Shown here one piece after another: positions 1 through 32,000 of a stretch of 32,000 nucleotides of DNA. The stretch lies in NCBI GenBank assembly GCA_030606485.1, contig JAUWGH010000001.1, positions 660,001-692,000 of the forward strand, given 5' to 3'. Source of the DNA: Promethearchaeota archaeon (GTDB taxonomy: Archaea > Asgardarchaeota > Lokiarchaeia > Sigyniarchaeales > SOKP01). Both the position numbers and the translations under genes were made by a program. Under the pieces are notes generated by a model. It saw only the letters and a list, made by a program, of their open reading frames with translations, was not told where the DNA came from and did not search any database. Positions within the stretch are counted from its first letter, which is position 1; each line of letters starts with the position of its first letter.

Positions 1-690
1 GGTGCCGGAATTAGTACAGAATCCGGGTTACCAGATTTTAGAGGGCCCGATGGATTATGGACTCGCCGAGATAAAGGATTACCTCCCCCTAAAACCACAA
101 AGCCTTGGCATATGATTGAACCAAATCCTGCACATTATGCACTTGTAGAATTGCAAGATATGAATAAATTGGATTTTGTTATCAGTCAAAATGTCGATAA
201 TCTGCATTATAAATCGGGAATTAAGCTCGAAAAACTTGCAGAGCTACATGGAAACATGACTCTAATGAAGTGCCTTCAATGTAACAAAAAAATGACGTTC
301 GAAGATGCTGGATGGGATCAAGAAAAATGGGGAAAAGGTTATCGCACTTCAAGAATAAGAAAGGGACAGCCTGCATGTCCAAATTGTGGAGGAAGGTTAA
401 TAAACTCAATTGTAAATTTCGGAGATCCATTACCACAAGAGGATTTGCGTAATTCTATAGTACATACTGAAAAATGTGATGTTTTTCTTGTAATAGGTAG
501 TTCCCTTGTTGTTTATCCAGCTGCAGAAATGCCCGCTATAGCGTACCGGGCTGGAGCAAAATTGATTATAATCAATAAAGGAGACACTCCATATGATAAC
601 AGGGCTGATATTAGAATTAGTGAAAATGTTGCGGAAATTGTCCCGTCGATAGTAGAAAAAGTAAAGCAGATAATAAGTAAAAATTCTTGA
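1..690 (+). CDS. NAD-dependent protein deacylase, Sir2 family (5'-truncated by window), SIRT6/7-like architecture
   Basis: Frame is open from base 1: GAGISTESGLPDFRGPDGLWT; also SQNVDNLH, ELHGNM, Zn ligands CLQC...CPNC, GSSLVVYPAA, IINKG. The ORF-track start at 112 is internal. Confidence 0.95.
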   Translation, partial: GAGISTESGLPDFRGPDGLWTRRDKGLPPPKTTKPWHMIEPNPAHYALVELQDMNKLDFVISQNVDNLHYKSGIKLEKLAELHGNMTLMKCLQCNKKMTFEDAGWDQEKWGKGYRTSRIRKGQPACPNCGGRLINSIVNFGDPLPQEDLRNSIVHTEKCDVFLVIGSSLVVYPAAEMPAIAYRAGAKLIIINKGDTPYDNRADIRISENVAEIVPSIVEKVKQIISKNS

Positions 691-806
691 AATTTTCCAG
701 AAATTGTGAAATAATTGTATCTCTTAATCTAATATCTTGTAAGTCAACTATAGGGTCTATATAAGAAAACTAAACTCCATTTTTTAAAAAAGTAATTAAA
801 AAAAAA

Positions 807-1997
807 TTAATTATTGAAAAGTATTTCTAAGTGAAGGTCGTTAAGTGGATAAGAGATACATGGGTGGATGAAATTATTATCACGGTCAGCTTCTCGAATT
901 ATTACTTCAGGTGGAACAAAAACCTTACCAGATAGAAGTTTAGTTCTACAAAGCGCACACTCTCCCGAACGACAACCGCTATTGATTTGGATTCCCAACT
1001 CTTTTGCACGTTCAATACTATTTAATAAAGGTTCAACACATGATACCTCAATTACTTTTTTTTCTTTGAGTCCTGATTTTATGAAATCTATTGTAATTTG
1101 AACTTTTTTAGATACATCAATCCCCTCTGGCCATCCCATTGTTTTCGTTATATCCTTCGGAACACCAAATAGCTCGTGAGAGATCCTATGATTGGGTATT
1201 CTCAACTCTTCTAGTTCTTTTAAGACGAATTCATACATTTCTCTATTCCCAACAATATAGAAAAACTTATCATCAACCGATCCGATAAATTTCATGATCT
1301 TATCTTTCGATATAAATCCAGTTTCTCCGGTCCAATCTTGACTTGGTTCTGAGAGTATAAATGTACCCTTTATATTGGGGCGCCTTTTTTGTATTTCTTC
1401 GAGTTCTTCCCGAAACAGAATATCCTCCTTAGTTAAACACCCAAATAATAACCAAATATTGAGGGGTACAACTCTTTCCGAAAAATCCCGCAACATTGAC
1501 ATGAATGGAGTAATACCGCTGCCTCCCGCGATAAACACTAAATCTTTCCCGTGAAAGATTGGGTTATAGCAAAAAACACCCAATGGACCGGTTGCCTCAA
1601 AAAGATCACCAACTTTTGCGTTATCAAAGAGATATGGGCTTACAAACCCACCATCTTCCTTTTTTATGCCTAATTCATAATATGCAAGTTGATTCGGAGA
1701 AGAGACAAGCGAGTAAGGACGACTCGTTCGGACGCCATTAATTTCTACAGTCAAGCCAATATATTGACCTGCTCGGAAGGGTGCCAAAACTTTCGTAGAT
1801 CGTGCAGGAACAAATCGGAATAACTTCGTATCTGGTGAGAGTTGTTTTATGTCTGAGATTTGCAACCATAATTTATCGGGATGAAGGCGATCACACAAAT
1901 TTTCCAACCCATCGAAATATGTTGGTATGGGTTGAACTTCTTCACGCCACTGCTTTAATTTTCTAGCATATGTAAATCTTTTCAAATCTTTGAACAT
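807..1997 (-). CDS. FAD/NAD(P)-binding oxidoreductase with C-terminal 2Fe-2S ferredoxin (PaaE/Hcr/phthalate dioxygenase reductase-like)
   Basis: RPYSLVS FAD motif, AGGSGITPF NAD motif, C-terminal CRSGECALC...C 2Fe-2S motif. Confidence 0.9.
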   Translation of the reverse strand: MFKDLKRFTYARKLKQWREEVQPIPTYFDGLENLCDRLHPDKLWLQISDIKQLSPDTKLFRFVPARSTKVLAPFRAGQYIGLTVEINGVRTSRPYSLVSSPNQLAYYELGIKKEDGGFVSPYLFDNAKVGDLFEATGPLGVFCYNPIFHGKDLVFIAGGSGITPFMSMLRDFSERVVPLNIWLLFGCLTKEDILFREELEEIQKRRPNIKGTFILSEPSQDWTGETGFISKDKIMKFIGSVDDKFFYIVGNREMYEFVLKELEELRIPNHRISHELFGVPKDITKTMGWPEGIDVSKKVQITIDFIKSGLKEKKVIEVSCVEPLLNSIERAKELGIQINSGCRSGECALCRTKLLSGKVFVPPEVIIREADRDNNFIHPCISYPLNDLHLEILFNN

Positions 1998-2001
1998 CTT
2001 A

Positions 2002-3552
2002 TTACCACCTCTTCTTTTTTAGATCTTCTAAATACGCAGCTGCGGCCATCCTCCCACTATTTATGGCAGGCGAGAATCCACCACCAATTCCAATCCAAGC
2101 TCCCGCTAAATAAAGCCCTGGAATCGCACCTCGGCTACCTAATCGAAGCATAGGACTATCCATAATACTTTGAGTATATCCATAGATGGCACCATCCATA
2201 CTCTTTGAATACCGGTAATATGTTACAGGGGTTGCTGCTTCTAACACCTCGATGTATTCCCGTAAATTGGGAGAAATTGTTCTTTCGACCATTGAAACCA
2301 TATCATTTGTAATCTCGTCCTTGATACGATGATATTGATCTGGTGGAACAGAATGCCAAACATTACCCATCTGAATTGTAGTGAGAACGAGTTGAGTAGT
2401 TCCAGGGGGAGAAATGTTCTCAGACACATGGTTATAACATGCCGCTACTATAATCTTGGGCGTTTCCAATTTTTCAACAGTCTGGTACATATCATCCATG
2501 TCATCTGTGGCGTTAATAAATGTCTCGTGTGTCGTCAATCCTAATTTATCTGGAGGGGCGTTTAATCCAAGGTAGACTGAAAATGCTGAGTTTCCAATTT
2601 TCGGAGCATATATTCGTCTTTTATAGCTATCAGATACAATATCTTCCGGAAGCATCTTCATTGTTGTACAGATAGGGTTGACATTTGAAACAACTACCTT
2701 AGAGCGATAAACATCCCCATTAAGAAGCTCAACACCAGAAACTCGTCCGTTTTTAACTAAAATTCGATTCACTAAAGCGTTGTATCTCACTTCACCTCCC
2801 AGTTCTTTCAAGGCATTTATCATACAACTGGTCAATGCGTGAGATCTTCCCATTGGGAAAACTGAGCTGCGCAATAGACTCATTAATGTTATTATAAAAT
2901 AGAGAGAGTTCAATTGGGAGGGTGGTAACCCGTCATATCCCCATATCTGAGCTAACACTGCCATTAATCGCGGATTTTTAAAAAATCGCTTGAATATATC
3001 CTTAAGTGTGAGACCTCCAATACGCGCAAGCCACGGATGCTTAATAAGTATTGATAACGGTGAAGCTTTACCTCCTTTAGATGCAACATAGTTGAATCCT
3101 TCTCGTATCTTCTGAGCAAGTATCTTAAATTTTTCGATTCCCTCCCTTTCATCAGGAAACAACTCAATTAATTTATTGAAATATGTATCTACGCCTAATG
3201 GCATGATAACATCGTAGCCATCGTAAAATACACTCCGATAATATTCATTTACATATTTATATTTGAGCTTCTCAGGAAAAATTTCTAATTCTTCAAAAAA
3301 TTCATAAAGTGAGCCTCGATTATCTTCAGTACCAATATCACTCAACACATGTAGAGCACCTTCAAACTCAAATCGACCTCGCACAAAAGATGTCGCATAA
3401 CCACCAGGTACATTATGTTTTTCGAGTAATAACACTTTTTTTTCCGAGAGAGCGAGCTGACATGCAGCACCAAGTCCACCTAATCCCGCTCCAACGACAA
3501 TTACATCATAGGATGAATCTGGTAAACTTTCATCATATTTTTTTTTTCTCAT
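2002..3552 (-). CDS. Phytoene desaturase / all-trans-retinol saturase family FAD-dependent oxidoreductase
   Basis: N-terminal GAGLGGL...LLEKHNVPGGYATSFVRGRFEFE, C-terminal GLYLAGAWIGIGGG; ends 4 bp before the reductase start (probable operon). Confidence 0.88.
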   Translation of the reverse strand: MRKKKYDESLPDSSYDVIVVGAGLGGLGAACQLALSEKKVLLLEKHNVPGGYATSFVRGRFEFEGALHVLSDIGTEDNRGSLYEFFEELEIFPEKLKYKYVNEYYRSVFYDGYDVIMPLGVDTYFNKLIELFPDEREGIEKFKILAQKIREGFNYVASKGGKASPLSILIKHPWLARIGGLTLKDIFKRFFKNPRLMAVLAQIWGYDGLPPSQLNSLYFIITLMSLLRSSVFPMGRSHALTSCMINALKELGGEVRYNALVNRILVKNGRVSGVELLNGDVYRSKVVVSNVNPICTTMKMLPEDIVSDSYKRRIYAPKIGNSAFSVYLGLNAPPDKLGLTTHETFINATDDMDDMYQTVEKLETPKIIVAACYNHVSENISPPGTTQLVLTTIQMGNVWHSVPPDQYHRIKDEITNDMVSMVERTISPNLREYIEVLEAATPVTYYRYSKSMDGAIYGYTQSIMDSPMLRLGSRGAIPGLYLAGAWIGIGGGFSPAINSGRMAAAAYLEDLKKKRW

Positions 3553-3721
3553 AATAATATCTCAAACGGAATCATTTAAAAAATATGCTTAGTGTGATTC
3601 TTTTTTGACATTTTTGGATAAAGGAACTATGGATTGAAGATCAAGCTTTATTCTACTTGTATCTCAGATAATTACATATATCAAAATAAGTATAGACAAT
3701 CTCTTACTAATAAAGAGTAAT

Positions 3722-3730
3722 AAAAAAAAA
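3722..3730 (-). terminator. Putative archaeal oligo(T) terminator (T9 on minus strand)
   Basis: A9 run on the + strand immediately past the stop of 3731..5170; archaeal intrinsic termination uses oligo-T tracts. Confidence 0.4.
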
Positions 3731-5170
3731 TTAAAGTTTTAATTTCTTTAATTGTTCTTTAATTTTCAGTGTTTTTTCAGGAGTAAGGTCGTAGACTAAG
3801 AGGAATATAATAAATCCGATGAAAGTTAAGATCATGGGAATAAACGCTGTGTGTAGAAGAATTCCGAAATTCGCCAATTCAGTTTGAGTTGTTAAATTCG
3901 GATCAAAACCAGTTAATTCGTGTACAATGGCAAATATCAGTCCTTGAGCAATAAGGGAGAATTTATTGAAGAATGTGTATACTCCCATTAAAGCACCTTC
4001 GATATGTTGACCTGATTTAACCGTAGCCTCATCAATTGTATCAGCCAAAACGGGATTTCTGCCAATTCTTAAAGCACCTCCACCGATTCCGAGTAGGATA
4101 CAACAAATCACCATACCAATTAAAGATTTTGCAAACATGAATGGCAACAAGAAGATAGTGTTGAGAAAGACCCCTATTATTAACATCTTGCGATTATTTT
4201 TGATTTTTTGAGAAAAGATAAGCCAAGGCCAAAGTGATCCTAAAGCACCCAAGATAAATCCTGCCAATAGGAATATGGAAGTTTCTGCTTCCGCCTGTAA
4301 AAGATATTTAGCCACATATTGAATTGATGCAGTTAAGCTTGCCCCTATTATTGCGTCCATTAAAAATATTAAAATTACAACTACAAAATTTTTCTGAGTT
4401 AACACAATTTTAAGGGTTTTCCAGAAAGATATTCTCTCTTTTTCTTCCTGTTCTATAACATACCTTGCCCTCAACTCCTTTGATTCGATATGTCCTGGAA
4501 TAATTGTTAAAAAAATAATCATATTAATGCCCACGAATATCCAAGCCATATTCGTATATGACTGGCGGTCTCCATATGTAATAAGCAATGGAGGAATCAT
4601 AAACCCCACTGCGGTCCCTACAAGAGATAAAGCCATACGAATTCCACCAGCTTTGCGCCTGTCAGTATCTAAACGGAATTTATCAGGATACAATGCATAA
4701 TGGTTCAATGAGACTATCGTAAAGAATAGCTCGAAAAGGCATGTAGAAATTAGGATCCATGCAAAATAAATCCATACTCCACTTATAGGATCTAGATATG
4801 GTGGAGAAAATATAGCAGCAAGTGTAAGAATCGCAGGGATTCCCCCTATTATAATTAATGGAAATCTTTTGCCATACTTTTTCCAAAATCTATTAGGACG
4901 ATCTGTGAAATATCCTACAAGAGGATCGTTAATAGAATTCCAGATAGCATAAATAATATAGCCAAGTGCCACAATCCATATATTTAATTTAACTTCAGTT
5001 TCCCAAAATAAAAAGTAAAAACCCCCAAAAATCCCGTTAAAAATGTCAAATAAAAAATCCGCCATACCAAACGAGAACATCGAACGATTCGATTCATGGC
5101 GTATGGTAATGTCTTTTATAATAAAAAGCTCTTTATTACCTAAATTATTTGTATGATCCTTATTTTTCAT
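3731..5170 (-). CDS. MFS transporter, glycoside-pentoside-hexuronide (MelB/MFSD2-like) family
   Basis: About 12 hydrophobic segments; WNSINDPLVGYFTDR and GKRFP motifs; LADTIDE cytoplasmic-loop motif. Confidence 0.9.
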   Translation of the reverse strand: MKNKDHTNNLGNKELFIIKDITIRHESNRSMFSFGMADFLFDIFNGIFGGFYFLFWETEVKLNIWIVALGYIIYAIWNSINDPLVGYFTDRPNRFWKKYGKRFPLIIIGGIPAILTLAAIFSPPYLDPISGVWIYFAWILISTCLFELFFTIVSLNHYALYPDKFRLDTDRRKAGGIRMALSLVGTAVGFMIPPLLITYGDRQSYTNMAWIFVGINMIIFLTIIPGHIESKELRARYVIEQEEKERISFWKTLKIVLTQKNFVVVILIFLMDAIIGASLTASIQYVAKYLLQAEAETSIFLLAGFILGALGSLWPWLIFSQKIKNNRKMLIIGVFLNTIFLLPFMFAKSLIGMVICCILLGIGGGALRIGRNPVLADTIDEATVKSGQHIEGALMGVYTFFNKFSLIAQGLIFAIVHELTGFDPNLTTQTELANFGILLHTAFIPMILTFIGFIIFLLVYDLTPEKTLKIKEQLKKLKL

Positions 5171-5396
5171 ATTTTTTCCATTTTTAGAATTTATTTTAAA
5201 TTTATTTTATGTAAAAATATTTGAGCATTTTTTATATAACATTTTTCAATTTTTTGCTCAGTAATAATTAGAAACTAAATAAATTTAATGATGGTGTAAA
5301 TTAAGAATAAATTGAAGAATCTTAGCAAAAATTTTTTTTACGCTTAAAAAATTTTAAATAATAACAAAAAAAATAAAAAATTAGGTTGATTAATAA

Positions 5397-6938
5397 TTGA
5401 AAGCAATCATAATTGGTTCCGGCTTATCAGGACTAACCGCAGGTGCTTATTTAGTTCGCGAAGGATATGATGTTACGATTTACGAACAGTTTTCAGAGAT
5501 TGGAGGAGTTACAGCAACAATCCACAAAGACGGATATTCTTGGGATCTTGGACCTCTTCTTCTAGAAGGTTTAGCACCTCATGAAAAACTTGGTAGAGTT
5601 TTAGCAGAATTGGGATTAACAGAAAAAATCACAATAATTAGGGAAGATCGAGGGCAATCTTTTCCAGATTTTGAAATTTGGAGGCAAAAAGAATATGAAG
5701 GACCATATTGGCGTCGAGAATATCTTAAAAAAATATTCCCTTCCGAAAGTGATGGATTAGACCGATATTATGAGTTCTATGATAAAATGATGACGCTCAT
5801 GGCAATTGCAAACCAGTTAGAGTGGACAAAAGGCTTAAAATCAATTTGGCTAAAACTAAAACTACTTCCAAAATTTTTAAAAGTAAAGAAATGGATGGAT
5901 TGGAGTGCCGCTCAAGTTATGGATTTTTTCTTTAAAGATCCAAAATTAAAGGCGATTTTTTTGGCAATTCTAGCCGATTTTGTAATAAAACCAAGTGAAT
6001 TTATTGGATTAGGAGTACCAGCAGTCAATGTAGAAACAGCTTTTGATGTACGCCTCCCTCTTAAAATTAAAGGTGGTAAATTACCTACGTACCATTACAT
6101 AAAAGGTGGCTGTGAACAATTAGTGAAAGTATTTGCTGACTTTATAACCGAAAATGGAGGAAAAATTCATACAAATAGTTTAGTTCAAAAAATTATTATT
6201 GAAAATGAACGGACTACGGGAATAAAGTTAAAAAATGGAAATTTTATACCTGCTGATCTAATATTAGCTAGTGGAAGCGCACATAAAACTTTTCTTAAAT
6301 TAATTGGACGAGAACATTTACCCGCAGATTTCGTGAAACATCTTGAAAATCTAGTTTATATGGAGTCTGTATTGATGGTACATATTGGAATTGATTTTGA
6401 TCCTACACCATATCAGCGAGCCGCTCTTTGCTACTATTACCTCACATATGATATTGAAGAAGGTGTTAATCACTGCAGATCGGGTGATTATCACGAGGGG
6501 AAAGAAGGATTTTTAATATATATACCATCCCTCCATTCTCCAGAGATGGCACCGGAGGAGAAATATGCCGTTACTGTATATACTATTGCACCCGATCGAT
6601 TAAGTGTAGGAAATTGGACAGAACGCAGAGAAGAACTTGCTGATAAATTGCTCATAGAGGCTGAAAAGATAATCCCGAATCTAAGAGAAAGAACACAAGT
6701 TAAGGTAATTCTCACTCCAGACGATTTTAAAACAAGAGTCAATGTTGATCGCCATAGTTTCGGTGGATTGCCTCCAGTTATAGGGCAACAAGGACCTCCT
6801 CACCGGACACGAATCCATGGATTCTGGTTTATAGGCGCACAAAGTGAATCAGCTGGTGGAGTGGCAGGTGTTGTTGCGGGAGCTCGTAAAGCAGTCCAGA
6901 TGATATTTAAAGAGAAATCTCGAATGTATGAAAAATAA
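5397..6938 (+). CDS. Phytoene desaturase / retinol saturase family FAD-dependent oxidoreductase
   Basis: TTG start; IIGSGLSGLTAG...YEQFSEIGG...WDLGP Rossmann motif; C-terminal FWFIGAQSESAGGVAG. Confidence 0.88.
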   Translation: MKAIIIGSGLSGLTAGAYLVREGYDVTIYEQFSEIGGVTATIHKDGYSWDLGPLLLEGLAPHEKLGRVLAELGLTEKITIIREDRGQSFPDFEIWRQKEYEGPYWRREYLKKIFPSESDGLDRYYEFYDKMMTLMAIANQLEWTKGLKSIWLKLKLLPKFLKVKKWMDWSAAQVMDFFFKDPKLKAIFLAILADFVIKPSEFIGLGVPAVNVETAFDVRLPLKIKGGKLPTYHYIKGGCEQLVKVFADFITENGGKIHTNSLVQKIIIENERTTGIKLKNGNFIPADLILASGSAHKTFLKLIGREHLPADFVKHLENLVYMESVLMVHIGIDFDPTPYQRAALCYYYLTYDIEEGVNHCRSGDYHEGKEGFLIYIPSLHSPEMAPEEKYAVTVYTIAPDRLSVGNWTERREELADKLLIEAEKIIPNLRERTQVKVILTPDDFKTRVNVDRHSFGGLPPVIGQQGPPHRTRIHGFWFIGAQSESAGGVAGVVAGARKAVQMIFKEKSRMYEK

Positions 6939-7040
6939 TGTTGAAAACAAAATCTCTATAAATTTAAAAAATATTTAATAGAGTTAAAAGCAAATTAATA
7001 TAAATAATTTTAAAATTATCTAAAAAAAAATGATATAGAA

Positions 7041-8498
7041 ATGAATGATAAAGTAGAAGAAAAGGAAGTTTATGAGAATTCCAAAAAAATAATGGCGAGC
7101 TATGGAACTAGTCAATTTTTTGGTCAATGGATAACTGGACCCTTTTCATTTTACGTTTTCTTTTTCTTTAAGCAAGAGATTGGTCTTAATGTTATATTAG
7201 CTATGACAGCGATGATCATATACGCTGCTTGGAATGCAGTCAACGATCCATTAATGGGTTATCTTATGGAACGTTTTCATATGAAATGGGAGAAACGTTG
7301 GGGAAAAAGATTTCCTTGGATTATGATTGGAGCTATCCCTTGGCTTTTTTCATATTTACTTATTTATATGGTTCCGCTTGAATGGGATCCAATTGCTGAT
7401 CCTTCGGCTAATTGGCCAGTTTTCACTTGGTATGTATTAACAACTATATTATTTGATACACTTTTTACTTTATGGAATGTGAGCGTCACAGCAATATATC
7501 CGGATAAGTTTCGAGGGTTAAATGAACGGAGAACCGCTGGAGGTATTGGTACACTTATAGGTATTATGGGTATAGTTTTTTCTTCCATAATTCCACCACT
7601 TTTTATTAACGAGGGTGTTCCTCGAACCTATAGGACCGCAGCTTGGATAGGCATAGGTTTAGGAATAATTATATTTCTCTTTATGATTCCAGGAATATTT
7701 GAAGATAAAAAAACGAGAGCTCGGTATGAAGAGAGGAGGATAAAATTAGAAGGAAGAGAACATGAGAAATTCCTTAATACTGCTAGAAGAGTAATTACTG
7801 ATAGACGTTTCATGGTAAAAACTATATACTTTTTTGGTTACCAAGCAGCAGTTGCACTATTGGCTGCTTCTGCTCAATTTATGGTGATTTTCGTTATTGG
7901 AGGAACTACGCCCGATATTAGCATTTTTATGGCTGCGATGCTTATAGGTGCTCTTGGGTCAGTCCCACTCTGGCTTTATTTTTCGAAGAAAGTAAATAAT
8001 AATAAAAAAATGAGTTTAGTGGCTGGTTTTGCGATGGTTATCACTTTCTTGCCAATGTTTTTTGCTGTCGGTTATGTATTTTATTTTATTGCTCTACTTT
8101 TATTCGGAATTGGCTTAGGGGGTCAATGGTTCATGGATCCTCCTGCCATGGGTGATGTTCTTGATGATCTTGCATTAAGAACAGGGAAGAGGGAAGAAGC
8201 AATCTACTATGGATATCAAACTTTCTTTATTCGATTTGGAGAAGCATTTAAAGTAATTATAATCGCTATTGTACATATAATGGTTGGTTTTCCAGAAGGT
8301 GTTGCGACTTATCAAGAATTGGTAAATGAAGTTGGAGCAGAAAATCTTTTCTTGCCGTTATTAGGGATTCGAATCCACGCAGCTCTCATTCCAGCAATCT
8401 TAGTTCTCATAACAATTTTTATCTTTTGGAAGTGGTATGATTTAACACCTGATAAAGTTGAAGCAAATAGAATTAAATTAAAAGAACTTGGAATCTAA
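7041..8498 (+). CDS. MFS transporter, GPH (MelB/MFSD2-like) family
   Basis: WNAVNDPLMGY, GKRFPW, MGDVLDD, YDLTP motifs; paralog of 3731..5170. Confidence 0.9.
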   Translation: MNDKVEEKEVYENSKKIMASYGTSQFFGQWITGPFSFYVFFFFKQEIGLNVILAMTAMIIYAAWNAVNDPLMGYLMERFHMKWEKRWGKRFPWIMIGAIPWLFSYLLIYMVPLEWDPIADPSANWPVFTWYVLTTILFDTLFTLWNVSVTAIYPDKFRGLNERRTAGGIGTLIGIMGIVFSSIIPPLFINEGVPRTYRTAAWIGIGLGIIIFLFMIPGIFEDKKTRARYEERRIKLEGREHEKFLNTARRVITDRRFMVKTIYFFGYQAAVALLAASAQFMVIFVIGGTTPDISIFMAAMLIGALGSVPLWLYFSKKVNNNKKMSLVAGFAMVITFLPMFFAVGYVFYFIALLLFGIGLGGQWFMDPPAMGDVLDDLALRTGKREEAIYYGYQTFFIRFGEAFKVIIIAIVHIMVGFPEGVATYQELVNEVGAENLFLPLLGIRIHAALIPAILVLITIFIFWKWYDLTPDKVEANRIKLKELGI

Positions 8499-8552
8499 AA
8501 TATCTTTTCATTCGGTGAGCCTTTCTACCCAAGAAAATTAAAATCTTTTTTT

Positions 8553-10187
8553 TTATTTTAATCGAGCATAAAGATTTTTATCATTATCAATTCCATCCAA
8601 TAATATTTGTGCATCCCTATTATCTAATGAAAGTGTAATATTTCCCTTTCTACTAAAGCACCCAGTAAATATAATTCTTGACCCAGAATATATATTTACA
8701 TTTTTTCCACCATAAATTTCATCTGCTGAGATGATAATGCTGTCATCCGATATTTCCAAATCTATTTGGATTCTCTCTTTTTTTTTCCCCTTTCTTGTTC
8801 TTCCACCAGTTTGATATGTTCCGGAATCTTGCTTTGATATGGGGTTGATTACAACATCTTGCCCAAATGAATATATCTCAAACATAAGATTCTTTGATAA
8901 AAAATTTCTTACTTCTACGACAGGCCTTGCCAAATCTTTATCTCGGAAGCCCGAGGGAACTTTTACGGTCATTTTTATCACCAACACAGATGATACTTCT
9001 CCCCCCTTTATGAAAATTATGGTGTCTATAATGGATGGAAGCATTCCAAGCTCGATTCGGCCAATAAATCTCTGCAAAGCGTCAATAGCTGAAGAAGAGT
9101 GCACTATGCCCGCCATTCCTACGCCACTTAAACGGAAATCAGAGTAGACCTTGAAATCGTCCGTGGTTCTAACTTCATCGAAAATTGTGAAATCTGGTCT
9201 TGCTAAAAGAAGTATATCTGCAGAATTTTCTAAACTACCTTCCAATTTTGTATATTGAGTTATTTCGGGGTTAACTTGTAAATCTCTAACGCTTTCTAAC
9301 GTTTTAACAATTTTATTTTGTTTTAAGTAATTATTTGCTAATGCTGCAGCGAATGTGCTTTTACCAGCTCCTGGAGGTCCGCAAATGAGAATGCCCTCCG
9401 CAATCTTTAATCGTTTCATTAATGTATTGTCAAGATTATAATCATGAAGCTCTTTTCTAATTAGGGGTTTGGTTATTGTAACTTCAACTTCACTAGAAAA
9501 ATTTGGTCGAGTTATTACGATTCTATACTCATATAAAATTGCTACGATCGCCCCTTTTTTCTCAATTTCGATAAATGAGTGAGGGTCTTCTTTCACAGCC
9601 TCAAGAATTTCATAAATAATATCTTCAATTTGTTTTGTAGTTATATATTCATCATTGATCTTGCTTAAATACCAATTTCCTGGAGTCCCTTTTTTTGCGT
9701 AGGGTGGAATATATCTTTTAAGATGAACTGACATTGTATTTTCATCAAAAAAATCGAATAATTTTAAATGCGGTAATCCTTTTTTCTTCTTTTTGACTTC
9801 TTCTTTAATTAGGATCACATTTAAGCCCTCAAAAATACCCATATCATATTGAACTTTATCTCCCGTAATTAAAGTGGCATCATGCGTATCTTGGCGAATG
9901 GCTGCATCTAATTCCCCCCCATAATTAAGTTTTATTTGTTCCATAGTGGGACGTTTTCCTACTAATTCTAGTTTAATTTTTCCTTTATTATGATATTCCC
10001 TTAACTTTTTTAATACATCCAATCCATATTTACCAATTACTTTGCCTACATTTGCTTGAAATTCAATTTCTGCGGTAACGATTCTTGATATTAAAATAAT
10101 GGGTTTAATACCTAGTTCCTCTTCATCTATCAATTCTAATATTTTTCCATTCAGGATAACTGATGTATCCACAATAAATTTCTCCAT
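8553..10187 (-). CDS. PIN-domain VirB11-like ATPase (PINA / PINc-VapC family ATPase)
   Basis: N-terminal PIN (FIVDTSVI...GELDAAIR...LITGD), Walker A GPPGAGKST, Walker B FDEVR, GVGMAGIVH, RFIGRIELG. Confidence 0.92.
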   Translation of the reverse strand: MEKFIVDTSVILNGKILELIDEEELGIKPIILISRIVTAEIEFQANVGKVIGKYGLDVLKKLREYHNKGKIKLELVGKRPTMEQIKLNYGGELDAAIRQDTHDATLITGDKVQYDMGIFEGLNVILIKEEVKKKKKGLPHLKLFDFFDENTMSVHLKRYIPPYAKKGTPGNWYLSKINDEYITTKQIEDIIYEILEAVKEDPHSFIEIEKKGAIVAILYEYRIVITRPNFSSEVEVTITKPLIRKELHDYNLDNTLMKRLKIAEGILICGPPGAGKSTFAAALANNYLKQNKIVKTLESVRDLQVNPEITQYTKLEGSLENSADILLLARPDFTIFDEVRTTDDFKVYSDFRLSGVGMAGIVHSSSAIDALQRFIGRIELGMLPSIIDTIIFIKGGEVSSVLVIKMTVKVPSGFRDKDLARPVVEVRNFLSKNLMFEIYSFGQDVVINPISKQDSGTYQTGGRTRKGKKKERIQIDLEISDDSIIISADEIYGGKNVNIYSGSRIIFTGCFSRKGNITLSLDNRDAQILLDGIDNDKNLYARLK

Positions 10188-10246
10188 TCTATCTCATCCC
10201 TTTTTTATTTGTTCGATTAAATCATTTCATTTTTAATTTATTTAAA

Positions 10247-10867
10247 CTAAATGTCAATTTTCTCAAGTGCAATTTTTTTAACAAGATAATAAATAGGTTT
10301 ACTTAGGCGGTCCACTGCTGCAATTACCAATTCTTTTCTTGAGCTTATAGATGTCTGGGTTATTTTATCTAACTCATTTAAATTGATTGGGGTTCCTTCA
10401 AAAATGGGATATATTAAATATTTTGCAGGTTCAGTTGTAAAATCAGCACCTCTTTTATATACTCTGAATTCAAACCCTTCGCCATAACCTCCTCTAACAA
10501 AATAACCACGTTTTCTCAAATCATTATAGACTACATATTTTTGCCACAAATTTTTATACCACTTAGAGAAATAAATTAATAAATCCTCAAAGGAAAGTAA
10601 ATCATTTTCTTTAGTAGAGTCATCTTTTACAATATATATCCTGTTTCGTTCATGCAATAATAATATTTCAATTGGCTCCAATGTTAAAATATCCTTCTCA
10701 TCATCCTTCTCTTTATTTCCGATATAAGAGTTATCAAAAAATTCATTAATTCCATCTTGATCTTCAATAATTGCTTTATCGTCTCTTAAAAATGCTCTAA
10801 ATAGAAGTTTCTCTTGTTCTTTTTCCTCGGATTGTTCTCCGTCTTTTTTTTCATTCATTATATTCAT
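10247..10867 (-). CDS. endA: tRNA splicing endonuclease (EndA) family subunit, probably non-catalytic/structural
   Basis: VYNDLRKRGYFVR..G.EFRVY and RKELVIAAVD...IYY motifs; the catalytic His position appears to be Pro. Confidence 0.85.
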   Translation of the reverse strand: MNIMNEKKDGEQSEEKEQEKLLFRAFLRDDKAIIEDQDGINEFFDNSYIGNKEKDDEKDILTLEPIEILLLHERNRIYIVKDDSTKENDLLSFEDLLIYFSKWYKNLWQKYVVYNDLRKRGYFVRGGYGEGFEFRVYKRGADFTTEPAKYLIYPIFEGTPINLNELDKITQTSISSRKELVIAAVDRLSKPIYYLVKKIALEKIDI

Positions 10868-10967
10868 TAATTATATTTTAGGGCTATTATTATCTTAATT
10901 TATAATAAAAATTGAAAATAGTAAAATTTTTGCTTTTAAGAGTAAAATTTTCAAATAATAGGAAAAA

Positions 10968-11546
10968 TTGAAAATGGATTTGGAAGAAAAAATATTAGAA
11001 AAGTTAAAGGGTGCTAAAAAAATTGTTTTTATGGGCATTGGTGAAGATAAATTACGTGATGATGGTGTGGGTCCGTTTATTATTACTCAATTAAGTGAAA
11101 ATCCCAAATCAAATATACAATACATAAATGCACGAATTACTCCTGAAGAGAGAATGGAAGATATTTTAAATTTTTCTCCATCTCATATTGTTTTAATTGA
11201 TACATGCACCTTAAACAAACCTCCCGGAACTGTAGCAATCTTAGAAAAGGAGGACATTCTAAAATATGTTCCAATATCCTCACATACCATTCCTGTGCCC
11301 ATTTTTATTAGCATTTTGGAAGAAAAATTAAAAAATATAAAAATTTTCATGATTGGAATAGTACCAAAAAATATTGACCTTTCTGAGCCTTTAATACCTT
11401 ATAAGGAAGGATTAATTTCATTGGATGATTATGATGAGAACCCAGAACTACCTTATTTTGAATTTCAATTAACAAAAGAAGTGCGTGTAGCGGCTGAATT
11501 CGTAATAAAAACCATAATAGAAATTATGAATAAATCGAAAATTTAA
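10968..11546 (+). CDS. hycI: Hydrogenase maturation endopeptidase (HycI-like)
   Basis: MGIG...RDDGVG, LIDT and SSH(T) metal-ligand motifs; TTG start. Confidence 0.85.
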   Translation: MKMDLEEKILEKLKGAKKIVFMGIGEDKLRDDGVGPFIITQLSENPKSNIQYINARITPEERMEDILNFSPSHIVLIDTCTLNKPPGTVAILEKEDILKYVPISSHTIPVPIFISILEEKLKNIKIFMIGIVPKNIDLSEPLIPYKEGLISLDDYDENPELPYFEFQLTKEVRVAAEFVIKTIIEIMNKSKI

Positions 11547-11604
11547 TATTAAAAACAATTCTAAAAAATCATTATTATATTTAATATAAATTAATGAAAT
11601 TTAT

Positions 11605-12673
11605 ATGAAAAAAAAAAGGGAAGTCAATTTTTTTTCATAGTATTCTACTTCTATTTTTTTTGATTTCTTTAAATCTATTCTGTAATAAAAATATTTTTAA
11701 TAGGAATAAGATTGAAACAGAAGATGAAATTTTATTCCCTCAATTATCTACAGCAAATTCATTTATAATTGAATGGTTTAGAATATGGAATGGAAGTGGA
11801 TTTGATTCATATAATGCAATAACATTGGATTCTTCAAGTAGTATTTATGTTGCAGGACATAGAAGAAGGAATGGAATAGAAAATTTTGATATATGTCTAT
11901 TAAAATATAATAGTTCAGGTATTCTACAATGGGATACTACATGGAGTGGAAGTTCTGATGATTATGGAAGTGGAGTAGCAATATATTCTTTAGGTAATAT
12001 TTATATTGCGGAATACACAGGGAGTTACGGGGTGGGAGCTTATGATTTGTGCCTTGCGAAATATGATAGTTCAGTCGTTCAGCAATGGAATCGTACATGG
12101 GGCGGAAGTGATTATGATGCAGGACGTGGAGTGGCAGTAGATTCTTCAGATAATATTTATGTTGCGGGATACACAAATAGTTTCGGGACGGAAGGAGAGG
12201 ATAGGTATTTTGTGAAGTTTGGTATTGATTCGGATGGAGATGGATTATCTAATTGGCAGGAAGTAAATATTTATCCCACCAATCCAAATGATCCAGATAC
12301 AGATGGTGATGGATTTAGTGATGGAGAAGATGCATTTAACGGTTATGATCCGAATAATAAATGGAGTAAATCCTTTCATGGCTATGATAATTATAATTAT
12401 CACAGTAATCATATTTCTGGCAATTTTAGGGATTATAATTTTTATATCTTATCAAGATTTAAAGAGAAATAGGGAAAAGGAACAATTAGAGAGGGAACTA
12501 GAGGAAAGAGAAGAAGAGAGAGAAAGAAAGCGTTTAGAAATTTTGGAAAATGTCAAGAATATTTTTCGAGTAGTAAATCTGTTGCTTTCGATCAACAGAC
12601 AAACATCGATGAGATTGATAAATTAATGGATGCCTATAAAGAGTTGGAAGGTAAAAAGTTCAAAAAAGAATAG
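11605..12673 (+). pseudogene. Decayed paralog of the SBBP propeller-TM-PCI gene (3 blades, 2 DxDGDG repeats, TM, PCI C-terminal remnant)
   Basis: ATG at 11605 needs a +1 correction (A10/T8 runs) to reach the SBBP frame; extra A at 12368-12370 shifts the TM into ORF 12288..12626; 12553-12555 replaces about 325 nt present in copy B (14391-14715); 12557-12673 encodes EYFSSSKSVAFDQQTNIDEIDKLMDAYKELEGKKFKKE*, matching the end of 14381..14833. Confidence 0.85.
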
Positions 12674-12884
12674 GATATAATTAGAAATAAAGATTTTATC
12701 TTGTTTTTAATCTTGTTTTTAAAAGAATTAAACACCTTATAAATTATGAAAAAAAATTTTAACTATTTTTGTATAATCTCAGCATCCCTTTTCTATAATA
12801 ATACATATTGAAAAAACATTTATATAAATTCCATTCTTTTATTAATGTAATTTTCGTCAGAAATATTCAATAGCAGATAAAAAG

Positions 12885-14375
12885 ATGAAATATAGAAAAA
12901 TTTACACTATAATATTCATTTTAATCTTGTATTTTACCTTCATATTACAACTAAATGACACGATTTTTTATAAACACGATAATAAGAGCAATAGAACTAT
13001 ATTACCCATTTTATCTACCGGTGATGCAACTGTTTATAAGTGGAATCGTACATGGGGCGGAAGTGATTCTGAATGTGGAAAAGGAGTGGCAGTAGATTCT
13101 TCAGGTAATATTTATGTTGCGGGAACCACGGGGACTCTCGAGACGGGAGGTAGTGATATGTGTCTTGTGAAATATGACAGTTCAGGCGTTCAGCAATGGA
13201 CTTGTACATGGGGGGGAAGTTCTAGTGATTATGGAAGTGGAGTGGCAGTAGATTCTTCAGGTAATATTTATGTTGCGGGAACCACGGGGGTTTTATTGGT
13301 TAATTTTTACCGATATTTGCATCCGATTTGTGGTGATATGTGCCTTGTGAAATATGACAGTTCAGGCGCTCAGCAATGGAATCGTACATGGGGCGGAAGT
13401 TCTGGTGATTATGGAAGTGGAGTGGCAGTAGATTCTTCAGGTAATATTTATATTGCAGGATACACTGAGAGTTTCGGGGCGGGAAGTTGGGACATGTGCC
13501 TTGTGAAATATGACAGTTCAGGCGTTCAGCAATGGAATCGTACATGGGGCGGCAGGTTTTATGATGCAGGACATGGATTAACATTAGATTCTTCAGGTAA
13601 TATTTATATCGTGGGATACACAAGGAGTTTCGGGGCGGGAAATTATGATATGTGTCTTGTGAAATATGACAGTTCAGGCGTTCAGCAATGGAATCGTACA
13701 TGGGGGGGAAGTGATGAAGATTATGGAAATGGAGTGGCAGTAGATTCTTCAGGTAATATTTATATTGCGGGATACACAGGGAGTTTCGGGGCGGGAGGTG
13801 GTGATATGTATCTTGTGAAATATGACAGTTCAGGCGTTCAGCAATGGAATCGTACATGGGGCGGAAGGTTTTATGATACAGGACATGGATTAACATTAGA
13901 TTCTTTAGGTAATATTTATATCGTGGGATACACATCGAGTTTCGGGGCGGGATATTCTGATATGTGCCTTGTGAAATATGACAGTTCAGGCGCTCAGCAA
14001 TGGAATCGCACATGGGGCGGAATTTTTATGGATGAAGGATTTGGATTAACATTAGATTCTTTAGGTAATATTTATATCGTGGGACGCACATGGAGTTTCG
14101 GGGCGGGAGCTCATGATATGTGCCTTGTGAAGTTTTTTATTGATTCGGATGGAGATGGATTTAGTGATGAAGAAGAGGCATTAAGCGGTTATGATCCGAA
14201 TAATAAATGGAGTAATCCTTTTATGTCTATGGTAATAATTACAATAATCATAATTCTGGCAATTTTGGGAGTTTTAATCTTTATAGTTTATCCTTATATA
14301 AAGAGAAATAGGGAAAAGGAACGATTAGAGAGGGAACTAGAGGAAAGAGAAAGAAGAGAGAAAGAAAGCGTTTAG
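12885..14375 (+). CDS. Membrane-anchored SBBP-repeat 7-bladed beta-propeller protein (N-terminal part of a probably frameshifted gene)
   Basis: Hydrophobic N-terminus, seven WNRTWGG...DSSGNIY..G...D.CLVKYD repeats, DSDGDGFSD Ca-binding-type motif, C-terminal TM and charged coiled coil. Confidence 0.9.
   Translation: MKYRKIYTIIFILILYFTFILQLNDTIFYKHDNKSNRTILPILSTGDATVYKWNRTWGGSDSECGKGVAVDSSGNIYVAGTTGTLETGGSDMCLVKYDSSGVQQWTCTWGGSSSDYGSGVAVDSSGNIYVAGTTGVLLVNFYRYLHPICGDMCLVKYDSSGAQQWNRTWGGSSGDYGSGVAVDSSGNIYIAGYTESFGAGSWDMCLVKYDSSGVQQWNRTWGGRFYDAGHGLTLDSSGNIYIVGYTRSFGAGNYDMCLVKYDSSGVQQWNRTWGGSDEDYGNGVAVDSSGNIYIAGYTGSFGAGGGDMYLVKYDSSGVQQWNRTWGGRFYDTGHGLTLDSLGNIYIVGYTSSFGAGYSDMCLVKYDSSGAQQWNRTWGGIFMDEGFGLTLDSLGNIYIVGRTWSFGAGAHDMCLVKFFIDSDGDGFSDEEEALSGYDPNNKWSNPFMSMVIITIIIILAILGVLIFIVYPYIKRNREKERLERELEERERREKESV
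13041..14135 (+). repeat. Seven tandem 156-bp (52-aa) SBBP blade repeats
   Basis: Units start at 13041, 13197 (180 bp), 13377, 13533, 13689, 13845 and 14001; near-invariant block ttgtgaaatatgacagttcaggcg(t/c)tcagcaatgga at the junctions. Confidence 0.97.
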
Positions 14376-14380
14376 AAATT

Positions 14381-14833
14381 TTGGAAAATGATATTAAAGA
14401 AGAAATAATTATTATACGACAATTACAGAACGAAAACAAATTTGAAGAATCTATTAAGGAATTAAATGAATTGAAGAAAATTGTTGAAAAGGAAGGATTT
14501 ATTTCTCTAATTAAAGAGATAGACTCTTTATTATTGCATGCAAAAACTCATTTTGAAGAAGAAAGGGTCAAAAAGATTAAAAAAGTCGTATTGAATTTAG
14601 GTATAAAATTTGCAAGATTACAAATTTCAGATATTGCTGAAAAATGTGAATTAAAAGATGAACAATTAATCATTAACACTGTAAAAGATATGATTAAAAA
14701 TAAAGAGATCTTTGCAGAATATTTTTCGAGTAGCAAGTCTGTTGCTTTCGATCAACAGGCAAATATCGATGAGATTGATAAATTAATGGATGCCTATAAA
14801 GAGTGGGAAGATAAAGAGTTCAAAAAAGAATAG
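14381..14833 (+). CDS. PCI/winged-helix domain protein (probable C-terminal half of the upstream SBBP-TM gene)
   Basis: KKVVLNLGIKFARLQISDIAEKC...VKDMIKNKEIFAEYF...VAF fits the PCI winged-helix pattern; TTG start; copy A reads through this junction in frame (RKRLEILEN). Confidence 0.75.
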   Translation: MENDIKEEIIIIRQLQNENKFEESIKELNELKKIVEKEGFISLIKEIDSLLLHAKTHFEEERVKKIKKVVLNLGIKFARLQISDIAEKCELKDEQLIINTVKDMIKNKEIFAEYFSSSKSVAFDQQANIDEIDKLMDAYKEWEDKEFKKE

Positions 14834-14866
14834 GATATAATTAGAAATATATCTTTTAGCCTATTT

Positions 14867-15652
14867 TTACTTATATTTTTTGATGAATTCTTTCAAAGGT
14901 AAAAAATATTCTTCTTTATAGGAAAAAATGTCATTATGTCCAGCCCCTTCAATCATAATTAATTTTTTTTCAAATTCATCAGGAAGGGCATTATATATTA
15001 CTTTTGCCTCATCACAAGGAATAATCCAATCCATTGTTCCATGAATAATCAATACTGGCGTTTTAAATTTTTCAATACGAGTATCATTTGAGTATTGCTT
15101 TAATATTTCAGGGGTGATATTAGGACCACTTACTCTAAATAGTCTCGTCATCATGTTGTAAATACTCCCAAATCCACTTTCAAAAATAATGCCTCGTAAA
15201 TCTTTTGGATTATGAGCTCCAATTTCTGCGGCACAAACGCTTCCTAATGATCGCCCTAAGATAAAAAGCGAATCTTTTAAATTATTATCATCCATCCATT
15301 TTTTCATTTCATTGTAAATTGGAATAGCGTCCGATATTAAACTACTATATATTGGATCACCTGTACTAAAACCATAACCCCGAAAATCAACGACTGCTAA
15401 ATTTACCCCACATTGAAAAAATAGTGGTGCAAAATATTGATAATCAAGTGCAATTTCACCATTACCATGGAATAATAAAATCGTTGGGAGATCAGGATTA
15501 TTTAGAAAAAAAAATCCACCAATTAGGAGATTTTTACCAATTTGAAATTTTAACAGTTTAATGCTTGGATCTAAATTATTCGGAATCGCTATTTTGCGGG
15601 GATAAAACACGACATTAGAAATTCTAGGATCATCCAAAAACAATATTTTCAC
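14867..15652 (-). CDS. Alpha/beta hydrolase (BEM46/ABHD13-like)
   Basis: LFHGNGE, DFRGYG, nucleophile GRSLG, IHGTMD and GAGHND catalytic-triad motifs. Confidence 0.9.
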   Translation of the reverse strand: MKILFLDDPRISNVVFYPRKIAIPNNLDPSIKLLKFQIGKNLLIGGFFFLNNPDLPTILLFHGNGEIALDYQYFAPLFFQCGVNLAVVDFRGYGFSTGDPIYSSLISDAIPIYNEMKKWMDDNNLKDSLFILGRSLGSVCAAEIGAHNPKDLRGIIFESGFGSIYNMMTRLFRVSGPNITPEILKQYSNDTRIEKFKTPVLIIHGTMDWIIPCDEAKVIYNALPDEFEKKLIMIEGAGHNDIFSYKEEYFLPLKEFIKKYK

Positions 15653-15771
15653 TTTTTTTTAAGAATTATGCTAATTTTTAAAAAACACAATTGTGAGATT
15701 ATAGGAAATAAAAAGATATTTAATATTAAATTTTATTACTTTTCATAAAATTGAATACTTTTTTTTAAAAT

Positions 15772-16131
15772 ATGAAAAAACTCAAAACAAAATTAGTTCG
15801 GTGTAAACTTTGTTCAAATCCATTTTTTAGAGATCAAAACTCTACAAGCGAAATTTGCGAAAATTGTATTAAACTTGAAGAAAGACGTAAGAGAACGGCT
15901 GCACTAAAAGTAAAACAGGAAGAAATGCAGAAAGACATAAATAAAATGGAAAATCAACTTAAGATTACTATGTCGCAGCGGAAGAAAGAGGAAATTAAAA
16001 AGGAGATCGAAGAAAGAACTTTTTCTTTATCAAAATCAATAGAACTCTTAGTAAAATATGAAGAAACAGGTGATGAGATTTATATTGAGCAGTATATGAA
16101 CCTGTTTAAGTTATTGAAAAAAAATAAGTAA
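15772..16131 (+). CDS. Hypothetical protein, N-terminal Zn-ribbon plus coiled coil
   Basis: CKLC...CENC followed by a charged heptad-rich helix; occupies the gap between flanking genes. Confidence 0.7.
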   Translation: MKKLKTKLVRCKLCSNPFFRDQNSTSEICENCIKLEERRKRTAALKVKQEEMQKDINKMENQLKITMSQRKKEEIKKEIEERTFSLSKSIELLVKYEETGDEIYIEQYMNLFKLLKKNK

Positions 16132-16221
16132 TATTATAACCATGAATTCCGTATCTATTTTTGAATTATAATTATAATAAAAATGTGAAAAATATTAAAA
16201 TTAAAATCCATTAATTAGAAG

Positions 16222-16323
16222 TTAGTTTCTCAATTTTATTCTCTTAGATTTATTAAGAATCGCAATTACTCCTATTCCTGCAAGCAGTGAAATAATGATC
16301 CATCCATCAGGATATCCAGGAAT
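16222..16323 (-). other. Loki-CTERM-type C-terminal sorting signal
   Basis: IPGY at 16323-16312, then the hydrophobic segment WIIISLLAGIGVIAIL and the basic tail KSKRIKLRN, the tripartite form of archaeosortase-type signals. Confidence 0.75.
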
Positions 16324-19086
16324 CATGGGAGATGGTTCTTCTTCTTCCTCTTCTTCAGCTGTGATTAAATACAGAATACCATCACAAACTGGCGAAGTTT
16401 CTCCTACTGCATTTCGAAACTTAGCACAGATTGAATATTCCGTATTATTTAGGGATCCTTCTAGATATAACTGTTTTGCTGTAGCATAAGGTTCCCAATC
16501 AGTCCAAGCACCAGTAGTTCCATTTCTAAAGCACATTTCTACTGCTCCATCAGCCGAGAGCGTGAGATTCAATAAGGTAGAATTAGTACTGGCATCTCCA
16601 TTATTTATAATTATGGATGGATTCAATGGTATCGTCAAATATAATATGCTATCACAAACCGGTGTAGTTTCTCCTATTGCATTTCGAAATTTCACATAAA
16701 TTGAATATTGTGTGTTATTTATAGAACCTTCTAAATACAACTGTTTTGCTGTAGCATAAGGTTCCCAATCAGTCCAAGCACCAGTAGTTCCATTTCTAAA
16801 GCACATTTCTGTTGCTCCATACACTGAGAGCGTGAGATTCACCAAGGTAGAATTAGTACTGGCATCTCCATTATTTATAATTATGGATGGATTCAATGGA
16901 GGTATGAATACCAAATATAAAATGCTATCACCGACTGAGGAACTTTCTCCTATTTCATTTCGAAATTTCACATAAATTGAATATTGTGTGTTATTTATTA
17001 AATATTCTAAATATAACTGTTTTGTTGTACTATACGCCTCCCAACTGGTCCAATCACCGGTCGTTCCTTTTCTAAAGCACATTTCTACTGCTCCATCAGC
17101 CGAGAGCGTGAGATTCACAAAGTTAGAACCAAAACTGGCATCTCCATTATTTATAATTATGGATGGATTCAATGGAGGTGTGAATACCAAATATAAAATG
17201 CTATCACCGATTGGGGAAGTCTCTCCCATTGCATTTCGAAATTTCACATAAATTGAATATTCCGTATTGTTTATAGAGCCTTCTAAAACCAACTGTTTTG
17301 CTGTAGCATAAGGTTCCCAACTGGTCCAAGCACCGGTCGTTCCATTTCTAAAGCACATTTCTTCGGCTAAATCCGCCGAGAGCGTGAGAGTCACTAAGGC
17401 ATAATTAGTACAGGCATCTCCATTATTTATAATTATGGATAAATTCAATGGGATGGATATCAAATATAAAATGCTATCACCGATTGGGGAAGTCTCTCCT
17501 ATTGCATTTCGAAATTTCACATAAATTGAATATTCCGTATTGTTTATAGAGCCTTCTAAATACAACTGTTTTGCTGTAGCATAAGGTTCCCAACTGGTCC
17601 AAGCACCGGTCGTTCCATTTCTAAAGCACATTTCTTCGGCTAAATCCGCCGAGAGCGTGAGAGTCACTAAGGCAGAACCAGTACAGGCATCTCCATTATT
17701 TATAATTATGGAGGGAGGTGATATTAATTTTTTATAAAATATATCCTTATCCGTTCCTGAACCGCCATAATCCGTAGAATCATACCACGCAATGTGCACG
17801 TTTCCGGAACCGTCCGCTGCTATTGTTGGATATCTAGAATAACCAGTGCTTTCCGTGGAGACCACCTCGGTCGTGGTCCAGTTCGCCGTGGTCGCGTCCC
17901 AGTACTTATAAAATATATCCCTATCCATTCCCGAACCGCCATAATCCGTAGGATCATTCCACGCAATGTGCACGTTTCTGGAACCGTCCACTGCTATTGT
18001 TGGTTCCTCAGAATAACCAGTGCTTTCCGCGGAGACCACCTCGGTTGTGTTCCAGGCCGCCGTGGTCGCGTTCCAGTACTTATAAAATATATCCCAATCC
18101 GTTCCCGAACCGTTATAATTCGTATAATCATACCATGCAATGTGCACGTTTCCGGAATCGTCCACTGCTATTGTTGGACACCAAGAATCATCAGTGCTTT
18201 CCGTGGAGACCACCTCGGTTGTGGTCCAGGCCGCCGTGATCGCGTACCAGCGCTTATAAAATATATCAGCATCCGTTCCCGAACCGCTATAATCCGTCCA
18301 ATCCATCCATGTCAGGTGCAGGTTTCCGGAATCGTCCACTGCTATTGTTGGATAATAAGAATTATCAGCGCTTTCCGTGGAGACCACCTCGGTTGTGGTC
18401 CAGGCCGCCGTGTTTGCGTTCCAGCGCTTATAAAATATATCATCATCCGTTCCCGAACTGCCATAATCCGTCCGACCCTCCCACGCAATGTGCACGTTTC
18501 CGGAACCGTCCACTGCTATTGTTGGGTCATAAGAAAAATCAGTGCTTTCCGTGGAGACCACCTCGGTCGTGGTCCAGGCCGCCGTGGTCGTGTTCCAGCG
18601 CTTATAAAATATATCAAGATCCGTTCCCGAACCGTCATAATTCGTATAATCATACCATGCAATGTGAACGTTTCCGGAACCGTCCACTGCTATTGTTGGA
18701 TTATAAGATTTATCAGTGCTTTCCGTGGAGACCACCTCGGTTGTGGTCCAGGCCGCCGTGGTTGCGTTCCAGCGCTTATAAAATATATCAGCATCCGTTC
18801 CCGAACCGCCATAATTCGTAGAATCATACCACGCAATGTACACGTTTCCGGAATCGTCTACTGCTATTGTTTGACAAATAGAATCATGAATGCTTTCCGT
18901 GGAGACAACCTCGGTCGTGGTCCAATTCCAAGCAGAAATTTTTAATTCTTCTGAAAAGCTCTCTAAATCTTCGACAACATGATCCTTTAACAAATTGATG
19001 TTATTATAGAGATAAATAGCTGTGAAGCCACTAAAAAAAATGGTCAAAGAGATCAATAAAGCTAATTTAAATTTACTTCGTTTCAT
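16222..19086 (-). CDS. Large cell-surface glycoprotein: signal/TM, 7-blade beta-propeller, five Ig-like repeats, acidic linker, Loki-CTERM sorting signal
   Basis: 7x58-aa repeats, 5x ~90-aa repeats, many N-x-S/T sequons, E7 linker then IPGY-hydrophobic-basic tail; SD-like GGGAGT upstream. Confidence 0.92.
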   Translation of the reverse strand: MKRSKFKLALLISLTIFFSGFTAIYLYNNINLLKDHVVEDLESFSEELKISAWNWTTTEVVSTESIHDSICQTIAVDDSGNVYIAWYDSTNYGGSGTDADIFYKRWNATTAAWTTTEVVSTESTDKSYNPTIAVDGSGNVHIAWYDYTNYDGSGTDLDIFYKRWNTTTAAWTTTEVVSTESTDFSYDPTIAVDGSGNVHIAWEGRTDYGSSGTDDDIFYKRWNANTAAWTTTEVVSTESADNSYYPTIAVDDSGNLHLTWMDWTDYSGSGTDADIFYKRWYAITAAWTTTEVVSTESTDDSWCPTIAVDDSGNVHIAWYDYTNYNGSGTDWDIFYKYWNATTAAWNTTEVVSAESTGYSEEPTIAVDGSRNVHIAWNDPTDYGGSGMDRDIFYKYWDATTANWTTTEVVSTESTGYSRYPTIAADGSGNVHIAWYDSTDYGGSGTDKDIFYKKLISPPSIIINNGDACTGSALVTLTLSADLAEEMCFRNGTTGAWTSWEPYATAKQLYLEGSINNTEYSIYVKFRNAIGETSPIGDSILYLISIPLNLSIIINNGDACTNYALVTLTLSADLAEEMCFRNGTTGAWTSWEPYATAKQLVLEGSINNTEYSIYVKFRNAMGETSPIGDSILYLVFTPPLNPSIIINNGDASFGSNFVNLTLSADGAVEMCFRKGTTGDWTSWEAYSTTKQLYLEYLINNTQYSIYVKFRNEIGESSSVGDSILYLVFIPPLNPSIIINNGDASTNSTLVNLTLSVYGATEMCFRNGTTGAWTDWEPYATAKQLYLEGSINNTQYSIYVKFRNAIGETTPVCDSILYLTIPLNPSIIINNGDASTNSTLLNLTLSADGAVEMCFRNGTTGAWTDWEPYATAKQLYLEGSLNNTEYSICAKFRNAVGETSPVCDGILYLITAEEEEEEEPSPMIPGYPDGWIIISLLAGIGVIAILNKSKRIKLRN
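16360..17712 (-). repeat. Five tandem ~270-bp Ig-like repeats
   Basis: SIIINNGDA...LTLS...EMCFRNGTTGAWT.WEPYATAKQLYLEG..NNT.YSIYVKFRN..GE repeated five times, with near-identical DNA. Confidence 0.95.
17731..18924 (-). repeat. Seven tandem 174-bp (58-aa) beta-propeller blade repeats
   Basis: WTTTEVVSTES..S..PTIAVD.SGNVHIAW.D.T.Y.GSGTD.DIFYK.W repeated seven times with no indels. Confidence 0.97.
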
Positions 19087-19264
19087 GGATTATTACTCCC
19101 ATAAAAAATTTTCATTGTGTCTTTAAATATATCCTTTTTTTTCATTTATATATTTTTGTCAAATTAACATTGTGTTTATTTTTAATTTACTTCTCTATTA
19201 TCCACAAATTTTTGTTTTTTGCTCATTTTTTATTTATTTGATAAAAATGAGATGTTTTTTCCTC

Positions 19265-19288
19265 TAATTTGATAAATTTCTCAAATTA
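19265..19288. promoter_or_regulatory. 24-bp near-perfect palindrome, possible operator
   Basis: TAATTTGATAAATTTCTCAAATTA, 11 of 12 pairs complementary, about 180 bp upstream of the surface-protein start; the AT-rich context lowers significance. Confidence 0.3.
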
Positions 19289-19693
19289 TATTATCTGATT
19301 ATGAAATTATTAGTAAAATACAGATCAATTTAAGTTTCATATTATACAAAGATAAAATTTAATTTATCTAGAAATTTGTGGAATATGCGTGGATATCATC
19401 AAGTTTAGACGATTATCAAAGTATAAGTGATATAATATATTTTTCTCAGAAATATAAATAAGGGCTGAGGGTTTGAGTTAAATTCAAAGGAACTTATCTC
19501 GTTTCAAATTTTCTTTATCTTTTAAAAGTATGCTAGAAATTTTTTTAGTTCTATTTTGAAATTTCAGCGTGCGTTAATAAAATTTATTAGGAAATTTAAA
19601 TTTCCAATACAAGGGATTAAAACTTTTTGCTGTTCTGCGAAATTATTTAATGCGTTATAAATAATTATTATACTTCTTAATTTTGGGATAATC

Positions 19694-20923
19694 TTATCGT
19701 TTTTTACTTTTCTGCAATATTTCCATAAAGCTTTCTAATTTATTTTTGAGTTGTTCTTCATTCATTTTTCTTGGATCGTTCATATCCGATTCAATAACAA
19801 GGGATGGAATACCTTCTTCTTCCATAAGCCGTTGTTTAAGATCATACAGTCCACATGAATTGGGTCGACAGGAAAGATTGTTGTGCAATATTAATCCATC
19901 AATCTTCCACTCCTTTATCACTCTTTTGAACTCCCTCACTCTTGTTTCAAGATCGTATATATACCAGAAAGACAACATAATTTTTGCCATAGCTTTGATT
20001 GGATTATTGATTATATACTCCTTGCTCATTGATGGATCTAAGAATTTCCCAAAAGAATAAGTATAAGGTTCAAATACAATAATTGCTCCCCATTGTTCCA
20101 AGATACCAAAAAATTTTAAATTATACCAGAATGGGATTCCTGAAAAAAGTAGCCGGAATTGTTCGTTCTCTAAGGCCCCGATACCATTATCTACTCTTTC
20201 TTGAGTCTCTTGATACATTTTTTTAAATACTCTAATTGGCTCTTTTAATCCGGGCATAGTAAAAAGTGGAAATATACCACCGAAAGTATCTTTGGTTGAT
20301 ACTGGGCAAGGTATTGTTTTTCTTAATTCAAAAATTTTAATCCAGTATTCACTTAACTCGTAGGAATTAGTAATAACCTCTCTTGATTTTTCTTCATTAT
20401 ATTCTTTTTTAGTTATTTCTGAGATCCAATCCATTAATTCAAGCATCTGTTCTTCTACATATGACTGATAATACTCCTTTTGTTTATTCGTAGTATTGCT
20501 AGTGACATGAGGGACATCAATTATATATAGTGGAACTTTATATCTTTGAGATTGGACTTGAAACCACTTTACATGAGTATCACATATTACATCTGCTGCA
20601 ACCATAAATGTTGGTGGTTTTATTCCACCTAAATCTATAGGTGCATTATTTAACATGGCTCCAACATTAGTTTTAAAATAGGAACATAAATCATAAGAAA
20701 AACCCAAATCTTCAGCAGATTCAATATATTTTTTTGAAACTTTCTGGGCGGCGGAAATAGTAGCTGCATTTTCAGGTAAAATTGGTTGAACGTCAAAAGT
20801 ATAAAGCATCTCGACAGAAGTCCCACTAGTAGCCCATGCCGTAGGGGTTCCATCTCGATAGGCTTGTTCTATAGCTAAATAATGGCGTCCCATTAAATTT
20901 TTAACTTTTAAAGATGAATTCAA
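19694..20923 (-). CDS. 2-hydroxyacyl-CoA dehydratase / class I benzoyl-CoA reductase-like Fe-S subunit (HgdA/BcrB/BzdO-like)
   Basis: PENAA, DLCSY, ICDTHVKWF, LSCRP and IESDMND motifs with three conserved Cys. Confidence 0.88.
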   Translation of the reverse strand: MNSSLKVKNLMGRHYLAIEQAYRDGTPTAWATSGTSVEMLYTFDVQPILPENAATISAAQKVSKKYIESAEDLGFSYDLCSYFKTNVGAMLNNAPIDLGGIKPPTFMVAADVICDTHVKWFQVQSQRYKVPLYIIDVPHVTSNTTNKQKEYYQSYVEEQMLELMDWISEITKKEYNEEKSREVITNSYELSEYWIKIFELRKTIPCPVSTKDTFGGIFPLFTMPGLKEPIRVFKKMYQETQERVDNGIGALENEQFRLLFSGIPFWYNLKFFGILEQWGAIIVFEPYTYSFGKFLDPSMSKEYIINNPIKAMAKIMLSFWYIYDLETRVREFKRVIKEWKIDGLILHNNLSCRPNSCGLYDLKQRLMEEEGIPSLVIESDMNDPRKMNEEQLKNKLESFMEILQKSKKR

Positions 20924-20949
20924 TATTTTACTTTTGGGTTTTTGTGCTG

Positions 20950-22011
20950 TTATTTTTTAACACCTCCTAATATTTCTTTAAAAGCTTCGAATTTCGTCGT
21001 GAGTTGGTTATACGAGTCTCTCTTGTATTCTTTTTCTAAAAAAATAAAAGGCATTCCCATTTCTTTAAATGAATCTCTAAAAAAGGGATATTCATAAAGT
21101 AAAGGCTCACAAAACTTTTGAACCAAACATATTACTCCCTGAACTTGATACTTTTTAGCAAGACCTTTAATAAAATCGAACCTCCCCGATGAAGGATGTT
21201 CGGTGGAATAGGGTGGTTTTGATAAATGAAAGTTCGCAATATCTTTTATGGGGTCTCCAGTTATTTCTATTTTATTATGAAAATATCTTGTACCAATGCA
21301 TAAATCGTCAGTAATAATTTCAAAACCTAAGCTTTCTAGATATTTAAGTATTTCTGTATCATCTAAAATAGAGCCGGTTAATAAAATCCTTTTTTTACTA
21401 CCATCAACGTAGGGTAAAGGTTCTTTGATTTCCAACTTTTTTAATTTTTCTTTTAAGTTGTGTAAAACATCCTTTTTATCCGATTTATATGCATTTTTAA
21501 TAATTGCATGAAATTCTGATCCTAACAATAAACCTTTATTTCTATATTCAGAAATCTTTTTTAATAACTTACGAATTTCATTCGTTAAATTTATTGCTTC
21601 ATAAAGTTTTTTATCAGTTATTTCAACTCCAAAATGTTCTTCTAGTTGAAATTTTAATTCTTTTAAGTCATTAATGAAAAATTTTAAAGATAATTTATCT
21701 CGCTTCAATGGTGCATTTAAATAATAATAAAAATCATAGGAAACATGCTCAAACCATATATCATATTCGCGATTTGAACAATCACATGCGTGAGTTATAA
21801 TAATTCCTTTTATTTCTTTATCCAATCCATTTAACCCTCTCTGAAGGCAATTTCTTGCCCAGAAACAATGATTTGGGGGCACGAATTTATTAGCATCCAT
21901 TAGATCAATTGTCGGATCCCCAAAAATTCTATATGGGATTAAATTCGCTGCCATAATTAATTCTTCTGGAGTATTAAAACTTGGATCAATATAACCTATT
22001 TTGTAAGCCAT
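20950..22011 (-). CDS. 2-hydroxyacyl-CoA dehydratase / BCR-like Fe-S subunit (HgdB/BcrC/BzdN-like)
   Basis: TPEELIMAA, HCFWARNC, HACDC, DDLCIG.RYF, QKFCEP and LTTKFEAF motifs. Confidence 0.88.
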   Translation of the reverse strand: MAYKIGYIDPSFNTPEELIMAANLIPYRIFGDPTIDLMDANKFVPPNHCFWARNCLQRGLNGLDKEIKGIIITHACDCSNREYDIWFEHVSYDFYYYLNAPLKRDKLSLKFFINDLKELKFQLEEHFGVEITDKKLYEAINLTNEIRKLLKKISEYRNKGLLLGSEFHAIIKNAYKSDKKDVLHNLKEKLKKLEIKEPLPYVDGSKKRILLTGSILDDTEILKYLESLGFEIITDDLCIGTRYFHNKIEITGDPIKDIANFHLSKPPYSTEHPSSGRFDFIKGLAKKYQVQGVICLVQKFCEPLLYEYPFFRDSFKEMGMPFIFLEKEYKRDSYNQLTTKFEAFKEILGGVKK

Positions 22012-22038
22012 TTTGTTTTAAATCCATAAATTATTATT

Positions 22039-22065
22039 TAATTTAACCAAGGTTTAGTTAAATTA
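22039..22065. promoter_or_regulatory. Inverted repeat, putative operator for the dehydratase/BCR-like operon
   Basis: TAATTTAAC-N9-GTTAAATTA, perfect 9-bp arms, 28 bp upstream of the 22011 start in a divergent intergenic region. Confidence 0.45.
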
Positions 22066-22197
22066 TGTGATTAAATATTATAAGCTTTTTATTAATCACG
22101 AGAATATTCGCTTGAAATCAACACTTAAAATAAAAAAATATTTAAGTTTTAAAACAAAATACAACTTATAATCTAATCAAATTCAGTCGAAGATATT

Positions 22198-22524
22198 TTG
22201 GACCACGTACAGAATATTCATAATTATTTAGAAAAAGCGACGCATCAGCCAAGTGTAAGGATAAAAATTAAAATCTGGAACACTTACATAGTTGGAAAGA
22301 TAATTGAATTTGATAATCATTTGAATCTTTTATTATCTGATGCAAGAGAAATTTATTTGGGACCAGGGGGACATCGAGAAAAAGAACTTGGAAATATTAT
22401 GATACGTGGTGCAAGCATTATACTAATTGGACAAAAATATGAAACCATAAATCTAAGTGAAGAAAAGATTTCCCAATTGATGGTAGATGAAGATATAAGT
22501 GACAATGGAGGAGCGGAAGATTAA
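22198..22524 (+). CDS. Sm-like (Lsm/SmAP) RNA-binding protein with acidic C-terminal tail
   Basis: Sm1 GKIIEFDNHLNLLLSDA and Sm2 GNIMIRG motifs; directly upstream of rpl37e, the conserved archaeal arrangement. Confidence 0.9.
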   Translation: MDHVQNIHNYLEKATHQPSVRIKIKIWNTYIVGKIIEFDNHLNLLLSDAREIYLGPGGHREKELGNIMIRGASIILIGQKYETINLSEEKISQLMVDEDISDNGGAED

Positions 22525-22530
22525 ATTAAA

Positions 22531-22538
22531 AGGAGTGA
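22531..22538 (+). promoter_or_regulatory. Shine-Dalgarno-like site of rpl37e
   Basis: AGGAGTGA ending 7 nt before the ATG at 22546. Confidence 0.55.
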
Positions 22539-22545
22539 ATAAATA

Positions 22546-22746
22546 ATGACAAAAGGAACACCAAGTTTTGGAAAACATAACAAAAGAGCCAGCCACAGAA
22601 TATGCCGTAGATGTGGAAATAGATCTTATCATAGACAGAAAAAAGTTTGTGCAAGTTGTGGCTTCGGAGCGAGCGCTAAATTAAGAAAATTTAATTGGAG
22701 CCGTCACGTAAGAGCTTTTAACGACCAAAAGGCATATCATAAGTGA
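22546..22746 (+). CDS. rpl37e: 50S ribosomal protein L37e
   Basis: [10 protein letters not shown]...CRRCG..SYH..K..CASCGFG.S.K.R..NW signature. Confidence 0.98.
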
Positions 22747-22811
22747 TTTATTAACTAATTTTTTATTATATTAGACTTTTTATGTTTTATTAAATTCATA
22801 GTGAATATATT

Positions 22812-23345
22812 ATGATAATTGAGAGTCCTCATAGTGGAAAAAAGCCAATTATTCATGAATCGGTATTCATCGCCCCAACTGCAGTAATTATAGGTGATGT
22901 TGAGATTGGAGAGGGATCAAATATATGGTTTGGCGTAGTGTTGCGTGGAGATTGGGGTAGAATTCGAATAGGAAAATTTACTTCAATTCAAGAGAATGTA
23001 ACTGTTCATACCGAAGTCGATAAAGAAGCAATAATTGGAGATAATTGTATTGTTGGACATCATGCGATGATTCATGGACCGTGTGTTATTGAAAATGGAT
23101 GTTTAATAGGAATAGGTTCTAATGTCCTTAATAATTCAAAATTAGGCGAGGGTTGTTTATTAGCTGGTGGGGCGGTTTTAACAAATAAGGAAATACCTCC
23201 AAGAAAATTAGTTGTTGGTATACCTGCTGAGATTAAAAAAGATTTAAAAAGTACTGGAAAGGCATTGGGAGTAATTAATTCAATGGGTTATTATAGAAAC
23301 GGTCAGGAATTCAAAAAATTATTTGAAAAGTTAAGTAAGAAATAA
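22812..23345 (+). CDS. Gamma-carbonic anhydrase family hexapeptide-repeat protein
   Basis: FIAPTAVIIGDVEIG, IWFGVVLRGD, IQEN..VH, VGHHAMIHG. Confidence 0.93.
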   Translation: MIIESPHSGKKPIIHESVFIAPTAVIIGDVEIGEGSNIWFGVVLRGDWGRIRIGKFTSIQENVTVHTEVDKEAIIGDNCIVGHHAMIHGPCVIENGCLIGIGSNVLNNSKLGEGCLLAGGAVLTNKEIPPRKLVVGIPAEIKKDLKSTGKALGVINSMGYYRNGQEFKKLFEKLSKK

Positions 23346-23378
23346 TTATAATATTGAATTAACATAAGTTGAAATTTT

Positions 23379-24260
23379 ATGTTATTAAAAGGAAAAAATA
23401 TCGTTATAACAGGTTCAGGGCGGGGTATTGGAAAGGAAGTTGCATTGGCTTGTGCAAGGGAAGGAGCCAATATGGGATTGACATCAAGAACTAGAGAAGA
23501 ATTAGACAATACGAAAAAAGAAATAGAAGATTTAGGAACTGGAGTAAAGGTTGTTATAGTGACTGGGGATATTTCAAAATATGAAGATACTGAGAATATT
23601 TTTAAAAACTTACATAATGAACTTGGTCCATTAGATGGCGTTATTGCAAATGCAGGATATTCGCGTAGAGGTTCTTCAGATACATTTGAAATTATGAAAT
23701 TTCGGCAAATTCTTGATGTAAATATTCTTGGCGTCTATTTTACATTTAGAGCTGCCTTACCACATTTAAGAAAGGATGATAAAAAAAACAAAGCTAGGTT
23801 TATTGTGACTGGGAGTGGTGCTTATCAAACAATAATGCCCTTGTTTGCATCTTATACCGCTAGTAAATGGGGTGTAGTCGGTTTAGTTAAAGCGTTAGCA
23901 GCGGAATATAAAAAAGAGAACATCACCTTTAATATAATATTACCAACAATGGTAGATACACGATTGTTACGTGGAAGAAAAGCGGGGGATGGAAAAAAAG
24001 ATGATTTTATAATGAATCCTTGGGATTTAAATGAATATTATCTGTTTTTGTTATCAGATGAAGCGAATAGAATAAATGATGAAATGATTTATACTCAAGA
24101 TTTTCAACAAGTAAAAAAAATTATAAATGAAGCCCCAACCGATAAAAAGGAAAATTGGGAAATATTTCAAGAATATTTAGAGGAAAAGAATCCTAAACTA
24201 TTTAATTCTGTAAAAAAATTAAGAAAATTTATTGAATTTCTTTTATTGCGAAGAAAATAA
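23379..24260 (+). CDS. Short-chain dehydrogenase/reductase (SDR)
   Basis: TGSGRGIG, NAG and YTASK catalytic motifs. Confidence 0.93.
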   Translation: MLLKGKNIVITGSGRGIGKEVALACAREGANMGLTSRTREELDNTKKEIEDLGTGVKVVIVTGDISKYEDTENIFKNLHNELGPLDGVIANAGYSRRGSSDTFEIMKFRQILDVNILGVYFTFRAALPHLRKDDKKNKARFIVTGSGAYQTIMPLFASYTASKWGVVGLVKALAAEYKKENITFNIILPTMVDTRLLRGRKAGDGKKDDFIMNPWDLNEYYLFLLSDEANRINDEMIYTQDFQQVKKIINEAPTDKKENWEIFQEYLEEKNPKLFNSVKKLRKFIEFLLLRRK

Positions 24261-24273
24261 GTTTTTATTTCTG

Positions 24274-24285
24274 TTTTTTTTTTTT
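24274..24285 (+). terminator. Putative oligo(T) terminator (T12)
   Basis: T12 run 14 nt after the SDR stop, at the end of the co-directional Lsm-to-SDR gene run. Confidence 0.45.
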
Positions 24286-24417
24286 CAATTTATTATTTAT
24301 TAACATAGAGATTTTATACAATCTAGACTTTAAATGTGCTAAAGATTGGTCTAAAAATATTTTATTATATAGCGAAATCTTATTTTTTTTAACAATTATT
24401 AGGAGTTTTAAAAAAAA

Positions 24418-25650
24418 ATGTATTGTTCAAATTGTGGAAAACAGATATCTGATGATGTAAAATTTTGTACCGAATGTGGTGCTGATATTAAGACAGGAAT
24501 AATACCCATAAAAGCAAAATCTGTCGCTCCAACCCCATATCAGGCTCGAAGTCATACAGGGAGAAATATAGCAATAATCATCATACTTGTAACCATTCTT
24601 ATTATGGTGCCTGTTACTATTTTTGTAATTGTTCCTAATGCAACATGGGGGAAATATGAAGAATCTTTTGATTACTATTATACGCCAGCATCTCCATCGG
24701 GTTTAGAGTCAATGGACTTCAATCTCGATATAGGTGAGATGATTATTAAATACAATCAAACACCCACCCCACATGTTGCAAAAATTGATGTTGATTTCGA
24801 TATTGAAGGTCCATTTGTAGCTGATAAAACTTATACAGATTATTTTAAGCCAATTTCTTGGGTAAATAATAGCACCCCCATAACATTTACTTTAGAGTCT
24901 AAACCAGACGCTTGGATTTTTCCTATAAATTGGTTCTCTTTTCATGATATTATTACTGTGACCGTAACTCTTAGAACAGATGTCATTTACGAGATCAATG
25001 CAACAACTACTACTGGAGGTGTAGAAATGACAGTTCCAAGCGGTGTTACTCTTGGAAATCTCCAACTTATATCTACTACGGGTGGTGTTTCCCTATCTAC
25101 GGCGAAAAATTCTATTTTCCAAGGAGATTTAATAGCTCAAACAACAACAGGTGGAGTTTCGATATTAGCAAATGGCGCAAATTTTAATGCGAGTGTAAAT
25201 GGACAAACTACTACGGGGGGTCTTGCAATGAATTTTACCAATTGTATTTTTGGAGGAAATATATTGGGGGATGTCACTACAGGTGGAATAGATTTTAAAA
25301 TCTATAATCCAGAATTTACACAAGCCAGTCAATGGACCCTTACTTCTACAACAGGTAGTATTGATATTGAGATTTACCAATATAACCCAATAGGTGCAAA
25401 TATAACTGGGTATGTAACAGTAACTACTGGTGGCATTGACTTACTTTATGAGGATAATCAGGCTTCAGTTGGTGCTAGATTTATTGGAACAACTACTACT
25501 GGAGGAGTTGATCTCGCAAATCTTGGAGGATTTACTCAAATTGGCAATGAAATATTAGAATCCAATGATTATGACACTGCCAATTATAAATATACTTTTG
25601 ATTTGCATACAACCACCGGCGGTATTGAAATTAATGCCCAAAGTGCTTAA
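24418..25650 (+). CDS. Zinc-ribbon + TM + DUF4097-like beta-strand repeat membrane protein
   Basis: YCSNCG...FCTECG, one TM helix, then nine TT(T)GG(V/I/L)-type repeats. Confidence 0.8.
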   Translation: MYCSNCGKQISDDVKFCTECGADIKTGIIPIKAKSVAPTPYQARSHTGRNIAIIIILVTILIMVPVTIFVIVPNATWGKYEESFDYYYTPASPSGLESMDFNLDIGEMIIKYNQTPTPHVAKIDVDFDIEGPFVADKTYTDYFKPISWVNNSTPITFTLESKPDAWIFPINWFSFHDIITVTVTLRTDVIYEINATTTTGGVEMTVPSGVTLGNLQLISTTGGVSLSTAKNSIFQGDLIAQTTTGGVSILANGANFNASVNGQTTTGGLAMNFTNCIFGGNILGDVTTGGIDFKIYNPEFTQASQWTLTSTTGSIDIEIYQYNPIGANITGYVTVTTGGIDLLYEDNQASVGARFIGTTTTGGVDLANLGGFTQIGNEILESNDYDTANYKYTFDLHTTTGGIEINAQSA

Positions 25651-25668
25651 ATAATAATTTTTAATTTC

Positions 25669-25689
25669 TTTTTTTTTTTGATTTTTTTT
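25669..25689 (+). terminator. Putative oligo(T) terminator
   Basis: T11 and T8 runs just after the stop at 25650. Confidence 0.45.
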
Positions 25690-25782
25690 CTTTTAGTAAA
25701 TGTTATCAAGATTTTTTAATTTAAAAAGCTAAACTACAAATTTCCTTATTTATTTTCTATAGTATTTAAGGTATTCAATCAT

Positions 25783-26820
25783 TTGGTTCAAAGTCTTCAT
25801 ATGTATAAGTCTGAATTTAGTAAAATTGAAGGGGTTTATCGATTTAAAATAGATGTTCCATTTGAGGTTAAATTTGTGTGTATATATCTATTAAAAATTG
25901 ATGATAAGAATGTTCTGATTGATGCAGGTTTAAATTTAGGGGATTGGAGTAAGGTTTTTTTTTCTGTATTAAATGATGCAAAATTAAATATCAAAGATAT
26001 CGATTATTGTATTATTTCACATGCCCATTTAGACCATGTTGGCTTATTAAAAAAATTTAAACGTAAAAATCCTAATCTGCAGATATTAATGCATGATATT
26101 ACTAATGAAATACTTAAGTGGAGCACTGATCCTGAAAACTTTAAAGAGATTGAAATTTCAGCAGAGAAAATGGCTCAAGAGATGATAAAATATGGAATTA
26201 GTGATAAACAGGGAAAAAGAATAAGTCAATTTTTTACTTCTTGGCCAAAAATGATAAGATATCAAAAACCAGACATGCTTTTACACGATGGTGATGAAAT
26301 CACTTTTGGGACTAATAAATTAAAAATTATTTGGACCCCAGGGCATAGTTTTGGACATATTTGCGTTTTTGATCAAAACAAACAGCATCTCTTCTCAGGT
26401 GATCACATTCTTTCGGAAATAACCCCACATATCGGAGTTTTCAATATATCTCCTGCTCTTAAAGATAAATATAATTTCAATAATATTTTAGGAAATTATT
26501 TGGAATCATTAGATCGTATTGATAAATTAAACCCTAAAATTATTTTTCCTGGACATCAAAAAATTATTTATAACCCTCATCGACGTATTCTGGATATTAA
26601 AGAACATCACAAAAACCGGCTGAAAGAAATTTTTGACCTAATTGTAGATAAACCATTAACACCGCATAGGATTTCACAAATTCATTTTGGAGAAGATTTA
26701 GATGAGATGAATGGATTTTTAGCGTTAAATGAAGTATTAAGTCATTTGATTTATTTAGAACATCAAGATAGAGTTAAAAAAATCGAAAAGAATGATAAAA
26801 TTTTATTTATAGCCAATTAA
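25783..26820 (+). CDS. MBL-fold metallo-hydrolase
   Basis: SHAHLDHVG, TPGHS.GH, FSGDH, PGH motifs; start may instead be the ATG at 25801. Confidence 0.92.
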   Translation: MVQSLHMYKSEFSKIEGVYRFKIDVPFEVKFVCIYLLKIDDKNVLIDAGLNLGDWSKVFFSVLNDAKLNIKDIDYCIISHAHLDHVGLLKKFKRKNPNLQILMHDITNEILKWSTDPENFKEIEISAEKMAQEMIKYGISDKQGKRISQFFTSWPKMIRYQKPDMLLHDGDEITFGTNKLKIIWTPGHSFGHICVFDQNKQHLFSGDHILSEITPHIGVFNISPALKDKYNFNNILGNYLESLDRIDKLNPKIIFPGHQKIIYNPHRRILDIKEHHKNRLKEIFDLIVDKPLTPHRISQIHFGEDLDEMNGFLALNEVLSHLIYLEHQDRVKKIEKNDKILFIAN

Positions 26821-26858
26821 TATGCAAGATTCAATATTAATTAACTAAATTATATCTA

Positions 26859-27602
26859 TTATTTTGAGCAAATACATTTTTCATGTTTTTGAACAGGAAT
26901 TTTATCAAAAGACATATTAAGTAAATTTACCATTAATAAATTATTTTCTAGAGTTTCTCCAATATTTAACAACGATTTAATTACCTCTACTGCTTCTAAA
27001 GTGCCCAATATTCCTGGAGTCACACCTATAATAGGTAAAGGGGACTCTTTTTTAGGTTGCTTTTCAGGTTCACCATAAAAAACACACCGATAACAAGCAG
27101 ATTTTTTTGGATTAATTGTTATCATTTGTCCATAAAAATCTTTAACACCAGCAATTGTGCATTTCACATTATTTCTTATGGCAGCATCATTAACCATAAA
27201 TTTAGTTTTAGCATTATCACTACAATCTACAATATAATCTTTATTCTTGATTAAATCATCAATTGATTTATCATCTACACACATCTTTTTAATAATAATC
27301 TTAGAGTCAGGATTTATATAATTCAATCTTTCCTTGGCAACCTCAACTTTCACGCGATTTAATGAACTTGAATCATATAGGATTTGTCTTTGTAAATTTG
27401 ATAAATCAACTGTATCATTATCAATTATAGTTAATTCCCCTATTCCTGCTGCAACTAAATACATTGCAAATGAAGAGCCTAAACCTCCAGCTCCTATTTG
27501 CAGTACTTTTGACTTTAATAATTTTTCTTGTCCTTTTTCTCCAATTTCTGGGCTAATTAACTGCCTTGCATATCTTAATTTTTGTTCTTCAGATAATGGC
27601 AT
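26859..27602 (-). CDS. HesA/MoeB/ThiF family E1-like adenylyltransferase
   Basis: RYARQ, GAGGLGS, D.DTVDLSNLQRQ, CYRC. Confidence 0.93.
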   Translation of the reverse strand: MPLSEEQKLRYARQLISPEIGEKGQEKLLKSKVLQIGAGGLGSSFAMYLVAAGIGELTIIDNDTVDLSNLQRQILYDSSSLNRVKVEVAKERLNYINPDSKIIIKKMCVDDKSIDDLIKNKDYIVDCSDNAKTKFMVNDAAIRNNVKCTIAGVKDFYGQMITINPKKSACYRCVFYGEPEKQPKKESPLPIIGVTPGILGTLEAVEVIKSLLNIGETLENNLLMVNLLNMSFDKIPVQKHEKCICSK

Positions 27603-27718
27603 AATTTTACTACTCCTATCTTTTCTTTATTAAATATGGTTGTTTTAAAAAGATCAATATTATTGATTTAAACATTGTGATTAAAATTTATTAATTTGCT
27701 AAAAATAAAAATGATAAT

Positions 27719-28417
27719 ATGGATATTTTAAAATTTTCAGAAGATTTAGTGAATAGTGATATAAAATTATCTTTAAGTTATATTATTTTTAATGATATAC
27801 CGGTTAAAATGGAGCATTCTCAAAAATTAGATAATTATATATCTGAAATTTCAAAAAAAGTTAAGGATAGTTACACTCTTGAAACAATTAAAGATAATGA
27901 GATTATTCGAAAATATCGAGATTTTAATTGGCATTATCTAAAAATTGACCCAACGAAGATTAGACCATCTGCTGAGGCATTGATAAGAAGAATTTTGAGA
28001 GATAAGAAAATTCCTCAGATCTCTAACATTGTTGATGTGTATAATTGGGTTTCAATAGAAACGTTGATTCCCATAGGTGCCTATGATTTTGATGTTTTAA
28101 AATATCCGATTATTGTGAGATATTCTAAAGAAAATGAACAGTTTGTGCAATTAGGGGGTAAAGTAATCTTATTAAAAGGAAAAGAGATTATTCTTGTAGA
28201 TGCTTCAAATAGAGTAATTTTCCAATATCCTTATAGAGATGCAGATTTCAGTAAAGTAACAAACAAAACAAAAAATCTATTACTAATTTCTTATGGTGTA
28301 CCAGGAATATCAATAGAATTATTAGAGAATTCTTTAAAGAAATTTAATTACGTGCTTGAAATAATTTCCGATACCCAATTTTCTAGTTCAGAAATAAAAA
28401 AAATAAAAAATTATTAA
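27719..28417 (+). CDS. B3/B4 domain protein (PheRS beta editing-domain-like)
   Basis: YRDF...IDPTK.RPSAEALIRR, NIVDVYN..S......GAYD motifs. Confidence 0.88.
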   Translation: MDILKFSEDLVNSDIKLSLSYIIFNDIPVKMEHSQKLDNYISEISKKVKDSYTLETIKDNEIIRKYRDFNWHYLKIDPTKIRPSAEALIRRILRDKKIPQISNIVDVYNWVSIETLIPIGAYDFDVLKYPIIVRYSKENEQFVQLGGKVILLKGKEIILVDASNRVIFQYPYRDADFSKVTNKTKNLLLISYGVPGISIELLENSLKKFNYVLEIISDTQFSSSEIKKIKNY

Positions 28418-28477
28418 AAAAAAGTTAAGTATAACCATAAATTTAGAAAAAAAAGATTAATTTATTTAAATTAATAA

Positions 28478-28693
28478 TTATTTATTTGAAAATCCTAAAA
28501 TAGTATCACAATGTGGGCAAGTAAACATTTTTATTAGGTAAATTCTATTATTCTTGAATTGTTTTTCCGTCAATCCTGGAGAAAATTCTTCTCCGGAGAA
28601 ATCATATGATGGATATTTGAATGTACCAGTTTCAATATTCTGAAAAAAATCTTTAAGATGAACTTCTTTCTTGCAATATGGACATTTTCCCAT
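28478..28693 (-). CDS. Small CPxC zinc-finger protein
   Basis: CPYC near the N-terminus and CPHC near the C-terminus; sits alone in an intergenic gap. Confidence 0.7.
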   Translation of the reverse strand: MGKCPYCKKEVHLKDFFQNIETGTFKYPSYDFSGEEFSPGLTEKQFKNNRIYLIKMFTCPHCDTILGFSNK

Positions 28694-28969
28694 AGATTTT
28701 TCACTTTATTTTTCATTTTTTATCGGAATTAATATGATATCAATAAAAAATTGAGTATTTATATCCATCTGGGTTATTTTTAGTCATTTGTAGAAAAAGA
28801 TAATATATGAAAATATTTTTTTTTAAAGGTTATACCCACTTTTTTTATAAAAAAATTGATATATTACTCAGTCTTCTTTTTTAATTTACTTATTAGCATC
28901 AATATTAAAGCTATTACCAAGAAAAACTTTTAGAAATAAAAAAAAAGAGCATAGATTTCATCCATTTTC

Positions 28970-30454
28970 TTAATTATTTTCTCTCCTAATTAGATAATTT
29001 AAAAGAATAACAGAAACCAAACAGAGAGTATTAATTGTAATCCATAAACTATAATATAAATCGACAGGTAAATACCAGAGAGGTTGAGTTAAATTAGCAA
29101 ATTTATGGGGCTCATTGGTTTTAACATAATTAACACCTAAGCACCAAAGTTGGGAATAAAGTTCTATGAAATCAACAGTATATGCAACCACCGAAATATT
29201 TGCTTCCGAATACTCTTTAAATTGTGTATTACTCAAACTATAATGAGTGTTAATTACATTATAATCCGATGTTAAAAACTCATCAACAGAACAAGCACTC
29301 CTCATTTTTGTTATATTATGGGCTTTATCTTCTATCACGTTAAATAATTCATCACCAGCGGATATCCAAATCTTATCCTCAATTCCAGCAGCGACAATTA
29401 GGTCTATACAAATATTGTAAAATTGTGAACGATATGGATGACTTTCGGGAGGTCTAATAAGTTCACAATCAAAAATAAGATTGTTATCTCTAGTAAAATT
29501 TAAAGCTTCTTCAAATGTTGGAATTTTTATCCCTCGATACACTTCCGCTTGACTGGGAGTGATAAGACCTTTAGTTATAGCATAATAAGGATCTTTATCA
29601 ACAAACCATGATCCTGCATCAAGTTGTTCAAGTTCAGAAAAAGTAAAATTGCTTGCTCTTAAATCTGCACGGTCAGAAAAAACTATTTCAACATTAGTTG
29701 TACGCTTGAGTGTAGAATCGTGCATTAAAAATGGTACACCATCGTAGCTGATTCGAATATCAGATTCCCATCCAATACACTCATAATCGACGGCAACTTC
29801 TATGGCTTTAATTGTATTTTCTGGGGCAAGATGTGAAGCCCCACGATGAGCAACGATACCAGGTTTAGGAGGTAAAGGTCCTTCAATAATATTTGCAGGC
29901 ACATATAAAAAGGGCAGACTAAAGATAAATCCATAAGCCGTGATAAAACAACTTAAAATCAAAATAGATTTAGGTTGTCTTATTGAGGTCTTTATTATTG
30001 CAAGAATAGGGTCTGCAATAATTGCTATGCTAATAGCACCTCCAATAAAAATTAATATATTTATATTTTCAAAAAGATGAGATACTATTGCCGCTTCCTC
30101 ACCGAATAGATTTAACATTATAAATAAAAGTGCATTGAAAATAATAATAAGAATTATTGCAATAATTTTATGTACTATATGAGGATCAATTCGATTAATT
30201 GTAAAAATATTTTTAAGATTGATTGTTAATAAAACAGCAGAATATATTAGTGGAATTCCAATGATAATCAAAAAAATTAGAATATAATTTGCTTTGGATT
30301 CTATGAAATCTCCAAGATATTCATTAAATTCTGGCCAAAGCGGTTCTATCGCAATAAGAATCATTTCAAAAATAAATAAACTAATAAAAGCAATTATGAA
30401 TACTAGAAGCCATCTTTTACCTTGTTTTCTATAAATTGATTCATACCAACGCAT
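28970..30454 (-). CDS. Six-TM glycerophosphodiester phosphodiesterase, GDE2/GDE3/GDE6-like
   Basis: Five N-terminal TMs, AHRG / PENT / ESD / DGVPFLMHD catalytic motifs, one C-terminal TM. Confidence 0.9.
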   Translation of the reverse strand: MRWYESIYRKQGKRWLLVFIIAFISLFIFEMILIAIEPLWPEFNEYLGDFIESKANYILIFLIIIGIPLIYSAVLLTINLKNIFTINRIDPHIVHKIIAIILIIIFNALLFIMLNLFGEEAAIVSHLFENINILIFIGGAISIAIIADPILAIIKTSIRQPKSILILSCFITAYGFIFSLPFLYVPANIIEGPLPPKPGIVAHRGASHLAPENTIKAIEVAVDYECIGWESDIRISYDGVPFLMHDSTLKRTTNVEIVFSDRADLRASNFTFSELEQLDAGSWFVDKDPYYAITKGLITPSQAEVYRGIKIPTFEEALNFTRDNNLIFDCELIRPPESHPYRSQFYNICIDLIVAAGIEDKIWISAGDELFNVIEDKAHNITKMRSACSVDEFLTSDYNVINTHYSLSNTQFKEYSEANISVVAYTVDFIELYSQLWCLGVNYVKTNEPHKFANLTQPLWYLPVDLYYSLWITINTLCLVSVILLNYLIRRENN

Positions 30455-30490
30455 AATAACTAAATATTTACATCAATAATTAATAAAAAT

Positions 30491-31999
30491 TTAGTTATGA
30501 CTATTCGATTTTCTCATTTTTTTGTGTTTTAAAACTTGACCATTTAGAACGCCTAAATGTTCTCCTTTTGCAACAGTGATTTTACCGTTTACAATGACAT
30601 AATCAATACCCTCCGGATATTGACGACCATTTTCATATGTCGAATTATCTCTAATTGTTTGAGGGTCAAAAATAACTAAATCGGCTTTATAATTTTGTTT
30701 GATTATTCCTCTATCTCTAAGTCTTAAAATGCTTGCGGGTAAAGAAGTCATTTTTCGAATAGCTTCTTCTAAAGATACAATTTGCTTCTCTCTAACATAT
30801 CTTGATAAAATTCTAGGAAAAGTACCATAAGAACGGGGATGAGTATTTCCCTCAATAACCAAAAATCCATCAGAGCCTACACAAACAAAATCTTGTTTAA
30901 ATAATGATAAAATACTTTTCTCCTCACTCATCTGCCTTATGGAAATCATTATGGAGCCTTCTTCATCTCTAATGAAATCTAATACAGCATCGTAAAATGA
31001 TCTTTTTGGATAAAGATTTTTTAATGCCTCGCCTAAAAATTTTCCTTCAATATGATGGTTTTTTAAAACACTAATTATTCTTATGTCTTTCTTGAAAGAG
31101 GAAAAAATTAGTTGTTTCATTAAGAATTTTGGAATAATCCGAATAATGAAAGGAAGATCTGATAAAAAAGTCGAGAATATCAAATCTAGGATTTCTGTAA
31201 CAATTTTTTTCCTTGCTTCTGAATTGGTTAAATTTTGTTCAAAATCATCATAAACCCAAGGGTTAAGTAAAATGCCTGATAAGCTGGTTGACGATTCTTC
31301 ATATGGATATAAATCCGCATGAAGAAAAATTCCTTGCTCCTCCTTAACATTTTTAATTAGATTTATGATATCAGGAGTGTATTTCCAAGCAAATTTACTT
31401 ACAGTTTTTAAATGAGAAATATGGACGCGAACATTCGAATTTTTGGCAATCTCTATAACCTCTCTAATTCCTTGTTCTATTATCCTTGTTCCTTCATTTC
31501 TCATATGTGTATCATATAAACCTCCATAATTATTTACAACCTTACAAAGTTCAATAATTTCATATGTTGAAGTGATTGAACCCGGAGGATAAACCAATCC
31601 CGTAGATAAACCAAAGGCGCCTATTTCCATTTCCTTTTTTACTATTTCTTTCATTTCCTCAAGTTCTTCTGAGGTCGCTGAACGATCTTCCAATCCTAAA
31701 ATGCAAACTCTTACATTTCCATGAGGTATAAAAAAAACAAGATTCGTTGAAACGCCTTTTTTCTTGAGTGCTTCCATATAATCTTGAAGGGAATCATATA
31801 ATTGTGATACTGATGAACCAAAAGCCTTAGTTATAAAGTTAGAATAATATTTTCGAACTTTTTCATTTGCGGGTGCTCGCCCAATTCCACACATCCCTAC
31901 TACAAGTGTTGTAACACCCTGCATTATGGCGGCTTCTGCTTTATTTACTTCTAATATAGTTAAATCAGCATGAGAATGCATGTCAATAAATCCAGGTGC
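30491..31999 (-). CDS. N-acyl-D-amino-acid deacylase (D-aminoacylase, amidohydrolase), 5'-truncated by window
   Basis: Frame is open to the window edge (APGFIDMHSHAD); QGVTT, GLVYPPG, THMRNE, HISHLK, HPRSYGTFPR, EEAIRKMTS. Confidence 0.93.
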   Translation of the reverse strand, partial: APGFIDMHSHADLTILEVNKAEAAIMQGVTTLVVGMCGIGRAPANEKVRKYYSNFITKAFGSSVSQLYDSLQDYMEALKKKGVSTNLVFFIPHGNVRVCILGLEDRSATSEELEEMKEIVKKEMEIGAFGLSTGLVYPPGSITSTYEIIELCKVVNNYGGLYDTHMRNEGTRIIEQGIREVIEIAKNSNVRVHISHLKTVSKFAWKYTPDIINLIKNVKEEQGIFLHADLYPYEESSTSLSGILLNPWVYDDFEQNLTNSEARKKIVTEILDLIFSTFLSDLPFIIRIIPKFLMKQLIFSSFKKDIRIISVLKNHHIEGKFLGEALKNLYPKRSFYDAVLDFIRDEEGSIMISIRQMSEEKSILSLFKQDFVCVGSDGFLVIEGNTHPRSYGTFPRILSRYVREKQIVSLEEAIRKMTSLPASILRLRDRGIIKQNYKADLVIFDPQTIRDNSTYENGRQYPEGIDYVIVNGKITVAKGEHLGVLNGQVLKHKKMRKSNSHN

Positions 32000-32000
32000 A

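What the first reader, a model, noticed from the sequence alone, without database searches (positions are those of the whole stretch)
1..690. Sirtuin with class IV (SIRT6/SIRT7)-like features
Seen: a very short segment between GLWT and the P..H helix (WTRRDKGLPPPKTTKPWHMIEPNPAH), KLAELHGNM, and an extended loop between the Zn-binding Cys pairs. Recalled human SIRT6: [30 protein letters not shown]...DKLAELHGNM. Typical prokaryotic CobB/Sir2 proteins have a longer helical bundle here. Established: class IV sirtuins are histone deacylases described mainly from eukaryotes. Inference: a possible Asgard precursor acting on archaeal chromatin proteins.
Basis: partly seen in the sequence, partly recalled or inferred. 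Interest (0 to 1): 0.65.

Follow-up and report, generated by a model that had tools for sequence, protein, structure and literature searches.

The report
SIRT6-like sirtuin in a Lokiarchaeon
This is an intact NAD-dependent protein deacetylase of a Loki-type Asgard archaeon that is built like human SIRT6; its family's link to SIRT6/7 and the histone-tail activity of its ortholog are already reported, and the same short form also occurs in sediment bacteria, so an Asgard origin of SIRT6/7 is possible but not shown.

Summary
Observation confirmed. The gene is complete (253 aa, starts 72 nt before the window) in a Promethearchaeota (Lokiarchaeia) genome. Of its five sirtuins, only this one has the 20-residue Trp-Pro linker of class IV instead of the 35-42-residue helical bundle. 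The predicted fold matches human SIRT6 best (TM 0.83, rmsd 2.4 over 238 aa; Sir2Af2 TM 0.70). With the trait columns removed, trees join it to eukaryotic class IV (100/100), apart from class I, III and U. It is the reciprocal best match (53%) of LoSIR2b of Lokiarchaeum ossiferum, which deacetylates Loki histone-tail and yeast H4K16ac peptides in vitro (2026 preprint); a SIRT7-Asgard sister relation was published by Grau-Bove et al. The 'Asgard precursor' step is unproven: the same bundle-less form occurs in Deltaproteobacteria-type and Chloroflexota bacteria (50-59% identical), and eukaryotic class IV is sister to Asgard plus bacteria (92-97% of bootstraps); AU tests reject neither donor. The long Cys2-Cys3 loop is Asgard-typical and is not SIRT6's arginine-anchor loop, which is absent. 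This scan reached the same verdict earlier on other genomes. New member of a known kind.

The parts
1..690 (+). Residues 25-253 and stop codon of a 253-aa Sir2-family NAD-dependent deacylase (SIR2b / class IV-like). The first 24 codons lie upstream of the window (ATG at G000:C10:659929).
   Evidence: Pfam SIR2 E 3.9e-38
1..60 (+). GAGIS NAD-binding motif through SGLPDFRGPDGLW (P35, F37, R38, W44 = SIRT6 P62, F64, R65, W71)
   Evidence: sequence; alignment to SIRT6 3pki
61..120 (+). 20-residue linker that replaces the helical bundle (short helix 43-48, then a Pro-rich strand; W60 in place of SIRT6 F86)
187..198 (+). QNVD motif (preceded by Ser, as in class IV; Thr in all 26 bundle-bearing controls)
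232..258 (+). KLAELHGNM with catalytic His107 (247-249), identical to human SIRT6 over these 9 residues
271..387 (+). Zinc module: C115/C118, 31-residue Asgard-type loop (283-375), C150/C153; no SIRT6 arginine-anchor insertion between Cys3 and Cys4
394..435 (+). RLINSIVNFGDPLP: class IV-type (D/S)(S/T)I(V/I)xFG segment in place of the KP(D/N)VVxFGE of classes I, III and most U
496..519 (+). GSSLVVYP phosphate/ribose-binding motif

Best explanation
A stand-alone, intact NAD+-dependent lysine deacylase of the Asgard SIR2b subfamily, which with a bacterial subfamily forms the prokaryotic sister group of eukaryotic class IV sirtuins (SIRT6/7, plant SRT1). Mechanism: the Rossmann domain binds NAD+, the acyl-lysine enters the cleft next to His107, nicotinamide is released and the acyl group is passed to ADP-ribose (established sirtuin chemistry; all residues present: shown). 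Loss of the helical bundle gives the open, splayed SIRT6 architecture (shown in the model). Its most likely substrates include the lysine-rich tails of this organism's histones, as shown in vitro for the ortholog LoSIR2b (inferred here by orthology), alongside non-histone proteins; removal of long acyl chains through a SIRT6-like channel is a further inference. Which prokaryote gave eukaryotes the gene is unresolved.
For: Motifs and 20-aa linker. AlphaFold2 model pLDDT 93.4: SIRT6 3k35 TM 0.83, Z 29.1, rmsd 2.4 A over 238 aa, against Sir2Af2 TM 0.70, Z 28.4, rmsd 5.3 A over 226 aa. IQ-TREE C20 tree with linker and Zn-loop columns dropped: Asgard + bacterial short forms + eukaryotic class IV 100/100, 100/99 after pruning, 100/100 with all columns. 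Reciprocal best match to LoSIR2b, 53% over 247 aa, one gap; the motif search found that gene in a 6.0-Mb single-contig genome of the same order and its sequence equals the preprint's table. LoSIR2b deacetylates HLoB.2 K9ac, fully acetylated tail and yeast H4K16ac peptides, NAD-dependently, while LoSIR2a and c show little activity on them (10.64898/2026.07.02.735847). This genome encodes at least seven histone-fold genes, two with short Lys-rich tails (MAKKEPAKKKG..., MAKKKPAAKKR...), and two Alba matches. Acyl-channel residues P62, F64, W71, V115, M136, I185 of SIRT6 (listed in PMC8389836) are identical here.
Against: No assay on this protein; 53% identity leaves room for a changed substrate range. 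The ortholog's assay is a preprint and used peptides; LoSIR2a and b also act on a generic substrate, so histone specificity is not shown. Bacterial members without known tailed histones share the same architecture, so the architecture is not itself a chromatin adaptation. SIRT6's acidic-patch anchor (K170, R172, R175, R178; PMC10942634), its N-terminal lid and C-terminal tail are absent; F82 is Thr and M157 has no clear equivalent. Forcing the prokaryotic short forms into class U costs 40 log-likelihood units but was not formally rejected (p-AU 0.061). By plain phmmer score the class U enzyme Sir2Af2 still beats SIRT6 (E 3e-53 against 8e-46).
Confidence: 0.85

Rival explanations
1. Direct Asgard ancestry: eukaryotic class IV descends vertically from the Asgard SIR2b gene, and the bacterial copies are later transfers out of Asgard archaea.
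For: Wide Asgard spread: 46 of 151 sampled genomes at E<=1e-70 in six family groups, including Lokiarchaeia, Helarchaeota-labelled MAGs, Ca. Heimdallarchaeum aukensis and a Freyarchaeum deiterrae cluster. Bacterial copies are patchy: 9 of 251 sampled genomes of the Deltaproteobacteria-type phylum (lower bound), none by a DNA pattern in 201 genomes of another phylum. The bacterial clade nests weakly inside the Asgard set when all columns are used (58/68). AU does not reject eukaryotes + Asgard (p 0.48 and 0.22). Grau-Bove et al. found SIRT7 sister to a Heimdall/Loki clade.
Against: Asgard alone is sister to class IV in 0.6-1.3% of bootstraps; Asgard + bacteria together in 92-97%. Eukaryotes do not nest with the Heimdall-type sequences. 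If bacteria nest inside Asgard while eukaryotes branch outside all sampled Asgard, vertical descent needs an unsampled lineage or a misplaced long branch.
Confidence: 0.45
2. Bacterial source: the bundle-less sirtuin arose in anaerobic bacteria (Desulfobacterota/Chloroflexota or an unsampled group) and passed separately to Asgard archaea and to early eukaryotes.
For: A well-supported bacterial subfamily (96/93 to 100/99), 50-59% identical to the query, as close as several Asgard members, in bacterial gene context and named Deltaproteobacteria, Thermodesulfobacteriota and Chloroflexota. In the full tree an unnamed partial sequence (P0365) is the commonest bootstrap sister of class IV (52%). AU does not reject eukaryotes + bacteria (p 0.42).
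Against: Bacteria alone are sister to class IV in under 1% of bootstraps; bacterial members are rarer, less diverse, and have a 12-residue Zn loop, shorter than in any eukaryotic member.
Confidence: 0.2
3. It is a general metabolic deacylase (acyl-CoA synthetases and other enzymes, or long-chain acyl groups) with no particular role on chromatin in vivo.
For: No chromatin gene nearby: neighbours are an FAD/2Fe-2S reductase, a flavoenzyme, an MFS transporter, membrane proteins and a radical SAM enzyme; neighbours are shared only with three very close relatives. Same architecture in bacteria. No nucleosome-anchoring elements of SIRT6 or SIRT7. pI 7.6. Prokaryotic sirtuins classically act on metabolic enzymes (own knowledge).
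Against: The ortholog is the only one of three Loki sirtuins clearly active on Loki histone-tail peptides, and the genome has tailed histones. The two roles are not exclusive.
Confidence: 0.35
4. Convergence: an ordinary class U sirtuin that lost the helical bundle independently of SIRT6/7.
For: Best phmmer match in the PDB is class U Sir2Af2; AU test for placing it with class U gives p 0.061, not a formal rejection.
Against: The 100/100 grouping holds with the linker and Zn-loop columns removed; further shared characters outside the deletion (SQN, HGN, loss of KPxVV, GPxGxWT); constrained tree 40 log units worse.
Confidence: 0.05

Closest known systems
LoSIR2b (GNAMCCOK_01652) of Ca. Lokiarchaeum ossiferum B35; Asgard SIR2b clade (bioRxiv 10.64898/2026.07.02.735847)
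   Same: Reciprocal best match, 53% identity over 247 aa with one gap; same short linker, same long Cys2-Cys3 loop, same length (253 aa); same Asgard subclade in the tree.
   Different: Different family of the same order, different gene neighbours; this protein itself has not been assayed. The preprint does not use the term class IV and draws no ancestry to eukaryotic enzymes.
Human SIRT6 (class IV; PDB 3K35, 3PKI, 3ZG6, 8G57) and plant SRT1 / protist class IV
   Same: No helical bundle, near gap-free alignment at about 36-46% identity, KLAELHGNM, most acyl-channel residues, best structural match (TM 0.83), one clade in the tree.
   Different: No N-terminal lid (SIRT6 1-28) or disordered C-terminal tail; no Cys3-Cys4 insertion with the arginine anchor; longer Cys2-Cys3 loop (31 against 21); FGD in place of WED; F82 replaced by Thr.
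Asgard clade sister to SIRT7 in Grau-Bove et al. (10.1101/2021.11.30.470311, Fig. 4b)
   Same: Loki and Heimdall members, sister relation to a class IV family.
   Different: That it is the same clade is inferred from the taxa; their sequences were not seen. My trees place it beside all sampled class IV and add bacterial members; human SIRT7 scores far lower than SIRT6 (E 2e-26 against 8e-46) and its N-terminal nucleosome-binding domain is absent.
Class U sirtuins Sir2Af2 (1MA3) and Sir2Tm (1YC5)
   Same: Same size, same Rossmann and zinc domains, same catalytic residues; highest raw phmmer score.
   Different: They keep the helical bundle (linker 35-42 aa); rmsd about 5 A; outside the 100/100 clade.

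Membership tests
Sir2/sirtuin family (PF02146) | GAGxS, QNxD, catalytic HG, four Zn cysteines, FGE/D, GSS motifs in an intact frame | tested here: met
   (131.6 bits against cut-off 24)
Class IV sirtuins (SIRT6/7-like) | Loss of the helical bundle after GxW | tested here: met
   linker 20 aa against 18-21 in class IV and 35-42 elsewhere; model and fold search; feature described for SIRT6 in PMC10942634
Class IV sirtuins (SIRT6/7-like) | Phylogenetic grouping with eukaryotic class IV to the exclusion of classes I, III and U | tested here: met
   100/100, 100/99, 100/100; it is sister to, not nested in, the eukaryotic clade (100/99). AU for the class U alternative p 0.061. Class II and a verified holozoan SIRT7 were not in the tree.
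SIRT6 proper | Cys3-Cys4 insertion carrying the acidic-patch arginine anchor (K170, R172, R175, R178) | tested here: not met
   C150-P-N-C153 here; plant and protist class IV sequences also lack it
SIRT6 proper | Hydrophobic long-acyl channel (P62, F64, V70, W71, F82, F86, V115, M136, M157, I185) | tested here: inconclusive
   six identical, V70L and F86W conservative, F82T, M157 unaligned, N-terminal lid absent
SIRT7 proper | N-terminal three-helix nucleosome-binding domain | tested here: not met
   protein starts 24 residues before GAGIS; domain described in PMC11790868
Asgard SIR2b clade (LoSIR2b) | Orthology to LoSIR2b rather than LoSIR2a or c | tested here: met
   281 bits against 129 and 155; reciprocal among five and three paralogs
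Asgard SIR2b clade (LoSIR2b) | NAD-dependent deacetylation of histone-tail peptides | not testable with these tools
   shown only for LoSIR2b
Class III / CobB and class U | Helical bundle and NCBIfam CobB-type cut-offs | tested here: not met
   all seven NCBIfam models below cut-off; bundle absent

The most novel reading that the evidence does not exclude
The Asgard SIR2b subfamily is the direct ancestor of eukaryotic SIRT6/7 and was already the dedicated histone-tail deacylase: the one Loki sirtuin reported active on histone tails is exactly the class IV-type one (a link the preprint does not draw), the Asgard-specific basic Cys2-Cys3 loop serves as a chromatin contact that predates SIRT6's arginine anchor, and the bacterial copies are transfers out of Asgard.
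Probability: 0.2. Interest if true: 0.65.

Novelty: new member of a known kind. Interest (0 to 1): 0.3.

Why it matters
Class IV sirtuins are core eukaryotic chromatin enzymes. A 253-aa prokaryotic version with the SIRT6 architecture but none of its nucleosome-docking add-ons is a minimal model for what the bundle loss does, and for when histone targeting arose. The family-level link and the ortholog's activity are already reported, so this gene adds a member, not a concept. What is less stated in the papers I could search: that LoSIR2b is the class IV-type paralog, and that a bacterial subfamily shares the architecture, which weakens a simple Asgard-origin story and gives a natural control (same fold, no tailed histones).

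Tried and rejected
Frameshift or truncation as the cause of the short linker: rejected, the frame is intact and hundreds of homologs share it. Contamination by eukaryotic DNA: rejected, 29% GC contig of 913 kb, intronless, 93-96% identical copies in three Promethearchaeota MAGs with the same neighbours. Operon clue: none; upstream gene is divergent, downstream gene convergent, neighbours differ from those of most Loki orthologs; the sigma-70 scan is not informative for an archaeon. Viral members: best matches in viral contigs are only up to 38% identical; not examined further. Plasmid hits H1-H3 all keep the bundle. AU tests for donor were all inconclusive; the constraint class I + class IV was also not rejected (p 0.21). 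The family search around G041 did not hold L. ossiferum; a motif search did. Jiang et al. 2013 was not held, so channel residues come from a review. P0129 was dropped from trees for an internal duplication; 16 long or partial rows were dropped in the pruned trees (listed). Twelve of the 21 eukaryotic class IV rows are unnamed and were labelled by length and clustering. No complex prediction was run: enzyme-substrate pairs are poorly served by it.

Full report
Observation. Window 1-690 is the 3' part of a 253-aa gene that begins 72 nt before the window (G000:C10:659929-660690). The genome is 3.75 Mb at about 29% GC; copies 95-96% identical lie in MAGs titled Promethearchaeota/Promethearchaeia, so the host is a Loki-type Asgard archaeon. 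The genome has five sirtuins; only this one lacks the helical bundle. The W44-P65 linker is 20 residues, against 18-21 in 21 eukaryotic class IV sequences, 35-42 in 21 other prokaryotic sirtuins and 40-42 in class I. Human SIRT6 aligns across it with one gap.

Class IV character. Beyond the deletion the protein shares SQN (Thr in all 26 bundle-bearing controls), HGN, GPxGxWT and the loss of the KPxVV motif with class IV. An AlphaFold2 model (pLDDT 93.4) matches SIRT6 best in geometry: TM 0.80-0.83, Z 29.1, rmsd 2.4 A over 238 residues, against TM 0.70 and rmsd about 5 A for Sir2Af2, whose Z (28.4) is tied. The feature is the one described for SIRT6 (lack of the helix bundle, splayed zinc finger; PMC10942634).

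Distribution. The subfamily is common in Asgard archaea: 46 of 151 sampled genomes score E<=1e-70, among them Lokiarchaeia, Helarchaeota-labelled MAGs, Ca. Heimdallarchaeum aukensis, another Heimdallarchaeota MAG and a Freyarchaeum cluster; it was not found with this query in several other families. It is not confined to Asgard. Nine of 251 sampled genomes of the phylum of a Deltaproteobacteria MAG carry the same short linker at about 50-59% identity, in bacterial gene context, and a homolog search from one such protein returns a large set with members named Thermodesulfobacteriota and Chloroflexota. These have a 12-residue Zn loop. A DNA pattern found none in 201 genomes of another bacterial phylum.

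Phylogeny. With the linker and Zn-loop columns removed, IQ-TREE (LG+C20+F+G4, 81 rows, 191 columns) joins Asgard, bacterial and eukaryotic short forms at 100/100, with eukaryotic class IV one clade (100/99) and the base unresolved. After pruning 16 long or partial rows, class IV is sister to Asgard + bacteria in 92% of bootstraps, 97% with all columns; Asgard alone is sister in about 1%, bacteria alone in under 1%. AU tests reject neither eukaryotes + Asgard (p 0.48, 0.22) nor eukaryotes + bacteria (p 0.42). Forcing the prokaryotic short forms into class U costs 40 log units (p 0.061). Limits: class II and a verified holozoan SIRT7 were missing, and some eukaryotic rows are unnamed.

What is known. 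Grau-Bove et al. reported SIRT7 as sister to a Heimdall/Loki sirtuin clade (10.1101/2021.11.30.470311). A 2026 preprint (10.64898/2026.07.02.735847) assayed three sirtuins of Ca. Lokiarchaeum ossiferum; LoSIR2b deacetylated Loki histone-tail peptides and yeast H4K16ac with NAD+, while a and c showed little activity on them, and Loki and Hod sirtuin fusions restored silencing in yeast. I recovered LoSIR2b from the genome collection: it is the reciprocal best match of this protein, 53% over 247 aa. The preprint does not call it class IV and infers no ancestry.

How it most likely works. Shown: intact sirtuin catalytic apparatus and SIRT6-like architecture. Established chemistry: NAD+ cleavage, His107 as base, acyl transfer to ADP-ribose. 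Inferred from the ortholog: it removes acetyl groups from Lys-rich histone tails; this genome has at least seven histone-fold genes, two with short Lys-rich tails, and two Alba matches. Inferred from structure: most residues of the SIRT6 acyl channel are kept, so long-chain deacylation is plausible. Not shown: any in vivo chromatin role; gene context gives no hint, and bacteria use the same architecture.

Verdict. Real and correctly recognised; a new member of an already described Asgard subfamily that, with bacterial relatives, is the prokaryotic sister of class IV. Donor to eukaryotes unresolved. Earlier agents of this scan reached the same reading on other genomes; I had formed and tested mine before seeing theirs. 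Interest 0.3.

Noticed in passing
L291:5001-6227 (P0363; GCA_004196295.1 contig with Loki-type ribosomal protein genes): A 408-aa fusion of an Asgard profilin-like domain (Pfam Profilin E 0.0016; PDB 5zza E 7e-9) to a SIR2b-type sirtuin, lying with a TPR protein and a second short sirtuin between rpl22 and rps3. A possible link between sirtuin and actin-type proteins; seen in one sequence cluster only.
   Followed up: partly
L010, L011, L012, L013, L014, L040: Many Lokiarchaeia carry two SIR2b copies in tandem, in a conserved block with a PIN-ATPase, a PHP phosphoesterase, tRNA intron endonuclease and an amino-acid permease; the window's copy is single and lies outside that block.
   Followed up: partly
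P0122-P0128 (L122:5001-6410): Bacterial-type bundle-less sirtuins fused behind a 230-290-aa coiled-coil region with weak V-ATPase G / ATP synthase b similarity.
   Followed up: partly
L291:2758-3480, P0376, P0438: A second bundle-less lineage with a short (13-14 aa) zinc loop that groups inside the Asgard set; one copy is on a Loki-type contig.
   Followed up: partly
P0368, P0430: Sirtuins inside the class IV-like clade that have a long (42-45 aa) non-canonical insert at the linker, suggesting secondary re-expansion.
   Followed up: no
L001:11124-14423 (upstream of the window, - strand): Radical SAM/SPASM gene directly downstream of a 634-aa membrane protein that ends in a Cys/Ala-rich tail (GGCACACACAGCACACAGGGR), which looks like a modifiable substrate.
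   Followed up: no
G000:C2:339585-339983: A histone doublet (two histone folds in one 169-aa frame) in this genome.
   Followed up: no
window 807-5170 (- strand): FAD/NAD-binding 2Fe-2S reductase, phytoene-desaturase-like flavoenzyme and MFS_2 transporter converge on the sirtuin gene; shared only with the closest relatives.
   Followed up: partly

Follow-up and report, generated by a model that had tools for sequence, protein, structure and literature searches.

How the seven blades of a propeller can keep nearly the same DNA, when a few fixed codons in every blade have been replaced outright, is the question raised by P0001, a gene in the window analyzed here (the whole stretch of 32,000 nucleotides of a Promethearchaeota archaeon contig). 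The initial annotation proposed that the scaffold was kept uniform by concerted evolution, and that strong diversifying selection or targeted mutagenesis acted on the variable codons of an adhesin or receptor displayed on an Ig stalk. We examined this proposal using the repeat anatomy of the gene, structure models of its parts, and its paralog and relatives. The product consists of an N-terminal anchor, seven blades of 58 aa, five FN3/Ig-like repeats, a PGY motif, a membrane helix and a basic tail (Table 1).

Table 1. Features of P0001 and its surroundings (window positions; blade i runs from 18936-174(i-1) down to 18763-174(i-1))
Feature	Position	Strand	Description or basis
Whole gene P0001	16222..19086	minus	954 aa, membrane-anchored surface protein (ORF list, translation)
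N-terminal hydrophobic segment, aa 8-27	19006..19065	minus	signal peptide or signal anchor (translation)
Seven blades, 58 aa / 174 nt each, aa 51-456	17719..18936	minus	
Variable patch 1, blade 1 (positions 17, 18, 20, 21)	18874..18888	minus	codon table; -174 per further blade
Variable patch 2, blade 1 (positions 37, 39, either side of conserved Asp 38)	18820..18828	minus	-174 per further blade
Variable codon 49, blade 1 (between conserved Asp 48 and Asp 50)	18790..18792	minus	-174 per further blade
FN3/Ig-like beta-sandwich stalk, five repeats of ~92 aa (aa 457-915)	16342..17718	minus	tandem repeat, period 276
Glu-rich linker, PGYPDGW motif, hydrophobic helix, basic tail	16225..16341	minus	C-terminal anchor or sorting signal (translation)
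Upstream region common to paralog B	19087..19666	minus	presumed promoter and leader (blastn alignment)
Gene and upstream segment without counterpart at the syntenic site of same-genus genome G001	16177..19654		

Variable codons in a nearly invariant scaffold

Tandem Repeats Finder placed the blade array at 17732-18924 (period 174, 6.9 copies, 87% matches), in frame with the minus-strand ORF. Mean pairwise identity between blades was 84% for nucleotides and 73% for amino acids over all positions, rising to 86% for amino acids of the scaffold. The residues originally listed at six variable positions (14, 16, 17, 33, 35 and 45, which correspond to blade positions 18, 20, 21, 37, 39 and 49 in our register from aa 51) were all reproduced by the codon table of the seven blades. 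The changes were whole-codon, multi-base swaps as described: each variable position carried four to six codons among seven blades, many of them differing at two or three bases. Most other codons were identical even at third positions; however, the presence of secondary variable sites (17, 28, 41, 43, 55 and 57) made the scaffold nearly invariant rather than frozen, as had been claimed. Codon 49 was the most variable, with six codons among seven blades and an entropy of 3.6 bits in a set of 31 blades and 4.1 bits in a set of 601, and the entropy of patch 1 was 2.2-3.1 bits (31 blades). The residue bias noted earlier at these sites was recovered, with Tyr (19%), Asp (15%), Gly (10%) and Trp (6%) being abundant.

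The six variable codons (12% of the 50 compared) contained more than half of the pairwise base differences (218 of 422, 52%) and 30 of the 58 minimum base changes, a share that any best six codons, even if picked post hoc, would reach with P of about 5e-6 if changes were spread evenly. The per-site comparison among blades that the initial annotation had suggested revealed a non-synonymous excess at fixed codons: within the gene, the scaffold had pS 0.09-0.10 and pN 0.06-0.08 and the six to seven variable codons had pN 0.57-0.62, these proportions being taken over non-independent blade pairs and uncorrected for recombination. Between P0001 (A) and its paralog B, scaffold pS was 0.12 and variable-codon pN 0.53. 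As recombination would homogenize neutral sites along with the scaffold, this 4-6-fold excess over the synonymous rate must reflect either selection or targeted mutation. The stalk repeats of the same gene, which served as an internal control, had pS 0.28, pN 0.13 and not a single hypervariable column.

Modeled propeller and its predicted variable face

The AlphaFold2 model of the blades was a seven-bladed propeller (pLDDT 90.7, pTM 0.91) with strands at blade positions 4-10, 19-26, 32-38 and 50-57. In this model, patch 1 covered the last part of the loop leading into strand two together with the opening residues of this strand, and patch 2 lay where strand three ends and the long loop begins. 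The long loop, which precedes strand four, thus had variable codons at its two ends. Thus, the location on one face expected by the initial annotation agrees with the strand topology of this confident model, which would put all variable residues at the same strand end. Together, the approximately 45 variable residues appear to make up a single asymmetric face surrounding the central channel, probably the 'top' face by the WD40 convention. The top face is the usual ligand-binding face of propellers.

Structural match lists for the blades were filled with propellers. Among solved structures, the propeller of CylK (7ron_A) matched best, with Z 42.4 and rmsd 2.4 over 373 aligned residues (14% identity), compared with Z of about 30 for other matches. 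Seven-bladed PLL/PHL lectins ranked first in Foldseek (E about 1e-12, TM 0.6-0.78), and the ESM Atlas neighbors were sialidase-like propellers of the BNR_2/BNR_4 type, with TM values of 0.79-0.87 by query, or 0.79-0.84 for the clusters that carry BNR_2/BNR_4, and of 0.72-0.90 by match. Both rankings would suit a multivalent lectin of the Photorhabdus PLL/PHL or tachylectin type, binding the same sugar once per blade. We consider such a lectin improbable because these matches were generic to propellers (12-15% identity), the clearly best one was an enzyme propeller, and identical sugar sites need contact residues that are conserved between blades, whereas exactly those positions differ here in every blade. 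With regard to sequence profiles, P0001 matched SBBP (Pfam PF06739) at 43 bits (cut-off 20.5, E 4.5e-11), although the best stretch aligned only profile positions 14-29 of 38, and relatives also matched BNR_4 (PF15892); therefore, the family was placed between SBBP and BNR-like repeats. The match to NF053835 (PDIAV motif-containing lipoprotein, NCBIfam) had 66.3 bits, below the curated cut-off of 90, and indicated a related repeat motif only.

The proposed display on an Ig stalk was supported by five beta-sandwich repeats followed by a membrane anchor. The stalk repeat model was all-beta (pLDDT 82), and its nearest solved folds were FN3, PKD and Ig with weak scores (TM 0.5-0.62). The N-terminal signal or anchor and the C-terminal membrane helix would place the repeats outside the cell. 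The C-terminal end may be a sorting signal of the PGF-CTERM/archaeosortase type, which combines a Pro-Gly-aromatic motif, a helix and a basic tail: P0001 has PGYPDGW, a helix and the nine-residue basic tail KSKRIKLRN, and a tail of this type is also found in the G001 homologs. However, P0001 had no match among the C-terminal sorting-domain models of NCBIfam. Archaeosortase (PF09721) had no match in G000, the genome of P0001, in a search whose control was positive in just 1 of 14 reference genomes.

Paralog, relatives and the age of the scaffold

Paralog B lies 145 kb from P0001 in the same genome. A single blastn alignment joined the two loci with 85.5% identity, beginning about 580 nt upstream of the genes and reaching gene nt 1625. 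It was tightest around the start, where the first 100 nt upstream were 96-100% identical and the initial 165 nt of coding sequence 98% identical. P0001 shows presence/absence within the genus: window positions 14865-16176 and 19655-24000 map onto adjoining DNA at the syntenic site of G001 (L027) with 92-93% identity. In G002, other genes occupy the syntenic spot. None of the genes flanking the G001 homologs (C41, C47) was common with those of the window gene, and paralog B and its closest relative (L029) shared nothing beyond the gene itself.

Blade-to-blade pS was 0.09-0.15 within A or B and 0.38-0.40 within the G001 genes, and that of single-copy flanking genes between G000 and G001 was 0.17-0.37. 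Blades clustered by genome and not by propeller position. The scaffold is younger than the species split. In one relative, allelic replacement was patchwise: 25 of the 26 base differences between P0022 and P0125 fell within a 308-nt patch (nt 898-1205), mostly at or beside variable codons, with only one difference in the 800 nt upstream, both alleles coming from metagenome assemblies that are possibly chimeric. P0022 also contained two adjacent blades with almost the same variable set, and residue combinations over positions 37-49 recurred among blades above expectation (P 0.002-0.04). Repeat exchange within and between paralogs, i.e., concerted evolution, is supported by these comparisons, because blades cluster by genome, within-gene pS is below the species level, A and B are 98% identical at their 5' ends and the alleles of the relative differ patchwise. 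The propeller of the P0045 cluster was identical in three assemblies; thus, change is not fast within populations.

We consider it probable that the scaffold was homogenized or recently amplified and that diversifying selection acts on an extracellular binding face. This part of the initial annotation, i.e., a uniform scaffold combined with selection for diversity at a few loop or strand-end codons, was supported by a within-gene pS lower than the species-level pS and by the pN excess. According to this explanation, an SBBP/BNR-like seven-bladed propeller would stand clear of the membrane on five FN3/Ig-like domains, with the C-terminal helix as its anchor. Its blades would have been amplified or homogenized recently via recombination between repeats, within the gene and with the paralog, which would keep the scaffold DNA near-identical, and selection would favor, or preserve, differences at six to seven codons per blade. 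P0001 would then function outside the cell as a binding module that evolves fast, be it as a receptor or as an adhesin.

Alternative explanations

The blades could instead be old, each with its own contact residues under purifying selection, and short conversion tracts would homogenize the scaffold only, resulting in a fixed and specific receptor. The identity of the P0045-cluster propeller in three assemblies would agree with this, as would the recurrence of some patches between blades and genes and the contrast of host-like variable codons with a GC-rich scaffold, as if the two had separate histories. However, the variable residues did not match blade for blade between A and B, between A and the G001 genes, or between B and the relative nearest to it, despite a pS of only 0.035-0.3 in the scaffold and N-terminal part; these are paralog-like comparisons, on which turnover between species was judged, as no syntenic ortholog pair was found among the relatives compared. 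Moreover, conversion tracts would have to skip islands of 3-15 nt that are only 27-78 nt apart, and the near-shared variable set in the adjacent P0022 blades implies that conversion does carry variable codons. A fixed receptor of this kind thus seems to us about as improbable as the lectin.

Somewhat lower still we place the explanation that, after a recent amplification, the variable codons are unconstrained surface positions that drift neutrally, with no binding implied. Recently amplified propellers are common and many of them decay (PMC9218822). The variable positions were also the least conserved ones in distant relatives, as would be expected of such drift. However, neutral sites cannot diverge faster than synonymous sites, and here a variable-codon pN of 0.57 stood against a scaffold pS of 0.09. 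In addition, the stalk repeats had no such sites, the choice of residues was skewed to Tyr, Asp, Gly and Trp, and both the reading frame and the count of seven blades were maintained across hundreds of relatives, all of which argue against drift.

Collapsed or mis-assembled repeats, the objection that the initial annotation had raised to its own reading, were judged very unlikely. The longest exact repeat within the propeller DNA was 49 nt, unique variable codons lie within 90 nt of every blade junction, and the reading frame stays open over exactly seven blades, the same count as in all relatives. The host contig is 913 kb, and the same signature was present in the paralog and in independent genomes. 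It is true that the source is a metagenome-assembled genome, that blades of several strains or paralogs might be stitched together, and that Illumina assemblies are known to fail on fungal WD40 repeats with high internal conservation (PMC12222747). Logan contigs of four DNA runs (likely including the source sample) broke into pieces of 100-400 nt, none spanning the array and many fitting two places, and thus neither confirmed nor contradicted the blade order; on the other hand, a 215-nt contig of run X1, longer than one blade, exactly matched 17963-18177.

Targeted mutagenesis, the other mechanism offered by the initial annotation, is the least probable explanation and is largely refuted in the form of a diversity-generating retroelement (DGR) or other dedicated mutator that writes the variable codons: although changes are restricted to fixed codons and often involve 2-3 bases, and all 23 of 23 four-fold-degenerate codons at positions 17, 18 and 21 (four genes of the genus) end in T, superficially like AAT-templated NNT codons, a search of the genome (100% complete by marker genes) found neither a DGR-type reverse transcriptase, the sole one being of the group II intron type (RVT_N and GIIM) on another contig (C2), nor a non-coding template copy, the only blade-like DNA elsewhere being the coding paralog. 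Variable columns showed no adenine bias, the most frequent base being G in 16, T in 13, A in 10 and C in 7 of them; all three codon positions vary, the third included, and codons for Trp, Glu, Lys, Met, Gln and Arg, which are unobtainable by AAY mutagenesis, were common at positions 20, 37, 39 and 49. A template would also have to cover 1.2 kb and 21 separate patches, the propeller of one relative is identical in three assemblies, and the T lock is missing in distant relatives and replaced by a T/C mix in L029. What P0001 has in common with DGR targets is the predicted limitation of variation to solvent-facing codons on the stable scaffold of a surface or receptor protein; the retroelement-type enzyme, the template repeat and the adenine-specific pattern are what it lacks.

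An Asgard family and its likeness to known systems

The same positions vary throughout the family. In a set of 92 related Asgard proteins with 601 blades, the most variable positions were 49, 39, 21, 20, 18 and 37, and the median within-protein identity was 0.79 for the scaffold and 0.12 for the variable sites. P0001 matched 1,047 clusters (50% identity) at E <= 1e-30 and 16,857 at E <= 1e-3; among the top matches listed, organism names were all Asgard, from the Heimdall, Hod, Hel or Sigyn groups. Relatives examined had propellers of seven blades or two sets of seven, with no repeat-number polymorphism observed, and their stalk repeats varied in number (1, 5, or 2+3). Two Helarchaeota relatives (P0027 and P0014) combined two such propellers and Ig-like repeats with a single hydrophobic helix and, on the cytoplasmic side, TIR_2 (37 and 30 bits, respectively; cut-off 28), and the cytoplasmic domain of the G019 homologs had no Pfam match. 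In full-text searches of the literature, we found no description of this hypervariable propeller family of Asgard archaea and nothing relevant on Asgard, TIR and transmembrane together.

CylK (7ron) and the BNR_2/BNR_4 propellers share the seven-bladed fold with P0001, but their blades are differentiated, and they serve as enzymes or for binding of a generic kind. To our knowledge, hypervariable positions have not been described for any of them. The mechanism as such has precedents: near-identical repeats with a few hypervariable contact codons, a hallmark of recognition proteins that evolve fast, have been documented for fungal NLRs (PMC4986451, PMC12222747) and for prokaryotic WD40 proteins (PMC5587647). 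What is new is the signature in a very large propeller family that is membrane-anchored and probably extracellular. The repeats of one fungal NLR gene (WD40 of Podospora het-d, het-e and nwd; ANK; TPR) share, as here, about 80-90% identity, remain similar through recombination both inside the gene and with paralogs, and have a few fixed hypervariable codons with a non-synonymous excess on the ligand face of the propeller (PMC4986451, PMC12222747), a location that strand topology also predicts for P0001. On the other hand, the blades of P0001 are 58-aa SBBP/BNR-like repeats rather than 42-aa WD40 repeats, and blade number in its family is fixed at seven (or 14) rather than length-polymorphic. 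Unlike fungal NLR and STAND receptors, P0001 is presumably extracellular and is membrane-anchored, with no NACHT or NB-ARC NTPase domain found in Pfam and NCBIfam searches and no death-effector domain, and repeat-induced point mutation (RIP), which belongs to the fungal setting, has no part in this archaeal gene.

Among prokaryotes, WRAP of Nostoc punctiforme and other recently amplified propellers have near-identical blade DNA, and their close homologs, like those of P0001, were apparently amplified or homogenized independently (PMC9218822, in which neither 'SBBP' nor 'Asgard' was found). The test of independent amplification used in that study, diagnostic nucleotides per gene, gave one position only among our four genes. 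Highly repetitive WD40 proteins likewise have diverse residues at predicted interaction hotspots (PMC5587647). Unlike WRAP-type propellers, P0001 has synonymous differences in its scaffold (pS 0.09) and variable codons that are already saturated, which points to selection rather than only recent birth.

The layout of Toll-like receptors (repeat ectodomain, one membrane helix and cytoplasmic TIR) is matched by P0027 and P0014, but their ectodomain is a propeller and not an LRR, and homology to animal TLRs is not implied beyond the TIR domain. The window gene itself, unlike Toll-like receptors, has only the nine-residue basic tail and no TIR. Asgard archaea rely on partnerships between cells, and no other known group is more closely related to eukaryotes. 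A rapidly diversifying repertoire of surface receptors, some with cytoplasmic TIR, would bear on how these cells recognize partners and viruses and on where the recognition systems of eukaryotes come from. We put forward tentatively, as a doubtful but not negligible possibility, that P0001 is part of a large Asgard repertoire of extracellular variable receptors, in which the fast-changing top face of seven-bladed propellers would sense partners, competitors or viruses and some members would signal through cytoplasmic domains, TIR among them, in the manner of Toll-like receptors. If true, it would be a prokaryotic cell-surface counterpart of the innate recognition receptors of eukaryotes, in their closest archaeal relatives. 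The family also offers a natural example of a propeller scaffold that stays stable with about 45 of its surface positions left free.

Finally, GC3 differed between the parts of the gene: it was about 0.5 in the scaffold, 0.2 in the variable codons and 0.28 in the remaining gene. Homogenization and diversifying selection alone leave the GC-rich synonymous sites of the scaffold unexplained. GC-biased gene conversion was not favored as their source, since homogeneous repeats elsewhere have low GC3: blades of the G019 relative are up to 97% identical with a host-like GC3 of 0.16, and a neighboring SBBP gene with the same repeat signature has 0.32. It is possible that the blade was acquired from a GC-richer Asgard relative and then decayed.

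Hypervariable codons in the propeller of gene A

Gene A encodes a protein (P0001) that matched the Pfam family SBBP above threshold; NCBIfam yielded nothing beyond a 'PDIAV motif' lipoprotein match that stayed below threshold. The genome carrying it, G000, comprises 3.75 Mb in 13 contigs with 29% G+C. Repeats of 174 nt at 17732-18924 (6.9 copies, 87% matches) lie in frame within the ORF, whose parts are listed in the table together with other loci of the same genome.

Gene A, its parts and other loci of genome G000 (blade positions are counted 1-58 from aa 51)
Feature	Location	Strand	Description
Gene A ORF	window 16222-19086	minus	954 aa
Gene A, N-terminal part			hydrophobic segment, first in order
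Seven 58-aa blades	aa 51-456, window 17719-18936	minus	after the N-terminal segment
Variable sites of the blades	loop before strand 19-26; start of strand 19-26; end of strand 32-38; both ends of the 39-49 loop
Gene A stalk			five repeats of ~92 aa, after the blades
Gene A, after the stalk			Glu-rich linker, then PGYPDGW motif
Gene A, C-terminal end			hydrophobic helix and short basic tail
Neighbouring SBBP propeller gene	window 12885-14375	plus	52-aa nearly identical blades
Further SBBP gene	window 11660-12472		
Paralogue B (L002)	contig C10, 821423-823156	plus	577 aa
Group II intron-type reverse transcriptase (L003)	contig C2, 277890-278597	minus	RVT_N, RVT_1, GIIM

The hypervariable-codon signal in gene A is real and strong. 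The initial annotation had listed residues for six positions (its 14, 16, 17, 33, 35 and 45, which are blade positions 18, 20, 21, 37, 39 and 49 here), and a codon-by-codon tabulation of all seven blades reproduced each of these lists. The six codons carried 218 of the 422 pairwise base differences among the blades and 30 of the 58 minimum changes (P about 5e-6, the top six having been chosen after the fact), and position 17 was a seventh, weaker variable site. Nei-Gojobori counts gave a pN of 0.57-0.62 for the variable codons; with a pS of 0.09-0.10 and a pN of 0.06-0.08, the scaffold that had been called frozen was nearly invariant but not completely so. The five stalk repeats of gene A served as an internal control: with a mutual similarity comparable to that of the blades (86% matches), they had a pS of 0.28 and a pN of 0.13, and none of their columns contained more than three different residues. 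Thus, hypervariability belongs to the propeller and not to the tandem repeats of this gene generally. A collapsed or chimeric blade array in the assembly is unlikely, since the longest exact repeat inside the propeller DNA was 49 nt and ordinary reads should be able to order the blades; public contigs did not provide confirmation.

Source of the variation and base composition

Recombination exchanging blade segments, in addition to point substitutions, may be the source of the variation. Two alleles of a B-like relative from independent samples (L029:3001-4770 and L030:821-2590), both metagenome assemblies and possibly chimeric, differed at 26 of 1,770 nt. Almost all of these differences (25 of 26) fell inside nt 898-1205, a 308-nt patch in blades 5-6, and mostly at or beside variable codons, with a single difference across 800 nt upstream. 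Parts of the patch matched other blades within the same gene at 92-100%, and one of the two alleles had nearly equal variable sets in two adjacent blades. In addition, residue combinations spanning positions 37-49 recurred between blades above the expectation under independence. The propeller of another relative was identical across three assemblies and thus showed no sign of rapid somatic-type change.

Targeted mutagenesis, one of the two options in the initial annotation, did not survive a search of the genome for a template repeat and a reverse transcriptase. No template copy of the blade DNA was found in G000, the sole reverse transcriptase (L003) lay on a different contig from gene A and had group II intron domains, the variable columns were without adenine bias, and their third codon positions varied as well; diversification by a retroelement was therefore rejected. 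A further point against it was the high frequency of Trp, Glu, Lys, Met and Arg codons at four of the variable sites. The L003 reverse transcriptase itself belongs to a reading frame exceeding 850 aa, in which it is fused with treble-clef zinc-finger, SAP and CapR-homology domains.

The base composition of the blades was unusual in two respects. First, G+C at third codon positions (GC3) in gene A reached 0.50-0.55 for the scaffold codons of the blades (window 17719-18936), compared with 0.20 for their variable codons and 0.28-0.30 for the remainder of the gene. The scaffold of paralogue B had a similar value (0.50), that of the same-genus genome G001 was weaker (0.41-0.44), and the anomaly was confined to this genus. 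An AT-rich relative with blades up to 97% identical had a GC3 of 0.16 without the anomaly, indicating that repeat identity alone does not raise GC, and GC-rich relatives (GC3 0.84) were present in the same order. It is possible that the blade derived from a GC-richer lineage and then decayed; the host-like composition of the variable codons would be expected if they had been replaced rapidly in the present genome. Second, T was the last base of every one of the 23 four-fold-degenerate codons that the four genes compared within the genus (A, B, L016 and L017) had at positions 17, 18 and 21, whereas T occupied only about 30-38% of four-fold sites in the host. This T lock became a T/C mix in L029 and was absent in distant relatives. 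We read it from the codons as a third base that may have been inherited from Asp, Asn, Tyr and His codons amid rapid first- and second-base turnover.

Paralogue B and the history of the locus

Paralogue B is located on the same contig as gene A, 145 kb away, and has seven blades (with small indels in two), one stalk repeat and a C-terminal anchor unlike that of A. The two loci could be aligned from ~580 nt upstream through gene nt 1625, and their first 165 coding nt were 98% identical (pS 0.035). On the other hand, the variable residues in the blades of A and B showed no correspondence, with none in common.

At the syntenic site of G001 (L027 on C14), the flanks of gene A were 92-93% identical and abutted directly, so that window 16177-19654, containing gene A and its upstream region, is missing there. 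In a further genome, G002 (L028 on C115), two unrelated genes occupied the spot of gene A. This intergenic spot is thus a gene-turnover hotspot. G001 carried three propellers of the gene A type at other sites, which had no flanks in common with gene A. The two SBBP genes in the table were likewise absent from the G001 locus; the neighbouring one displayed the signature of gene A, with each of positions 24, 26, 28, 45, 51 and 52 occupied by four or more different residues in five blades, and had a host-like GC3 of 0.32.

Single-copy flanking genes showed a pS of 0.17-0.37 between G000 and G001. For the blade scaffold, pS rose from 0.09 within A to 0.12 between A and B, was 0.27-0.31 when the two genomes were compared and reached 0.38-0.40 inside the G001 genes, and blades grouped by genome rather than by propeller position. 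The low scaffold values within A and B, together with this grouping, indicate that the A and B blades were amplified or homogenised after the species split. The pN of the variable codons was 0.53-0.61 in all of these comparisons. Therefore, the variable codons of A and B were replaced to saturation in the short time since the split.

Predicted structure, family and related systems

An AlphaFold2 model based on an alignment of eleven relatives was a seven-bladed propeller (pLDDT 90.7, pTM 0.91) with strands at blade positions 4-10 (broken), 19-26, 32-38 and 50-57. Given an antiparallel four-stranded blade, the topology suggests that the variable sites would share one end of the sheet, and if 19-26 is the inner strand, the variable loops would be D-A and B-C, i.e., the 'top' face, which is the partner-binding face of WD40 propellers. 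Conserved and variable residues alternated (S-x-x-P, W-x-D-x-T and D-x-D), as expected if every second side chain faces outward. The best solved-structure match was the CylK propeller (Z 42.4; next matches ~30), the ESM Atlas neighbours were BNR_2/BNR_4 propellers, and Photorhabdus lectins ranked top in Foldseek at low identity. The stalk repeat was modelled as a beta-sandwich whose nearest folds, with weak scores, were FN3/PKD/Ig domains.

Mechanistically, the pattern of gene A is ordinary and of a known kind; the Asgard surface-protein family in which it occurs is large, and full-text literature searches turned up no description of that family. Among described phenomena, the nearest is the high internal conservation seen in repeats of fungal NLRs, in which WD40, ANK or TPR units are about 85% identical, evolve in concert within and between paralogues, and have three to five positively selected codons per repeat on the binding face (PMC4986451, PMC12222747). 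The evolutionary mode is in common; however, the product of gene A is not an NLR, as it lacks an NTPase, is probably extracellular, has a fixed blade number and belongs to another propeller family. Descriptions also exist of highly repetitive propellers in prokaryotes and of WD40 proteins whose hotspot residues are diverse (PMC9218822, PMC5587647).

A HMMER search against 1.84 billion representatives returned 16,857 proteins with E <= 1e-3, of which 1,047 passed E <= 1e-30, and all organism names given for the best protein matches of P0001 were Asgard (Heimdall, Hod, Hel and Sigyn). Variability was analyzed in 601 in-register blades of 92 proteins, taken from the best 120 word-indexed matches and hence biased towards query-like proteins. 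In this sample, the six most variable positions were 49, 39, 21, 20, 18 and 37 (3.6-4.1 bits), exactly those of gene A, and median within-protein identity was 0.79 for the scaffold and 0.12 for the variable sites. Some relatives had two propellers, and others had added PKD, beta-helix or Ig domains. In two Helarchaeota proteins, P0027 and P0014, a signal sequence, two family propellers and Ig-like repeats were joined through a single hydrophobic membrane helix to a cytoplasmic TIR_2 domain (37 and 30 bits, respectively; cut-off 28), a layout similar in style to that of a Toll-like receptor. The G019 relatives L019 and L020 had a cytoplasmic domain of ~250 aa past the membrane helix that matched no Pfam family, and one of them contained two blades with identical protein sequence.

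Follow-up and report, generated by a model that had tools for sequence, protein, structure and literature searches.

The six-transmembrane (TM) proteins GDE2, GDE3 and GDE6 have been studied almost entirely in animals, in work on neuronal differentiation, on the survival of motor neurons, and on how uPAR, glypican and RECK are shed. To our knowledge, they are the only members of the six-TM GDPD family to have been studied. The family is defined by six TM helices, of which five precede the GDPD domain and one follows it (PMC7033719). GDE2/3/6 are ecto-phosphodiesterases with GPI anchors as substrates; GDE2 cuts in a PLD-like and GDE3 in a PLC-like manner (PMC7033719, PMC5576486, PMC10070723). 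We found no evolutionary account of the six-helix GDE design in searchable papers. Literature searches combining Asgard with GDPD, GDE2/3/6 or glycerophosphodiester phosphodiesterase returned no paper that names the six-TM family in Asgard archaea. According to Sun et al. 2021, certain UgpQ-type genes of Lokiarchaeia group with their eukaryotic counterparts at low support (PMC9723677), and UgpQ in an Asgard context has also been remarked on elsewhere (PMC6737245). The statement in an earlier note on this DNA, that the family is unlisted as an Asgard eukaryotic signature protein (ESP), is nearly right: among the papers searched it holds for the six-TM family as such, whereas a Lokiarchaeia-eukaryote clustering of UgpQ had already been hinted at (PMC9723677).

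The DNA analyzed here (the window) is a stretch of 32,000 nucleotides, positions 660001-692000 of contig C10 in a 13-contig, 3.75-Mb, 100%-complete Lokiarchaeia genome. The assignment of the host to the Asgard archaea (Lokiarchaeia/Promethearchaeia) is borne out by its closest named relatives, which are Promethearchaeia and Promethearchaeota MAGs at 84-86%, and by an archaeal tRNA-splicing endonuclease encoded within the window. The gene lies at approximately 689 kb on a contig of more than 690 kb, and its G+C content of 0.29-0.31 is low and matches that of its surroundings. Translation gives an intact ORF with an ATG start and zero internal stops, encoding a protein that we refer to as P0001; its features are listed in Table 1. 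Comparison with three Asgard relatives revealed no conserved gene neighborhood beyond the same genus, the sole shared neighbor being an upstream amidohydrolase found only in a same-genus relative, and the neighborhood of the gene offers no hint of function. Three soluble GDPD paralogues are encoded elsewhere in the same genome.

Table 1 Features of the six-TM GDPD gene, in window coordinates
Feature	Position	Strand	Basis
Whole gene, six-TM GDPD protein P0001, 494 aa	28970..30454	(-)	ORF list and translation; stop codon included
Five-TM-helix bundle, residues 15-185	29900..30412	(-)	Hydropathy; AlphaFold helices; aligns with Xenopus GDPD5 TM region
GDPD TIM-barrel domain, residues 196-460, predicted extracellular	29075..29869	(-)	Pfam, Foldseek, residue conservation
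Sixth TM helix, residues 467-488, then short basic tail IRRENN (predicted cytoplasmic)	28991..29056	(-)	Hydropathy; AlphaFold

A hydropathy scan placed N-terminal hydrophobic helices at about residues 15-37, 56-78, 95-117, 130-152, and 163-185, and a C-terminal one at 467-488. In the AlphaFold model the N-terminal helices are H13-35, H57-85, H93-130, H132-156, and H161-183, with a pLDDT of about 90 or more, and the C-terminal helix spans residues 464-493. The helix order described in the earlier note, with five helices N-terminal to the GDPD domain and a sixth beyond it, was recovered by both approaches. P0001 has the 5+1 layout of the GDE2/3/6 family, and the named GDPD2/4/5 proteins in our alignment show the same layout; W471, in the sixth TM region, is nearly invariant across the six-TM family. 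The four predicted cytoplasmic segments contain 12 K/R residues, versus one in the two short outer loops. By the positive-inside rule and by analogy with GDE2, the N- and C-termini are predicted to be cytoplasmic and the GDPD domain extracellular, and with both termini so placed the catalytic TIM barrel would sit on the outer membrane face. Animal GDE2 (GDPD5), GDE3 (GDPD2) and GDE6 (GDPD4) share with P0001 the 5+1 helix layout and the conserved catalytic His/Arg/Glu/Asp/His, but they possess cytoplasmic tails at the N terminus (approximately 30-45 residues) and C terminus (50-130 residues), both of which P0001 lacks. In GDE2, the cytoplasmic tails carry trafficking signals (PMC7033719).

When P0001 was used to search a library of 1.8 billion proteins, animal GDPD2/4/5 proteins were matched with E values of 1e-44 to 1e-58 and 26-31% identity. 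Only about 30 of the best 150 representatives carry names, and the named matches include GDPD2 (E 3.8e-58), GDPD5 (2.2e-54 and 1.4e-52), and also GDPD4; those of the best 150 without the six-TM layout are fragments or match at E 1e-29 or weaker. The GDPD2/4/5 alignments span about residues 15-490, and most reach across the whole set of TM helices. BLASTP against Xenopus GDPD5 (P0166) gave an alignment of 496 columns with 29% identity (E 1e-62) that covers residues 2-483. The blocks that the earlier note had set beside human GDE2 recur in this Xenopus comparison: DGVPFLMHDSTL+RTTN, L(D/N)AG.WFV..DP(Y/F), and HPY.S.F, together with YTV..(L)YS.LWC.GV and also P(L/I)W.(L/M)P.D.YY..WIT. Homology to GDPD2/4/5 is of whole length and stronger than to other GDPD types, and, judged from these alignments, chance is excluded as the source of the similarity. 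The label "animal GDE2/3/6-type" that the protein had been given is apt in that P0001 is a full-length homolog, but "animal" is too narrow, as the homologs also include proteins of Amoebozoa, an ichthyosporean and Toxoplasma/Hammondia.

The Pfam GDPD model (PF03009) matches residues 203-428 (E 1.5e-20), and Foldseek comparison with solved GDPDs, e.g., 2pz0, gave TM-scores by target of 0.85-0.87. Residues H203, R204, E230, D232, H245, and E331 make up the catalytic and metal-binding set. The first five are conserved, with few or no exceptions, across 96 aligned members of the family: they are invariant in the Asgard and Chloroflexota sequences, and between one and four animal sequences deviate at each site. 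The catalytic His/Glu/Asp/His named in the earlier note are retained. Residue 331 is Glu in P0001 and Asp in most family members, the acidic residue being conserved. H203 aligns with GDE2 H233; the GDE2 H233A mutant is catalytically dead (PMC7033719).

The AlphaFold model of P0001 (pLDDT 94.3, pTM 0.91) superimposes on a cluster of chordate GP-PDE models with a TM-score of 0.86 over 488 residues, a comparison of prediction with prediction, because searches against solved structures found no six-TM GDE. On these models, P0001 and the chordate GDE are predicted to share one fold along the entire protein, in which the helix bundle packs on the TIM barrel. The archaeal versions, small and tail-less, would be of use for structural work on a family with no solved six-TM member. 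Bacillota proteins with the PF10110 (GPDPase_memb) domain resemble P0001 in joining a polytopic membrane domain to a GDPD domain, but the membrane domain is of another type and the domain order differs. P0001 is not a membrane GDPD of this Bacillota type: it has no PF10110 match in a Pfam search, and the whole-protein TM-score to Bacillota PF10110+GDPD proteins is only 0.52-0.53. Soluble or periplasmic GlpQ/UgpQ proteins (e.g., PDB 2otd, 1zcc, 2pz0, 5t91) and the three soluble paralogues of the same genome have the TIM-barrel fold and catalytic residues of P0001, but they lack the TM bundle, and in sequence they resemble P0001 only over the first half of the domain.

At a threshold of E ≤ 1e-30, the six-TM GDE is present in 63 of 400 Asgard genomes, mostly full-length, with source names covering Loki-, Hel-, Thor-, Sigyn-, Hermod-, and Hodarchaeota. 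Carriers include 29/134 genomes of one Asgard family (f1) and 8/14 of another (f3), as well as the cultured Promethearchaeum syntrophicum MK-D1 and Lokiarchaeum ossiferum, which have closed chromosomes; the MK-D1 homolog lies at about 3,229,700-3,231,200 of NZ_CP042905.2. Only 12 of 90 high-quality Asgard genomes encode it; with so patchy a distribution, it is not a core function. Among bacteria, carriers were found in the Chloroflexota (3/401 genomes), in a small Anaerolineae clade. These homologs (L005-L011), from Brevefilum and Anaerolineaceae UBA4775 MAGs, have 29% identity to P0001 (E 6e-74) and the same architecture and family-specific motifs, although some differ from P0001 in having a C-terminal extension of approximately 90-150 residues (577-639 aa in total). 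One further copy is labeled Bathyarchaeia. Among eukaryotes, the carriers are animals, an ichthyosporean, amoebozoans, and Toxoplasma/Hammondia; a word-indexed search with the ichthyosporean protein as query returned almost only vertebrate GDPD5/4/2 and did not widen the eukaryotic sampling. The six-TM GDE family is centered, among prokaryotes, on the Asgard archaea. The full six-TM protein in Anaerolineae and the Bathyarchaeia-labeled copy nonetheless mean that it is not exclusive to Asgard archaea and eukaryotes, as an ESP would be, or very nearly be. Since the whole protein, including the helix bundle, occurs in many Asgards and a few sediment bacteria, the origin of the design moves into prokaryotes.

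In phylogenetic trees, the six-TM proteins of the three domains group together, with a branch of 0.66-0.68 (SH-aLRT 90) to seven soluble GDPDs, and the host genome's own three paralogues fall outside the six-TM group with the soluble GDPDs. P0001 is thereby placed with GDE2/3/6 and apart from the soluble enzymes. This separation bears on whether the gene could be eukaryotic contamination, or a generic GlpQ/UgpQ-type enzyme with convergent TM helices, for which nothing speaks beyond the unexpected likeness to animal proteins. The gene sits on a large contig of a 13-contig, 100%-complete genome, with archaeal neighbors and matching G+C; full-length homologs occur in 63 Asgard genomes, including the two closed chromosomes of cultured strains; and the GDPD5 alignment runs from residue 2 through all TM helices. 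Together with the tree separation, these observations rule out contamination, as had been anticipated, and leave an artefact of either kind with a negligible probability.

The six-TM family falls into three groups, Asgard, Chloroflexota, and eukaryotes. The best maximum likelihood (ML) rooted tree is (Asgard,(Chloroflexota,eukaryotes)), and in AU tests all three rootings survive (p 0.10-0.39), the constrained sets being without P0236, a fragment belonging to the Chloroflexota clade. The Asgard sequences are set apart as one group in every tree (UFBoot 90 / SH-aLRT 94 in one of them), with no eukaryotes nested inside, and the Anaerolineae copies, which belong to the six-TM family in all trees, form a tight clade (support 100/100) that adjoins the eukaryotes in the ML tree. 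The genomic context of P0162, an odd basal sequence, gave no taxonomic indication. The proposal in the earlier note that P0001 is an ortholog-like ancestor of the animal enzymes is not upheld by this topology, in which the Asgard branch is separate, the eukaryotes pair with Chloroflexota, and three rootings survive. The trees cannot show that eukaryotes inherited the six-TM GDE from Asgard archaea, and the present data are compatible both with descent from their Asgard ancestor and with transfer.

Vertical inheritance of eukaryotic GDE2/3/6 from an Asgard ancestor, with the Anaerolineae copies as a later side transfer, would be consistent with the prokaryotic family being far more common and more diverse in Asgards, where it spans several classes, than in Chloroflexota. 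The eukaryotic carriers come from Metazoa, Ichthyosporea, Amoebozoa, and Apicomplexa, a spread that would be in keeping with an early origin in eukaryotes; grouping Asgard archaea and eukaryotes as a clan survives the AU test (p 0.10-0.11); and the ML topology also fits vertical descent followed by transfer into Anaerolineae. However, the eukaryotes do not fall within Asgard diversity, a clan of eukaryotes with the Hodarchaeota-labeled copy was rejected (delta lnL 136, AU p 4e-93), and the ML tree pairs eukaryotes with bacteria. The few eukaryotic lineages among the best 150 representatives fall short of tracing the family to the last eukaryotic common ancestor, and outgroup rooting was unstable: in a quick tree under a mixture model, four soluble GDPDs were placed on the Asgard side and the three paralogues of the host among long protist branches. 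We regard vertical inheritance as a tentative and rather unlikely account.

The same pairing of Chloroflexota with eukaryotes in the ML tree would fit a mobile prokaryotic gene that eukaryotes acquired by transfer, once or several times, independently of eukaryogenesis, the donor being an Asgard archaeon or a bacterium akin to Anaerolineae. Patchy occurrence in both Asgards and eukaryotes points the same way, as does the departure of the Asgard gene tree from class labels: the Hodarchaeota-labeled copy lies beside P0047, among Promethearchaeota-labeled copies, and the Bathyarchaeia-labeled copy is inside the Asgard clan. In the mixture-model tree the Mastigamoeba group is apart from the other eukaryotes, with weak support (45/83), and the Toxoplasma pair is inside Metazoa; these placements fit separate acquisitions or long-branch artefacts. 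On the other side, no alternative rooting was rejected, eukaryotes form one clade in the LG+F+G4 trees (SH-aLRT 92), and the bacterial clade is too narrow to look like the home of the family. Horizontal spread is in our estimate a real possibility, if short of an even chance. As regards eukaryogenesis, we see in the six-TM GDE a candidate for a shared enzyme of the membrane surface, but not a clean signature protein.

Concerning activity, P0001 is very probably a genuine archaeal member of the six-TM GDPD family, and it is predicted to act as a metal-dependent phosphodiesterase on the outer face of the membrane on a substrate that is probably membrane-proximal. The TIM barrel would be packed onto the helix bundle at the outer face, where it would work as a metal-dependent phosphodiesterase, probably on the head group of an outer-leaflet phospholipid, lysolipid or inositol lipid, and the cut may be PLC- or PLD-like, as for GDE2 and GDE3. 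Free glycerophosphodiesters near the cell surface could be an alternative substrate; a lipid head group is favored, since soluble GDPDs are already available to the cell as three paralogues and a conserved helix bundle holds the catalytic domain in place. The gene is present in both cultured Lokiarchaeia, which makes its substrate and cell-surface effect directly testable.

The homology and architecture shared with known GPI-cleaving enzymes (PMC7033719, PMC5576486) raise the question of whether P0001 sheds lipid-anchored surface proteins as GDE2/3 shed GPI-anchored ones. A candidate substrate is encoded 10 kb away, a 954-aa repeat-containing surface protein (16222-19086, minus strand) with a C-terminal sorting-signal-like tail consisting of a poly-E linker, a PMIPGY motif, a hydrophobic helix, and a basic tail. 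The genome also encodes inositol-1-phosphate synthase homologs, making inositol lipids plausible. Against shedding, the 10 kb contain unrelated genes and constitute no linkage, and PF09721 (archaeosortase/exosortase) was found neither in the 100%-complete host genome nor in three of four same-genus relatives, the fourth (G148) having only a 65-aa fragment match. GDE and sortase do not co-occur across Asgard families either (29/134 versus 8/134 genomes in f1 and 8/14 versus 0/14 in f3), so a link of the GDE to archaeosortase is unsupported. In a search for GPI machinery, no PIGA domain was found in the complete genome, the Peptidase_C13 match is partial only, and the PIG-L family is present but generic; with inositol-1-phosphate synthase present, this inventory is too weak to argue either way. 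Given archaeal lipids and no PIGA domain in the host, a GPI anchor cannot simply be assumed as the physiological substrate. Shedding by P0001 appears very unlikely.

A broader proposal places a six-TM GDE in the Asgard ancestor, passed vertically to eukaryotes and cutting phosphodiester-linked head groups or anchors on the outer face, e.g., inositol-phosphate-based lipids, with the Anaerolineae copies as a side transfer. We consider it unlikely; if true, animal GDE2/3, in releasing lipid-anchored molecules from the cell surface, would continue an Asgard surface-remodeling activity. The structural and sequence matches of P0001 also include lysolipid-type GDPDs, which are not six-TM and are distant from it in sequence (NCBIfam 52.6 bits versus a cut-off of 450), but in which the GDPD fold acts on a lipid head group: the Staphylococcus aureus lysophosphatidylglycerol phospholipase D (8ghh/8ghi) and a lysoplasmalogen-specific PLD (7ymq).

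The 494-aa protein P0001 carries five hydrophobic helices within residues 11-185 and a sixth at 466-490 (Kyte-Doolittle scan), with a GDPD domain (PF03009) at residues 203-428 (Pfam, E 1.5e-20), and its gene is intact, so that the six-TM GDPD gene described from the sequence in the earlier note was recovered as such. NCBIfam and PDB sequence searches with P0001 matched soluble bacterial enzymes of the GlpQ/UgpQ type, over their first half only and with scores far under the family cut-offs. Because Lys and Arg are concentrated in the short segments on the predicted cytoplasmic side (the N-terminus, the loops at 79-94 and 153-162, and the C-terminal tail), with 12 residues compared with one in the two short outward-predicted loops, an N-in/C-in topology with the GDPD domain outside is predicted, and the counts are consistent with it.

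Run exhaustively against 1.84 billion cluster representatives, phmmer returned 138 matches to P0001 below 1e-30. After Asgard proteins, the next were many proteins of 540 to 650 aa with 26 to 31% identity, aligned across nearly the whole of P0001, from TM1 to the last TM. The animal and protist matches, named by exact look-up, include bird GDPD2 (E 3.8e-58), Xenopus GDPD5 (E 2.2e-54), crinoid GDPD5 (E 1.4e-52), GDPD4 of a marsupial and a trout, and an annelid protein. The best-scoring eukaryotic match is a non-animal protein from Mastigamoeba balamuthi (E 2.6e-84), and other non-animal matches are from Amoeba proteus, the ichthyosporean Chromosphaera perkinsii and Toxoplasma/Hammondia. In M. 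balamuthi (P0127/P0259) a single gene model of 886 aa apparently encodes a pair of GDPD units. BLASTP aligned residues 2-483 of P0001 with Xenopus GDPD5 (29% identity, E 1e-62), and the GDE2 motif blocks quoted in the earlier note are present in that alignment. Retention of the catalytic residues was likewise borne out in a 96-sequence alignment, where H203, R204, E230, D232 and H245 are kept in all or nearly all Asgard, Chloroflexota and animal rows, the few exceptions being animal rows only, and position 331 is acidic (Glu in P0001, Asp in most rows). H203 is the counterpart of GDE2 H233, and GDE2(H233A) is a catalytically dead mutant (PMC7033719).

The AlphaFold2 model of P0001 built from the same alignment (pLDDT 94.3, pTM 0.91) matched only soluble GDPD TIM barrels in the PDB by Foldseek, for example 2pz0 (TM by target 0.85-0.87); no solved six-TM GDE structure was found there. 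The second-best ESM-Atlas cluster is a 593-aa chordate GP-PDE protein model, with TM 0.86 over 488 aligned residues, a model-to-model superposition that takes in both helix bundle and barrel. In contrast, Bacillota proteins combining GDPD with the membrane domain PF10110 reach just TM 0.52-0.53 as ESM-Atlas models, a whole-protein match that rules out P0001 being a bacterial membrane GDPD of that type. On these matches, the predicted structure of P0001 is taken to have the entire GDE2/3/6 design.

Six-TM GDE matches (E ≤ 1e-30, mostly full-length) occur in 63 of 400 Asgard species genomes, patchily across several families and classes, including 29/134 in the host's family and 12/90 high-quality genomes. 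The source names are Loki-, Hel-, Thor-, Sigyn-, Hermod- and Hodarchaeota, and one copy carries a Bathyarchaeia label. The closed chromosomes of cultured Promethearchaeum syntrophicum MK-D1 (NZ_CP042905.2) and Ca. Lokiarchaeum ossiferum Loki-B35 (CP104013.1) each encode the protein, and with the gene in cultured Lokiarchaeia the six-TM GDE is now open to direct testing. Some Lokiarchaeia have tandem pairs about 160 bp apart, and those of G268 and G255 look like recent local duplications. A bacterial clade of 16 metagenome representatives comprises Brevefilum, Anaerolineaceae UBA4775 and other Chloroflexota MAGs; its proteins share both the six-TM layout and the motifs of P0001 (29% identity, E 6e-74), and are rare in that phylum (3/401 sampled genomes). 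The Brevefilum MAG G400 holds an intact copy and a second, degraded GDPD-type match, which is probably a pseudogene.

Table. Coordinates of genes and loci discussed in this section
Feature	Location	Strand	Remark
P0001, six-TM GDPD protein	window:28970-30454	-	one intact ORF, 494 codons
Amidohydro_3, D-aminoacylase-like amidohydrolase	window:30491-31999	-	upstream of P0001 gene; continues past window end
544-aa protein	window:8553-10187	-	nSTAND3 NTPase as the sole match, weak and below threshold (26.3 bits, cut-off 27.2)
SBBP beta-propeller-repeat protein	window:11660-12472	+	
SBBP beta-propeller-repeat protein	window:12885-14375	+	
954-aa secreted/surface repeat protein	window:16222-19086	-	SBBP and tandem repeats
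2-hydroxyacyl-CoA dehydratase D-component (HGD-D)	window:19694-20923	-	tandem
HGD-D	window:20950-22011	-	tandem
Six-TM GDE pair, Lokiarchaeia genome G268	C42:26537-29708		
Six-TM GDE pair, Lokiarchaeia genome G255	C45:3-3022		
Degraded GDPD-type match, Brevefilum sp. MAG G400	C121:32546-33424		three in-frame stops (1 TGA, 2 TAA)
Soluble GDPD paralogue, host genome G000	C2:392395-393066		
Inositol-1-phosphate synthase homologue, host genome G000	C2:398449-398766		

Eukaryotic contamination of the contig is ruled out by its archaeal neighbour genes, among them a tRNA-splicing endonuclease alongside ordinary metabolic genes, by the large complete assembly in which the window spans C10:660001-692000 (3.75 Mb in 13 contigs; completeness 100%, contamination 4.65%), by the nearest named homologues (84-86% identity), which come from MAGs titled Promethearchaeia or Promethearchaeota archaeon, and by the mostly low G+C of the window. 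P0001 is genuine, and its place as an archaeal member of the GDE2/3/6-type six-TM family is well supported.

Trees were constructed with FastTree (156 rows) and IQ-TREE (LG+C20+F+G4-PMSF, 94 and 87 rows). In all of them the six-TM proteins separate from soluble GDPDs, and one branch sets the Asgard rows apart (UFBoot 90/SH-aLRT 94; 99/91 when one unplaced metagenomic sequence is included). The Chloroflexota rows are likewise a tight group in all of them (100/100), and the backbone joining Chloroflexota, the Mastigamoeba group and other eukaryotes is weakly supported (45/83, mixture-model tree). The 866-aa Toxoplasma/Hammondia protein falls within Metazoa on a very long branch; this placement and that of Mastigamoeba could stem either from independent transfers or from long-branch artefacts. 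When seven soluble GDPDs served as the out-group (59 rows, 496 columns, LG+F+G4), the ML tree was (outgroup,(Asgard,(Chloroflexota,eukaryotes))). AU tests did not reject eukaryotes with Chloroflexota (p 0.39-0.40), Asgard with Chloroflexota (p 0.27-0.28) or Asgard with eukaryotes (p 0.10-0.11), and rejected eukaryotes with the Hodarchaeota-labelled copy (p 4e-93, delta lnL 136). As judged from these trees and tests, the six-TM GDPDs are one family of three groups, and the data give no direction of donor and recipient. The earlier note had proposed an ortholog-like ancestor of GDE2/3/6 and a candidate ESP. Membership of the six-TM family stands; no tree or test nests eukaryotes in Asgard diversity, and bacteria share the protein. 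The ancestor and ESP claim is at most a candidate reading, given the bacterial copies and the three rootings that survive the AU tests. These results take the design known from an animal signalling enzyme back into prokaryotes.

A literature search found no searchable paper connecting Asgards with GDPD, GDE2/3/6 or GDPD5. Manoharan et al. (2019, PMC6737245) reported that all Loki- and Thorarchaeota have UgpQ, which might supply G3P, and in a UgpQ/PF03009 tree some Lokiarchaeia genes group with eukaryotic homologues at low support (Sun et al. 2021, PMC9723677). The JGI pipeline labels some of the six-TM proteins "glycerophosphoinositol inositolphosphodiesterase".

With an intact GDPD active site mounted on a conserved helix bundle, we infer that P0001 is an outward-facing, metal-dependent phosphodiesterase. 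The favoured substrate would be a membrane-proximal lipid head group, with cleavage of the PLC or PLD type, because the studied relatives cut such substrates (GDE2 is PLD-like and GDE3 PLC-like on GPI anchors; PMC7033719, PMC5576486), because the catalytic domain is rigidly fixed to the membrane domain in the model, and because free diesters are already covered by the host's three soluble GDPDs. The host genome encodes inositol-1-phosphate synthase homologues, which makes inositol lipids possible substrates. One of these homologues lies about 5.4 kb from a soluble GDPD paralogue, and this pair may have a joint role in the metabolism of inositol phosphodiesters. There is no indication of a eukaryote-type GPI anchor, because no PIGA domain was found in the host genome and Peptidase_C13 has only a partial match. 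Shedding of archaeosortase-anchored surface proteins is unsupported: no PF09721 sortase was detected in the complete host genome or in three of four same-genus relatives, the fourth having a fragment match, and GDE and PF09721 are not co-distributed across Asgard families.

The gene neighbourhood gives no functional information. The amidohydrolase gene lies on the same strand and ends 36 bp upstream of the P0001 gene; the same-genus relative ABR01 has the same upstream gene, with a sulfatase gene inserted between, and this arrangement is absent from the more distant Asgards compared.

Elsewhere in the window, the two SBBP proteins and the 954-aa protein make up a cluster of repeat-rich surface proteins. 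The two SBBP genes lie in a stretch of very strong GC skew (+0.36 to +0.39), and the 954-aa protein gene has a G+C of 0.45 compared with about 0.30 around it. Its repeats are of two kinds, roughly nine beta-propeller-like SBBP units and then five units of about 95 aa in tandem. A poly-Glu linker follows, and after it the motif PMIPGY, one hydrophobic helix and a tail of basic character look like a C-terminal sorting signal. The HGD-D pair is consistent with amino-acid fermentation in Lokiarchaeia.
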